This document shows, piece after piece, positions 1 through 64,000 of a DNA stretch of 64,000 nucleotides. The position numbers and the translations under genes were made by a program. The notes below the pieces were generated by a model that made no database searches, was not told where the DNA came from, and saw only the letters and a program-made list of their open reading frames with translations. The DNA is from Adineta vaga (lineage: Eukaryota > Animalia > Rotifera). Positions within the stretch are counted from its first letter, which is position 1. Every line of letters starts with the position of its first letter. The stretch covers positions 11,594,001-11,658,000 of the forward strand of contig CP075494.1 in NCBI GenBank assembly GCA_021613535.1, read 5' to 3'.

Positions 1-860
1 AAAACCATCATTAGATGTACCAATAAAAATAGTACAGATGACAAGAGTAAATTTCAATTGTTTTTTCTTTTCATGATTAACAATAGAACTCTTCTATGTT
101 TTTCTTCCAAATGTAGCTTCCAGCCGATCTACGTGAAGGTACAAAGGAAACAATGATTGCTGAACCCGAGGAAAGAACACCAACATTGGCAAAATCGGTA
201 TTTTTGCTCAGAGAATAAATAATAGAGAATCGATATATGAAAAGAAAACGATCTTTGTTAGAATTGATCTTTGCTCGAAGGACTTTATAGAATTAAGCTT
301 CTCATCGATAAATCTACTTGATTCATGCACAGATGTAAAACTAATCTTATCAAACTTTTCTAGCGCGCATATCCCAAACTCTCAAAGTCCAATAGTTTGA
401 CGGCTCAATCATTTGATTCAATACAATCTCGTAAATATCGTTTTGGTGCTTGGTATTTACCTACAAATCTTTGGCAACGATCATTAACAACCGAACACTT
501 GCAAGATCCAAAAAAACTTAAAGCTGAACGCGAAGATAGCGCACGAATACGAGAAGAACAAACCGTAAAACATTCTTCTTCGAAAATATTCAATTAAATA
601 TTTTCTTTAGAATGCGCATCTTGCTCCATTGCGTGGTGTTGATGCATTCAAAGATTATTTGGTCGATAGAAATATTCGCCGTTTACCAAAAGTAAATCTA
701 ACATATTCATCTTTGAATTAGAGATTAGATCAGATCTTATTATTTTCTTTTTTGTTTTATTTTATAGTTAATTACCGATGTTGAACAGTATCGTCGTGAT
801 CATCCTCCTGAACCTAGTAAACCAACGATTGGTGTTCGACGAAAAGCATCTTCCGATTGA
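1..860 (+). CDS. FAM47-family protein, 3' exons only (5' end lies outside the window)
   Basis: Spliced exons read ...RKYRFGAWYLPTNLWQRSLTTEHLQDPKK...LAPLRGVDAFKDYLVDRNIRRLPK..., matching the FAM47E C-terminal pattern (YGAWYLxPKLW...DP...LHG..AFKDFI..RG.R.P) as I recall it. Stop TGA at 858-860. Confidence 0.65.
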
Positions 861-946
861 TATTTTTTTATAATTGATTTATTTTTCCTAATAATGATTT
901 TGAGTTTGATACCTATATTTTTTCTAGATTTTATTTTCGTTTTATT

Positions 947-3900
947 ATGACAACTAAACCTGATTCATATACTGGCTTTAATGATTATAATCCTTTATTA
1001 GATTCAGAAGTAAGTACAGTCATAGTCAATAAGAATAAATAAACTTGTCTATTCGATTGCTTCTTCTCAGGGTTTAAAATATGATACTGATTTACAACAA
1101 GCCGTTTTAAAAACTAGTCATGGACGACGAGCACCACCGGTAGGTTCATGATTATTGATTAATAAATTGAATAATGACTACTGTTTTTGTTGTTGTTGTA
1201 GACCGGTCAGAAGGTAAACAACTTCCCATCAATTGATTTTTCTATAAAACTATTAAATTTTAGAGTGGTTTCTTTTCGAAAATGAAAAATGCATTTAGTC
1301 GACCAAAAAATGCAGATGTGCCTGTATCCGTCAATAATCCTACCGGTCGATTAGGTACTGCATCAAGAGCCGCTCAACAACAACAACAGCAGCAGCAGCA
1401 ACAAAGTGCTCAGATGAATGCACCATTTGGTTCAGCTGCTCGTCGTCCAACAACAGCACAAAAACGACCAACAACTGCTATTCAAGGTGCTGGTTTTATG
1501 GCTGGAGTTGGAGCATTTGGTAGTCATGTAGCAACAGCAGGACCGAATCAATTTGAAAAGAAGGAAGAAAGGTAATTGTAAAGTAATCGCTAGGATAAAT
1601 ATGAATGATATGATCATTTCAAAGCAATGAAGAGAAAGCACGTAAAATGGAGAAACAGATCATTGATCTTGTGGATGAAAGTTGTTTAGCTTATGAACAC
1701 AATGATAGTAAAACTGTAAGAAAACATTATCGATTGATTGTATCTTAGAGATAGATTGTTTTAGGCACTTGAAAAAGGTGAAGAAGCAATGCGAAATGAA
1801 AAAAGTCTTGGACGATATCGTGAAGAACAAAATATGAATGAATCAGATATAAATTTAACGGGATTTGTATATATCAATTACTTATTGTTGATATGTTTGA
1901 TCTGAACTTTGTTCTACATAGGTTATCCTACATTGTGCAAATATGTATACAAAATGTGGTATGAACACAGAAGCATTGAATCAATATAATGTTATTCTTA
2001 AAAATAAATTAATACCTGTACATAATCGAGTGTAAGTTTGTAAAGAAAACGTTTTCAAATGAAAAGACAAAAGATCATTCTTTTTTTAGTCGCATAAATA
2101 TTGGCAATATTTTTCTACATTCAAAGCAATATGTTAAAGCATTAAAAATGTATCGAATGGCACTTGATCAAATACCTGAACAAAATGCTGATTTAAAGTA
2201 TAGTTATTTTGGTTTATTTTCAAATTTAACATATCGTTTTTAAGAATTAAAGTTCGAGAAAATATCGCAGCGACACATATCATTATGGGGCAATATGCTG
2301 AAGCAGCACAAGCTTACGAATCGATTGTGCAAGAACGACCGAATTATCGTAGTTGTTTCAATCTTTTTCTATGTTATCATACATTAGGTCAGCGTGATAA
2401 AACACGATCGGCATTTAGTGATTTACTTAAAATACCAATAGTCAAATCGGATGATGAATATGTAGTTTCAGTATGATATATTTATAAAGTTCGTTTAGTA
2501 AATGATTTACTCTGGGTAATTGTAGGTTGACAAAGAAAATAAACATGCCAATCTCGTTTTGGAAGCAACACGTGATGATCGTTTAAGACAATATGAACGA
2601 AAACGGTAATAATCAAATAGTATCTGTCATTATAATCAGTAGCATGCAAGAGGTCTTGAAAAAAGTTTAGAATTTCATTGACTTCAAGAAAAGTCTTCAT
2701 AGTCAGAGCATGACATTCAACTGTTTTTTATTAGACGTCGTTTTGCTGAACATGTCATTATCACAGCAGCGAAATTGATTGGTAATAATTCTGATGGAGA
2801 TTTTGTTGGAGGATATGAATGGTGTATTGAACAAGTACGAGCTTCATCTTATTTGGAACTAGCTAGTGGTCTTGAGATTCAAAAGGCGATTGCTTATTTA
2901 CGAGAAGATAATTTTTCAAAGGTATGAAAATTTGAATGCAATGAAAGAAGTTAATTCGAAGTATTCTTTCAGGCTATTGCTACACTCAAAGAATTTGAAA
3001 AAGCAGAAGCTAAATTAGCTGGTGCAGGTTTGTTGAATATTCTAAAATGTGAAAATATATATTTATCATGACTATCATTTTAGCTTCAACTAATTTATCA
3101 TTCTTATATTTTCTGGTATGAATTTTATATAAATATGATCTGTTCAATCTTGTCAATTTTTAGGAAAAAGATTTAAATAATGCTCATAAATATGCTGATT
3201 TAGCTCTAAAATCAGATAAATTTAATCCATCTTGTAAGTCAATAGTTAAAATATTTTTTGACATAATATCGATGTGTTCTTTTGAAATTAGCTCTGACCA
3301 ATAAAGGCAATTGTTGTTTTGCTCAAGAAGATTATGATAAAGCTCGATATTATTACGAAGAAGCATTGAATATCGATGCTGGTTCAGTAGAGGCTCTTCA
3401 TAATCTCAGTAAGTTATAATATACGATAAACAAGATGATTGATACTTTTCATCATCATCTTTTTAGTACTTACATTAATCAAATGCAATCAATATCAACG
3501 TGTTAAAGATTATCTACACAAATATACGACTATTCAACCAGATAATAGTCAAGTTTTTTGTCTAATGGCACAAGTATTACAAAAAACAAATGATATGGAT
3601 CATGCAAAGAGTTGGTGAGTAAAAGAATGAATAGATTTCTCCAGTTTAAGTCAATGATTTATCCATACTATTTTGTACGATAGGTATTTACAAGCATTGA
3701 GTATGCATCGAACCGATGGTTATTTACATCGACATATTGGTGAATTAATCGATATGCAAGGAGATAAAGCAGATGCTTTACAATATTATTTCGATGTAAG
3801 TTAACCGATTATTTTTATTTGAACAATCTTAATTCATCTTGTTTTTCTTTACAAAGGCATATCGTCATAATCCATGTGATATGGAAACATTACAATGGCT

Positions 3901-5371
3901 TGCATCGTATTATATTGAAACACAATATCCTGAAAAAGCTGTTGAATTTTGTGCTCAAGCAGCCTTAGTGAAGTAGATTAATCTTGTAATTCTTTTCTTA
4001 TATGAAAATATATAATTATTTTTATTACAACTAGACCTGGTGAAATAAAATGGCATCTAATGGTAGCATCTTGCTATCGTCGTGTTGGTGATTATTCAGC
4101 TGCATTAGAGAAATATAAATGGATTCATCAATATTTTCCTGATGATACTGATTGTAAGATAACATTTATTTTCTGTTATTGAGCACAATAGAATAAATTT
4201 TAAGAAAACATTTTATCATTTGAAGTCGTTCAGTTTATTTAAGAGTATTAACACTACCATCACAGGGCGCTCGCTTCATTTATAGATATAGAATTATTAG
4301 AATAATGAAGCATGAAAAACGAATGAAAAACTATGACGTTTCCAGTAATTATTATGTTGAGAACACACAGAATGAAGGCATTTCGTTAGTTTTATTGGCT
4401 AGTCAATTATAATGAATGCATGCGAATAGGCATTGAAAAAAAACTTTAAGATAATGATACAATTCTTTTTCTGACACGGAAATCCAATGTTCTATAAGTT
4501 CATATCAGTCAAAAAGTACATATTCACCTTATTTGCTCCTCCAGGAATGAGATAAAATCTCCCTGGTTTTGTCAAAAGAGAAATAGTCTATTTGAAGTAG
4601 TTCTTGAATTTCTATGAGCATGTTATTCTTGTATAAAATTTAATAAATTATGCATAACGTCAAGTATAGTTGTTAACAAGGACTCGATGAGTTTTTTTTT
4701 AATTAATAATATATTTCAAAATACCTTTTTATCCTATATATCTTCGGTTCATTTCTTTGAGCACCTATGACTTTTAATGTATTTCTTTTTAGGTATTCAA
4801 TTTTTAATTAAAATCGCAACGGATCTCAATTTACCTGATCGAGAAACATATGAAAATGAATTGAAAAAAGTGAATAAAAGAAAGGAAATACAACAACAAG
4901 TATGAATTTTTTAGTGATATATTCCATTTTATTTAACAAAGTATATTTTTATCTGTAGCGTAAAACAAGTGCCGATAAAAGTCGAAATATAGTTCAAGGC
5001 CGAAAAGTGACATCCACTGAACGCGATGGTATAGTAAAAAGAAAAATTTTCTACTCGCTATACTTTTTTTCTTCTTCTAGTCTCTCTTAACACTCAAAAT
5101 CAAACAAATGATGAACATCGCAAACGCACACCTATTGATCTCGACAATACCGACGGTGTTTTTTCCCAACCAGGTATTTTTTCTCAATCTTTCATATTGT
5201 TTTCTTATTTAAATCTATTTTTCTCTAGAACATGTTTCTATGCCTTCGTATGTTGATCAATTTCCTCGACATATGAGCAATGAGAGACCTAAAACTGCTA
5301 TTAGCAAAAGAGAAGCAAATACAACTGTATTCGATGACAATGACGATGCAGCTGAACTTTTACCAGATTGA
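947..5371 (+). CDS. IFT88: Intraflagellar transport protein 88 (TPR protein), multi-exon
   Basis: N-terminus YTGFNDYNP...LQQAVLKTSHGRRAPP, TPR block ALTNKGNCCFAQEDYDKARYYYEEALNIDAGSVEALHNL, KWHLMVASCYRRVGDY and C-terminus ERPKTA...ELLPD* all match IFT88. Many GT-AG introns. Confidence 0.93.
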
Positions 5372-6194
5372 AAATGCAATGGATCTAGTTATATATATAT
5401 TTTTTTGTCTTTACTTTTACTCGTTTCTACTTCGCTTTATAACCAATAAAAAGAAACTATAACGTGCAATGTCAATAAAGGCTGGTGAAGAGAAAACCCG
5501 CTGAACAACGTTCTCTTATTTTGCTTTTTTTGTCTCATCTGTTTTGCAGCTGATCATACTTTGTTTCTCCTCTTTGGCCGAAGCGGAAGAATGATTAATG
5601 GGTAAAAAATGTTGAGGACAAAATGTGTCTATCGTTGTATGTCTTTCCTAGTTTTTTGCTGAGAAAAACAGAATAGTACTGATGCAAGGAAAACAGAACA
5701 AGAGAACGAGAGGGAAACAAAGAGAGAGAGAGAGTAAAAAAAGCTGGGTTGACGACCTTTTCTTTTTTTCTTCTTCTTCTTTCACAAACAACTGTAAAAT
5801 ATCATTGTAAGTAACAAACAAATATCAAATAGTTTTCATCTGAATTCATATTTTTAAATTAAGACGAAAAATGAAATTGTTCGTGAATCAAAATGATGTT
5901 ATCTGTAATTGAGCTACAGTCGTTTTTGTTTTCATGATTAAAAATTTGAGAACACATGTGTTAACTGCACGCGTGACATGAAAGTACACTAGACTAAAAT
6001 CGAATAAGAATGCACGTCTTCTTTCTTTCTATTTTTTCTCGCTCACATTTCTTCATTCTAAACACGTCAAAAACAGTTCCCTTTCCTTCTCCATCAATCC
6101 ATACAAGACACAATATCTCCAAGTCTTTTTTTCAAGAATATTTATTTTATATACTTATTCATTTAGATCTCATCGTGATCTTTGTTCAATAAAC

Positions 6195-6952
6195 ATGCAT
6201 TCAATCGATTCAAATTATGATTTCATCTCACCATTTAAAACAATGAGTTCATATCAAACAAGATTAACACATCAGAATGATTATTATTCTCAAAATAGTT
6301 CATTTCATTCAACGAATCCTTATACAATACAAAAATCCACTAATGATGAAATGATTCTTGATAAATTTCATTATGATACACAAGTAAAATTAGAAACAGG
6401 GGAAACAAAGAATATTCAACACATAACAACAAACGATTTTTTAATCAGTACAAAGCAAAGTCAACAGTATTCGAAGTAAGAACAAAGAATAACTATATTG
6501 TCATAACTAACAATAAATACATACATATCTGTTATGTCTTATCATATCTTTTCTTTTTAATAGTCTCCTGGCACGTGTGGATTATATTGGTTCAGTAGAT
6601 AAAACAACTAGTAAAGTTGAATTACGACTTTATATTAATGAAATTCAAAAAACGGTAATTAATTGATTCGTATGCAAAGAAATAATCACATCTGAAAATA
6701 TTTCTAGATTTCATACTATGTTTCACAAGAAATGCCATTTTTTGTTCATCAATATTCTTGTTGGTCATCAATATCACCGAAATATACTCGGTGCCTTTGT
6801 GGATTAAATTGTCGTCAATTAGAATGTGGAGATTTAATTATAGCTATAACTGAACATCCGAGAATTTCATCAGGCAAACAAATTAAACCTGATTATACTC
6901 AGCAATCACCAACAAAATGTCTAGTTGAAAGATATATGAATGAGAAAATCTC

Positions 6953-6988
<36 letters not shown>

Positions 6989-7031
6989 TAATCTTCTTTT
7001 GAAAAAGCCAACAATATCAAAAATGAAATAA
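6195..7031 (+). CDS. Small AXH-domain (ataxin-1/HBP1-like) protein, 3 exons
   Basis: FHYDTQVKLETGETKNIQHITTNDFLIS...EMPFFVHQYSCWSSISPKYTRCLCGLNCRQLECGDLIIAIT matches the AXH pattern (IQLANGELKKVEDLKTEDF...EYPFFV..GWSS..P..T....L.C..L.VGD). Confidence 0.8.
6953..6982 (+). repeat. (TCA)n microsatellite encoding poly-Ser
   Basis: Direct run of tcatcatca... in the last AXH-gene exon. Confidence 0.9.
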
Positions 7032-8462
7032 GTTTTGTATGACTGATTAGCTTTATTTACGCTTGGACGCGTTTAAATGTCTTCTATAGATTATATTCTC
7101 CGAAGTACATAAAAATATATCTAGGTCCTTTCTTTTGTTGTGTTCTTGTTGCGTATACAATAGTAAATGAGTTTTTATTTTGTCTTGTCTGCACTATTTC
7201 CTATATAACAGATCAAGTTTCATACGAGAATTTAACGTTTATTTTTCTGTTGTCTGTATTGTGTTACACCAATTGTTCCCACACCCATTTCAATGATTTA
7301 CATTATAGGTTAATTTTATGATGTTCTTTTTTCTTTCTTTCTGTAACTGTTGTTTTGTCTGCTTATCTGTACTAAATATATATATGTGTGTGTGTGTGTG
7401 TTTAGTTTGCAGTTATTAATTGTGCATAGAAGACGGACAGAAATTGATCGACGTTTAGGAAAATTATATTTTATGTTTATATGTTATGATTTATAGGAAA
7501 TAAATAGAAATACTCAATAGGAACAAGTTATTTTAAACAGATATATACATTCTATTTTTAGAAACCTTGAGAAAAACTATGACCATATATATTTTATTAT
7601 TAATAAACTTCCGTTTATTCTAAGGCAGTCATTTTCCCTCGATATAAATAATTGTACCTCTGGTATGCGTATTAAATTGATCTGTTTGTCAGTTTAACTG
7701 GATGAATATAATTCTTATAAGATTGAAGAATGTTTATCATATGTGTGAAATAGGCCTTCTTGAGCATATTAATTACTTTCTTAAAGTAATTAACGGAACT
7801 GTTGATTTTATAGACAAGATTATTACATATGTTGTCGACAGTAAAGCGATCCTTGTTTAAGAAATTTAAGTAGACTTCTTCAAGGTCGACTTATTTAATA
7901 ATTGATCTTCCTTTAAACACTATTTTTAGCAAAATAGACGATGTACTTTTATCCGAAAAAGGTTATTCTACTTGTTTATTCTAAGAAATAATCGAGCTCT
8001 TGACATCATCTGTTAGTTATTCTATATAATTATGTTGAAATACCTTTATAAAATAAGTGACGGTATTCTTTTCCTCAAAATTTATTTTTTGATTAATATA
8101 CATTAGTTCATTTGAGAATTTATTCCTCAAAACTAATTATACAAAAGATAATAAATAGATTCAGTTCATTCGGTAAAGTCACATTTTACTATAAGGATAT
8201 ATCTAAATTAAAAGATTAAATAATGAATATTCTTCCTATGTGATAGTTAAGATGATTAGAAGTTTTACTGTCATTATGCATTTAGCGATTAGTAATATAC
8301 GTAGAATGAAAAAAGAAAGTCACTAAGTTATATATCAACGGTAAATTATTTTTTATTTAACGTTAACAACAAAAAAAAGAAACAAGTAATCATCTTTTTT
8401 CACGATTATTTATACGAAAAATAAAAAATATTCATGATAGACTTGTTCTTCAGTACTGCATA

Positions 8463-10237
8463 TTATGTTTTATGAGATTTTGATATTGGCTAAATAGATT
8501 ATTTATATGGAATTTGTTTCTTAAAAAGAATGAATAGATGAAAATCTTACTCGAACATCTCGAAGCAAACGCCGACAAGCATAACAAACATGAACTGTAT
8601 CAGTACTGAAAAGAAATAATCCCATTGAAAAATGACTCTGTGAATCGGATAGACTGTACCTTTGAGGCGATGCAGTAAATAGTTGATGAACAAGTTTTAT
8701 TCTATCCTGATCAGATAATGATGATTGATCTTCATCAAGATCAAGTGGACAACAGCATAGATCACAGCGTTGTGGTTGAAGATTTTTCTCCAATTTATCC
8801 GATGTGCTATAATAATGAAAAGTAACTATCTATCATTTTTTCATTTGATTGAATGTTATTCAACATGTTCCAATTTAGTCAAGCTAGTGAACTTCTTACC
8901 GAAATATGGTACTAACAGTCGATGGAAATTGTCGTTGTAAATCATTAACGAGCGTTTCTGTCAATTGAAAGATTGATGATTGTGGACCAGTCTATTCGAA
9001 AAAAACAACAATAACAACATTAATACTCCTAAGTATACATACCATTGTTGATATATCAGCATTCTGTAGAGATTCAATAGAATTTAATCGATTATACATA
9101 GCAATTTCTTTTGACATGATCTCTCTAAACAAAACAAGATTCGAATAATGAACAACAACAACAGAGAAAAGAAATCATACCGAAATGGTCTAACAATAGT
9201 CACGGAATCATTTCTTGTATCTGTCAAATTCTGTATGAATAGAAATGAAATAATTCAAATCAGTACAAAGATTTCTACGAACACATTCTAAGGCAACATG
9301 TGCACCTTTGCCTTGTGCCATATCAGAAAGAATCTGCGCTGCAAGTTTTGTACAATTATCACCGGTGATTAATTTCGTACATTTTTCACGAATAGCAATA
9401 TCAAATAGTAGTTTTAATCTGCATACAAATTCAACGAACATTGTAATATATATTTAAAGAAAAACACATACTTTCGTCGTCGAACAAGTTCTTCACGAGC
9501 TGTAAATGATTTTGTTCGTTCTGTTAATAATTTTTGTAAATCCTGATCTGTATCCAAATTCTATTCACAAAAATATGTCTTTAAAAATGAAAGATAAGCA
9601 GATAATGTTTCTACTTCATCAATTGAAACAATATGTAATGGATGTTGCAATTTATTGGTAATGAGATCTGTTACTTTATCACGAATATTCGTTGCCTCTG
9701 CATATAACGAAGATTCTAAGAAACGAATAAATATTAATTAGAAAGAGTGAAAACAAAGTTAAAATTACCATCAATATAAGCAACTTGTGCTTGAAATTGA
9801 AGGCGCCTTCGCGCATTAACACTGAGTCCTTCAGCAATTAAATGGAGCAAAGCTGTTGATGATGGTCCACCGGAATAAGCAATTAGAACACGTTCACCTC
9901 TTCCAAACACATTCGATTTTGATAGCGTCGAACGAAATTTATGAATGAAAAATTCTTCAAAACATTTCCTATAAAATGTATTTCATTTACATTTAATTCA
10001 TCTTCTATGCTATTAGTTTTAAAAAGTAAAACATTTACTTACCGACACATTGGATCAGCAATTCGAACAACCACACACGCATCTTGATCACAACTCATAC
10101 ATTTTCGACTGATTGCTGCTCTATATAAACGATGAAATCTCTATCGAAAGAACTTTGATGATCTTTTTCACCTACTTATCTGTTGCAGCTTTCAGCGCTT
10201 GAAATGCTTCGTCGTCTTCTTCATTTACTTGACACAT
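8463..10237 (-). CDS. CTU2: Cytoplasmic tRNA 2-thiolation protein 2, multi-exon
   Basis: MCQVNEEDDE... start, CFEEFFIHKFRSTLSKSNVFGRGERVLIAYSGGPSSTALLHL, LITGDNCTKLAAQILSDMAQGKGAHVAL, LQRQFPSTVSTIF, and C-terminal CDLC...CYACRRLL. Confidence 0.88.
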
Positions 10238-10491
10238 ATCTGCAAAGCGAATAAGTCATGTTACTTTCATTTGTTAATAGGCATGAAAAAGAGAAAAGAT
10301 TTTTTTTTTCGAAAGATATTTATATATATATGTATTTAATTTTCGTTCGTTTTCGGTTTTTTAATATGCTTAGAAAGAAAAAACAAACAAGCAATCATAT
10401 CGATTACAAACGAAAAGAAAAACAATGATGATAATGACACTTTTTTTTTCTTTTTGTGTAAACAGAGACAAAACAGATGATGAAAATTGTC

Positions 10492-11066
10492 TCATGCTAC
10501 TAGTACACAGGCACCACCAGCTGCTTTAATTTTTTCTTCAGCTGTTCTTGAAAAGAATTTTGCCTTGACAATAAGTGGTTGTTTGGGTAGAACACCTTTG
10601 CCTAACACCTTAAAATAACCTGATCGAACAACATTAATAACTGGTGTAACAGCAGCTTCTTCTCCTGTATATTTTTCTTGTGTTCGTTGGCTCAAAAGTG
10701 CCCATAAACGATCGAGATTGACGGTTGGACACCATCGACGATTTTTAAGTTTATGAAATTCACGTTGACCAACTTTACCAAAATAACCCGGATGATATTT
10801 ATCGAAAAGAGTACGGTGATGATGAAGACCACCAGCATTACCACGACCGCCAGGATGTTTACGATGTTTACCAACACGACCGTGACCATGTGAGACATTA
10901 CCTAAATAAAAATTTTAATAGAAAATATACATTCAATGTGTTATTTTCATTATTATCTAACGAATATCTTCTCTAAGATTTCGAAAAGAAATAACATACC
11001 ACGTAATTTAGTTTTCTTTGGTTTCTTATTTAATCGTGAATTTCGTGCTGAACCACGTGCGGCCAT
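10492..11066 (-). CDS. RPL27A: 60S ribosomal protein L27a (uL15), 2 exons
   Basis: [48 protein letters not shown]...[39 protein letters not shown]. Confidence 0.97.
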
Positions 11067-11151
11067 TTTTATATAAGATTATCTTAGTATTCAAATAGAG
11101 ACTTTATCTAGAATAAAAAGTTAATTGATATCTAACAAGTTTATATATATT

Positions 11152-11737
11152 TTAAATTTGTTCATGTTTAAGTAACCAAAGTTTAACATTATTTCGTTCA
11201 CCTCCTGCATAGTTTCCTACTTGTCCACTCGAACGAATAACTCGATGACATGGTACAATTAATTGAAATGGATTACGACGCATGGCTGTACCAACAGCAC
11301 GTGCAGCTCGTTTATTTCCAGCTAATTCAGCTAAATGACCATAAGTAATTGTTTGACCGAAAGGAACACGATTTAAAAGTGTACGCCAAACATTTTCTTG
11401 AAATGAATCATTTTTTGAAATAATATCAGGACAAAGTTCAGGTGTTTTTAATGAATTCGTTGCACTATGAAAATAATCGTTAAGCCATTTATGACATGAT
11501 TGAAGTACTGAATCTTTTTCATCATATGGTTGTTGAAATTCAATTGATTCACTAAAAAGCGAAAGTTATGTTTAGACGAGAAGACAATATTTTTTGTAAT
11601 ATTAACTTCATATCAGGCAAAAATGATTGATCATTAATAGTTGAGATTTGTGTAATAGAATGAAGACCTTGTGAACAATAAGATATTGCTAAACGACCTA
11701 TTGGTGATGTACAAATTGCTGATGAAGTTTCACACAT
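11152..11737 (-). CDS. MGMT: Methylated-DNA--protein-cysteine methyltransferase, 2 exons
   Basis: TSPIGRL N-terminus, FQENVWRTLLNRVPFGQTITYGHLAELAGNKRAARAVGTAMRRNPFQLIVPCHRVIRSSGQVGNYAGG with the active-site PCHRV motif. Confidence 0.95.
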
Positions 11738-12193
11738 TTTTATAAGGATTTTCATCAAAAAAATAATAAATGAATACGAAGAGGAACAAGCAAACAACCA
11801 AAAATTACCAAATGATGTCAGTTAACCAATCAGAATGAAGTGATCCATTTGGAACGATCCTTTGCTATTGAAATCAATTCATTATGGAAATAATTATAAA
11901 TTTTAGTTTTTTTTTGTGAAAAAATTATTCAACCATCAAAAAATGTAATTGTAACATTTAAACATCGCTATTGTATAGAGATATTTTTTCATTGGTTTTT
12001 CAAATTCCAATGAATTGTGGCGCTTCCTTAAACGCTAAGCAACATAATTGATCACTACTGCTTTATTTACCTAACGTAACGTAATTCTAGAATTCATATA
12101 TGAATATTTTCTGTTGAACAAACTCTCTTTGTATTGATATTTTATTTTGTTATGTGTAAATGCAAAAAAGATTTTATCTTTAAAATAGATTGA

Positions 12194-12950
12194 TTATACT
12201 GAATGTTCATAATACGTTTTTATTAATGGATACTTTTGTGCAGTTTCATAGGATGGTGGTTCATAACATTGTTCATAAATATGACTTGATAGCGTATCAG
12301 ATTCTACGTGACCATCACATGCATTAGAAGGATTGATGGATTGTTTCGTGTTAATCGGAGATTTGATTCGTTTTGATCGACGGAAACATTTAAATAGAAT
12401 AATAATACCAAAAGAAACAAGAAGAAGAAGAACCGCAATAACTGAAATAATCCTATAGAATTCGATAGATATATGAAAAAGAAGACATACCAATGTAGAC
12501 TTTGAACTCTTCCAGTGCGCCAAAAACTATATGATTATTAGCTATAAGGTGAAAATAAAATGATTATAATTAATATTTGTTTAATCTTGTGCTGTGGAAA
12601 GTTTTGAAAATTAACTTACAATATTTAGGAAGTTTATTACATGCTCGACGATCTTGTATAGTTTGACAAGGTACATAATGTAACATTTTACAAGCTAAAT
12701 CACAACGGATATCGTCTTTTGTTGAACATGCATAGAGATTGTTTATACAAAGTTCTATTGACGGAAAAGAAATCAATGAATAAAATAAAATTTAAATAAA
12801 TAGAATTTTCTTACTACAAAAACTTCCTTCTTCATCAAATCGATCGTGACAATCAATAATTCCATCACAAAATTGTGACCAACGTAATGTTCGATTGCCA
12901 CCATCACATGTATGACCATTTGTTAGTATCATTCTGTTTGTCTACACATC
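12194..12950 (-). CDS. Single-pass membrane protein with an LDL-receptor class A module and a cytoplasmic PPxY motif (5' end uncertain)
   Basis: TCDGGNRTLRWSQFCDGIIDCHDRFDEE (LDLa), further Cys-rich exon, hydrophobic IISVIAVLLLLVSFGIIILF followed by KCFRRSKR, tail YEPPSYETA. Confidence 0.65.
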
Positions 12951-14468
12951 TAAATAGTTAGTTAATACATTATGATTCTCGATCGCTTTTCCTTCTCTCT
13001 TTGTTATGATGTAATTGAGATATAAGAAAGAACAATCCTCAAACTAGTTTTCTTTTCTCTCCTTCATCTTAGACAGTATTAGTATATAAACTAAACAGCA
13101 GTTGTCCATTCTCTTCTCTTCTTTCTTTCTTATGATGATCTCTAGTTAAATCAAGTTATTTCTATTAATAAACATTCTTTCCATATTGATGTAATCATAG
13201 CGTACATCGGCTGTTACATCTATTGTACATACTGTGGCCATTATCATCATCATCATCATCAACAACACATTTTTATGTCTGATGAACTTCTGTCAAAATG
13301 TCATAATAAATCTTTTCTACTTCTCGATCGTTCTATCATTCCTTTGGATTTCAATCGTTTAAACATGATAGAAAACTACTAACTATTGTTCCTGTTTCTT
13401 TTGAAAATCATTAATAGTAAATTTTCATTCATTTCTCGCTTGACTATTTCTTTTCTTCTTCGAGATGAAAAGAATTTTTAACTAAGATTTGTAATGGTCA
13501 AACGAAGTCAAACAGAGAAAATGTGTCCGACTAGATAATTAAGCTTGGATGTATTTACCACTAGAATTGTATATGTCATTTCCGGTTAAGAAAAGAAAAA
13601 AAAATCATGAATAAAATAACAAGAAGTTGATCATATGTCAAGTTAAATCAAGTATAGTTAACAAAGTAAATTCACCAGTCATTATTTCACGCTTGTTGAA
13701 CTTCTAATTATTCATTACAATTGCTATTCTCTTTCGAAGACTGAGAAAACGAAACATCATTTTTCATTTTATACGTATAAAATTTGCCTCAAGCTAATAT
13801 TTAGAAAATGACAATATTATCATAGTTCCTTCGTCAGTCATCGACGAATTCAAATTTAGTTCGATATCAAAGTACATCCAATGGAATTTTAATGACGTCG
13901 ATAAAACAAAATGTCTACCATTTGACTTTTTTCTTTTGAAGCTTAACGATCTATTACAATAAAAAAAAAGAAAGACCTATTTTTTAAATACAATGATAGA
14001 TTAGACAATTAGTTAATACCATTTAAAGGTCTTGAATAACTCAGCTGACTTATGCTTACATAAAATTTCAAGATAAAACATGAAAAATTTCCGTTCTTTC
14101 CAAAAAATTGTTTCATCGAGTAAAGGATTATCGTCGTGCGAAGACTCTCTTTACCAAATGGCAACAAACGATCATTCAAAAGCCGTCACATTCGTCCCTC
14201 ATCTTTAGCAAAAATACGAAAATAAGTAACAAGAAGATTACCATATCGCCTACATGTTTTAGTTAAAAAACAACCGCAAAAATAAATAAATTTGATCTTT
14301 TCTATACTGATAAACCTGACGTATGTCTGTATCAACTGTCGTCTTTTTCTTGCTTGTTATTGCCACGTCTTGAGTATTTGAGAACGTTGTCGGCCTATAA
14401 AACAAAGCTTTAAAAAGGACACGTTATTTAGATTTCGTTTCATTGACAAAAAAGTATCTAACAAAACA

Positions 14469-16727
14469 ATGATATTTGCAAATCGTTCGATCATTTTATA
14501 TCTTTTTGGTGCAGTTATTATTGCTGTGAGTGGTCAGCGTAAGTTATTTGACCTGTGAACGATGCGTGAAATAGAGAAAAAAAACCTTGTATGTTCTAGA
14601 ATCATGTGAAGATTATTCACCAGATCCAGGAAGTTGTACAAAATTTATACGATGTTTTCATAATTTACGTATTAAATTTACTTGTCCAGCTGGTACAGCA
14701 TGGGAAAATTCATTGAAAACATGCGTTTGGAAAGAATATGTTGAATCGTGTAATACACAACGACAAGCTAAACAAATTAATCTCGGTAGTCATATTCTTC
14801 ACATAGATAGATTTTTATTCATTGAATTCTTCTATAAATTTATGTTTGTTTTCAAAGATGAAGATATTGATATCTACGAAGCTGATCCAAATGCTTTGAA
14901 TAATATTACCATTGGTCGAACATTAGTTGAAGCACGAGCACTTGGACGAATCGCCACTCCTAAACAATATCAATGTTCATTGTGTGTCACAGGTGCTTGC
15001 GGTGTTGTAGTAAATACAGTTCAATGTTTCTGTGGTAATCTTCAATGTCCTCCAGCGACAACAGCTAGTATGATATACGAAGTTTTTATTTTTATTTAAT
15101 ACGATATTTATATTTTTATATATAGTTCAACCAAGAAATCCATGTCAACTAAATCCTTGTTTGAATGGTGGTCAATGTGTTTCCAACGGTGCAGGATTTA
15201 TTTGTCATTGTCCAGCCACATTTACTGGTAATCGTTGTGAAGCACCAGGTTTGTAATAAACATAAATCAAGTCGTTATTTATTTGACAAAAATCTATTTC
15301 AGCTGCCACACCATGTCAACCAAATCCCTGTCAAAATGGTGGTACATGTATTCCACAAGGCGTATCATTTATTTGTCAATGTCCTACATCGTTTATTGGT
15401 CGATGTTGTGAAACACGAGTAACAACAACGACACCATTTGATCCATGTGCACAATCACCTTGTCAAAACGGTGGACGATGTATTCCTTCAGGCACTTGTG
15501 TGTTGCTTTTACTTTTAATATTTTATTTAATAAAATCTTAATTGCTTGTTTTGCATAGCATATCTCTGCCAATGTCCAAATGGATATTATGGTACACGAT
15601 GTGAACATCGAAATTATTGTATACCAAATCCATGTTCTAATAACGGATTTTGTCAACAGACAACTACTGGTTATATTTGTCAATGTTCTTATCCATTTAC
15701 TGGTACTAACTGTCAACAAAGTAAGTTAACAAATCCTTGAAAAGAATAGACGATGGAAAAAAATACACTTTCTTCTATTATCAATCTACTATTTTAGTGG
15801 TAACTACAACAACAATAGCAACTACTACTACAACATTTGCAATAGCTACAAGAGCACCATGTCCAAGTTGTGTATGTATCGTTACACCTTGTCCTATGGT
15901 CGTAGTAACCAATCCATGTATGCCCAATCCATGGTAAATACTCTTATTTTTGTGACTTCATCCACTAAATGTTCTTCTATCATTCAATTAGTCAAAATAT
16001 GGGTGGATGTTCAGTTCAAAATAATGCTGCACAATGCTGGTGTTCAAATTATTATGCTGGTTATTATTGTCAAATCCGTACGTTAAAAGATTCACTTCAG
16101 TCTTCTTATATAATGTCTTAAACATTATGTTAGGTCGTAGTGCTCGTTCATTAGCATCGAAATCATGTAATAAAACATGTTTAAATGGTGGTCGATGTTA
16201 TATCGAAGAACAACGTGGTCAAGCTCGATGTTCATGTCCAAATGAATATTATGGTGCAAAATGCGAAAATAGTATGAGTTTACTACTCTGACTAATTTGA
16301 TTATTCATTCCTTCTATTTCTAGTTAATCGACCAAAATCTTGTTCACCAAAAAATCCATGTATGAATAAAGCGAAATGTGTTACAACAAAATCTGGTTCA
16401 CAATGTATTTGTCAAAAGGGTACATCGGGTATTTTATGTGAAAAAAGTAAGTTGTATTTATTCTGACGATCATCATACTCATCTTTATGGATTCTAGTTC
16501 AACGATCAAGTAATGCAAAATATTGTCCACTTAATTGTCAAGCTGGTGGTACATGTGTTTATGTCAAATCAACACCTCAATGTCGTTGTCCCAAAGGACG
16601 AACTGGACGTTTATGTCAAACTCGTATGTCAACCAAACAACTATTTTCGTTTTATTCTTTTATTTTTCATATAGGTTCTGGAAAATCATTATCAATCGAT
16701 GAAAATGAAATGAACATGTTTGAATAA
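14469..16727 (+). CDS. Secreted chitin-binding (CBM14/peritrophin-A) + about 8 EGF-repeat protein
   Basis: Signal peptide MIFANRSIILYLFGAVIIAVSG; CBM14 SCEDYSPDPGSCTKFIRCFHNLRIKFTCPAGTAWENSLKTCVW; repeated CxPNPCxNGGxC...CxCxxxxxGxxCE units; Thr-rich spacer; no TM segment seen. Confidence 0.85.
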
Positions 16728-17560
16728 TTATTTGTATTCTATTTTTGATTGGGGTAATAATTGCGAGATATTTTCAGCTGCCATTAAATTAATAATTTCC
16801 TTGATGTTTTCATCAACATTTTCTTTTCACAATAAAACTGTTTTGAATCATAATCTTTAATTATTCAAGAAAGAAAAGAAGAAATTGTAGATTTCAATCT
16901 TATCATATATTTGTCTCAAGTGACTAATTTACTATTCTCTATACTAATCGACTGTTCTCACACGCAAATAGTTCGATAACATCAAAGTATATATATTCAT
17001 GAAGAATTCTCAAAAGTAAACAAGATATTTTTACTTCCTATTCACGAAGATTTTATCTTGATGATGTTCAAAAGATCGATGATTGTTAGAGATAGTTACA
17101 TCAAATAAGTTTCATGATTAATGATTGAATTGTTTCTGTTCCTAAACGAAGATGAATTATTACTTCTTCTTCTTCTTCTTCTTTCTTTCCTTCTTTCTTT
17201 CTTCTTGTATGTCAATCGTCAATGACATTGCTCGGTTTCGTTTGCTAGGAGAAAAAGACAGACAGAAAGAAGAATGATGATAAGTTGCTATACTAATGTC
17301 TACTTATACTAATGATAATAACAAAAAAGAAGAAAAGAATTTGTTGTGTTGCTGATGATACTGTACAGATGCGTTTATTTATATATATTTCCTGGTCGAT
17401 TCAATCTATCGACGAAACAGAATCCGTTTAGTTTCTATTATCGCTCGACATTGCTAGACAAATAGCAATTGTTATTATTGTTATCGTTTAATGCATAGTT
17501 GATTTCAAGAAAAGTAAAAAAAAACTTCTCGTCTTTCTTCGATCACTTCTTTTCAATTAA

Positions 17561-19243
17561 ATGGATCTTTTGAATGCATTTAATCGTTTACCTACCATCA
17601 GTTATTTTGGTGTTCGACGTGATGATAATTTTGCTGATCGATTAAATTATAAATATACTGTCGCTTTATTGATTTTCTTTTCAATTGTAATTGCTGGAAA
17701 ACAATTTTCTAATGATCAAATTCAATGGTAAGAATTATCATCTTATTTTGAAGTGAAATATTTCATTGATTTTGTTTGTTCAGTTGGGTACCTGCGATAT
17801 TCACTCGGAATTATGAAATCTATGTTTCGAATTATTGTTGGATACATAACGTAAGTTTTAAATGTCTTCTTTTTTCTCACAAATAATGTTTAAAAATATT
17901 CCATTAGACCTATCATATCAATATCAGTGAACCAAATATGCAACGTGCACGTGAAAAACGATATGTCTTACGATATTATCAATTTGTTCCATTTATTCTA
18001 TTAGTACAAGCATTATTCTATATTTTACCACGTTTATTTTGGCGTTCATTTAGTCGTCATTCAGGTATGGATGTACGAAATATCATGGATGCCGCTCAAA
18101 GTTTAAAAAGTGTCAAACGTTTTCATAAACATAAAACAATCATGGCATATCTCGTATCTGTCTTACATCAATATGCTGGTGATCCAAGAAAACGATCGAA
18201 ACAGCAACATAATCGAATTAATACGTATCTTGAAGGATTATTTAATTGTGTATTTGGAAGTTCAAATGTGTTTAGTGCACATCTATTTCTTTTGTATTTA
18301 ATAACGAAATTTTTATTTATTATCAACACATTCGTTCAATTATATGCCATAAGAATTTTACTCGAAGAAAAATGGACTGTTCGTCAAACATGGAAAGGTT
18401 TACAGAACATATTTACAATTGACGTTTTACGAAGTAATCCATTATCGAAATATTTTCCAAAGATTAGTATGTGTGATTTTCGAATTATCGAACCCAACAG
18501 TGATGAAGGACATAAATATACAGTGCAATGTAAGTAGAACACGAGAGATATACTTAAAATCTAGTCAAGATTTTTGTTGATAATTTATCATTAACAGAAC
18601 AGATGTTGAATAATTGCCTAGAGGAAGTTTCTTTTCTTATGTTTATTTTCTCTTGCTAATTTTTTATTATTTGTTCAGTTTATTATTGATTAACATTCTA
18701 CTAACGAGTATGCATTCATCATTTCATTATAACTCTAGCTTATATGAAGAATAGGAAACAATTTGATATCTAAATAAATCGTTTGTTTATTTTCTTCTAG
18801 GTGTCTTAACTATCAATGTATATAACGAACAAATATTTACAGTTTTATATATCTGGATGAATTTAGTACTTGTTATAACAATCTATGATTTTTTATCATG
18901 GTTAATATTTCTATGTCTTCCCAATCTTCGCTATTCATTTTTTACTCAACGTATACAAATTCAACAAAGTATAACAGCAGTACGAACCGGCATGAAAGTA
19001 TTTGTTTATGATTATTTACAACAAGATGGATTTTTTATCTTACGATTAATACATTCAAATGTGGGTGATGATGTTACAGCGAATATTCTAACAAATCTAT
19101 GGAAACATTTTCAACGTGCAGATAAACCTGTACAAACAGATAACAATGCAGGTGGTGGTAGTGCGACTGTTTCATTGACGGCAACAGGAAATCGAGGAGG
19201 ATCAATATTTGATTATACAAAAACTAGTAGTACAAATCTTTGA
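17561..19243 (+). CDS. Innexin (invertebrate gap-junction/hemichannel protein)
   Basis: RDDNFADRLNYKYTV...IQCWVPAIF...NYCW, YYQFVPFILLVQALFYILPRLFWR, FPKISMCDF...HKYTVQCVLTINVYNEQIF, YLQQDGFFILRLI. Confidence 0.93.
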
Positions 19244-19767
19244 TTGTATTTATATTGTTTTCAAAATGTATAGAAATATGATTGAAAGAAAAACAAAAGT
19301 GAATATCTTTGTGATAGATCAATAGGATATTCGATGCGAATGGTAAGTATAAGATTGTCTTGGAATTCGAAGATAATTGGATATCAATAACTGAAAAGGT
19401 TATTATTTTTTGGCTTGATATGATTAAGATAATATGTCTATGAGGAACATTATACGTATGATTGATTTTCATTCTTTCGGTATTCCCAAAAATAATATGG
19501 GGTAATCAATCGGATTGATAGGTTTTAATTAAAGGATAGTTTTTCAAAAAAAGAAGAAGAAGAAGAAGAAAAAAATGTAAACCTAATAAATGATCTAGTG
19601 AAGATGAAACTTGTGCTACAAATGAATCGATAGATTTCAGTTCATAGGTGATGACTGAACAATTTAAAAAGAATTCTTAGAATGAGTAGAATCTGTCGAT
19701 TTATTGATTAATAAATGAAATACATCGATGTTATATAGATAATGTTAAAAATTTCTTAACATCGGAT

Positions 19768-20540
19768 TTATTCAAATTGATGAATCATTGTTGGTGTATT
19801 GATTTTATCTACTGAATACACTGTTTCTCTCGTAATATCCATCATTAATAATTCTCTTGCATAACCACGAATAATAAATTGACGAAATTCATTATAATCT
19901 AATAGACCATTATGATCCCAATCGATTTTATCAATTAAACCACGTATTTGTTCTCGATCTGCTGTTTTACCAATAATATGTATTAAATTTTCCAATTCAC
20001 TTGTTTGAATATATCGATCACGACTTTTCTTAAATGAACGAAAGGCTAACCAAATCGAATAATCATCATGATGATCATCTTCTCCAGCGGTTATAACTGG
20101 AATCAATACATCACAAAATCGATCAAATGTCAATGGTTCGCCATCGGAATCTACATGAGAGAGAAAGAGAGAGAGAGAGTACAAAAGAGCATTATTCAAT
20201 TGATTGAATTATTGAAATGAACAAACCTATGGGAGAAACAATGGATTTCATTTGATCATATTGTTGTTTGGTTAAACATAATTTATATTGATTCAAATCT
20301 TCACGTTCAAACCAATCATAAACAACTAAAAGTATCGAAAGTATTCATTAAATTTTTGAAAATTTTCATTACTATACTTTTAACAAGTTCTCCATTGACT
20401 TTTCTTGTATACTTTCCATATCGTCTAAAATATCCAAGAACATATAAAATACTCATGTATTTCTCATCGCTTGCTTGTTACTTGATAACATTTTCTTCAC
20501 CTGATAAATGAATAAGATTTTTCATTGCGTTAAGCTCCAT
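19768..20540 (-). CDS. Calmodulin-like EF-hand protein, 4 exons
   Basis: LAFRSFKKSRDRYIQTSELENLIHIIGKTADREQIRGLIDKIDWDHNGLLDYNEF contains a canonical EF loop (DWDHNGLLDYNE); the N-lobe is degenerate. Confidence 0.75.
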
Positions 20541-20867
20541 AATCAAATATCGTGTGGTCCTAAGTAGAGTACTTCCAATGTTTGATTGTAAATAGAAACA
20601 AGACAGAAAAGAATCGTTTTTATTACATCATAATTACAAAGAATAGAAAGCATAATATTTGCTCGTCGTTATTAAATTCTCGGATGATTACAGATGGAAT
20701 GTATTGATCGTCATTTTCACCTTCATATGGAAGGTTGAATAGTTTTAGTAAGAGAAAAACTTATTACAATTTGATATTTCATAAAATTGAGACGATCAAT
20801 TTTATGAATATATTTGATTTAGTCAAAGATTTATATTCTCATCACTTCGAGCAAGTGTAGATACTGA

Positions 20868-20901
20868 TGTATGTATGTATGTGTGTGTGTGTGTGTGTGT
20901 G
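20868..20901. repeat. (ATGT)n/(GT)n microsatellite
   Basis: tgtatgtatgtatgtgtgtgtgtgtgtgtgtgtg seen directly. Confidence 0.9.
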
Positions 20902-21110
20902 CAGAAGTGTGAATAACAAATGGCACAAGGTTGTCATTGTCATAATCCACTTGATTAGAAGACGAAATAATTGTATGAATCATTCACATGACCGACTACT
21001 AGATCATCTTAGTATTTTTTCTATATCAGTTAAGAAAATTTTGATTTCTGTAGTTTATTATTTAATGGAATGAATGCATATAAAGTAAAAAGTCAATGAA
21101 AAGAATAGCT

Positions 21111-21805
21111 TTAGACAAGTGTTTCTAGTGTATGAGTTGGTACAACGAGATCATCACTGGATGAACTTGAACTGATGCCCGATTCACTTGATGAACGTAC
21201 AATTTGTTTGATCATAGCTGTTTGTACAGAAATATGTTTTGGAATATTTTCATGAATTACACGTAAAGATGATCTAAAGAAAAACATGAAAATGTTTTGT
21301 TTTCATTGATTAGTAAAGACATCGTTTTCTCTTACCTCTTTGTAGTCGATGATAATTTAAAATAATTTTCTTGTTTTTGTTGAATATTCTTTTGGAAATT
21401 CTCTTTTAATTTTTCTAAACGTTTTTCTATTGGTAGTGAAATGGTTTCAATCATATTACATTCACTCTTTTCAGTTGATACACATCGATCTTTAATATCT
21501 TGTACAATAATTTCATCTGCAAATCGAACACGTTTCTTTGTTTGACGAATTTTGGCTGGTCGAACTTCAAATAACAAACGTCGAGCACATTGCTGTTGAT
21601 TAAATGATGCAACAATTTTATAAATACGTGAAGAATTATTTAATAATTGTCGATGACGACCCATATGAATATAAAGTGAATAATTATTGACATCAGATGT
21701 TGGCATTACCAATGAAATTATATCTTGAACTGTTGTTCGATGATGAAGATCTCGAATCCATTGAATTGTTTTTTCATGACGAACTGGTATTTCACTGATA
21801 AACAT
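21111..21805 (-). CDS. Small N-terminal Ras-association (N-RASSF-like) protein, 2 exons
   Basis: EIPVRHEKTIQWIRDLHHRTTVQDII...YSLY...RQLL resembles the RASSF7-10 RA domain; C-terminus SESGISS...LETLV* resembles RASSF9/10-type tails. Confidence 0.55.
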
Positions 21806-23749
21806 GGCAATTGATGATGAATGAGCTAGAAAATAAAATGCACTCTATTTATATATAAACATCGAAAACTATATTGGTTAGTGACAAATATAACACTTGA
21901 AAGATGGATGGATGGATAGATAGATAGATTCCATTGATACAAATTGTTAAAATGTTTATCGAATTAAGAGGTGAGAAGATGAGAGTGTGATGGTCAAATA
22001 TGATAGAAACGATCAACGACAAGAGTATTTCGAATATTCAATACGATAACAATCAAAAACTTTGAAACATATCCTCTTTCTCTCTTCAATAAAATCTTTA
22101 TTATTCTATGCAATAAAATCCTAAGTGCGAAAGATCAACTACGAAGACTTAAAGTCAAAAAGAATCTTTTCAATAAAACATGCACAATTGTTTTGTAAGA
22201 ATACTTACGTTCCATATGAATTTGATTAAATGATATTGATGATCGTCAACAAGAGCGATATATATATACGAAATCGGTTGAGTGAGCACGCACACACACT
22301 CTCTCTTTCTTTCACTCTCTCTCTCTTTTCGCTTGTCTTAATTGGATTACATTTTCTCTATATCGCACACAATCGAATGATTGCTATAGTTTAATTTTGT
22401 TTTTCTCTCGATGATGATTGGTAAATTGTTATTTCATTTATTCATCATCTCTATTCTTTGAAATTTTACTGCTGGTGCATCGTATTACATTGAGAAAAAA
22501 CTCATTGGAAAAAATCGGCCCAGCTTAAAAAAAACTATCTGTTGGAATCAATTGACGAAAATGAGCAACACATCATCAAAGTGAGAAGGTGTATATTAAA
22601 TTACTTCGAATAAAAAAAAACTAATAAGGCACATGTATAACATCGAAGTGTTGATGCACACCTCAATGATTGAAGATGAAAGGCAGACACATAAATGTCT
22701 ATCCATTAGATCGAATCATTTTTGTCTTTCGAGTTGTTATACTTAGTGAATATTGAAGAGGAGGAGTCAGGATATTAGCATATTTTCAAGTATGATGCAA
22801 ACTGAATATCTAATGAAATGTTTTATTTAGACAGAAAAGCAAATGTGTACGTGACATTTGAGATATTTCATTCTTGTTACAATGAAAGATTTTGAAACAA
22901 TCGCCTTTTATTCTTAGTTTAATGTTAATTGAAACGAACGGAAAGAAACAACAAAATTTACAAGCCGATTTGAAAGTTGATAGATTTTAATTTAGCCGAT
23001 ATGGGAAATCTCACACTTGGTTGATGATTTGTTCAAATCGATAAATCTCTAAATGACATCACTGCTTTTTTTTATTTATTATTATTATTATGGAATGGAA
23101 CGTGCCGAAAAAATCGAAGTAAATGAGGAGGAAACAGAATTTCTTGTTAGAAAATTAATCAAAGTAAAAACTGATTATATCATAGTGAATGTCATTTCAT
23201 GGTAGGAAAGAGTTATGTTTTGATGTCTTTTCTATGTTAATGATATGTTCCTTTGGGATTGAAAAAGGTTCTTCTATTTTTCCATTATTATATTATGTTA
23301 TAAATACAAAACTAACTTTCGTTTTCTATGCGATTGATTCGATATTAGATCAAGATAATTTTAATATGGAGATGATCAATTCAATCGGATGTGAATGTTT
23401 ATTGTTTTTCTTTTTGATAAAAGAAAAAGTTTCCTTCATAGATAATCACATATTGTGACAATAGCTGATTAATTGAAATATTTCTAGATTTGTAAGAAGA
23501 CGAAGAAGAAGAAGAAGATGATGATGATGAAAAAACATCGTCATAGTAGATTATATGTAAATTCTATGAAACTCTATTGAATCGTTATCGTATAAGAACA
23601 GATTAGATGATGATTCTCTGTTCTATTGAATGATTCTTTTGTTTTTCCTGTCGAGAACATTATTCTCGATCACATCAGTTGTTCGTTATTTATCTAGAAT
23701 AGAAAAAGGCGCGTTTTTGTCGATTCTCTTCGTTAAAATTCCAAGTATT

Positions 23750-24397
23750 ATGTGGCAAGAAGGTCATGATGAAAGTGATGAAGACTTGATTGATGATGTA
23801 TCAGATAGATTTGTCCTATGTGCTTTACATCAAGGTGTGACTTTTTTTTCTTCTTTCTTTTTCTACAAAGATTTTTCTTTAGCAAAAATTATACATGAAC
23901 GATGGAAATATTGGTCAGGTTCTGTACCAACGAATGTCAGTGTAAGTTACATCAAAATTTTGATAGTTAATGAATTATTCTGAAGTTTTTCTTGATGAAA
24001 AGATTCGTTTACATCGATTAGAATCACTCTTATCAGTTAGAAGTGATATTAGTCAACGAAGATCAATATCAGAAATGATTCAAATGGATAAACAATCAAT
24101 AAAAGCATCTTCGAATAACGATTCCAACGAAATTCCATTGAACATGTCAGCAATGCCTTTACAACAAACGTCGAAAATCAATACATCACAACCATTTATT
24201 GCTGAAATAAGAAATTATTCATCAACTGATAAATATTTTAATGAGGATGTCGAACCAAAACGGAATATTATCATTCAAGGAGTAAGTAGTTTATCAATAT
24301 CGAATACAAATTCGTCAAATGGACAATTATCTTTTAGCCTAATATTCCACGAACTGTTCTACGAAAACAACGTTTTCATTTCTGGTGTTGCCATTAG
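23750..24397 (+). CDS. Small hypothetical spliced protein ending ...RFHFWCCH*
   Basis: GT-AG-bounded exons give MWQEGHDESDEDLIDDVSDRFVLCALHQ/KIIHERWKYWSGSVPTNV/.../PNIPRTVLRKQRFHFWCCH*. No recognisable family; internal exon joins uncertain. Confidence 0.45.
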
Positions 24398-24785
24398 ATA
24401 TTTTTGTATTTGTTTCTTGCAAATAAACTCAAATTATTCGATTTTATCATCCGTTGTTTCTCATATTTATTAAAATATAAGAGTTCTAAATATGAGATTA
24501 CAAATAGATATGACAGTGTAGAAAAAAAAAGCACGAATGAATTATGTAAAATGCAAAAGAAATACAAAAAGCATATCTAAAATAAGGCGCATATGGATGG
24601 ATTGAATCCATACTGATCAAAAACATAAGTTATGTTTTATCTACATATAAGAAAAAACCAAACAAGCGAAACTTTATCACAGATCAAAACAAGGCAAACA
24701 ATCTATCACATTCGAAGGAATAATCATCGTCATTAGATATCACAGTTAGTTGGACAAGAATTTGACGATCAAATATAAAAATATT

Positions 24786-27700
24786 TCAATTACTCAGATC
24801 ATATAGACGTGCTGATGGTGTACTAGAATGATGAATTTATAACACATTTTTTGTTTTATCATCAATACTCACAATCGACTTTTAGCAGATTGAAATTGTC
24901 GAGTAAGAGTAAATGGTGTCGGTGTCACACGATGACTTTCAATACCAAAGTCTTGAAATGTTCCTGGACGAACACCTAAATAAATTAACATGTAATATTC
25001 TTCATTGCCTTCAACAGATTAATTACCTTTATATAGAGCATGGTCTCTTGATGAAGGTGAAGTTAATACTGGTACACGCGGCATTCTAGAACAAAATATG
25101 GTTTATCTAGGAAGTTATTTTTTTATTTATTTCAACATACGAATAAGTTGAGAGTGAACGAAATGATCGTCGAAAAAGTGATGAAACAACTTTTTCCATT
25201 CGACCTGATCGTTCATTTTGCATATTTGGTCCACTAAACCATTGTGTTGCATTATGTACTGGTACTGGTACTCGATGTATTGTCGCTCGTCGATAGACAC
25301 CAGGTGTATGTTCAAAATCATCCATAAATGATGCAGTATTGAATTGATGTTGTGAATCAAATGATGCCATTTGTATTTGTGATTGATCAGGCATGAAGAT
25401 GAGTGTAGATTCAATGAGAACTGGTGATGAAGATAATGTTTCAGCACTTGCAGAATCTTTTGCTTGTTGTTCTTGTTTCTGTTTGATTATTCGAACGGAC
25501 ATGGGTCGTTCAATTGTAATTCTAAAATCAGATAATCAGTTATGGAAGAAGGAAGAAAGAATGAAAACAATGTACTGTTCAGGTGCAACTATTTTTTGAT
25601 CGATAATAGAAGTCTTTTTGGAATTATTTGGATCTTCATGTTCAATCGCTGATGGTGGTAGTGGTGGTGTCATTTCGCGTGCTGTTTCAACAAATGCTTC
25701 TCTAAATTTTTGGAAAAGAAATGCAATATGATGCGAAAAAATATTGGTGCATTTTACTTTGGTTTATTGATATCTACGAAGAAAGCATAAAAATCAATGA
25801 AAAAATCGAAAATTTTGAGTAATAAACTTACTAATCTCAAACAGTTTTGGTACTGGACGTGATTTGTCAGGTGATTCTACTGTCTATTAAAAAACGAAAT
25901 ATATTTATAACAATAAGAATTTGATATGAGTGAAAATTTACTTTTAATAACAAAGGTCGATGTTGTAAAACATTTCGAGGTGTTTCATCTTTTGCTGACG
26001 TCATATGTAATGTAATTCTATGAAAAGATAAATCTATTATTGTAAAACGAAGATCAATATACATATATACTATACATACTTATCACCATAAGCTAATTTT
26101 GGTTTCCAATATTCATGTGCTGCATCCCATTCGAAATTATTCGTACTAACATAATTCGAATGATCATTAAATGAACCATTAGCAATCATAGAACCATTAA
26201 TAGCAAGTATATGATCGTATTGAACTAATGCTACATCAGCTTCAGGTATTGTTATAATACGACCACATCTTTGTGGAGCAGTTAATATACGATCACCAAT
26301 AGCTAAAATAAAAGTTCACTTAGAGTTTTTTCTTTTGAATATATTCGGAAAAAAATGTGTCGCTGTTGTTTCACTCGAGTCAAATGATGGAACTTTTAAG
26401 AATTTAAAATTCATCGTCGATTTCAAGTGTCTAATGAAGGATTCTTAAACAATCAATTAATGGCTGAGTACACGGAGTCGTTCGAGTTCGAAAAAACATT
26501 TTCTTTTCAGATACGAAATTTATGCTTGCGATTTACAATCATGTTGAGGAACAAATAATTGTGTGTAAACGTCGAATGTCATTCAACGAATATGAAAGAA
26601 TGACTTACCAGGAACACGATGAGTATTTGTTCGTGTTGGCTGTTTGGGTGATAAAAGATTTTGTTCTTGTTGTCGTCTACTCGAATTTTCATTTTCTACT
26701 TTGTTTGTTTCCTAAAATATTAAAATATATCAATATAGAAATCTCATAAGCTTTGTCTACAAATATTACTTACCACTAATGGTGGTTCAACAATTTTCTT
26801 TGTTTTCTTTGTTGATAATGTTCGCATAGCCATCTTTAGAATATTTCCAAGAACAGGACTTAATGTATCTCGTTGTTCTTCTGCTGATTTCTACATGAAT
26901 ATAAAGAATATAAAGAAAAACATGAGAACAACTCTAAATCATTTTACTTCATCATCTTGTAATTTTTCTAGAATATCTTGCATACTACCGTAAGCTGGTG
27001 ATCGATCCAGTGCTTGTTGTAAAATAGCATTGATATCTATGTAAAAATATTGTTACACTCTTTATCTATATACATCTTAACTTCGAAATTATACTTGAGT
27101 TTTGTATAAGTGTATAGAATGTTGAACACATGATTAATACTTGCATGACTTCAAGACACAGCATAGATTTTGCTTCCGAAAGTCTACATATTAGAGATCA
27201 ATGTTTCTGTAGTAAATAGGTTTTTATATGTATCTTACACGCTTCCATTTGGATATGGTTGATGAGTATTCGAAGCGGAGAATTGGCGTATTTGATTAGT
27301 AAGAATAGTTGAAAGACTACTGAATAATTTTTCATGAAATCCAGATGACTAGAAGAAAAAATAAACGTTTCTTTTGACAAGAAAACAAATTTTATTGTTT
27401 GATTTGATATCTACATGATTTTCGTCTCGATCTAATCGTGTACATCCATAAATGAGAGATGCAATCATACATTGTATTTCTTTATTGAATGAGAATATAC
27501 AATCAAGATTTAAGTCTCTAGAAATCAAAGAAAAAAGAATCAGTTAATCAAACATTATGTTGTAATACAAACCCAATTGTTTTCGTATGTGTCACTTCTA
27601 AAACATTATTTAACAATTCATCAGGAATTTGAAATAACATATGAGTCTAACGAAAATCAGAATAGAAAGTAATGTTGTAACGTGAATCAATAAGTCAACT

Positions 27701-29465
27701 TACAACAAGTAATATAAGGAACATATTGAATTCTTCCACATGACTTTCTCGAATATCCAAAATTTGATGCAATAAATGACGATTATCCATGAGCAATTCT
27801 TCTTGTTTTCTAATATTCGAAAAGTTCATTATGTACATATCTTTATTTTTGAATATCTTACTTTGAATCATCAGCACGCATCTCTGCAACGAATATATCT
27901 TGCATTGTTGAAGCTAAATGTCTTATTCTCTTCTTATCAATTTCTACGTTGAACAAAAATTATGAACAATTTTTTTTCTTAACAATAAGAATTAACCTTA
28001 CCAACGTTAATAAAACAATTCATTGGAAATTTTGCAAATAAATCAGTTGCCTATGTGGATGATACATGTTTTAAGAAAAGGAAATATTTCGCACATTTTT
28101 ATCGTACCTTTTGTCCAAATAATCCATTAACAGAACGATCTTTAAGATTTGTTGGCATAAATATATCTCGTGCTAGTTTTCGTCGCTAAATAGAATACAA
28201 TGACATCATATTTTTCGTAGAAATTTATGTTTTACCACTGGTTTTTTTGCTAATAATGATTGTGTGAAGAAGTCATCAACTTGTTCACGTTCTGAGGCTA
28301 CAATTTAACCACTCAGATTCGTTGGTCTCATTTTTTATAAATAACTTACTCGAAATAAAAACACCATCACACATCCAAATACGTGGTAAACAATCGAGTA
28401 CATGTTGTCGATCTATAGATGAAAATCAATGTATGTAGTATCGAGTTATTCATTATTTCATATATATTTATCTTTACAATTTAGGTCAGAATCTAATGCA
28501 GTATTTCCATCAAGTCTCAAATTAAGAATAAACATATGACGAATATGTTGTAATTCAATCCATGGTAAAAGATTATTCGAAAGTATTAGTGAACCAAGTG
28601 CTATAAAACGTGACAAATGTTGTAGACTTTGAATCTAATAGATGAAAAAGAATAAGATTGAATAGAATAAATTAAAATCAAATGAAATCTACTTGATTAT
28701 TGCCCACATCAAGTTTCCATAGTCTTTTGATATGTTCAACACCGGCTAATGTTGTTAAGGAATTTCCATTACATATAAGAATTTGTAAGTGTTCATATTG
28801 AGGCACTTGAAATAACGTGACTAAATAAAGATGATATTTGTTATTTAAGTCTAAATATTCATGCCGAGAAGTGTAGGACCGTATAGATTATATTCAGTTT
28901 AATCTAGGTTCTATGCAAATGTAACCCTAGGACAAACTGAGTCCTTAATGATAACCTTGACAGTCTACAACTTCCGAAAGAAAAACAATATTTATTAACA
29001 AATGGTGTTATTTGTGTGTCTAAAATCTATTTATATTACGTGTATTTCGATCGTCTTAAACTTCAAACGCTAAATATTTACTTTCTCTTCTTCTCTCAAT
29101 CGATTTTCCCGTTTCTTCTGTAAATATGAATAAATATGATGTGATTACTCTTCACAAACGACAAAGTCGCTCTTTTTCTTTTATATCTCTAAGGTCACAT
29201 CTTCGAAAAGAAAACAAATAGTTCATTATATGATTTCATCAAATATCCAGATGATTATATATATAAGCGAGGAAAAGTTGAAAATCAATTCTCTTACTTA
29301 TTTTTGTATTACTAAAATTTGCATATTCACTTTTCTCTTCGTCATTGTGAGATCGATTTAATGACGACTGAAAGTGAAGAGCAAAACAAACATCGTTTAA
29401 TTAACAAAGCCTTAATTCGTTATGAGACAAAAAAAACTTACTCGAAGAGAACCTTTCATAGTCAT
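24786..29465 (-). CDS. Large multi-exon protein with N-terminal leucine-rich repeats (probably ciliary)
   Basis: Spliced exons give HLQILICNGNSLTTLAGVEHIKRLWKLDVGNNQIQSLQHLSRFIALGSLILSNNLL...LRLDGN...YRQHVLDCLPRIWMCDG (SDS22-like LRRs plus LRRcap). Start inferred at MTMKGSLR. Confidence 0.72.
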
Positions 29466-29681
29466 TAGCTGCACATGATAAGTTCAATTAATTAAAAAAG
29501 TTTCTTTCCAACTAAAAGGAATCAATAGTTTATTGTTTGAATTAAATTTAAATAGAAAAGTTAAAAGAAAAAAGCATGCACTCTGTATGGTACGGAGTAT
29601 TTCAATGAATCAGCTGTTTCTTTTTTTATATAAACTATCACTTCGACACACACATAGAGTAGATGTCCATTCATAAATTCA

Positions 29682-29694
29682 GTTTCCTAGCAAC
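29682..29694. promoter_or_regulatory. RFX X-box motif GTTTCCTAGCAAC
   Basis: Matches the X-box consensus (reverse complement GTTGCTAGGAAAC). Lies in the divergent promoter about 220 bp upstream of the LRR gene's inferred start. Confidence 0.55.
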
Positions 29695-29903
29695 TACCTT
29701 CTTTCTATTCGAAGATAAAGTTATATTTGCTAGTTATATGTAATATTCTGCGATAGTAGCGCTCAATTCAAGATTCGTCAGAATTCTTTTCCTATGTAGT
29801 TTATTTCAGGATGTATACCATACTGTAAAAATATATATAAATATAGGCCAATAATATTTCTACGTCATTTAGTTTATTTGTTATTTACGAAGGTTCATTG
29901 AAC

Positions 29904-31906
29904 ATGACAGATAATATTCGTCAACGAAAGCGAATTGATGATGCAAATTTTCTATCATCAAAAGATGATATTAATCGACATATTGACATCGAGCAAGATG
30001 ACCGTCGATCTCGTCCTCGATCTACAATAACATTATCGTAAGTAGTTTTCTTCTGAAACTAATTCACTCATGTTTTTTTTTATTATTCCATCGAATTATC
30101 AAACAATTGAGAATGATCTATTATGATCGATAGACGATAGTACGAACTTTGAGATTTGTAAAAGGTTATCAAAGAGATAAGATAATAAAATAATCAATGA
30201 AAACATTTCGTTAAATAGAAATCAATACATTCTAAAACCTTTTTTCTTTCTATCTAGACAAACATGTTTGGGTACATTGGCTATTATGATGCTAGCTTTG
30301 TTAGCTTATATACAATTTGCATTGCCTCACGAAGATCATATGACAAAACAGTAAGTGAGAACAAAGGAGGTTTTTTTGAATATCAATATTTATTTCAATT
30401 AAATACTTTTTCTTTGTTAGTTTTCCGGCTTCATTACCGACAATGGATGGTGCACCTTTACTCGTGAATGATTTTCTTGCTCATAGCCAACGAATTTATG
30501 TTGGTGAAGGACCAGAATCGATTGAACCATTAAATGGTAGGTTTCATTTAATTTTTCAAATTCATTTTATGAAAATCAAACTTAGGTTTGCTATATACTG
30601 GTCTAAAAAATGGCTCAATTATTGAACTTGACCCAGTGACAAAAAAAACTCGTATCATTTACTCATCACTTAGTATTGATGACCATTTACTTACTTGTGG
30701 TAGGGAATCATCTTCAGTATTATGATTGCATATAATTATCTCTGCGATTTAGGAAAAGATCATTTAGAACATGTATGTGGTCGTCCTTTGGGTATTCGAC
30801 GTTTTTCCGATGATGAACTTGTTATTGTTCAAGCTTATCATGGTCTATTCAAACTGAATGTTAAAACAAGTATGTCAATAAACTATTTTTTAATTAACTA
30901 CTACAGTACATAGTATGAAATCATTACTTTTTCTCGATATGGAAATAAACTAGAAAGAAGAGAGTGATAATGATTCAGCACTAAAATTATTTCTTATCAT
31001 TTTCTTTAGAAAAACTGACTCAATTAATTGGTGCAGATGATAAACGTTTTGGCTCACGTCCACTAAGATTTGTGAATGATGTTGATATACTTGATGGACG
31101 TTATCTCTTTTTTACTGATTCTGATTGGCTTTATCCACGAAAAGAATTCATGTCCTCACTTCTTCATGCTGAAGCTCGTGGAAGGTAAACTTACACAAAT
31201 TCTTTTCGATTTCGATTTTGTAAATTTCTCTTCTCATTTAGATTGATTCGTTTTGACCTTGAAACGGGTAAAGTACGCATTCTTGATGATCAGCTTGTCT
31301 TTCCTAATGGTGTTCAATTGTCTACTGATAAACAATCAGTATTAGTATGTGAAACAGCATTAGCTCGAATTATCCGACATTGGATTAATGGTGATAGTAC
31401 AAAGATAGGAAAGAGTGAAGTTTTTATTGATAATTTACCTGGTCTTCCAGACAATATTCGAACAACTAGCAGTGGAAATTATTGGATTGCTTTTGCTGCT
31501 ATTCGTCATCAAGATAAACCAAGTGTTTTAGACTATTTACGTAATTGGCCAAGATTACGAACGATACTTTCAGTAAGTCTAAAAAAAGAACAATACTTTT
31601 TTTCTAACCAACATTTATTTGCGATCGATTTCCCGTAAAAAAAAGTCATTGATTCGTTATTTCAATATCATAATATTGTCTATGTTTTTTCTTTAGCTTA
31701 TACCTGAACAGCTGAGAAAAATACAAAAACGTTTGCCTCAACATGGTCTTGTTATTGAACTTGATAAAAATACCGGACACATAGTTCGCTCATTACATGA
31801 TGCTGAAGGTTTGGTTGTTCCATCAACCTCACAAGTCACTGAATACGACAATCATCTGTATTTTGGATCCTATTATTTGGAACATATTGCAGTATTCAAG
31901 CTTTAA
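29904..31906 (+). CDS. APMAP: Adipocyte plasma membrane-associated protein / strictosidine synthase-like
   Basis: N-terminal TM, GPESI, CGRPLGIR, FVNDVDILDGRYLFFTDS, LVFPNGVQLS, FIDNLPGLPDNIR...GNYWI, LYFGSY. Confidence 0.9.
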
Positions 31907-32053
31907 TTACTCTTTATCATGACTATTTTTCGTTTAATCTTTATTGTTATTTTACTTTTTTTAATCGGCTTTGTTTTGTTTTATTTTCTACATATTTATA
32001 TTTAGTCTTTGTTGTGAACAGACAACTGACAGTTATGAATTTCGTTCTAGATT

Positions 32054-33172
32054 ATGCTTTCGTGTTTAAAAAGTGCATGCTGTTTACGATTTTTTCAAGG
32101 TTCTAATTATCCTGATGTCATAGTATCACATCGACCAGAAGTAACACTTGATACATCTCGAATGGGCCAAGATGTCGTCGTAGTGAAAAATGGACGACGA
32201 CTATGTGGAACTGGCGGTGCTGTTGCTGTAAATCTTAGCACATTTATTCGTTCTTTTTTTGTCTCATAGATGTCTATTTCTTTTAGAATGCACCGATCGT
32301 ACAAAATAAAGCCTATTTTGAAGTCAAATTACAAACACAAGGTTTGAAAACAATTTGTTGTTCGTTTATTGTTTTTTTTCAATTTTCTTCTCCCTAATAG
32401 GTACCTGGGGAATTGGTTTAGGTACTCGACGTGCGAATTTATCAAAAGTTCCGTTAGGTACTGATAGTGAAACATGGATTATGGATCAATATGGTCAAGT
32501 TAAACACGATAATAAAGTACTTAGTCAGTTTAGAACTACTATAGAAGAAGGCGATGTGATTGTAAGTATATTTGATTTCAAATCAGTTTCATGTTATACA
32601 TAAGTACTGTCGAAATCGTGAAAGTATGAGTCTGACGAGAAAGTATCATTTGTACGCTAGAATTATTTTACTGACTGATACATTAGATCACATACAACAA
32701 TATATCAACATAAGATATAGTCTCATTATCAATGAGAATAGAACGATACCCTGGAGATAGTTCTCGATATTAATGAATTGATGACAGTTATGTTATCGAG
32801 ATAAACTAAGTGAAAAAGCAAAAGCGATTCTTGTTGATAGATTTGTTTTGCAGCTATATGAAAAGTACATATATTTGAATAAAAAAAATAAATGAAAATT
32901 TAATATCTTTTATTAGGGTTTTGCATATGATCATGAAATATTTCGTGTTTTTGTGAATGGAACCGAACAAGAACCGTCTTGTCGTGTTGCTACACGTGGA
33001 ACTGTCTTTCCAATATTCTACGTTGATGAAGGTTTGTATATTGATTGATATGGATTATTTGTTCAAATTCTTTTTTTTTATAGGTGCGATACTCGATATA
33101 CAATTTTCCACTTTTTATTTTCCTCCACCAGAAGGTTATGATCGTATTCTCTTAGAAAAATCACTCATCTAA
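32054..33172 (+). CDS. SPRYD7: SPRY domain-containing protein 7
   Basis: LDTSRMGQDVVVVKNGRRLCGTGGAVANAPIVQNKAYFEVKLQTQGTWGIGL...GTVFPIFYVDEGAILDIQFSTFYFPPPEGYDRILLEKSLI*. Confidence 0.92.
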
Positions 33173-33365
33173 AGAACAAAAACCATTTCAAATTTTAAAC
33201 AGTGACATATTGTCTGTATATAATTACGTATGTTCTAGAATACTCGTTTGTTTTCTTGTTTCGTTTCTCGATCATTCAGATATTTATCGTAGGTGTTCTT
33301 TTTTTCTCTTTCTGAACAAAAAAAAAAGACAAATCATTTCTCAATCTATCGTTTCTTTTTTGAAG

Positions 33366-35144
33366 ATGTATCGCTCATGCTTTCGTCGATATGCGTCAAC
33401 ATTTTCCCTTCGCTATACGACCAAAAATGAACCAATACTTGACTATCGTCAAGGTAGTAAAGAACTTAAACAAGTTCAAACTGCTCTTGATGAATATAAA
33501 TCAAAAGTTACACGCATTCCATGTATCGTTGATGGAAAAGAAATCTGGACAAGCAATACTCAAAAACAAGTTCTTCCATTTGATCATAAACATGTTTTAG
33601 CAGAATATTGTTATGCAGATGGACCACTTCTTCAAAAAGCAATTGAGAGTGCAGTTCAAAATCAATACAAATGGGATTTATTGCCGATTGAACAACGTGC
33701 CAATATATTTCTTAAAGTCGGATTTGTTTTATTTTTCTTATCGAGTAGAGAAAGGCTAAGTTTCATTGTTTGTTTTAGGCAGCTGATATTGCCGCTGATT
33801 TTAAATGGCGTTCTCGTTTAGTTGCCACAACAATGCTTGGTCAAGGTAAAACTGTTTTTCAAGCAGAAATCGATGCAGCCTGTGAATTAGTTGATTTTTG
33901 GCGTTTCAATGCACAACATCTTGCATCAGCCATGGCCTATCAACCAATCAGCACTAAAGATTCAGATAATAGTTACATACATCGTGGTCTAGAAGGTTTC
34001 GTTGCAACTATATCTCCATTCAATTTCACTGCGATTGGTGGTAACCTTGCTTCAGCTCCAGCCTTAATGGGTAATACTGTAGTATGGAAACCGTCAGATA
34101 CGGCTCTTTTATCGAGTTATGTTGTTTATCAAATTTTGGAAGAAGCTGGTCTTCCACCCGGTGTCATTCAATTTGTGCCTTCTCAAGGTGAAGAATTTGG
34201 TAGAAAAATTACTCAATCACCTGATCTTGCAGCTATTACATTTACGGGTAGCACGAAAACTTTCAAAGTAAGTGTAAACGAAACATCAAAGAAAAAAGGA
34301 TAATAATCTTATATTTTTCTTTGTATAGACTCTATGGAAATGGGTAGCAGATAATCTGGATAATTATCGAACATTTCCACGTTTAATTGGTGAATGTGGT
34401 GGTAAAAATTTTCATTTAGTTCATCCAACTGCAGATTTAACTACAGTAGTGAATGGAACAGTACGTTCATCTTTTGAGTATAGTGGACAAAAATGTTCCG
34501 CTTGTTCTCGTCTTTATATTCCACGTTCATTATCAAAAGAATTCTTCTCACAAATGAAAACAATTCTGACCGATCAATTACGTATTGATACACCTTTGAA
34601 ATTCGACACATTTACATCAGCTGTGATTGATCGTGCTTCATTCAATCGTATCAAAGCTTATATTGATTATGCTCGATCATCTTCTTCAGCAAAAATTGTA
34701 ATCGGTGGAGAATATGATGATTCCGTAGGATATTATATTCAACCAACTGTAATTGAAGTAACAGATTCAAAAGATAAATTAATGAAAGAAGAAATCTTCG
34801 GTCCTGTTGCCACAGTTTATGTATATGACGATAATAAATTTGATGAAACAGTCGATTTAGTTAATCAAACATCAAATTATGCATTAACTGGCTCAATCTT
34901 TTGTCAGGATAAGAAAATTCTTGAAAAAACACGTCAACGTCTAATTAATGCAGCTGGTAATCTCTATCTAAATGATAAATCAACTGGTTCAGTTGTAAAT
35001 CAACAACCATTTGGTGGAGCACGTTTATCCGGTACAAATGATAAAGCTGGTGGACCACATTATATCTTTCGATTTTCATCTCCTTTAGCAATAAAAAATA
35101 TGAAAGAACCACTCAAAACATTTAAACATGTTTCAATGGAATAA
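33366..35144 (+). CDS. ALDH4A1: Delta-1-pyrroline-5-carboxylate dehydrogenase, mitochondrial
   Basis: Presequence MYRSCFRRYAST, GQGKTVFQAEIDAACELVDFWRFN, SPFNFTAIGGNL, GECGGKNFH, FEYSGQKCSACSR, EEIFGP, QQPFGGARLSGTNDKAGG. Confidence 0.97.
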
Positions 35145-35370
35145 GATCTTTTATTTTCCTCCTATTTAATCTCATTTTTGTTTAGTCTTTTCAAATTATT
35201 CCATTGATTTTGTTTTGTGATCTGTCCACATTGTTTTTAATCGATTCTCAATAAAGATTTGCCTATTTTGATTATAATTGATCAATTTCTTATCTCTAAA
35301 TGATCTGCAAAAGAATCAATCACATAAATATTTATTTTGTAGTATATAACTATAAAGAATTTAAAAAAAA

Positions 35371-36479
35371 ATGTCGATAGACATTGACTATGCAAAATTT
35401 TATGATTGGATTCGAAAGAAGAATGGTTATATTCATGAAGATATAAAAATTGATACGAAAGAAGAACGTGGACTTTTTACTACGAATACGATTGAATCTC
35501 ATATTGCTCTTGCAATTATTCCATGGTCATTAGTAGTAAATAATCAACATGCGGATTTGTTAACCATTCGGACAGATACAGAACGACAAGCATTAATTGT
35601 ATTTCTATCACGTGAATATAGTAAACAAGACGAATCAGCATGGTTTCCTTGGATAAAACTATTGAATATTGACAAAGAAGCAGATGAATTATTGAAAATT
35701 AAAATGAATCTATTCAATTCTGTGGAGCATAGTACATTAGGTCAAGCACTAACAGCACGATATCAACAACTTGAACAAGAATATGCATATCTATGTCAAT
35801 CTGAAATGATAAATATCAATTTTGAATTATTTTGTGCTATTGATCATATCGTATGGTCTCGAATATTAGATCTACCCGAGAATGAACCACTCTCATTAGT
35901 ACCATTCATTGATTTTGCTAATCATAGGTATGTTACTTCATTTTCACATACTCTCAAAAGATTTGCATTGGTTTAACTAGTTTCAATGCGAATGCACGTT
36001 GGTTCATTGATGATACTACACATAATTTAATTCTTCGATCTGAACGAGTGCTAAAGATAGATGAAGAAATCACAATCTGTTATGGTACAAAATCAAATGA
36101 AGAATTATTATATTTATATGGTTTTGCTCTATCAACGAATCCCTACGATCGTGTTACATTGCCTGTTAGTTTATCACCTGATGATGCGTTACTCGAAGAT
36201 AAACTTCATCTTGTCAAAGAATTAAATTTACCACCTCGATTAACTTTCAATATCAATGGTCATTTGACTGATGAGTCAAATCGATTAGTAAAAATTCTAA
36301 GTGCACAAACACAAGCAACTATAGATCAAGAGAATGAATATTATAAGCCGTATCTTCGAAATTTATTGAATGAATATCTCGATAATTTAAATCTTTGTTC
36401 TGACCAGGAGATATTTACTAAATATTATTTAGATAGTCAAAAATTGATTGTTCAAAAAGTATTAGATAATTTAAAATAA
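35371..36479 (+). CDS. SET-domain protein-lysine methyltransferase (Rubisco-LSMT/Rkm/SETD3-4-6-type), 2 exons
   Basis: ERGLFTT, SLVPFIDFANH, EEITICYGTKSNEELLYLYGF...NPYD. Confidence 0.85.
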
Positions 36480-36582
36480 AATCACGGTCAAATACTTTTA
36501 TTTAAAAAAAAAAAGAAAAGAAGACTAGAAAATTAAGAAAATAATCAATTGACTGAAAGAAAAAATAACTACAACGGAATTA

Positions 36583-39394
36583 TTACAATGGCACAACCAT
36601 GCCAACACTAACTGTATGATCTGGTGATAAATGGAGATTTTTTTGACCAAATGGAAATATATTTTTCAAGAATGCATAGATCAATAGAATTGATTTACAT
36701 GGTAGAGCACGCCATCCTTTACGTACAACTCGAACAGTAATAGCTGGAATAAAAAATGTAACATTTCGACTTTCTGGTACGGGAACACTGTGTTCTTTTG
36801 CAGCTAATTCCAAGCTAGATTAGTAAGAAAAAATGAACAATGAAATCATTTCAGGAATAAGCTCTCAATTAACTTACATATCCAGGAGATGAATTTTATG
36901 TTCGGAATAGCCATAACGTGCCGTAATATGATAGAAATGCCGTTCATCTGATCCATATTTTTGAACTTTTAATCGTTGACTAATATCGACAATTGGAATA
37001 CGTGCATATTCGAGTTTTAAAAAGATTGGTACTTGTGGAAGCTATAATAAAATGAAAACTTTTAAGCATAGAAAATTCTACTCATGTCTACATACTGCAT
37101 GAATACGTGCTAGAACACGTTCAAATACATGTGGTGTATGTCTTGATGAAGTCGTTAAAAAAACACCAAGACCAGGAGTAATTGTGAAGACAACATGACC
37201 AGTTAAACTTGTACGAAAGACACTATCTTCACCATGACCATTCACTGATGAATTGTGACTTTCATCCTTTTCATCGCTTAATAAAGATGCCGATGGTGGA
37301 AGTATATTGATAAGTGGTATTGTTCGACGTGCATCTTCTTCATCACTATTCGTCATTTGACGTTCCAATGCTAAACTTTTCGATCGTTGCAATTCTTCAT
37401 TTTTTGTTTCTGTAATAATTGTATTTGTTCCATTTAAGAAACCTAAACGTGCAGGTAATTGAAAAAGAGCAGTTGTTTGCGCATAACAATGAAGGTGCTG
37501 ACGAAGTAATGTCTGACCATGATACCATGAAAAACCAAGAATAAAAAAAAATATTGCGATCAATAAAGCAACCCAACCACCTTCGAAAAATTTCACAGCA
37601 TTTGCGGCAAGAAAATAAACATCAATAAAAAGAAATAAACCAAAAAGGATTACACGTATCCAATGATGTTTCCATACATAACGCATAACACACATGTAGA
37701 GTATTGTTGTAATTAACATATCGGAACAAACAGTAACACCATCTAAAAGAAACAATGTTCAGTTCATATCCAATATCATCGATTTCTTTACTTACAAGCA
37801 TGTGCTAAATGACTACTACTACGAAAATATAAAGTAATAGATATTGTAATTAACATAACGATCCAATTGATAGCCTTGAAGAAAAAGAACAAGGTATCTG
37901 CTCTTTTTTTCAATCTGTTACTAGAAAAAAATCTCTTACCGGAACATAAATTTGCCCAATAACTTTTTTACTAGTATGGATGACTCGTAATGGTGGAGAA
38001 AAGCCAAGAGAAGCTGCTTGACTCAATAACGAAAAAACACCGGTGATAATTGCCTGCGAAGCAATAACTAAAAAGATTGAATGAATATGAATACGAAAGC
38101 TATAATGATATCTATTTACTAGTTGCTATTGTAGCAAGAATAATCAATGGCCAACGAGCCCAATCTGGAGCAGCATTATAGAATGGATTAGAAATTGCTT
38201 CAGGATGTCGCATGATGAATGCTCCTTGACCAAGATAATTAGACATAACAGATGGTAATACAATACATAACCAACTAGTTCGTATCGGCCATCGACCAAA
38301 GTGTCCTAAGAAAAATTCAATATTATTTTAATTGAAAGTTCTGTAAGTTACCCAAGTCTGCATACAATGCTTCGAGACCAGTAACGGATAGAAAGACACC
38401 TCCTAAATAAGAAAATAAAAATAAGTATTACGATCTCTGAATATTATTTGTATTACCAATTTGAAGAAATCCTTTTCGTTTTTCTCGAATTAAATAGCTG
38501 ATTGCTTCCCATGGATTAAATGCTCGAAGAATCGCTGGTTCAAAAGTAATACGCCAAATACCAATGGAAAATAAAACACCAAACCAAACAATCATTATTG
38601 GTGCAAATGTTAACCCTAATTGTTATGAAATAAAGAGAAGAATTATGTTGTACAAAAACTAAATTTTATTTACCAATCTTTCCTGATCCAAACATTTGTA
38701 CAACGAATAAACCAATAATAATTAAAATTGTGATTGGTAAAACCCATTTTTGTAATTTTACCGATGTTGTCGCTAGACCTTCCACTGCCGATAGAACACT
38801 AATCGCTGGAGTTAGTGCTCCATCACCTAGAATCAAAATAGCGAAAAACGTTGCAAATTATTACAAATCATTAATTACCGATTAGTAATGAAGCAGCAAA
38901 AATTGAGACAATGCTAATAATTTGTTTAGCACGAGCACGTAATCGACTATTTTCTCCAGTTAAAAGACCGCAAAGTGCAAATGTTCCACCTTCACCACGA
39001 TTATCTGCCATTAAAATAAAAACAGAATATTTTATTGACACAACAATAATTAAATTCCATAAAATTAATGATATAGCGCCAATACATTGTTCTTGTGTTG
39101 GACTAGGATTTCCAGCAAAAATTGTATGAATAACATACAGTGGACTTGTACCGATATCACCAAAGATAACGCCAAGTGAACTAATTGTTAATGATAAATA
39201 TAAACGAAAATTATTACGTGGTGAAACTTTCGTGGTGTGTTCTTGAGCTTCTGATATTGATAGAGACGGTTTAATTTTATCATGTATAACGTTTCCATTC
39301 GCTAAACTATCGCTTCTAATTCCAATACTTGTAGAACCTTAAGAGAAATCTTATTAAACAAGAAAAAATGAATGTTTATCTTACTTTGAACCAT
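36583..39394 (-). CDS. kup: KUP/HAK/KT potassium transporter with multiple introns (non-metazoan family)
   Basis: [110 protein letters not shown]. About 10 GT-AG introns. Confidence 0.95.
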
Positions 39395-39689
39395 TATGTG
39401 TAGTAGAAGAAGAAGAAGAACGAAATGAAAATGACTAACACGTTGGAAATAATATGATGAAATTGTATGACGAGTACAAAGAGAAAAAGATATATAGAAT
39501 GTCGTAGAGCGAAAGAGAAAGATATCCTTGAGTGGTGTCGTCTATACATAATTTCTAGTCTCGTCTTAACTACTATATCGACAATAGACAAAGATATTAT
39601 TTGTATGTATATTCAATTCAAAAGACAATTCATGAATCGATTCCAATAAATAACGCGAAAATTTCGAAAAGTACTAATATTGATTATCA

Positions 39690-41037
39690 CTATTGTCTAC
39701 GTTCAAGATTTTTCAACATTGCAAACGAACGTTGATAACGATGACGATGTCGAACATATGAATCTGAAATAGCTGCTGCATAATATGTAAATATTGCAAT
39801 TGTCAATATGTTTTTCATGACAAAAAATAGATTTTCTAATGTACTCGCATCAAATTTGACTACAACAACAATTCGTAAACAAAGTAATAGGCCATCTTCA
39901 CTTGCCATTTGTGCTAAAATACCCCACAATTCAGTACCAAAGACAAAATCAATCATGATTAATAATCGTTCTCGAACTGTTGCCTTTGACCATTGAATGA
40001 TATCATATCGATGATCATGTTTTCGTTTACCAGACAGATTAACACTGAACTGCGACAAAGATATAAAATAAGCAGCTAGAAACAATGAACATTAGAGAAA
40101 TATGAATAGTAATCACAAAACCTACCGATAATGGCTTTCATGATATTTTTGTTTTTCTTTTGAATGAGCTGTTCACTTTGTCCAGCCATTGTCGAAGCAA
40201 AACTATGAACACATGTTGTTTGCCATGAATACAACGAATCATTAAGAATATTTTACTCGACAATATCAGAAGCCGTGGAAATAAAATATGTGATTAACTG
40301 ATCAAGTCCTAAGTTACCAGTGATCATCCTTATCAAATAAAAAGATATACTTTCATACAACAGAGAAAATTTTCGTTTACCATCGAAGACAAATGGTAGT
40401 AAGTACAATGACTTGTTCTAACATTTCATCAGGCATTTGTTTCATCAAACATAGACCATACATACACCAATCATTAGAATTCATATCTTCTTCTAGATCA
40501 CATGTACTATTTGTGATGCCGATGGTAGAAATTGCTTGATCAATTGGACTTTTTTGAAACTTCATGAGATGCAATTGTTTTCTTTCTTTTAGATGCCAAC
40601 ATTTACTAACATAAGATTCTAAGTTGATCTCTGCTTGTCTTGCTTGTAATTTGTTTTCTTTGATAGATTGAACAAAATATGCATATCGTAAAAACCATAA
40701 TGGAGGCATTGTAACTAGAATTGATCGAGAAGTATTTGCAATGTTCATTTATTTCGAATAGCTTACATGTGATGAATATGGCCACGCCTGCATTAATCCA
40801 AAAGTATTCGACTATTTTTTGATACACGTGAATTTTTAATAGGATAATCCACCAATCGATAATAAGAAAGGTTATACCTAAGTAACAGAAGTTTGATAAC
40901 ATCCATAGTTGTTGTTTTTCACACATTGCTCGAGCATAACAGATGATGAGTAGAATAGACATGATAATTCGTGCAAAACCATTTCGTATGACGAAAACGA
41001 TCAGTTCATCTGTACGATAATTATTTTCGTCTCTCAT
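39690..41037 (-). CDS. TMEM26-family membrane protein
   Basis: EQVIVLTTICLRW...DQLITYFISTASDIVE and EDGLLLCLRIVVVVKF...LFFVMKNILTI match TMEM26 motifs (TAADILE, QDGPFL..RL, FF..KN). Confidence 0.7.
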
Positions 41038-41443
41038 CTACGAAACTAAACAGAGAAAGTATTGCAATGATTTTGCGCTTCTTTTCAATCTTTTTTATTA
41101 CTACGCATGTATGAAACAGTACAGCAATAATTGTCCTTCGAATCTTTTGAATTTGTATTAGTGACTTTTTGTTTAGAAATGACCTGATATCTTTAGGAAG
41201 TGAAGCATCGGAATAACTGACGAAAACGAAATGTTTCGAGATGCGATTCATCTTTTTTAGTTTTCTTCTCATGAGTGTATGCAATTATAAAACAACATAA
41301 TTTTAAAACTATCATTATAAGAAAGAAAATCAATTAAAATATGCGTGTTCAAGCATCGACAAAGATACTAATGACGGTTGAAAACAAACTAGAATCTGAA
41401 ATATTTCACATTCTAAAATATTATTTTATTAGAAAAGACGAAG

Positions 41444-44400
41444 CTATGCATTGATCGTAATGGAAGGATATATAATAAGACCTGAGGATGAACCTGAAAA
41501 AATACGAGTTTGTCGTTTAGTCATATTTTCGTATTGTCTAACAACATTATGTACAGCTTCAAGTGCATCCGACGATTTCCGAGCGAGTATGGCAACAGTT
41601 CCTCCACCACCACCACCTGTAATTTTAGCGCCGAGTAATACTTTTGGTGATGCTGATGATGACGATAGTGATTGTTGTCGTATTAAATTTACGAGTAAAT
41701 TTATTTCATCACTAGCTAGATCACATGCTCGATAACTAGCATCTGCTTGAAACATTAATTCACCAAGATTAGACAGGTAATCAGTACAAAGATAATGATC
41801 ATTCTTTAATAATTGTTCAAAAAGTTGGACTCGAAAATTTTCTTCAATTGGATGAGCAGTCGCTGCACGTAATGGATAGATTTCATTCGAATCGATTTTA
41901 CTCAATGGATCAAGATGCAATGATGATTGAAATTCTTTACCAACTAGTTTTTCCGGTAATAACATTCGATATTGATTATTAAATTTTGAAAGTGTTATTT
42001 GACATAGATGATGAATATTATCTGGTAGATTGAGTAGTTGTTTGCCCATAAAAGTAGCGGTCCGTACTCGTCGATATGTTGAACCAGCTGTCGACCGTTT
42101 AACACCTGAATCAATCCCGAATAATTGAATATTTGATGGTATCGTAACATTATGAAACGATGGATTAGGTACATGTTGACAAAGGAGAGAAAATAAATGA
42201 TCAGTACAAGCATGAACACATGTCATTTGATCCATAAATCCGCATGAACTACCAACAACATAATTTTCAACAAATTGACAAAGCAATGCTAATTCAGTTT
42301 TCGATATAAGATTATCTAGATTGAGGCATGAACATGCTAAAATATTCACAAGCTATGACAAAGTTAATCACTAATCTGTCTTTACCTGCACGAGCAACAG
42401 CAACTTCAAGAGCAGCAGATGAAGCTACACCCTTGTTACAGGGTACATCAGAAATAACAACTATATTGAAACCAACTGGAAGGATACTGCTCTCTGTTTT
42501 TTTTATCAATTCAGCTAAAATACCTACTATATAACTAGGCCAATTGACTGGCTCTTCGTGTGGAATTGTAGTTCTTTGTTCTTGAGTATACCATGTTTCT
42601 AATCGTTTTCTTAATGTTTCATTTTGATTATCAAAAAGTATACTCATAGGAATCTCACGATCCCATATAGTTAAGTTATGTTGATTGATAGATTTGATTT
42701 CCACATTATCTGTTTGGATACTAATAAGGCGAATTGTACTTGTGTTGGCAGGTTGAATAAAAGCATAAGTACGCTGTGCAATTGGATATTGAAGAACATG
42801 CGAACCAGAATAATCAGCAAAACCTAAAACGAATTATAAAGATCATCGTACGTTAAGTTATTCTTTTAAACATGCCTCCCATAAGGTCTAAACGACCCGG
42901 AGCACTAGCACTGTGTATTGGTGCATTAGAAATCGAGAATAAAGTTTGCACTTTATCGATTTGTTTTAATAACGACCATACATTCGAAATCGAAGAGTTG
43001 TTATGTGATTTTTCTCTTTTGTCAACAGTAAATGCTCGAAATGTTCGATAATATTCTTTTGGATCACCAATATCATATCGTTCACCATCTAATAAACAGC
43101 CAAATAATTGTCCATTCTGTCGAAGACCATTCATTGCTTCGCGTAGACCAAGTTCTACTGGAATTGTTTCTTGTTCTAGTTTTTGCTCGTGCAACCGAAG
43201 ATAGTGGAAAATTGTCGGTGGTAGAATATCCATTCCAGCTTGACAAAGAAATGAATTTTGAGATAATTTAAATTGAAAACGATTCATGGCTATATTAATA
43301 GAAGGTTTTTCGATCATATCGGTAATTTGGAAAAATTGTCTATTTTCCAGATCGATATCTGATTGTAATAGGCCAGTGCTTGAAAATTCTTCAGCAGTAC
43401 ATGTCATAACACCTGTAAGACCTTGCCGAGACGGCTCAGAGACATGTTGGCGATATGCAGTAAGTAATTGCTGTAAACATGATTGGTGAGTGTTGTTGGG
43501 TTGATAAAGATGATCACTTAACATCACAACAAATGGTTCATTACTAATATATTGTTCTGTTTGAAGAACCGCATGACCAAATCCTTTTGGTGATGTTTGT
43601 AAAATATAATCAATTTTATTATGTGGATGTGAGGAAAAATACGATTGGAATAAATGTAGTTGTTCAGGAGCAATTACAAGCAAGACTTCTTCAATACCAG
43701 TTCCTTCGGCGAAGATTTCTTCTAGAAGAAGATCAAGTACTGGACGACATGTCCATTGAGTCGAACTGGATTGAGCAATCGGTAAAAGAATCTTAGGTAT
43801 AATTGTACTTTGTGGACGCATTCGTGTACCAAGTCCAGCAGTCGGTACAACAACTTTTCGGACGACTGTTTTAGAAGATTTAAATGAAGATTTCAGGACA
43901 TTCGTATCGATGATATCTTTTTTTAACATAGTTACTACATGGTCAGAGAATGGCGTACGTGATTGAACAGACCAGCCTGTCGATGAAAATAGATTATCCC
44001 ATTCTTGTCGAGTTCGTTCCTTAGCTTTGTGTAGGAAAAACATGTGTAATGATAGAAGAGCATGGTGATTACCATTTAAATCAACTTCACGTTCGATGAC
44101 GCAGAGATGTTTAGATGGAATATGATTTAAAATAAGTTTCGCTTTTTCATCTGGCCAATCATGAAGAACACGTGATAGTAGATAGAAATCAGCTGTAGGT
44201 AATGAACCAGAAAATAGATCTCCACTTTGAAACTCAATCTTTGGATGAGATTTTGCTAAATTGATAACTTCAGGGCGATCGATACAGATTAAATGTTGAT
44301 TGGAACAGTGATTTGATAATTCACATAAAAGAGCACCCATTCCACCACCAAGATCAACAATAGTCGATGATTGAAATAGTTCATCAGGAAGTACAGATGC

Positions 44401-45784
44401 AATTCCGTGCCAATCTTGATTCGCATATGAATTCAGTACTCTTTGTGTTAAACGCATAAGTTCAGGATTTTTTGCAATTTTAGAAAATAAATCTTTGTTT
44501 GCATGCAGTTGGTGGTTACGATACTTCAAACTCGGTAACCATCCTGAAATGTATTCATCTTGTAACCAATAGAGAGCTCGATCACGAATGATACTATCTG
44601 AATCAAACAGAAGACGACCTCGTTGTGTAATGGTATATTCGCCATCGACGGATGATGGTTTAATAAAACCGAATTGATTCCATACTCGTTGAATTTGTTC
44701 CTTCAATTGTTGATCATCTTTATCAGATTTGTTTCCATTATCGAGTAAACTTGTCTTCTGTTCTAAGCCTATTTTAAGTGCAAATGCTGGCCAATAGTTC
44801 TTCGACATCTAAAAGAAAATAGATATCAAGAAAACGTTATCGATCGAAATCAATTGACCTGTTCAATATCAGCACAATTTTCATTATTACAATCGTTTAA
44901 TCGAGCTAAGATATTATGTTGCTCATCAATAATACATCTTGATCCATCATGTAACATTTGTACAAGTGCTTGACCGTTGTAAAAATTTTCAATTTGTCGA
45001 TATCGACGACCTTGTCCAGCATCCATACCATGACGATCAATAAAGAACCAACCATTTTCATCTCGTGCTCGTGCTAAACCTTTATGATAAACGTCCAGAT
45101 CAAGAAAACTTATTTTGTAAGATGATGACGATGAGTGAAGAGCATCACCATTTTCATCGATAGCATGAAAGAGACCATCGATAGAACTACGAACCACAGC
45201 ACTTCCCTAGAGTTTCATAATCCAATTGAACGTAAACTAACGAAGAAAAAGAACTTACTTCTCGAAAATCCCCTGCATACGAATGTGGACCTGAGATCAT
45301 TTTTCCTTTAGGATCAATATGATAGTATTGAAGATTAAAATCTCGCACAGGACATCGATATGATTGAAAATTACCACACCATTGCCATATGAAACTATAC
45401 GCAGAAGTTCCTGTCGTTTTAATATGATACCAATAATCAATATTCTAAAAGTATTCACATTACATTATCATTTGATTTCAACATATGACAAACCTGTACA
45501 GCAGCAAGATTTTCATAGAAACCAAATGTACGAGAAAAACGTTGAGGATAGGCATCTTCTCCTCGGTCGTTAATATGAAATGCTGCTCCCGTTCGATCAA
45601 TAACTGGAGCTAAACCGGGTGAATGAAACGGTAAAACAATTTTGAATCGATTTTCATACAATGGTTGTTGACTAGACAAACAAATGTGATATGTACCACA
45701 TGATGAAACTTTCGAATAAGTCCATTTCTGACGACGAATGATATTTTTCGATAGAATTAATTGTGAAAATCGATTCATTAACAT
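41444..45784 (-). CDS. Gene B: WG-repeat + SAM-dependent O-methyltransferase + GalU-type NTP-sugar pyrophosphorylase + L-arabinokinase-like GHMP kinase fusion, about 5 introns
   Basis: WG-type repeats (FHSPGLAPV, RTFGFYENLAAV, WCGNFQ, YAGDFRE, YHKGLARARDENGWFFIDRHG). Methyltransferase motifs VDLGGGMG, GDLF, LSRVLHDWPDE. Nucleotidyltransferase motifs VPTAGLGTRMRP...PK, QTSPKGFGHAVL, IEKP, YDIGD. Kinase motifs APGRLDLMGG|FADYSGSHVLQ, VPCNKGVASSAA, GAKITGGGGGGTV. The methyltransferase, nucleotidyltransferase and start of the kinase lie in one 651-aa ORF (42853-44808). Confidence 0.88.
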
Positions 45785-45841
45785 CTAAAATGAATTCGAA
45801 TACTATGAAAACGAACAAAATAGGAAAGAAAATGATTTTAT

Positions 45842-48800
45842 TTATATTTCAGCAGGTGGTTTTCTCATATTACAATTTTGACAAAGAGGATAGTCTGTGT
45901 AATTATTGATTAATTCTTTATATCTGTCACCAGTCCAGATTTTCAATATATTTTGATCGGTATGTTGAACATTACCAAATGAACCTAATGATAATCGTTC
46001 TTGATCGGGAGCGCAGCAAGGATCATATCGACCACTATGATTAATCCATGCTTCTTTACCTAAAAATGGACAAACACTTTCAGGATGAATTGTTGATGAA
46101 CCACTATTTTCATCCAATTCAAAGAAATTTTCAAGTTTAATCTAGAAGAGAAAAGGCAAAATGAGAAAGAATTCTCTTGATTTTTCAGGCATAAAATTTT
46201 TTACTTGTTTTCCTATAGGTAATAATTGTTGTTGAGCGATGTTTTGACATTGAATAACACATTGATTCCATCGACGAATGGCGTCAGTTGATCGACGTAG
46301 ATTTTGATCTTTGATTTGTTTAAAATGAGCCCATAAATGATGACCTTTGATACGATCGATACCCAATGAAATGCCCAATTTGACAATCTATTAGAATTAC
46401 TTTTATTTTTAATATCAAGTTAACTCGAAAGAAATGAAAATATTGAAAGAAATTTAAATGAACTTAAGAAGATATTTTTATGCAATAGGAAATGTTATGG
46501 GAAAGTTCTATGCTTGTCGGAAGGTATGTACATGACTACAAACCATTCCAAAGATTTTCTATGACTATAAGATGAGTCAAACTTTATTACCTCGGGAATT
46601 TCTGGTAAATTGATTTCCATGAAAGTCAATTGCAATGTTACTGTTGCTCGATTACCACCTTGTTCTGCCATCTGATCACGAATATGAATGAATTTTTTAA
46701 TATTATCCAGCTAGATGAAGATATAGAAAAGCGAGATACTTAAAAGAAAGAAACAATAATCAAATACTTGTCTATCAAGTTTAGAATGTTTCATCACTAT
46801 TTCTTGAGTTTTTTTTGTAATTCCATTCCAAGAAAATTTCACATCACTCAAAACTGGCATGAGTAAATGAGCCCATTCCGCAACTGAATTTTAAAATGAA
46901 TTCTTTCGATTAAAGATTCACAAAGTATCTATACATACCAGAATGACCTTGTGGAGAATGAAATGATCCATTCGTGGTAAGATTCAATTTAATATTATAA
47001 TCTCCACATAGTTTAATGATATCTTCGAATGTACGACCTTTGGCATCACGATACATAAGTGGTTCACCCATTGTTGATGGAATCTAGATATACAAAAGTA
47101 AAATTTGTTATGTGCGCGAATAGAAAGAATAAAGATAGGCGTTTTGTTCTTACAATTTCTTGTAAACCATGTGGTGCTGTTTCAGTAACAACTTGTTTAA
47201 TGATATCAAAATCCATTCTACGACGACGAATTTTTGCTTCTTTGCGCGCTTTTTGATGTGGTGAATATTCCGAATGCTGTTCACACATGATACAACTAAA
47301 ATTACAATCATCAGGATTCGTATCAAATGTTATTCGACGTGGAGCGGCTAGTTGCTCAATAGGTTTTGGTTGAAGACTGATTGATTGTTTTAGTTTTATT
47401 TGATTATTTGTCAATGTTGAATATATATTAATTAGTTCATCAACATGTGTTTCAATTGATGGTACTTGTCCATCTCTAGAATGAAGATAACCATGTTGAC
47501 CTAATTTGTCAAGTATATCTGGTTGTTGAATAACTCGAAGAATAGTATCCGCAAGTGATGAAGTATCACGATGCACAAAGGTCAATCCGTTCACTCCATC
47601 TTTGACTAATTCACTCTAAAAATAACGAAAAAATTTTTACGATAAATAAATTCAAACGATTCTCACCATTCCACCTTGGTTAGCTGTAATCACAGGTACA
47701 TGACATTGCTGTGCTTCATGAATAACTAATGGAGAGTTTTCATCCCAAATTGATGGAACAACGATACAATCAACATGATTAAAAACGCAATCTACAATTT
47801 CAGAATTCTTATATTCAGGACGCCATTCAACAGAAATTCCTGCTGCTTTAGTCATTGCTTGAAGATTACTAGTAGTAGCAGGATCTGGTCGACCATAAAT
47901 GGCCAGAGAAAATCGATCAGCAAGTTTTGGTTGAGATCGAACGATATGTTGTGCAGCTTCTACGAATTGATTGATACCTTTTGATGCAGAATGTCGTCCA
48001 ATATATCCGAAAACAATGGGTTTGTTTGATTGACGAACACGATGACGATGAGCTAAGATTGAACGATCAAATCCATATGGTAAAAATTTGACTTTTTCAG
48101 TTGCTAATCCAAATTCATTAACAAATCGTTTCTGTAAATGATGTGAAGGTGCAATAAACATATCGATGGCATCACAAGTCTCTCGTACTGTACGCATTCG
48201 TTCATTAATCCACCATGTCCAATATTCTGTTTCACGATCTTTATTTGCTGTAGTACCTATAGTAGAAATACAAAATACTTTTATATGATTTTAAAATGAT
48301 ATACCTGTTGCAAAACGCGACGTGAAACATTTCGTGGCACATTTTTCATCCTTTTGTTCTGTACATAATTCGTAAGGTATCTGGCCATTATATGTTGAAG
48401 CTACACCATTAACTAGAAATTGCCCACGTGGACACATAAGCCAATAATCATGTAACGTGTAGAGAATCTTTGCTCCTAGGAGATCTCGTGCACGTTGTGG
48501 TAATGTTAATGATAAATGATTTAAATGACCAAAATGAACAATATTTGGCTTCGGATTAAGTTTTTGACAGATATCTTCGAAACAACGATCAATATCTGTA
48601 TTTACAAATCTTTGATAGGGTGCTTCTCGTGCATGATTAATCAAATAGATTGGTATAGTTGGATCGTGTTCATCTTGAGTTTGTCGAACAAGAAAATCTG
48701 CACGAAATGGATCTTGTTCACGTGAAATAACCGATACGCTAGATGTTTTTCCCGAAAGACTCAATCGAACTGCTAATGTTTGTGTATAAACCTATACATA

Positions 48801-48969
48801 ACCATTTTCTTTAATTCTTAGAATGAGAAAAATTTATACATGCCTCTGAACCTGCATTAAATAACGGTGGATACCCATGATTAACTAATAAAACTGATGG
48901 TTTTTTAATAGTTGAAGTAGAAAAAAACGCACGTTTTACTTCTCTACATTTACCCAAAAAACGAGTCAT
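45842..48969 (-). CDS. Gene A: GT4 (GT-B) glycosyltransferase + radical SAM/SPASM-twitch fusion, about 8 introns
   Basis: NHGYPPLFNAGSEVY, HFGHLNHLS, TLHDYWLMCPRGQF, FGYIGR, VPSIWDENSPLVIHEA (EX7E). ORF 47064-47594 runs directly from the GT C-terminus into RITFDTNPDDCNFSCIMC (CxxxCxxC). Then STMGEPLMY, LTTNGSF and auxiliary Cys motifs CPFL...DPCC...CQNC. Confidence 0.9.
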
Positions 48970-49643
48970 AGAATCAAAGAATAGGATGTACGTTGTCTAG
49001 GTGTTTATTATCTACAATGAAATTGTGTGTCGTTTCTTTTCTACTACATGCTATTTATGTATCCGAGAAAAAAAAAGAACGGCGGAGATAGATTCGCTTA
49101 AATATACGTTATATTCTTCTGTCAACCTTGATTAAAGCTAAAAAAAGAAAAAAAAAATTTTTTTGTTCTGCGGTTTACCACACTGAGAAAAAATCTATCG
49201 TATTGTTTTTCTATTCGTCATCAAACAAACACGAGATAAACACACAAAAAAAATCTATCAAACAATAATGTTTTTAATGTATGTTTTAATACAATTTTAA
49301 CGATGGGTGAGGGTGTAGATATAATCAGTGTGAAAGATAAAAGAACACTAACCCTCTGTAAATATCAAATCAAGTATTTTGAAAAATAGTTCTTAGAAAA
49401 TACACATCCTTTTTGTTTAATTCAATACCTATAATGGAGAGCTATTGTTCAAACAGTCGCTGATGATGACGATGAAAAGGTATGAGAATTAGTGCACGGT
49501 ATATAATGCTTTTATTTAATAATTCAATCGATGACTGTTACATATCATAGAAATAAAAAAGCAAAGCATTATTTACAAAACGAAAAAGAGAAAGAGAGAA
49601 AAGTAGACGAATTTTATCTGACTAAGAAGTTTCGAATATACGA

Positions 49644-52600
49644 TTATAAACGTTGATCGTGTTTATTTGCTCGAATTGCTGCTTTTCGTTTAACAGATTT
49701 AACGGTAATACGTTGTGGTGCTTGTTTATTTAATGTTCGACGATATTTCTCACATGCTAAATCAAATGTAACTGCAAATGGATTGTGAATATTCGATTCG
49801 ATTTTTTGTCGAATAAATAATTCAAATATTTGTGTTCGTGTAAACCATTCCAAGAATAATTCAATTGTATGCGGTTTTGATTGAATAAAATGATCAATAT
49901 CAAATGATTGTTTCAAATAATCTTTATAATTATAACATGATTGAACAAAGATCGACATGAAAACATTTCGTAAACGTTGTTGACATTCATCTAATGATAG
50001 ATTTTGTCGATTCTTTCGTAAGGATGAAATTTCTTGTTTGAGTTCTACTTTGAAAATTTTTGGAAGAATTTGATATTGAAAAATGGAATGATGAAGATTA
50101 TCAGTTGATCCACGTAATGATTCATTAGGAAGATAATCATTAATGGAATATATATGATCATGATCAATATCAACAATAAGAATATCAGAATTATCTTGAG
50201 ATAGAAATTCATCATTTTCAGAAAGATAATGTTCACAAGAACGTAATATGCCGATGATATAAGGTGTGGGCGCTTGAAGAACATCAAGCATCAATGGTGG
50301 TAATATTGGAACATATGTATGTGGCCAAGAAAATGGATAAAGAAGACAGATAAATGTATTAATCAAACGAGTTAATGAGCCAAGTTCATCACCAATAAAA
50401 ATGATTTTTTGTTCGTAAAGAATAGATGAGAAAATTTTGATAATTGTATCTAAAACAAATGATAAAATAGATTGTTTCTCTAATTCTATAGATTGATTTA
50501 TCTATCATACCTGTCGATAAATTCAATAAACCACCTGAATCAATCAATTGCTTTCGTCGATCATGTTCACATTTAAGTGTATATAATCCTACTGTAGTTG
50601 TATGAATATGTATCGCATCACCGCGACTCGGTAATCGATGTGGATAAATTTCTTTAAGAAATCGTTTTGCATCATCTTCTTTGTACGAAAGAAACAATTC
50701 CGTTGCTGTTGAAAGTATTTTTTCATATAAATCTATCGTATCACACGGAGAAACAATACATAATGCATTTAAAATTCCTTTATGAAGAAAACGTGAACAA
50801 TAACCATGTTGTCGATTTCCACGCATATCGGTTAATGTAAAACGAAAATATTCGGGTCGTGGTCGTTTAGGTGATAGAATTGAATTGATAGTATGATGAG
50901 AATTAGTATTATTATTTGAATCATGTTGATCAGGAAAACAGAAATATTTTAATGTTGATTCGTCGATTGCATCTGTTGGATATTTAAAACGAATTGATGT
51001 AGATGTTTGAAGTTGAGGATTGATATGTAAATTTGATGAGGAGAGACAACCAGTACCATTAGCAAAATAACCAAGCTCTTGTTCGGGTAGAATATGTACT
51101 ACATAATCATATAAAGTTTTCATTTCTTTTACAGTTGTTAAATGATTTGGTTCAGTAAAAAGACTAGTCAAATGACTTCCTGTACCTAGATGAAACAAGA
51201 TATAATTTAGACAAAGCAAACGATATTTTTTTCGCAATTACCTAAAGTATCATAAACATTTCGAACTCGACTAACATGATCCAATCGAGATGTTCGAATT
51301 TCATCAGTATTTTCCGATGTTGTACTTCCTGAATCATCACTATCAATCGTCATTGCAGTACTATCATTGATAGATTTCTCATTTAAAGATTGTTTTGATG
51401 ATGATAATGGAAGAATTCGTTTGAAACGATTGAGCAATCCACGTGGCGAAAAGAATGCTAATGATGATGATGATTTTGCTTTTGTTAAATTTGGTTCACT
51501 AATACCTTTCTTCATGGCAGATTTTAGATTCGTTAATGGTCGATTTTGTTTTGATTTAGAAATCGAGCCTTGAAAGTTCGTATCATCTTCTACAGTTTTC
51601 ATTGTTTGTGTTCGTTTACTATAGAATAAAAATTGTTCACCATCATCTTTTGTTAATGTTGGAAGAGGTGTTTTTAATTCTTCATAGATATTTTCATTTG
51701 GTACAATGTTCGTAGTTGGATCAGTATGGATACATTCTTTGTCTAATGGAAGAAGACCACTCGATAATAAAGCACTTGAAACACCCGCAGTCAAATCCAT
51801 ACAACTAACAGAACGAGCACCTAGAAATTAAAAAAATCAAAACTTAATTCATTAATGAAAATAGTGGGATGAATAGGATCAAGATTTATATTTTGCGTAC
51901 ATCAAGGACTTAACAAATGACAAAAAAAACACACACACAATAGAATAAATGATCAAACTTTACCGAGATCAAATGTAGGTGAATCACTTTCTGATGTTGA
52001 AGATGAAGGCACTTTTTGATCCAAAGTTGTTGATAAATGACCGTATCGAGTTTCATGTTCAAATGTTCTTGGTGGTTTGTTTGGCGCAAGTTGTTGAAAT
52101 AGAGGATTGTCTACAACTGGTAGTGGACTTTCTTCTCGTTCGCTAACTTGTTTTTGCACACTAACTGGACTATAAATAGATGAATTGCGTGGAACTTGAA
52201 ATCCAGTTGAACTAGTTGAACGTAATGTATGTTTTCGATTCAATGAAGAACATAATTCTTCATCAATGGAAGTATGTTCAGGAAAAGATGTTGTTTGAAC
52301 AATATATTTTGCAGATGAAGATGATGATGTTGATGAAATAGATGGAGAATTAAGTACGGATGAATTACGAATGGATGTATGACGAATGACAGAAACTGGA
52401 CGACGTTCAAGAGTTGATGTAGGTGAATGATTTAATTTAATATGTGAACGACTTATCAATGAAGGACTATCAAAGACATCATCACTTGAATAAGAATTTG
52501 CAATAATCACAGGAGTACCAATATCAGATTCATATAATACCTGTAAGAAACCAAGAGAAGAAGCTATGTGATCAATAGAAATGTTTATGCTTACCCATGG

Positions 52601-53985
52601 CTGTAATCTTTGTCGTTCATCACTGGATGTTGAAAAATCAATACTATGATTAGTAGCTAGAGAATTTCGTTTGGATACCATCGATGGTGAAGAATTAGAA
52701 TCATAACCGGTAGATGAAAGTGATGCTGATGATTCAAGTCGTCGTGCTGATTGAAATAATTCATTATTTGTATCGTATATAACTGATGCATTTGGTTGAG
52801 AAGTAATCGAAGTTGTTTTAACTAAAACTGGTTTTGCATTCATAACTGAACCTCGTTGTAAACTTGCAACATATTGACGTGTACTGCCGATTCGATTGAA
52901 AGATTTCGTTGTTGGTGAAGCGTCATAACTATCAGTATAATTGACAGCAGCAGCCATAGCCAATTGACGTCGTTGATCAGATGTTAAACTAGATTTTGCA
53001 CGTTCGATGGGCAAGATGACTTGTTGTGGTACTAATGTTGTATATAAAAGGGTGTCTAAAATATGAAATAGACATTTATGACTTGCTTACACGTATGTGT
53101 TACTAAATAAAAACTCGAGAAAAAAGAGGAATATATGAGAAGGATGAATTGAAAGATGTGTAGGTGGAAGAATGACTGATGAAATATCAATGTTGCTTAC
53201 CAACTAGATAGATATTAGACTCATGGCCTTTGCCATTCTTCTTCTTTTTTTCTGTCTCTATTATCTCGCAACATTCCAATGTTTATTTTTCTCCAATGTT
53301 CTTCGGATTTTTTCCTCTTTCGATTGATGATGATGATGATCAATCGAACGAACTACTCGAATTTCGAATAAAAAAAAAAGAAGAAATGTCGACCTTATAT
53401 ATCTTTTCACATCTTGTTTTTCTTTGCGATTCGTATTGATTTTCGTGTGTTTTTTTACTGTTCGCATTGGTCCCTGATGATTTATGAGGAGAGATAAAGC
53501 ATGTCTCTGACATTCAAACAGATGATTGCCTTTATTTTCAAAAACAAAATGTATTTTTATATGTTACCTGTTTGTATAGGACTTTCATTTTTTTGAGATA
53601 ATGTGGATAACGGATCTTGAACTGATTTATTTACAAGTTCCGAATGAAATACTGGACAATGACAAAGATAATTTTCTGATTCTAATTTATCGTTTTCTTC
53701 AATGAAATTGTCAGGGTTATGAGAGGATGAATGCTGTAATTTTTCATCATCAGTAACGGATAATTGAAGTACCATAAACGACGTTGATGGATTTGTTCGT
53801 TCTGTACGTTGTTCATGAATTGTTGATAAAGTTTTATGAGGAGAAGATGATGATGACGATTTTTGCGTATCGAACATTTGTCGAATCTGTTGAAAATGTC
53901 CTTTTGGTAAACATCGTACACTTTCACGTATACGCGTGCCTGAACGGATAATAGGAGTATCCGCTTCACATTGTGTTTTCATCAT
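49644..53985 (-). CDS. DENN-domain Rab GEF, DENND2/ST5-like (start approximate)
   Basis: Long Ser-rich N-terminus, then FCFPD, FRFTLTDMRGNRQHGYC, YPFSWPHTYVPILPPLMLDVLQAPTPYIIGIL and dDENN FLEWFTRTQIFELFI. Confidence 0.85.
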
Positions 53986-56549
53986 TGAATTCACTAAAAT
54001 GAAAATATAATCATATGAGAGAACATGTATAAGCTGATTAACACTGATTATATGTGAGAAAAATCATTATAAATATATGAGTGAGAGAGAGAGAAAGAAG
54101 AGATACATTGGTAGCCGAGAGGTTCAATCAGATGTACGAACATTGATTTGAAATTAAGAAAGAAAATGAGCTAAATAGACATGTATATCATTGAAAGAAT
54201 ATCTTTGGATTAACACCTGTCGACGTTTCTTCACGATATTTAAGGACAGAAATTAGTTAAATATTATTTTACCTTGAACATCTTTAATCACTACTAATTC
54301 TCTCATCTTTAAATACAGACATTAAGAAAATCGAGATGCAGAAGCTTATGAATAAATATATATATATTTTATGACATGATTATTCAGAAATAATTGTTTT
54401 TTTTTCATATATTTAATAATCAATGATGAAAAAAGTCAAGCAGACACTTAAAAAAGAATTTTATATGCATGAAATCAAGGTTAGATAGTTTTTTTTTATT
54501 GATTTAAAAATATTAAAAACCCTTACTTGTCACTCAATATTTTCCTTTGAATAACTTAAGAAGAAAAAAATTACTTACACATATAATTGCTGATATTGAA
54601 TGAAAGAGAAAAAAGAAATGTAATCAGACGTCTATCGTCTTAAGTTCGTTTAAAAAATTGAACAACATCTTCATCATCTAATCTCTTCAACGAATATCCA
54701 AACGTTCGTGTATTTTCGATTTCCCCCCCCCCCTCTCTCCCTCTTTCGAATATAAAGCAAGAATAACGAAAAGGTCAATTCATTTCGTATAAAATACATA
54801 GAGGAGTTGTTTTGTTTGACGAACAAATTAAACATACAGACGGACAAACTGAAGAATAACACATTTAAAGGTGCGACCTTGAAAACACAACTAGACAATT
54901 GGAAATGAAGCTGTTCAACAAAAAAAAATCAAACTAACAAACAACGTTTACAATACAATCCTACTGTCTGCTCATCGAATTTCTTATCTTATAGAAGAGA
55001 AAAAATGTTATCACATCTGTGAAATTCTACTGAAGCTCAATTCTCTTTTTCTTTTCAATTAACAGAGAAGAAGAAAGAAAGACATGACCTTCTCTCTGTA
55101 AGCTAAGTCGACATGCAATTTACTAGACTGTATTTTGTAACTATTCAACAAAAATTTCAATACTAAAAGTTTTCATGTTTCTCCTACCTGATGTCATCAA
55201 TTGAGTGAATAAATAAACGTATATTACGTCGTAATTATTGATGATTTGCAATAGAATTTCTTCTGCGGCGACGATGTTGTTATGAGTCTACATATACATG
55301 CGAGATATGTCTGTTCAAGTAACGAACAATAATCTCATGCCAAGTTTTTTTTATTGTTAATTGTAACGCGTTGTCAGTAGACTGTAGAGAGAGAGAGAGA
55401 AAGACAGAAAAGTGAAGAGTGATGTAATAATCTGGAATATACAAAACGTGTACATATTCTTGGATTAAACATGTCTATTGAAAAAGGAGAAGATATGAAT
55501 GATTTTTCATTCGCAAACATTCATTCAATGTCTTCGTTCTGTTTTTAGTTATATACATTCATCAATTTGCTTGTGCGTGTTTGAAACAATTAAAAATAAA
55601 AGAATGAATTCCAACATTAGAAGGTCAAAAGTTCGTTGTTCACTCACTACATATACGTTTGTTTGATAATTTGTTTCGTAGAGAAAGAAAGAGAGATTGT
55701 TTTTCACTATCGGTGTCGAGTTTATATAACGATATATTCACTCATGAATAGTGAGAAATCTGTTCAGACAGAATGAAGTGAAATACAAGAGGATCAGAGA
55801 TTGTTATATAGAAAAAATATATTTACATAAATGTTAAGCAGGTGTTACAATTTGTCGCCAATGAATATAAAATAAATGTTCAAGGTGAAATATTTAATGT
55901 GTTAGTGAGAGAACAAGGCCATTAGAGAGAAGTGAAGAAAAAAAAAAGATTTTGTAACAGTTAAATCAATGAGAATATTAATTTTTTTCTTCTTTGGTAT
56001 ATAATAGATTGAGACATAGGTGATATTTTCTATCAAAAGAATCTGTCAGATCAGGTAATTATAGATCATTAATTATCGATTGAATAATATCACACAATTG
56101 TTTTCATCATTTGTTCGTATCGAATTGAATATAACAACAATTAACTACTATGTGAATGATGTCATCGAAAATGAAAACACTGTCATATGAAATCATGCAG
56201 ACTATTGAAATGATTCGAGTCTATGTACATCGAACAATTCATTGAATACAAGAGGGGGAAAATGTTAAAGATGAAATATGTCAAATGACTTAACGTGAGT
56301 CAGCATCAATCAAACGGAACAAATAGAAAGATGTCTACTTCCCACATATAAATCGTGCTTTTTTTACAAATAGAAAGTAGATAAAGTCGTCTGAATTTTC
56401 AAATATCTACGTCTAGTCTAATTTCTGTCGTTTGAATATAATTGTAATATGTTAGTTTTCCAACAGATGTCCTATAGTCGTTTATTAATTCAATGACCTT
56501 TTCTTATTTGCATTAGAAAATTTTTCTTAGTAAAAGTTTTGATTATTAT

Positions 56550-57597
56550 TTATAAATATAAAGAACCAGATTGACGCCTTGAATGAAGTTGAATACTTTC
56601 TCGTGCAGCAAGACAGTCGGATATTGATGGAATTGTATCATCGAAAATATTTCGATTGCATAATGGACAACTTCGATGAGCTAATAACCAGGGATCAATA
56701 CAAGTCGTATGATAATAATGTGAACATTCTAAGAAAGAGAAAAAAAGTTTATTGAAAAATATTTCAAGTTTATCTTACGAAGTCGACGAAGTATTTCATT
56801 ATCATTAAATGTTTCCAAACAAATAGAACATGTTGTTTCATCATCAAGATTTGGATTATTATTATTCTTTGAATCAAATGTAATAACAGGAGATTTATCA
56901 AGCATTTGTTGAACAGAATGTACTAATGCTTTTTCAGCTTTAACTTTCATTCGACGAAATACAATTCGACGATAATAAGATATACATATCCATCCAATAC
57001 AAACAACAGAAGTAATACCGATACATGCTGTCAAAAATATAATTCCAAATAGACCCGTTTTACTTAAATGATATTTATCCGAATCATTTATTTCATCGTA
57101 AATATATTGGATTGAGCACATTAGTGGAACTGCTTTTGTTGCATTGTTCAAGCGAAAATTGAGAAATTTTGCTAGATATCTCACTAAATTATCAGGTGAA
57201 CCAATGATTTGTATAACATTCATAAATATATTTGGAAAGACAATGTACAAATCTAAAGAACAAAATAATTAGATATTCGAATGATGACATGAAAGATCAA
57301 ATTACGTCGATATCTGTCCAGACAGTTATTTGAGATTAAATTTATTGATTTTTTACATGTAATTTTTGAAATACTAATAATAATTCTATCGGAAGAATTA
57401 CCCCATAAGATATATGCATTTTCGGCTTGGTCTTTATGAACTAATAATCCCGACGTGGTGATTTCACTTGATGTTCTTCCAAGTAAATCATAATAACGAA
57501 AATGAAGATTGATTCTATTGACTCGCTGTGCATATGTGTACGACTTAATCATTAAATAGTATGTTAGAATGATAGATAGAAATTTGATATAGGACAT
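56550..57597 (-). CDS. Transmembrane RING-H2 E3 ubiquitin ligase (Goliath/RNF13-like architecture)
   Basis: Signal peptide, luminal region, TM segment ([25 protein letters not shown]), CSICLETF...[23 protein letters not shown]. Confidence 0.82.
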
Positions 57598-58247
57598 AAC
57601 TATAGCTAAAAATGAAATAATATATTGTTTTTCTCAGGTTTTATATCACATATCATAGTTCCTAATGAAACTAAGTCATTTTTGTTTCATCCGGTTTCTT
57701 TTTAACTGCGTCATGACAAGTAGATATTTTGATATTTGAATACAGGTCTTCATGACTAGCTATTATTTGATTTAATGTTATATTTGTCTATCAAATAGAA
57801 AAATACAATGTCAGACAACAAAAAACAGAATGAAAGCTATTTGACTTTATTAGAAAATAAGAAAAAAGTAAGAAAATATGTTCACTTTTTATTTTATGAT
57901 CAGATGTTTAGTCTGCGTAATTTCATGAATTCGAATATGAGTAAAAAATATATCGTTAATCAAGAGGAAAAAATGAATCATAGAGTTCATCAGGATCTAA
58001 ATTTTGTTTTAATCAAAAACTTCTGCGAGGTCATTTGAATTTTTATTGATCATAGAAAACTCACGTAATTCTCTTGTAAGCTCTACTAGTAACATATCTT
58101 CAATTGCAATTTTATAATATTCTTTTAGTGTTGAATATTTTCAATAATAAAATTGTAATCTTTATTTGTACATACAAAAGAAAAGCCAAAACCATACAAA
58201 GCTCATGAAAATAATATACACAAGAAAAAAAGAAACATAAAGATTTT

Positions 58248-61152
58248 TCACTCAGTAGCAAGATGATTAGTAAGATTTTCATATTGATTTTGTCTATAAC
58301 ATGAAGGAGAAGAATGATACACATTATCATTACCATTTCCATTCATATTTGATTTTTCATGATGACGATAATGTAATTTCAATTCATTATGCCATTCAAC
58401 TTTTGTCTTCATTAATATTGATATTGGAGCGTAAGATTTCGAATAAATTCGATCAAAATTTATACTTGACATAAACGATGTTTGACGTAATTCATCTAAT
58501 GAACATAAACGTTGATTAGGATTCTTTTCTAATAGATGACAAAGTAATTCTTTTATATCAGTTTTATTGTCTAGACCATTTAATGGAAAATGAAATTTAT
58601 GACTTAATACTTTATTCGCCATGGATATATGATCTTTAGTAGCTGACACCGGATATTCACCAAATAAACATGCATACATTAAGATACCTAAACTCCACCA
58701 ATCAACACGATGATCATATGGTCGAACACTTAACACTTCAGGAGCAATATCTGAAAAGAAAATAACAAAACAAAAATCAGTTAGATAAAATTAAAAAAGA
58801 AACAATATTATAACATACATTGTAATGTTCCACATATAGTTGTTGTTCTTTGACCTAATGAAAGCCATTTTGATAAACCAAAATCAATGATTTTTATATT
58901 TCCATGTTCATCAAGTAGAATATTTTCCATTTTTACATCTCGATAAATGATTCCTCTATTATGTAAGTATTCTAGTACCATAGCGACTTGAGCAATATAA
59001 ATTTGAACAATTGTTTCAGGAAAACGACGAATACGAAGCCATAAAGATAATAATTCGCCATTTTCAACATAATCAGTAATGATATATAAATAACGACGAG
59101 ATTGCCAGTAATGATGAGTATGAACAATAAATGGATGAGAAAGACATGATTGTGCAATTGTTACTTCATCTAAAGAAAATAATTCATCAATACTCTTCTC
59201 ATATCTTATGAATCTTTCTGCTAATACTAGAATCTCCATATCAATGAATAATAATTACAACATATGTCATATAATTCATCTCTTTTTTTCTCATCAATCG
59301 AATTTCACTTCAGAGTTTATTCTATTGGACATCTGTTTCTATACTAGAACAAAATCGAGAAATGCATTAATCGTTTGAAAATTTTTTTTATCCCTAGACA
59401 GATTCTTAGTGAATAAGAATCACAATATTAAATTTGCAATTCTCATAGACTTAACGATTACCTCAAGGCAAATAGTCACTTTAGAATCTATTCAATTTAC
59501 ATGTCCTAAGTAGTTTTTCATTTAAGTAGAGAAAAGAAAAGAAAAGAAACGACGAAAGATTATACTTGATTACGAAATTTAATTAATACAATAGTGAAAT
59601 AGAATAAAATGAGAAATTTTTCAATCAATTGAATCGATCATACTCTTGCAAGAATGAACAAAGGCAGTAGGGAAAATAGTTTCTACAATAATGAACTCAC
59701 AGGAATTGTTCGATATTTATTCAAGAAATATCATATCATTTCTCAAAGGTTATTATAACAAAGAACAATACTTTCAAAGAGTTCCGTGCTTAAATGTTCA
59801 TTGATTAATCAGTGATCTGACAGTTCAACGCGCATGTCACTCAGTAGAATTAATAAGATTTTTCACACGATATACAAAAGAAAATTTTTATCAAATGATT
59901 TATGAGTTTTACCTTTAACCTGTTGGACAGCATTGTCTTTAACAATTTGTGATTTACTCATAATTTTCATTGCATAAGTTTGTTTATCATGCATGGAAGA
60001 AACTTTAATAACATTTCCAAATGCACCTCGCGCAATAATATCAATAACCTAAAATGATCAATATGAATTTCGAGAAAACAAAAGTGTTCGATTTTACTTC
60101 GAAATCTGCTTCGGTAACTTTGCCTTTAATTGAAAATTCTGGTAAAAACATTGCTTCATGTCCTCGTACAGGAAAGTTTGTACTTGATTTTCGATATGGA
60201 TTTCGTAGAGATGATGTTTGATATTTTCGTCGTGATTGATTTCGATAGACACCTGATTGCGAAGTGAGAGGATATTCATGATGATTTCCATTTATTATTA
60301 ACGGTTGATTATTATCGTGATTTTGTTGAGTTTGACATAAGGGTGATGATGAAGTTGATTGTTGAAGAAAATTAAAACTTCGAGAAAATAAACTTATTGT
60401 TCGATCACCAAACGATTGTAGACTAACGTTTAGATATGAAGATGCTGGCTAGAACGAGAGAATAAAACAAAACAAAATCCATCATGTTTACATTAATTCG
60501 ATTATCAATGATAGTGAAACCTTTTTCTAACAATCATGATTTCTAAAGGGAATTGATTGGTTTCTCTCTGTTTTGACACGTACTACAAGGTGAATTGAAT
60601 TAGTCAACACATTGTATTTACTTTAACTCAATCAGTTTGTTTTTCTCATGCTAGATATCCATTTATTATTTGTACAAATAGCTACGTGTTTCCTTTACAG
60701 TCTCAATGAATTAGTTTGTTATCATGCATATTTTAGATAAAAATTCTTTGAAAAAGAACGGAAAAAGGAAACTGTTATCTTCCTTTAGTAGTGAATTTAA
60801 TTAGTATACAAAATGTCAATTTTATCATTAGAAAGACGCCGATGTCTATCGATTATGTAAATAAGAAAATGAATTCAGTGAAATTGATTAATCAATAGAT
60901 ATTGTCTAGCGAATATACCTGAGGTTTTTTTCCTTTTTTATCCAATGGTGATTGTCGAGTATCACGACGACGACGAAATCGTGGTGATGGACCATATTTC
61001 TTTCCATTACTACTTTGATAAGATGAAGTTTCACCACTATTATCAGTATCGTCGTTATTAGTTAAATTATGTTGTTGAAAAGATCGATGAATGTCATGTC
61101 CATTGATTGATAAAGTCTTTGTTAAATGTGGTGAAGTATTTTTATTACCCAT
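58248..61152 (-). CDS. RSKR: Ribosomal protein S6 kinase-related protein (SGK494-like AGC kinase)
   Basis: MGNK start, IARGAFGNVIKV, YAMKIMSK, IYRDVKMENILLDEHGNIKIIDFGLSKW...TICGTLQYIAPEVL...DWWSLG. Confidence 0.8.
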
Positions 61153-63345
61153 CGAACAATGTCGATCGTCATAGCGTTCTTTCTTTCTTGTAATCAAATG
61201 CAGAATATATGGCACAACTTTATCTAAAAATTGTCTATACAAAAAAGGAGAAGAAATAGATAGTTTACTTTTCTATTCGATTAACATTTAGTAGTGTGTA
61301 TAGATTAACTTTTCAAAAAACTACTTACTAAACATGCAAAGAATTCAAGAATTCTTAATGATGGTCATCTCGTTTGTATACATTGAGATTCATTTCGGTC
61401 AGTGTACATCGACATATTTCTCATCTCATTTATTCTTTCGTGTCCTATAGTTTGCATACATTTTGATCAGAAATTGTATGCAATATGTTCGGTCTATTAT
61501 TTACTGTTAGTAGAACAAAGAAAGAGAAACGAAGAGAAAAAAAAGGCACGCATACTTTATGTCTAGAGAGGATAAAAAGTGATGAAGATGAACCCTTTTC
61601 TCTTCTTCCTCGCATCAACAAAATGATGTAACGTTATATTCAGCTATCAATAGTTGATCATTATAGGCATATGAATTGCTCCATATACAGATCGATCAAA
61701 AAGAAAAAGAAGAAGAAGAAGAAGAAGAAGACTGATGACAAAGCATAAGTAATTGTTTAGACTTTTGATGATTAAATATACATCTACTAAATCGATCGAG
61801 TGAAGATCAGCATCTGTTACCATTGCGGAAAGCAAAAGAAAATGTATTATTAAGAGAAATAGTACTGTAAATATAAATAAATTGTATCGCTTATCAGACT
61901 TTCAATATAGAATATCTTGACTATTGAAATAAAAATGAAAGGAAGTTAGTTATCAAGAGAAAGAAAGAAAAAAAATGAATAAATTTCGATTTCATCAATG
62001 GAGTTGTCACTCAACCAATCTCACTGAACGGTGGAGGTCGCTGTTTGTTTAAAAATATGATAACTCACCGTCATATCGAATTCAAACTTTCTAACTTGAA
62101 ATGAATATTTGTGATCAACGAATAAAGTTCAATACATTGTCTTAATGAACGAGAAGTTGCAGAGATCGAACACAGATGGTAAGTACGAGTTTTCAACTGA
62201 TTTTTTGATCGATCTCTCAAAACATCTGTTATGTATCAGAAAAGTAAAGCTTGTGAAAATCAACTTGATTTCCTCACGCGAGCGATTATTAATCTACATG
62301 AAATAAAACGATAGCATGTCAAAGATTAAACTTCTATCTCTAGAGATTATGAGCGTTCTCATAGAAATATCAATATAAGTTTTGAAACTAACTTCAGTCT
62401 ATTCACAAAACTGAAAGGATACACTTATTCTTTATAATATGCGATTCTCTTCATCAACGACGAATAAATTCGAAATGTAATTCTACTGATAACAAAAATC
62501 AATAGTAACAAGATGACAATGCATTGATTTATATACGTATTCAATAAATTACCAGAAAGAATAACATTAACTCCCTACCTTGCTTTCTCTTCTTATTCAA
62601 TGATCAATAGGAGAACAAGTGAACAAACAAATACAATATACAGGTGAGTTGTCATATCGCATCATTAATTACTCTTCTCATAATGTATGTCTCCTTGTTT
62701 ATTAGAAAAAGAAATAAATATGTATGATATTGGATCGTATATTAATATTTCCTATCATTAGTCGCCATCTATTTAACAAACCGTAACTGACAATAAACAA
62801 GAAACTCGATTAGAAAAAAAAAACATATTTCATTTAAAATCTTTTCTATTCCAAAAAACAAAAATCCTGTTGTCTTTTTCTCGCCATGAAATACGAAGAA
62901 CAGAAAGAAAAAGAGTGTCCTTGTATTCGATAAATATTATTCTTTTATTGATTAAAGTGTTTAGAAAAAAAACAAAATTATTTTTTCATATTTAATTGAC
63001 TCGTAAATATCGATGTATTTTATTTTTCCATTTACTTTAATTACTATTTTCAAAATAGACATTCGATTTTTATCCAGACCTTGTTATTAAACATTGCTAT
63101 GACGAGTGTTTATCTAATAACAAATTCTTTTCTTTCACAACTACAAAACATATATTTAAAAAGAATTAATGCAAAAAAAAAAAATATTTCACACCACAGG
63201 TTTTCTTCATGAATAGAAACAAAAAGATTTCATTTGAAGAACATTATCATCACTCATATGACATATTATCTTCAACGTTCACTGTACTTTTCAATAGATA
63301 ACAATAGACAGAAAGAAAAAAACGAAAAAAAAATTCTTCATCAAA

Positions 63346-64000
63346 CTATCGAACAATAACACCTTGAGCAAGTCGTGCATGATCTTCCAGAATATGTTTT
63401 ACACCATTGTAACAACGATTACCTGGAATTGGCGTCGGTTTATGCATAGACGCTTGAGGATAGATAAGACGACAATAGGAATCACTTGTCGATGATTGTA
63501 TGATGGAAGTTTTATTCTCAGATGATGATGATGATGATGATGATGACGATGATGATGAACTACCACCATTAAGTTTATTTTGAACAGATGTATGTGTTTT
63601 ATGTCGAATATAATGATCATAATAAAGATTTTGATGTAGAACATATTCACAACGTGGTGGAACGACAATTTCAGGTCGTTGACTTATTTCACCAGGACGA
63701 CTACCTGGATGCCAAACGAGTATTTGTGCACTATTCGCCTATGAACGAAAGAAAAAGTTTGAATTTGAACAAATTATGCATATTATACAACAAAAATTTA
63801 CATTGGGTGGGTATAGTACACATGTCGGTATACGAATATTTTGTTTAAGAATTTCCGGTTGAATAGGAATTGGATTAGAAATCAATACGGCGCGTGAACC
63901 TTGCGGTTGAGTTGGATCAACGTTAATTTCAAGATCCATTTGCCAAGTCAATGTTTTAAGTACAAGTATTGAACCATTTTTTGCATTCATTGCCACGAGC
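63346..64000 (-). CDS. FAM78-family protein, 3' exons only
   Basis: LVAMNAKNGSILVLKTLTWQMDLEINVDPTQPQGSRA...QPEIL...IP...PPN|ANSAQILVWHP matches the FAM78A/B C-terminal half, followed by a poly-Ser extension and stop at 63346. Confidence 0.8.
63521..63557. repeat. (GAT)n microsatellite encoding poly-Ser in the FAM78-like gene
   Basis: gatgatgat... run, read as TCA codons on the minus strand. Confidence 0.9.

What the first reader, a model, noticed from the sequence alone, without database searches (positions are those of the whole stretch)
41444..48969. Six-domain modified-sugar biosynthetic cassette of apparent foreign origin, domesticated as two fusion genes in an animal genome
Seen in sequence: two adjacent co-oriented genes encode GT4 + radical SAM and WG repeats + O-methyltransferase + NTP-sugar pyrophosphorylase + GHMP sugar kinase. 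Catalytic motifs are intact, there are about 13 spliceosomal introns, and ordinary metazoan genes (DENND2-like, TMEM26-like) flank the pair. Established: GHMP kinase plus pyrophosphorylase makes NDP-sugar from free sugar; GT4 enzymes transfer NDP-sugars; SPASM/twitch radical SAM enzymes such as BtrN and NeoN oxidise or epimerise sugars; Methyltransf_2 enzymes O-methylate small molecules. Inference: the cassette forms a self-contained pathway (activate, transfer, radically tailor, methylate) making a glycosylated metabolite or glycoconjugate not known in animals. From memory, unverified here, the order GT, rSAM, WG-methyltransferase also occurs as an uncharacterised prokaryotic gene cluster.
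Basis: partly seen in the sequence, partly recalled or inferred. Interest (0 to 1): 0.95.

Follow-up and report, generated by a model that had tools for sequence, protein, structure and literature searches.

The report
Foreign six-enzyme sugar pathway in rotifer
Two neighbouring, expressed, intron-containing genes of the bdelloid rotifer Adineta vaga encode six enzyme activities of non-animal origin; bacteria carry a related uncharacterised operon and some protists carry all six activities in one giant protein, so they probably make an unknown modified sugar compound.

Summary
On the minus strand lie gene A (48969-45842; 9 exons; GT4 glycosyltransferase + radical SAM with a C-terminal Fe-S domain) and gene B (45784-41444; 6 exons; WG repeats + O-methyltransferase + GalU-like nucleotidyltransferase + GHMP sugar kinase). 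DENN and TMEM26 genes flank them.

Spliced transcript contigs from two studies confirm 11 of the 13 introns. One confirmed and one modelled intron are GC-AG. Gene B mRNA carries the rotifer spliced leader directly before its ATG.

The genome is A. vaga; gene B is the annotated hypothetical protein I4U23_025670. The A-then-B tandem is also present in Rotaria sordida and Didymodactylos carnosus. No other animal appeared in the searches.

In 79 of 80 bacterial loci a WG(-methyltransferase) gene directly follows a GT4-radical-SAM fusion gene. An SDR sugar epimerase/dehydratase and a histidine phosphatase usually flank the pair. Protists (Chromera, an ochromonad) carry all six domains in one 2,200-2,450-aa chain. 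In both trees rotifers group with these protists, apart from the main bacterial clade.

The product is unknown. No curated family or paper was found. HGT into bdelloids is well known; the pathway itself is the novelty. The scan had four other first-reader notes on this stretch.

The parts
45842..48969 (-). Gene A: GT4 glycosyltransferase fused to a radical SAM enzyme with a C-terminal twitch/SPASM Fe-S domain; 842 aa. Exons: 48969-48844, 48791-48305, 48256-47667, 47615-47154, 47083-46939, 46883-46768, 46710-46591, 46387-46205, 46141-45842 (stop 45844-45842).
   Evidence: Pfam. Joints in transcript contigs. Orthologue P0255 covers residues 2-838 exon by exon. Single copy in the assembly.
48792..48843 (-). 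Gene A intron 1, a probable GC-AG intron (starts GCATGT); it lies outside the stretch given to read laying.
   Evidence: Sequence. The A. steineri orthologue reads ...FNAGSE|VYTQTLAV across it.
47300..47323 (-). Radical SAM cluster motif CNFSCIMC (CX3CX2C) in exon 4; approximate coordinates.
   Evidence: Read. The three Cys are invariant in alignments A1 and A2.
45845..46117 (-). C-terminal auxiliary Fe-S domain with Cys pattern C-x17-CC-x44-C-x2-C. Pfam calls it SPASM. The four Cys align with the auxiliary-cluster domain of BtrN (twitch type).
   Evidence: Pfam SPASM 41.6 bits. BtrN (4m7s/4m7t) is the only meaningful PDB match of this domain, E 0.005; two OTU1 chains at E > 1 are noise.
45785..45841 (-). 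57-nt spacer between the gene A stop and the gene B ATG. AATAAA overlaps the gene A stop. Gene A transcript contigs end at 45827-45850. The spliced-leader acceptor AG lies at 45786-45785.
   Evidence: tables 7 and 8: the loose end CTTGGTAAG at 45786 is the reverse complement of CTTACCAAG of the rotifer SL GGCTTATTACAACTTACCAAGAG (PMC3795323). The gap is also 57 nt in R. sordida.
41444..45784 (-). Gene B: WG repeats + Methyltransf_2 + NTP_transferase (GalU-like) + GHMP sugar-1-kinase; 1362 aa; equals NCBI I4U23_025670 (P0153). Exons: 45784-45494, 45444-45258, 45205-44859, 44808-42876, 42823-42386, 42336-41444 (stop 41446-41444).
   Evidence: 645/646 identity of P0153 to the 651-aa frame read from the window (it runs 5 codons into intron B_i4). 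Pfam. All five introns appear as joints. Single copy.
44859..45784 (-). WG-repeat domain (aa 1-275), predicted to be an all-beta repeat module resembling a beta-propeller, preceded by a basic N-terminal extension of about 20 aa.
   Evidence: 44% identity to the Sorangium WG protein. Alignment A3. Model pLDDT 89. Only weak propeller matches (TM about 0.45).
43900..44808 (-). O-methyltransferase domain (aa about 276-575); approximate lower bound.
   Evidence: PF00891, 95 bits.
43050..43870 (-). Sugar-1-phosphate nucleotidyltransferase domain (aa about 590-870), GalU-like; approximate bounds.
   Evidence: PF00483, 57 bits. TIGR01099 galU scores 102 bits, below its cut-off of 326.8.
41447..43000 (-). 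GHMP sugar kinase domain (aa about 890-1362) of the galactokinase / L-arabinokinase type; approximate upper bound.
   Evidence: GalKase_gal_bdg and GHMP_N/C. Galactokinase models score below their cut-offs. Plant L-arabinokinases are the next-best hits for the D. carnosus orthologue (34-40% identity for nearly all).
42824..42875 (-). Gene B intron 4, a GC-AG intron (starts GCATGT) confirmed by transcripts.
   Evidence: Joint 42822>42875 with 3-nt ambiguity; only the +1 placement gives a splice-site pair (GC..AG). P0153 reads GRLDLMGGF across it.
49644..51237 (-). Flanking DENN-domain gene (uDENN, DENN, dDENN), an ordinary eukaryotic/metazoan gene.
39690..40085 (-). Flanking TMEM26-like gene (last exon).
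   Evidence: PF09772, 43.9 bits.

Best explanation
The two genes are functional Adineta vaga genes of non-animal ancestry. They entered the bdelloid lineage before Adineta, Rotaria and Didymodactylos diverged. Since then they have gained short host-type introns, a polyadenylation signal and spliced-leader trans-splicing.

Together they encode one biosynthetic module. Its core is GT4-radical SAM plus WG-methyltransferase. This core is homologous to a widespread bacterial operon: SDR, GT4-rSAM, WG-MT, histidine phosphatase. The rotifer version belongs to a eukaryotic branch in which a sugar-1-kinase and a UDP-sugar pyrophosphorylase were added. In protists all six domains form one polypeptide.

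Most likely mechanism (inferred, not shown):
- The GHMP kinase phosphorylates a free sugar at C1, probably one with galacto configuration.
- The GalU-like domain turns the sugar-1-phosphate into a UDP-sugar.
- The GT4 domain transfers the sugar to a small acceptor available in any cell, possibly a phosphorylated one.
- The BtrN-like twitch radical SAM domain abstracts a hydrogen and oxidises or rearranges the glycoside.
- The methyltransferase O-methylates the product.
- The WG repeat module binds the substrate or holds the enzymes together.

The product would be a tailored, methylated glycoside whose role is unknown.
For: - Architecture and intact motifs.
- Expression and splicing: 11 introns appear in spliced contigs of three runs from two studies. 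Gene A and gene B lie on separate transcript contigs. One X9 contig carries 9 nt of the spliced leader at the gene B start (SL sequence from PMC3795323).
- Host integration: DENN and TMEM26 flanks. The window lies at 11.6 Mb on a large contig of a six-contig, 100.8-Mb assembly. DNA contigs of run X10 span introns and the A-B junction.
- Bdelloid-wide conservation: orthologues in A. steineri, A. ricciae, four Rotaria species and D. carnosus. The same A-then-B tandem occurs in R. sordida and D. carnosus.
- No other animal: none among all 90 gene-B-type hits or the best 120 gene-A-type hits.
- Functional linkage: WG follows GT4-rSAM in 79 of 80 bacterial loci from many phyla, and a methyltransferase domain follows WG in 55.
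- Rosetta-stone fusions: all six domains sit in one chain in Chromera, an ochromonad and metagenomic eukaryotes.
- Congruent trees: for both genes the rotifers are monophyletic (100 and 99 SH-aLRT) and lie on one side of a 100-supported branch with the protist fusions, away from the main bacterial clade.
- Small-molecule, NDP-sugar chemistry: an extended-SDR sugar epimerase/dehydratase lies directly upstream in 49 of 81 bacterial loci. A His_Phos_1 phosphatase lies directly downstream in 56 of 81.
- GT4 relatives: the best solved GT4 relatives include Tll1590 and MshA. MshA acts on a phosphorylated acceptor; Tll1590 is, from my memory, a sucrose-phosphate synthase.
- Auxiliary Fe-S domain: it matches only BtrN, and all four cluster Cys align.
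- Selection: listed allelic differences in gene B are 18 synonymous to 16 non-synonymous, roughly pN/pS 0.3 (the list was incomplete).
Against: - No enzyme activity, substrate or product was tested or can be read from sequence.
- All NCBIfam matches fall far below their cut-offs.
- The radical SAM model matches RiPP maturases (SuiB, SkfB, PqqE) as well as sugar enzymes (BlsE, DesII), all at TM about 0.6.
- The BtrN match is marginal (E 0.005).
- The galacto-sugar guess rests only on family-level similarity to GalK and ARA1.
- Trees are 'quick' LG+G4 trees with a midpoint root. Rotifers are sister to the sampled protists, not nested among them, so the donor is not identified.
- Contigs cannot show expression level or a polycistronic precursor.
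Confidence: 0.7

Rival explanations
1. The module modifies a macromolecule, not a small metabolite. The target could be a peptide or protein (RiPP-like or protein glycosylation followed by radical cross-linking or oxidation) or an RNA. In this reading the WG propeller is the recognition domain for the macromolecule.
For: The best structural matches of the radical SAM model are peptide maturases: SuiB, SkfB, PqqE, anSME and CteB. The sequence core matches anSME best. Beta-propeller-like repeats often bind proteins. No dedicated acceptor-forming enzyme is conserved in the operon.
Against: No conserved precursor-peptide gene or other conserved neighbour was seen, though ORFs under 110 aa were not examined. 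The conserved accessory genes are sugar-type enzymes: SDR, histidine phosphatase, kinase and pyrophosphorylase. The auxiliary domain has one BtrN-type cluster, not the two clusters of SPASM peptide maturases. TM scores of about 0.6 do not discriminate between the alternatives.
Confidence: 0.2
2. The biological role is conflict or defence. The cassette would make a toxic or antiviral sugar or nucleotide derivative (viperin-like logic). It would spread as a mobile defence cassette, and bdelloids and protists would have captured it for immunity.
For: The bacterial tree does not follow taxonomy and has short branches across phyla, and gene neighbourhoods vary. In Sorangium the cassette sits beside helicase, PLD, MZB and DUF6361 genes. 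WYL/WCX and NYN genes lie nearby in other loci. Pfam GT4-conflict scores above its cut-off, though below Glycos_transf_1. Bdelloids are known to deploy acquired biosynthetic genes against a fungus (PMC11258130).
Against: PADLOC gives only generic radical SAM (pVip) and methyltransferase hits. Defence neighbours were seen in only a few loci and were not counted. PMC11258130 mentions no glycosyltransferase, radical SAM or methyltransferase in its main text. This rival concerns the role, not the chemistry, so it is compatible with the best explanation.
Confidence: 0.15
3. Vertical inheritance: the six-domain gene is an old eukaryotic gene kept in bdelloids and a few protists and lost in all other animals.
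For: Rotifers are sister to, not nested within, the sampled protist clade. Homologues occur in stramenopiles, an alveolate and an amoebozoan.
Against: It requires losses in every other sampled animal lineage, and no other animal homologue was found. Physarum groups on the bacterial side. A bacterial-style contig (L096) sits at the base of the eukaryotic WG-MT clade. Bdelloids are known for massive gene acquisition (from my own knowledge: Gladyshev 2008; Flot 2013).
Confidence: 0.05
4. Artefact: contaminant DNA mis-joined into the assembly, or dead pseudogenes.
For: None found.
Against: The genes carry thirteen host-type short introns, 11 of them removed in transcripts, and the rotifer spliced leader. 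G+C is 0.33-0.36 beside flanks at about 0.30. The same tandem occurs in independent assemblies of three genera. Both reading frames are open and the motifs are intact. DNA contigs of another run cover the introns and the A-B junction.
Confidence: 0.01

Closest known systems
Uncharacterised bacterial operon: SDR epimerase/dehydratase, GT4-radical SAM fusion (about 783 aa), WG-repeat(-O-methyltransferase), His_Phos_1 phosphatase. Examples: Sorangium, Myxococcus, Halomonas, Azospira, Ectothiorhodospira, Planctomycetota, Verrucomicrobiota, Nitrospinota, Hormoscilla.
   Same: The GT4-rSAM fusion is the same (45-49% identity over the whole protein, with all Fe-S Cys and the EX7E motif kept). The gene order GT4-rSAM then WG-MT is the same. 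WG is 41-48% identical and MT 22-35%.
   Different: The bacteria have no kinase or pyrophosphorylase within 10 kb. Most have an SDR upstream and a phosphatase downstream, and neither has a specific counterpart in the rotifer genome. The bacterial genes have no introns. No curated family or paper describes the operon.
Protist six-domain megaproteins: Chromera velia Cvel_1502 (2458 aa), Ochromonadaceae sp. CCMP2298 B484DRAFT_265579 (2196 aa), and metagenomic or transcriptomic relatives (P0004, P0361, P0363, P0364).
   Same: All six domains are present, including the kinase and pyrophosphorylase. These are the nearest relatives in both trees. Against P0004, GT4-rSAM is 51-53% identical and the MT-NTP exon 40%.
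   Different: They are one polypeptide in the order WG-MT-NTP-GHMP-GT4-rSAM. The rotifer has two genes, with GT4-rSAM first. That order matches the bacterial operon order and is a circular permutation of the protist order.
BtrN (butirosin 2-deoxy-scyllo-inosamine dehydrogenase), with the GT4 enzyme BtrM, in aminoglycoside biosynthesis.
   Same: Both are radical SAM enzymes with a single C-terminal auxiliary 4Fe-4S 'twitch' domain. The four auxiliary Cys align (C-x17-C-x44-C-x2-C). In both cases the enzyme works beside a GT4 enzyme on a sugar-like substrate (the pathway logic is from my own knowledge).
   Different: Similarity is marginal (E 0.005), limited to about 70 residues. There are no other btr-type genes. 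The radical SAM core is closer to anSME in sequence. It is not a member of the BtrN family.
Sugar salvage pairs: bifunctional L-fucokinase/GDP-fucose pyrophosphorylase (FKP/FKGP), and plant L-arabinokinase (ARA1) plus UDP-sugar pyrophosphorylase.
   Same: A nucleotidyltransferase domain is followed by a GHMP anomeric kinase in one chain, as in FKP (architecture from my own knowledge). The kinase domain resembles plant ARA1 (34-40% identity for nearly all hits).
   Different: There is no Fucokinase Pfam domain. The transferase is GalU-like, not FKP-like. Here the pair is fused to a methyltransferase and a WG domain.
Horizontally acquired biosynthetic genes of bdelloid rotifers (e.g. PMC11258130).
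   Same: It is a non-metazoan biosynthetic gene set that is integrated, intron-bearing and expressed in bdelloids.
   Different: That paper's main text mentions no glycosyltransferase, radical SAM or methyltransferase genes. The present cassette has not been described in any paper I could find.

Membership tests
GT4 / Glycos_transf_1 glycosyltransferases | Pfam Glycos_transf_1 and Glyco_transf_4 above gathering score; C-terminal EX7E motif | tested here: met
   The window exon scores 61.9 bits (cut-off 26.4). Orthologue P0255 scores 92.2 and 41.7 bits. ENSPLVIHE is kept and invariant in A1.
Radical SAM superfamily | CX3CX2C cluster motif and a Radical_SAM Pfam match | tested here: met
   CNFSCIMC is in the window exon and invariant. 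PF04055 scores 37.9 bits (cut-off 29.5) in P0255. The model (pLDDT 88) matches radical SAM folds.
SPASM subfamily (two auxiliary 4Fe-4S clusters) | Seven-Cys motif CX9-15GX4C ... CX2CX5CX3C ... C | tested here: not met
   The Pfam SPASM model matches (41.6 bits). But only five Cys are invariant, in the pattern C-x17-CC-x44-C-x2-C. This fits one auxiliary cluster (twitch), as in BtrN.
BtrN-type radical SAM dehydrogenases | Full-length homology to BtrN; aminocyclitol pathway context | tested here: not met
   Only the auxiliary domain aligns (about 70 aa, E 0.005). No btr-like neighbours are present.
Methyltransf_2 (COMT-like O-methyltransferases) | Pfam match above cut-off; SAM motif; catalytic His | tested here: met
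   PF00891 scores 95.1 bits (cut-off 22.3). VDLGGGMG and LHDW are read.
GalU (UTP-glucose-1-phosphate uridylyltransferase) | NCBIfam TIGR01099 equivalog cut-off | tested here: not met
   It scores 102.4 bits against a cut-off of 326.8. The general NTP_transferase Pfam family is met (57.4 bits). Sugar specificity is unknown.
Galactokinase / GHMP sugar-1-kinases | GHMP motifs and galactokinase signature; galactokinase equivalog cut-off | tested here: inconclusive
   GHMP_kinases_N scores 54 bits and GalKase_gal_bdg 30.4 bits, both above their cut-offs. TIGR00131 scores 124.9 bits against a cut-off of 226.65. The domain belongs to the family, but its specificity is not assignable.
Horizontally acquired gene of bdelloid rotifers | No orthologue in other animals; groups with non-metazoans in trees | tested here: met
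Horizontally acquired gene of bdelloid rotifers | Physically integrated (host flanks, introns) and transcribed | tested here: met
Spliced-leader-resolved eukaryotic operon | Short intercistronic spacer and SL trans-splicing of the downstream gene | tested here: met
   The spacer is 57 nt. In run X9 an SL tail (CTTACCAAG, followed by AG shared with the acceptor) abuts the gene B ATG. This rests on a single contig.
Spliced-leader-resolved eukaryotic operon | A polycistronic precursor RNA spanning both genes | not testable with these tools
   Only assembled contigs were available. In the RNA-like runs none bridges 45787-45826.

The most novel reading that the evidence does not exclude
The cassette defines an undescribed pathway found across kingdoms, in hundreds of bacterial species, several protist lineages and bdelloid rotifers. 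In it a GT4 enzyme and a twitch-type radical SAM enzyme, permanently fused, build a new class of radically tailored, O-methylated glycoside. An animal would make this compound from free sugar using a captured kinase and pyrophosphorylase. In bdelloids the two genes would still be expressed as an operon-like, spliced-leader-resolved pair that keeps the bacterial gene order.
Probability: 0.35. Interest if true: 0.8.

Novelty: new variant of a known kind. Interest (0 to 1): 0.62.

Why it matters
Gene acquisition by bdelloids is well established, so one more foreign gene pair is not surprising. The interest lies in the enzyme system.

- The GT4-radical-SAM fusion with its WG-methyltransferase partner is highly conserved: about 45-49% identity between rotifer and bacteria over roughly 800 residues.
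- Protists have fused it into six-domain giants, and an animal lineage has kept it intact.
- No curated family, solved structure or paper found here describes it.

That combination marks an orphan pathway whose product should be discoverable with ordinary experiments. The domain fusions already indicate which activities belong together. The swap between bacterial SDR/phosphatase and eukaryotic kinase/pyrophosphorylase gives a testable hint about how the sugar donor is supplied. For rotifer biology, it is a clean example of a multi-gene foreign module that was fitted with introns, a poly(A) signal and spliced-leader trans-splicing while keeping a 57-nt gene spacing.

Tried and rejected
- NCBIfam and PADLOC gave no family above cut-off, only generic GT4, radical SAM, GalK, GalU and pVip hits.
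- Rfam on six bacterial loci found no riboswitch, only a tRNA.
- Fold search of the radical SAM model gave many SPASM/twitch enzymes at TM about 0.6, with no decisive neighbour.
- Fold search of the WG model gave only generic propellers (BamB, designed proteins) at TM about 0.45.
- Literature searches found nothing on this cassette. The terms were bdelloid + radical SAM; WG repeat; GT + rSAM + OMT + Sorangium; and bdelloid + glycosyltransferase + biosynthetic. PMC11258130 does not mention these enzyme types in its main text.
- A first ORF clustering timed out. The second missed the SDR and phosphatase neighbours because of spurious overlapping ORFs in high-GC DNA. Targeted tblastn then found them.
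- An AU test of 'rotifers with bacteria' was uninformative. On an unrooted tree that grouping is already one side of a branch, so the rotifer-protist grouping depends on rooting within bacteria and on the shared kinase/pyrophosphorylase domains.
- Complex prediction was not used. I do not claim a physical complex beyond what the protist fusions suggest.
- No self-joined spliced model was sent to any search tool. Searches used single exons by reference, or database proteins: P0153 (the A. vaga product) and P0255 (the A. steineri orthologue of gene A). Exons were joined only inside one local script, to check the reading frame and classify SNPs.

Full report
**What is there**

The window is G000:C5:11594001-11658000 of a 100.8-Mb assembly in six contigs. 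Protein hits identify the organism as the bdelloid rotifer Adineta vaga. The 651-aa frame read from the window (it runs 5 codons into intron B_i4) is 645/646 identical to NCBI 'hypothetical protein I4U23_025670 [Adineta vaga]' (P0153, 1362 aa).

Two co-oriented genes lie on the minus strand.
- Gene A (48969-45842, 9 exons, 842 aa) carries Glyco_transf_4/Glycos_transf_1, Radical_SAM and SPASM matches.
- Gene B (45784-41444, 6 exons, 1362 aa) carries WG repeats, Methyltransf_2, NTP_transferase, the galactokinase signature and GHMP_kinases_N/C.

Catalytic motifs are intact on direct reading: CNFSCIMC, EX7E, VDLGGGMG, LHDW, AGLGTRMRP, GRLDLMGGFADYSGS, PCNKGVASSAA and a G-rich GHMP motif III. The flanks are a DENN-domain gene and a TMEM26-like gene. 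Both genes are single copy in this assembly.

**Are the genes real and used?**

Run identities are coded. Runs X1 and X3 (one study) and X9 (another study) behave as transcript assemblies. Their contigs lie on the exons and skip 11 stretches of 49-203 nt. These are exactly the introns predicted from the sequence.

Ten of the eleven are GT-AG. The gene B intron at 42824-42875 can only be placed as GC-AG. A second GCATGT-type GC-AG intron is modelled at 48792-48843, outside the 6-kb stretch I was allowed to lay. It is supported because the A. steineri orthologue reads ...NAGSE|VYTQ... across it. Intron A_i2 is supported by a loose end at 48258.

Run X10 gives unspliced contigs at about 2% difference. 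These cover introns and the A-B junction, so it is DNA of another haplotype or strain. Of its listed differences inside gene B, 18 are synonymous and 16 are not. That gives a pN/pS of roughly 0.3. The list was incomplete, so this is only indicative.

**Two mRNAs, tightly packed**

In the three RNA-like runs, gene A and gene B are separate contigs. Gene A contigs end at 45827-45850, with the stop at 45844-45842 and an AATAAA overlapping it. The gene B contigs of X1 and X9 begin at 45786, two bases before the ATG.

In X9 the contig continues with nine letters that do not fit the genome. Their reverse complement is CTTACCAAG. Followed by the AG shared with the acceptor, this reproduces the 3' end of the rotifer spliced leader GGCTTATTACAACTTACCAAGAG (Table 1 of PMC3795323). 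The leader sequence is not encoded in the window.

So gene B mRNA is trans-spliced directly at its start codon, 57 nt after the gene A stop. The gap is also 57 nt in Rotaria sordida. This fits an operon-like arrangement, but contigs cannot show a polycistronic precursor.

**Where it comes from**

An exhaustive profile search with the large exon found 41 proteins at E <= 1e-30 among 1.84 billion cluster representatives. Word-indexed searches with names attached gave the following.
- Gene-B-type proteins occur only in bdelloids: A. vaga, A. steineri, A. ricciae, Rotaria socialis, R. sordida, Rotaria spp. Silwood1 and Silwood2, and Didymodactylos carnosus.
- Below them, the named hits to the D. 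carnosus query were almost all plant proteins, mostly annotated L-arabinokinase, matching the kinase domain alone.
- Gene-A-type proteins occur in the same rotifers, in a few eukaryotes (MMETSP1068, Physarum) and in very many bacteria.

No other animal appeared. In R. sordida and D. carnosus, gene A lies directly upstream of gene B, as here. Intron positions in the WG region are shared between A. vaga and R. sordida. The pair was therefore already in place, with introns, before these bdelloid lineages split.

**The bacterial relative**

The hits span Myxococcota, Pseudomonadota, Planctomycetota, Verrucomicrobiota, Nitrospinota, Latescibacterota, Cyanobacteriota and others. All are about 45-49% identical to the rotifer protein over its whole length.

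Findings in the fetched loci:
- In 79 of the 80 best loci, a WG-repeat ORF starts within a few bases of the end of the GT4-rSAM gene. It is 41-48% identical to the rotifer WG domain.
- In 55 loci the methyltransferase domain follows in the same ORF.
- Neither the nucleotidyltransferase nor the GHMP kinase occurs within 10 kb of any of them.
- Instead, an extended-SDR NDP-sugar epimerase/dehydratase ends at or just before the GT4 start in 49 of 81 loci.
- A His_Phos_1 phosphatase begins right after the WG(-MT) gene in 56 of 81 loci.
- A few loci add a PhyH dioxygenase. One divergent bacterial-style contig (L096) has unfused GT4, rSAM and WG-MT genes, plus a phosphatase, a carbamoyltransferase, a PFK-type kinase and a DeoC aldolase.
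- Neighbours beyond these vary.
- No specific counterpart of the SDR or the phosphatase was found in the rotifer genome.

**The eukaryotic relative**

Chromera velia Cvel_1502 (2458 aa), Ochromonadaceae sp. CCMP2298 B484DRAFT_265579 (2196 aa) and several metagenomic or transcriptomic proteins carry all six domains in one chain. The order is WG-MT-NTP-GHMP-GT4-rSAM. The contigs that hold them look eukaryotic: gene calls are sparse, and WD40 and zf-CCHC fragments are present. Such fusions are strong evidence that the six activities serve one process.

**Trees**

I built a GT4-rSAM tree (57 rows, 820 columns) and a WG-MT tree (43 rows, 585 columns). Both are quick IQ-TREE LG+G4 trees with SH-aLRT support, and they agree.
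- Rotifers are monophyletic (100 and 99).
- The named bacteria form their own clade (100).
- Rotifers lie with the protist fusion proteins on one side of a branch with support 100.
- Rotifers are sister to the sampled protists, not nested in them.
- The WG-MT of the bacterial-style contig L096 sits at the base of the eukaryotic side.
- Physarum falls on the bacterial side.

The trees are unrooted, and the 'rotifers with bacteria' test was uninformative for that reason. Assuming a root among the bacteria, and given the shared kinase and pyrophosphorylase, the simplest history has three steps. A bacterial operon gave rise to one eukaryote-type six-activity version. The bdelloid ancestor received that version from an unsampled eukaryote, or from a bacterium close to that origin. 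It is now kept as two genes whose order matches the bacterial operon. The donor cannot be named.

**How it probably works**

These points are shown:
- the domain families and their intact motifs;
- the permanent GT4-rSAM fusion;
- the constant WG partner;
- the sugar-type accessory genes.

The rest is inference. The eukaryotic kinase plus pyrophosphorylase and the bacterial SDR are two ways to supply a particular NDP-sugar donor. The kinase belongs to the GalK/ARA1 group, which weakly suggests a galacto-configured sugar.

The GT4 domain's best solved relatives include Tll1590 and MshA. MshA acts on a phosphorylated acceptor; Tll1590 is, from my memory, a sucrose-phosphate synthase. Together with the bacterial phosphatase, this fits the logic 'glycosylate a phospho-acceptor, then dephosphorylate'.

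The C-terminal Fe-S domain has only five invariant Cys. Four of them (C-x17-C-x44-C-x2-C) align with the auxiliary-cluster domain of BtrN, the only meaningful PDB match of that domain (E 0.005). This suggests a single-auxiliary-cluster 'twitch' enzyme that oxidises or rearranges a sugar-like substrate. However, the fold search cannot separate this from peptide maturases.

The methyltransferase has the COMT-type catalytic His. The WG domain is modelled as an all-beta repeat module (pLDDT 89) with only generic propeller matches.

**What is known and what is new**

Foreign genes in bdelloids are textbook knowledge, and gene B is already an annotated hypothetical protein. I found no curated family, no defence-system model and no paper for the GT4-rSAM / WG-MT system in any organism. 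I therefore rate it a new variant of a known kind. It is an ordinary evolutionary event that points to an orphan, widely distributed pathway.

**Limits**

- No self-joined spliced model was sent to any search. Exons were searched by reference, or the database proteins P0153 and P0255 were used. P0255 is the A. steineri orthologue of gene A, 75-86% identical to the three window exons I compared. Exons were joined only in one local script, for frame and SNP bookkeeping.
- Read laying covered 42300-48299 only.
- Run identities are coded, and the 'RNA' label is the tool's guess. I accept it because the contigs are spliced.

Noticed in passing
window 42824-42875 and 48792-48843: Both non-GT introns of the pair begin with the same GCATGT (GC-AG type). 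One is confirmed by transcripts; the other is supported only by orthologue protein sequence.
   Followed up: partly
window 45785-45850: Gene B mRNA carries the rotifer spliced leader directly at its ATG. Gene A has AATAAA overlapping its stop codon, and its contigs end 15 nt or less past that codon. The 57-nt spacer has the same length in R. sordida (L094 9943-10001).
   Followed up: partly
window 48901-48969 and 45722-45784: Both rotifer proteins have basic, acid-poor N-terminal extensions of about 20 aa that bacterial homologues lack. Protist megaproteins have similar ones. This is compatible with an organelle presequence, which was not tested.
   Followed up: no
L010 1-9772 (Sorangium sp. 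So ce269): Directly upstream of the bacterial cassette lies a run of helicase, MZB, PLD-nuclease and DUF6361 genes that looks like a defence island. WYL/WCX (L021) and NYN/OST-HTH (L029) genes lie near other copies.
   Followed up: no
L096 2131-12663: This is a divergent bacterial-style cluster with unfused GT4 and rSAM genes and a WG-MT gene. It also has a His phosphatase, a carbamoyltransferase, a 464-aa unknown protein, a PFK-type kinase and a DeoC aldolase. Its WG-MT branches at the base of the rotifer+protist clade.
   Followed up: partly
L095 about 11319-11894 (D. carnosus): The annotated D. carnosus protein P0002 has an 18-aa insert exactly where A. vaga and R. sordida have intron B_i2. 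It is probably an in-frame intron left unspliced in that annotation.
   Followed up: no
window 43300-43499 and 44300-44499: In X1, X3 and X9, extra low-depth contigs touch these two spots and then run on into unlike sequence (loose ends at 43396 and 44488). The cause is unknown; possibilities are paralogous methyltransferase transcripts or assembly chimeras.
   Followed up: no
L094 323-2286 (R. sordida): A MULE transposase gene lies upstream of the cassette in R. sordida. The flanks there differ from the DENN/TMEM26 flanks in A. vaga.
   Followed up: no
L029 12343-13368, L045, L048, L068: In a few bacterial loci a PhyH-type Fe(II)/2-oxoglutarate dioxygenase gene is inserted between the GT4-rSAM and WG-MT genes. 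One metagenomic protein (P0160) carries a PhyH Pfam domain alongside the MT domain.
   Followed up: partly

What the first reader, a model, noticed from the sequence alone, without database searches (positions are those of the whole stretch)
45710..48969. Both foreign-type fusion enzymes have N-termini resembling mitochondrial presequences
Gene A begins MTRFLGKCREVKRAFFSTSTIKKP before the GT4 first strand (SVLLVNHGYPP). It is Arg/Lys/Ser/Thr-rich with a single acidic residue, and R-A-F-F-S-T fits the R-x|F-x-x-S/T MPP/MIP cleavage pattern. Gene B begins MLMNRFSQLILSKNIIRRQKWTYSK, basic with no acidic residues, before the WG repeats. Both resemble the genuine presequence of ALDH4A1 in this window (MYRSCFRRYAST). 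Inference: the pathway was retargeted to mitochondria, where Fe-S clusters are made, and its substrate could be mitochondrial (lipid, nucleic acid or metabolite).
Basis: partly seen in the sequence, partly recalled or inferred. Interest (0 to 1): 0.82.

Follow-up and report, generated by a model that had tools for sequence, protein, structure and literature searches.

The report
Mitochondrial-type leaders on two rotifer enzymes
Two neighbouring non-animal-type enzyme genes in the rotifer Adineta vaga begin with short, basic, acid-poor N-terminal tails that bacterial relatives lack and other eukaryotic relatives have, so an uncharacterised sugar-modifying pathway probably works inside mitochondria, though import is untested.

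Summary
Both N-termini are at the stated coordinates (ATG 48969 and ATG 45784, minus strand), and transcript contigs support both start codons. Gene A has a ~40-nt 5' UTR with an in-frame stop and no upstream ATG. Gene B carries the bdelloid spliced leader directly before its ATG.

Both tails are additions: 90 of 95 bacterial GT4-radical SAM-SPASM relatives start with Met plus the first strand, and prokaryotic WG-methyltransferases start about where bdelloid residue 20 aligns. Eleven of the 12 full-length bdelloid and protist N-termini compared, plus the other complete eukaryote-type starts tabulated, carry a 13-56-residue tail with net charge +4 to +6 and 0-2 acidic residues. These include Physarum, Pseudopedinella and the diatom Amphora. 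The tails match this genome's own likely presequences, lack a signal-peptide core and lie outside the AlphaFold folds.

One correction: in both gene trees the bdelloid genes fall inside a eukaryote-type clade, so targeting may predate their arrival in rotifers. No trained predictor was available and nothing shows import. The Fe-S rationale and the substrate remain speculation.

The scan holds 23 "presequence" notes on this genome, several on other foreign-type genes (for example s1-505273). None shows import, and I checked none of them.

The parts
48898..48969 (-). Gene A codons 1-24, the N-terminal tail that ends just before the first GT4 strand (SVLLV)
   Evidence: ORF and sequence. Absent from 90 of 95 bacterial homologues. 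In the A. steineri orthologue P0081, residues 1-23 are coil, residues 1-17 have pLDDT under 50, and the first strand is 24-28.
48970..49013 (-). Gene A 5' UTR as far as transcript contigs reach (their ends lie at 49007-49013)
   Evidence: Contig sides of 165-171 nt beyond the first joint. In-frame TAG and no upstream ATG.
48792..48843 (-). Gene A intron 1, GC-AG type (boundary ambiguous by 1-3 nt), which joins ...NAGSE to VYTQTLA
   Evidence: Joint 48790 to 48843 seen in X1, X3 and X13 with 3 shared letters. The joined reading matches orthologues P0075 and P0081.
45842..48969 (-). Gene A coding span (GT4 + radical SAM + SPASM), nine exons
   Evidence: Pfam hits on exons and eight joints in transcript contigs. 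Orthologues are 840-845 aa with the same domains.
45785..45841 (-). 57-bp spacer between the gene A stop and the gene B ATG. It ends in the trans-splice acceptor AG (45786-45785), which is part of a TAG directly before the ATG.
   Evidence: Gene B contigs end at 45786 with spliced-leader letters. Gene A contigs end at 45821-45850. The stop directly before the ATG is conserved in 4 bdelloid loci.
45728..45784 (-). Gene B codons 1-19, the N-terminal tail beyond the point where prokaryotic WG-methyltransferases begin
   Evidence: Length fixed at 19 residues in 9 bdelloid sequences, with M1, R5 and R18 invariant. AlphaFold gives a lone helix 2-16 with pLDDT under 50 for residues 1-17.
41444..45784 (-). 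Gene B coding span (WG repeats + O-methyltransferase + NTP-transferase + GHMP kinase), equal to NCBI I4U23_025670, 1362 aa
33366..33422 (+). Internal control: the 19 residues of ALDH4A1 (P5C dehydrogenase) that precede the start of the family profile
   Evidence: TIGR01236 position 1 aligns with residue 20. This start codon was not checked against transcripts.

Best explanation
Both tails are most likely cleavable mitochondrial matrix-targeting presequences. If so, the two Adineta vaga proteins are imported into mitochondria. Gene A is GT4-radical SAM-SPASM. Gene B is WG-methyltransferase-NTP-transferase-sugar kinase.

Shown: the tails are translated from the first AUG of each mRNA. They are eukaryote-specific additions placed exactly in front of the point where prokaryotic homologues begin. 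They are basic, acid-poor and Ser/Thr-rich, with no hydrophobic core. They evolve faster than the enzyme body while keeping their length and charges. They sit outside the predicted folds.

Inferred: recognition by the TOM/TIM23 import machinery, cleavage near the end of the tail, and action of the pathway in the matrix. For A the cleavage would lie after R13-A14 or after K22, giving a mature end at or near the bacterial start.

The targeting probably did not arise in the rotifer for gene B. The bdelloid genes belong to a eukaryote-type clade whose other members have analogous tails. These members include a diatom, a dictyochophyte, Physarum and intron-bearing metagenomic contigs.
For: - **Start codons:** confirmed.
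- **Addition for gene A:** 90 of 95 bacterial-type GT4-rSAM proteins have only Met before the first strand. Three of the four with clearly longer called N-termini (21, 24 and 5 residues) have a Met at the canonical start. In Rhodoferax the gene's start overlaps the upstream gene's stop.
- **Addition for gene B:** 52 of 73 anchored prokaryotic WG-methyltransferases start within -2 to +4 residues of the point aligning with bdelloid K20. Nine others start 22-28 residues later, and 12 have longer starts that are not basic.
- **Recurrence in eukaryote-type homologues:** for A, 8 bdelloid tails of 13-28 aa, Physarum 48 aa, P0074 33 aa and Pseudopedinella 34 aa. For B, 9 bdelloid tails of 19 aa plus protist sequences of 17-56 aa. 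All tabulated tails have net charge +4 to +6 and 0-2 acidic residues.
- **Constraint:** gene B tails are 51% identical on average against 79% for the next 41 residues, with fixed length and R5 and R18 invariant. In gene A, all eight charged positions are kept between A. vaga and A. ricciae.
- **Own-genome controls:** two MDH2 copies (28 and 32 aa before KVAVLGA, ending ...RYAST and ...RYASS), ALDH4A1 (19 aa...RRYAST) and probably SOD2 look the same. Two secreted-type SODs have hydrophobic leaders, with a Kyte-Doolittle 8-residue maximum of 3.4-3.5 against 1.1-1.6 here.
- **Structure:** the tails lie outside confident folds (pTM 0.87 and 0.71). B's tail is predicted as a lone helix.
- **Isoforms:** there is no internal Met in gene A's first exon and none after Met3 in gene B's first 60 residues, so no leaderless form from a nearby second start.
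Against: - No trained predictor and no localisation data were available.
- My feature counts are crude, and basic acid-poor N-termini arise in 1.4-3.8% of random ORFs of this AT-rich genome.
- Gene B's tail is short (19 aa) and has no clear R-2/R-3/R-10 cleavage motif. Gene A's motif is only partly conserved, and A's tail is predicted as coil rather than helix.
- The hydrophobic moments (0.55-0.61) are only moderately above the null means (0.42-0.46).
- By general knowledge, a kinase plus pyrophosphorylase making a nucleotide sugar inside animal mitochondria has no precedent.
- Most "eukaryote" labels on metagenomic homologues are my inference from introns, architecture and three named species.
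- One called eukaryotic N-terminus is not tail-like. P0085 (A. ricciae, 796 aa) opens with 9 residues joined directly to the post-intron sequence, which I read as a gene-model start error, because locus L003 encodes the normal tail.
Confidence: 0.7

Rival explanations
1. The tails are translated but are not import signals. They could be neutral 5' extensions of the reading frame fixed when the genes were domesticated. They could also be short basic or amphipathic peptides with another role, such as membrane association, regulation or interaction. In either case the enzymes would be cytosolic.
For: No predictor or experiment supports import. Random ORFs of this genome give similar charge patterns at 1.4-3.8%. 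The B tail is short and lacks a cleavage motif. The scan's first readers flagged "presequence" 23 times in this genome, which suggests a high base rate of such calls.
Against: A neutral extension should drift in length and charge. Instead the B tail is exactly 19 residues in nine bdelloid sequences from two genera (Adineta, Rotaria) and two unassigned metagenomic contigs, with invariant arginines. The same kind of tail recurs, without sequence similarity, in every other eukaryote-type lineage and in none of the typical prokaryotic ones.
Confidence: 0.2
2. The tails target another compartment, such as ER or secretory pathway, peroxisome via PTS2, or plastid in the algal homologues.
For: Several homologues come from plastid-bearing stramenopiles (Amphora, Pseudopedinella).
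Against: There is no hydrophobic core: the Kyte-Doolittle 8-residue maximum is 1.1-1.8 in all tails against 3.4-3.5 for signal peptides of this genome. Ochrophyte plastid import needs a signal peptide first (general knowledge). By eye I saw no PTS2-like nonapeptide. By general knowledge, an animal has no compartment other than mitochondria that uses basic, acid-poor cleavable N-terminal leaders.
Confidence: 0.06
3. The start codons are mis-called, and the real proteins begin further upstream or downstream, so the "tails" are artefacts of ORF reading.
For: Gene B has a second Met at residue 3.
Against: Transcript contigs from three studies define both 5' ends. For A this is the first AUG after an in-frame stop. 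For B the spliced leader is joined directly before the AUG. The same starts appear in NCBI models of A. vaga, A. steineri and Rotaria. There is no other Met before the folded domain apart from Met3 of B.
Confidence: 0.02

Closest known systems
Classical MPP-cleaved mitochondrial presequences, for example those I infer for this genome's own MDH2, ALDH4A1 and SOD2
   Same: They are N-terminal and 19-32 residues long. They carry net charge +3 to +6 with no or one acidic residue and are Ser/Thr-rich. An Arg lies 2-3 residues before an aromatic/Ala-Ser-Thr stretch (RYAST in the controls, RAFFSTS in gene A). They end where the conserved enzyme begins.
   Different: Import and cleavage are not shown for the two enzymes, nor directly for the controls. 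Gene B has no recognisable cleavage motif.
Laterally acquired RquA of freshwater sponges (bioRxiv 10.64898/2026.04.08.717022)
   Same: Both are animal genes whose nearest relatives are in protists, with an N-terminal mitochondrial targeting sequence.
   Different: For RquA the targeting sequence was predicted with proper tools and shown to drive GFP into yeast mitochondria, and the product (rhodoquinone) is known. Here neither localisation nor product is known, and two multi-domain proteins are involved.
Bacterial GT4-radical SAM-SPASM fusion proteins (781-785 aa; for example Rhodoferax fermentans P0093, Halomonas P0144)
   Same: Same three-domain architecture, about 45-50% identical over the GT4 half. 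Gene A is a member of this family.
   Different: The bacterial proteins have no N-terminal tail. They sit in a four-gene operon (epimerase, this protein, methyltransferase, histidine phosphatase) beside defence and mobile genes. They form a clade separate from the eukaryote-type sequences.
Known mitochondrial radical SAM enzymes such as lipoyl synthase, MOCS1A and CDK5RAP1 (from general knowledge, not tested here)
   Same: They are Fe-S radical SAM enzymes imported through N-terminal presequences.
   Different: None is fused to a glycosyltransferase or linked to nucleotide-sugar synthesis. No sequence relation beyond the radical SAM core was seen. NCBIfam hits were all far below their cut-offs.

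Membership tests
Mitochondrial matrix-targeting presequence | Lies at the true N-terminus of the translated protein | tested here: met
   Transcript 5' ends, the spliced-leader junction, an in-frame upstream stop and matching NCBI models.
Mitochondrial matrix-targeting presequence | Net positive charge, acidic residues rare, hydroxylated residues common, no long hydrophobic core | tested here: met
   A: +6, 1 Glu, 5 Ser/Thr, Kyte-Doolittle 8-residue maximum 1.1. B: +4, 0 acidic, maximum 1.6. Only 1.4% and 3.8% of null ORFs are as extreme.
Mitochondrial matrix-targeting presequence | Able to form an amphipathic helix | tested here: inconclusive
   B: AlphaFold gives a lone helix at residues 2-16, and the hydrophobic moment is 0.55 against a null mean of 0.42. 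A: predicted coil at low confidence, with moment 0.61 against 0.46.
Mitochondrial matrix-targeting presequence | MPP-type cleavage motif (Arg at -2, -3 or -10) | tested here: inconclusive
   Read by eye, with no matrix scoring. A: R13-A-F-F-S-T-S-T-I-K fits the R-2 and R-10 patterns, but the motif is only partly conserved among bdelloids. B: no clear motif.
Mitochondrial matrix-targeting presequence | Is an addition to the catalytic fold, absent from prokaryotic homologues | tested here: met
Mitochondrial matrix-targeting presequence | Scored as mitochondrial by trained predictors (TargetP, MitoFates, DeepLoc) | not testable with these tools
   No such predictor is among the tools or in the closed Python machine.
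Mitochondrial matrix-targeting presequence | Directs import and is cleaved in vivo or in vitro | not testable with these tools
   Needs experiments. No proteomic or localisation paper was found.
ER signal peptide | Hydrophobic h-region of about 7-15 residues after a short basic n-region | tested here: not met
   The Kyte-Doolittle 8-residue maximum is 1.1-1.6, against 3.4-3.5 in two secreted-type SOD leaders of the same genome.
GT4-radical SAM-SPASM fusion family (gene A) | GT4 C-terminal domain, a CxxxCxxC radical SAM motif and a SPASM domain in one chain, with full-length homology to the bacterial family | tested here: met
   Pfam hits on exons. The CxxxCxxC motif is in ORF 47064-47594. Orthologues P0075 and P0081 have all three domains. 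The joined A. vaga protein itself was not searched.
Spliced-leader trans-spliced mRNA (gene B) | The 3' end of the bdelloid 23-nt leader is joined to an AG acceptor at the mRNA 5' end | tested here: met
   Nine loose letters plus the shared AG at 45786 in an X13 contig. A 23-nt leader on more than half of bdelloid transcripts is reported in PMC1925144.

The most novel reading that the evidence does not exclude
The six-domain cassette could be a conserved, uncharacterised mitochondrial pathway. Its domains are a sugar kinase, an NDP-sugar pyrophosphorylase, a GT4 transferase, a radical SAM/SPASM enzyme, an O-methyltransferase and a WG-repeat module. It is shared by diatoms, dictyochophytes, amoebozoans and bdelloid rotifers, and it would make a methylated, radical-modified glycoconjugate inside the organelle. 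To my knowledge, that would be the first complete nucleotide-sugar activation and transfer route in a mitochondrial matrix. In bdelloids it would have arrived by eukaryote-to-animal transfer with its targeting already in place for one gene.
Probability: 0.4. Interest if true: 0.8.

Novelty: new member of a known kind. Interest (0 to 1): 0.6.

Why it matters
If the leaders work as they appear to, an animal runs a whole non-animal sugar-activating and radical SAM pathway inside its mitochondria. The same pathway would be mitochondrial in several unrelated protist groups. That would point to an unknown mitochondrial metabolite or modification and narrow the search for the substrate. It would also add a multi-enzyme example of a laterally acquired pathway integrated into an animal organelle.

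The work also gives a useful caution for this genome. Basic N-termini are fairly common by chance here, so such calls need the comparison with homologues that was made in this report.

Tried and rejected
- **Paralogues.** I searched the genome for a second copy of either gene to compare N-termini. Each is single copy.
- **Literature.** Searches for the fusion, for bdelloid radical SAM/glycosyltransferase genes and for a mitochondrial link found nothing specific. Only the RquA analogue turned up.
- **Function.** NCBIfam, PADLOC and PDB sequence searches gave only generic GT4 hits (MshA- and BshA-like) and generic radical SAM hits, all far below cut-offs. They did not name a product.
- I repeated the analysis by cutting all sequences from stored files.
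- **Controls.** A first automatic pick of first exons for the MDH2 and SOD2 controls was wrong. I then read them from the upstream DNA. The SOD2 first exon rests on my own splice reading and is the weakest control.
- **Joined model left out.** Exons were searched by reference. The NCBI orthologue P0081 stood in for gene A in the fold, and the NCBI A. vaga protein P0194 was used for gene B.
- **Big search not used.** The representative-protein search was not run, because the word search already gave 95 bacterial N-termini.
Full report
**Setting**

The window is chromosome 5 (11,594,001-11,658,000) of a 100.8-Mb, six-contig, roughly 30% G+C genome. NCBI's protein I4U23_025670 of Adineta vaga (P0194, 1362 aa) starts with exactly the exon-1 peptide encoded at 45784-45494, so the organism is the bdelloid rotifer A. 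vaga.

Two minus-strand genes lie head to tail.
- Gene A runs from ATG 48969 to the stop at 45842 and carries GT4, radical SAM and SPASM domains.
- Gene B runs from ATG 45784 to the stop at 41444. It carries WG repeats, a Methyltransf_2 O-methyltransferase, an NTP-transferase and a GHMP/galactokinase-like kinase.

Each gene is single copy in this assembly.

**Are the N-termini real?**

Four public runs from three studies turned out to be spliced transcript assemblies. They define eight introns in gene A and three in the 5' part of gene B.

Gene A contigs end at 49007-49013. The 38-44-nt leader has an in-frame TAG ten codons upstream of ATG 48969 and no ATG in any frame. The first intron is GC-AG and joins ...NAGSE to VYTQTLA, as in annotated orthologues.

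Gene B contigs end at 45786. One contig carries nine further letters whose reverse complement, together with the shared AG, is the 3' end of the bdelloid spliced leader. A 23-nt leader on more than half of bdelloid mRNAs is reported in PMC1925144.

So the gene B mRNA begins with the leader, and the ATG follows at once. A stop codon directly in front of that ATG is conserved in four bdelloid loci.

**Are the tails additions?**

For gene A the answer is clear. Among 95 bacterial-type GT4-radical SAM-SPASM proteins, 90 have only Met before the first strand (M-K-I-L-K-V-I-H-G-Y-P). Three of the four with clearly longer called N-termini have a Met at that canonical place. In Rhodoferax the start overlaps the stop of the upstream gene.

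Bdelloid proteins have 13-28 extra residues in front of the same strand. Physarum polycephalum has 48, Pseudopedinella elastica has 34, and the metagenomic sequence P0074 has 33.

Of 73 anchored prokaryotic sequences, 52 start within -2 to +4 residues of that point, and nine start 22-28 residues later. The other 12 have longer starts that are not basic.

The other eukaryote-type homologues have 17-56 extra residues. One is named: the diatom Amphora coffeiformis.

**What are the tails like?**

All tabulated eukaryotic tails have net charge +4 to +6, 0-2 acidic residues and many Ser/Thr. Their maximum 8-residue Kyte-Doolittle hydropathy is 0.6-1.8 (-0.2 in the 13-residue L010 tail).

In six-frame ATG-ORFs of this AT-rich genome, 4 of 288 are as basic and acid-poor as A, and 11 of 288 as B. 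Chance alone is therefore unlikely but not negligible. The recurrence across lineages is the stronger argument.

Within bdelloids the gene B tail is always 19 residues. M1, R5 and R18 are invariant, and residue 6 is always aromatic. Mean pairwise identity is 51%, against 79% for the next 41 residues. Between A. vaga and A. ricciae, every charged position of the gene A tail is kept. Fast sequence change with conserved length and charge is what targeting peptides show.

**Own-genome controls**

- The two mitochondrial-type malate dehydrogenase copies have separate first exons of 28 and 32 residues. These end ...F-I-R-Y-A-S-T-A-S... and ...T-R-Y-A-S-S-S..., before K-V-A-V-L-G-A.
- ALDH4A1 in the window has 19 residues (...F-R-R-Y-A-S-T...) before position 1 of the P5C-dehydrogenase profile.
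- SOD2 probably has 20 residues, but that rests on my own splice reading.
- All of these have net charge +3 to +4 and no acidic residue in the leader.
- Two secreted-type SOD genes of the same genome have hydrophobic leaders with hydropathy 3.4-3.5.

Genes A and B fall with the first group. Gene A's K-R-A-F-F-S-T-S resembles the R-Y-A-S-T theme. However, the Arg and Phe positions vary among bdelloids, so I rate the cleavage motif as suggestive only.

**Structure**

AlphaFold models built on alignments are confident for both domains (pLDDT 87, pTM 0.87 for A; pLDDT 87.5, pTM 0.71 for B).
- In the A. steineri orthologue of gene A, residues 1-23 are coil, residues 1-17 have pLDDT under 50, and the first strand is 24-28.
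- In A. vaga gene B, residues 1-17 have pLDDT under 50 and form a lone helix at 2-16 before the beta-rich WG domain.

Neither tail is part of the fold.

**Origin**

In a tree of 44 GT4-rSAM sequences, the six bdelloid sequences (support 100) are sister to eight protist-type sequences that include Pseudopedinella (support 99). Physarum, P0074 and two tail-less sequences join this group in the next clade out (support 99). The other 26 bacterial sequences form the opposite side of that split.

In a tree of the WG-methyltransferase part, bdelloids (100) are sister to 13 protist-type sequences including the diatom group (95). All 20 eukaryote-type rows stand apart from prokaryotes (87).

One protist-like contig (L006) has introns and encodes all six domains in one gene, in the order WG-OMT-NTP-GHMP-GT4-rSAM-SPASM, with a single basic N-terminal tail.

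The NTP-transferase/kinase fusion to the WG-methyltransferase is found only in the eukaryote-type group. The simplest reading is one eukaryote-type lineage of the cassette in which the leading protein already had a basic tail. Bdelloids then either received it from a protist or retained it. Gene A's tail must have arisen when, or wherever, the GT4 protein became separate. The trees are unrooted and the labels of metagenomic rows are inferred, so the direction of transfer is not shown.

**Verdict**

It remains an inference, because no trained predictor and no localisation data were available. The retargeting story needs the amendment above. The Fe-S rationale and the substrate remain speculative.

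**What the pathway makes is unknown**

The GT4 part is nearest to MshA/BshA-type enzymes, but only at generic level. In bacteria the family sits in an operon of epimerase, GT4-rSAM-SPASM, methyltransferase and histidine phosphatase, beside defence and mobile genes. PADLOC gives no assignment.

The joined spliced model of gene A was not sent to any search or fold tool. Exons were searched by reference, and annotated orthologues were used instead.

Noticed in passing
window 45785-45841: Genes A and B are only 57 bp apart. Gene A transcript contigs end 0-21 nt past its stop codon, and gene B mRNA is spliced-leader trans-spliced at a TAG|ATG junction that is conserved in four bdelloid loci. This looks like an operon-like pair resolved by trans-splicing. 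A polycistronic precursor was not shown.
   Followed up: partly
window 48792-48843: The first intron of gene A uses a GC donor (GC-AG), while the other ten joints seen are GT-AG.
   Followed up: partly
L006:5306-14537: A protist-like metagenomic contig encodes the whole six-domain cassette as one intron-bearing gene, in the order WG-OMT-NTP-GHMP-GT4-rSAM-SPASM. This is a different fusion order from the bdelloid pair.
   Followed up: partly
L013:7069-13317 and L014:7033-13325: Bacterial relatives (Rhodoferax, Halomonas) sit in a four-gene operon of NAD-epimerase, GT4-rSAM-SPASM, a methyltransferase of about 555 aa and a histidine phosphatase. The operon lies beside AbiJ, HipA, WYL, UvrD-helicase and PLD genes, which looks like a defence or mobile island.
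   Followed up: no
window 37078-37755; L003:14409-17221: A KUP/HAK-type potassium transporter gene (Pfam K_trans) lies downstream of gene B in A. ricciae, L005 and L011. A window ORF looks like part of it. To my knowledge this family is not typical of animals.
   Followed up: no
window 44476 and 48813: Single transcript contigs in X1 and X3 break off at these places and continue with 178-255 letters that do not match the stretch. These may be chimeric assemblies, alternative splicing or an allelic difference.
   Followed up: no
L022 and L023 (chromosomes 1 and 4): Two Fe/Mn-superoxide-dismutase-like genes have hydrophobic signal-peptide-type N-termini rather than mitochondrial leaders.
   Followed up: no
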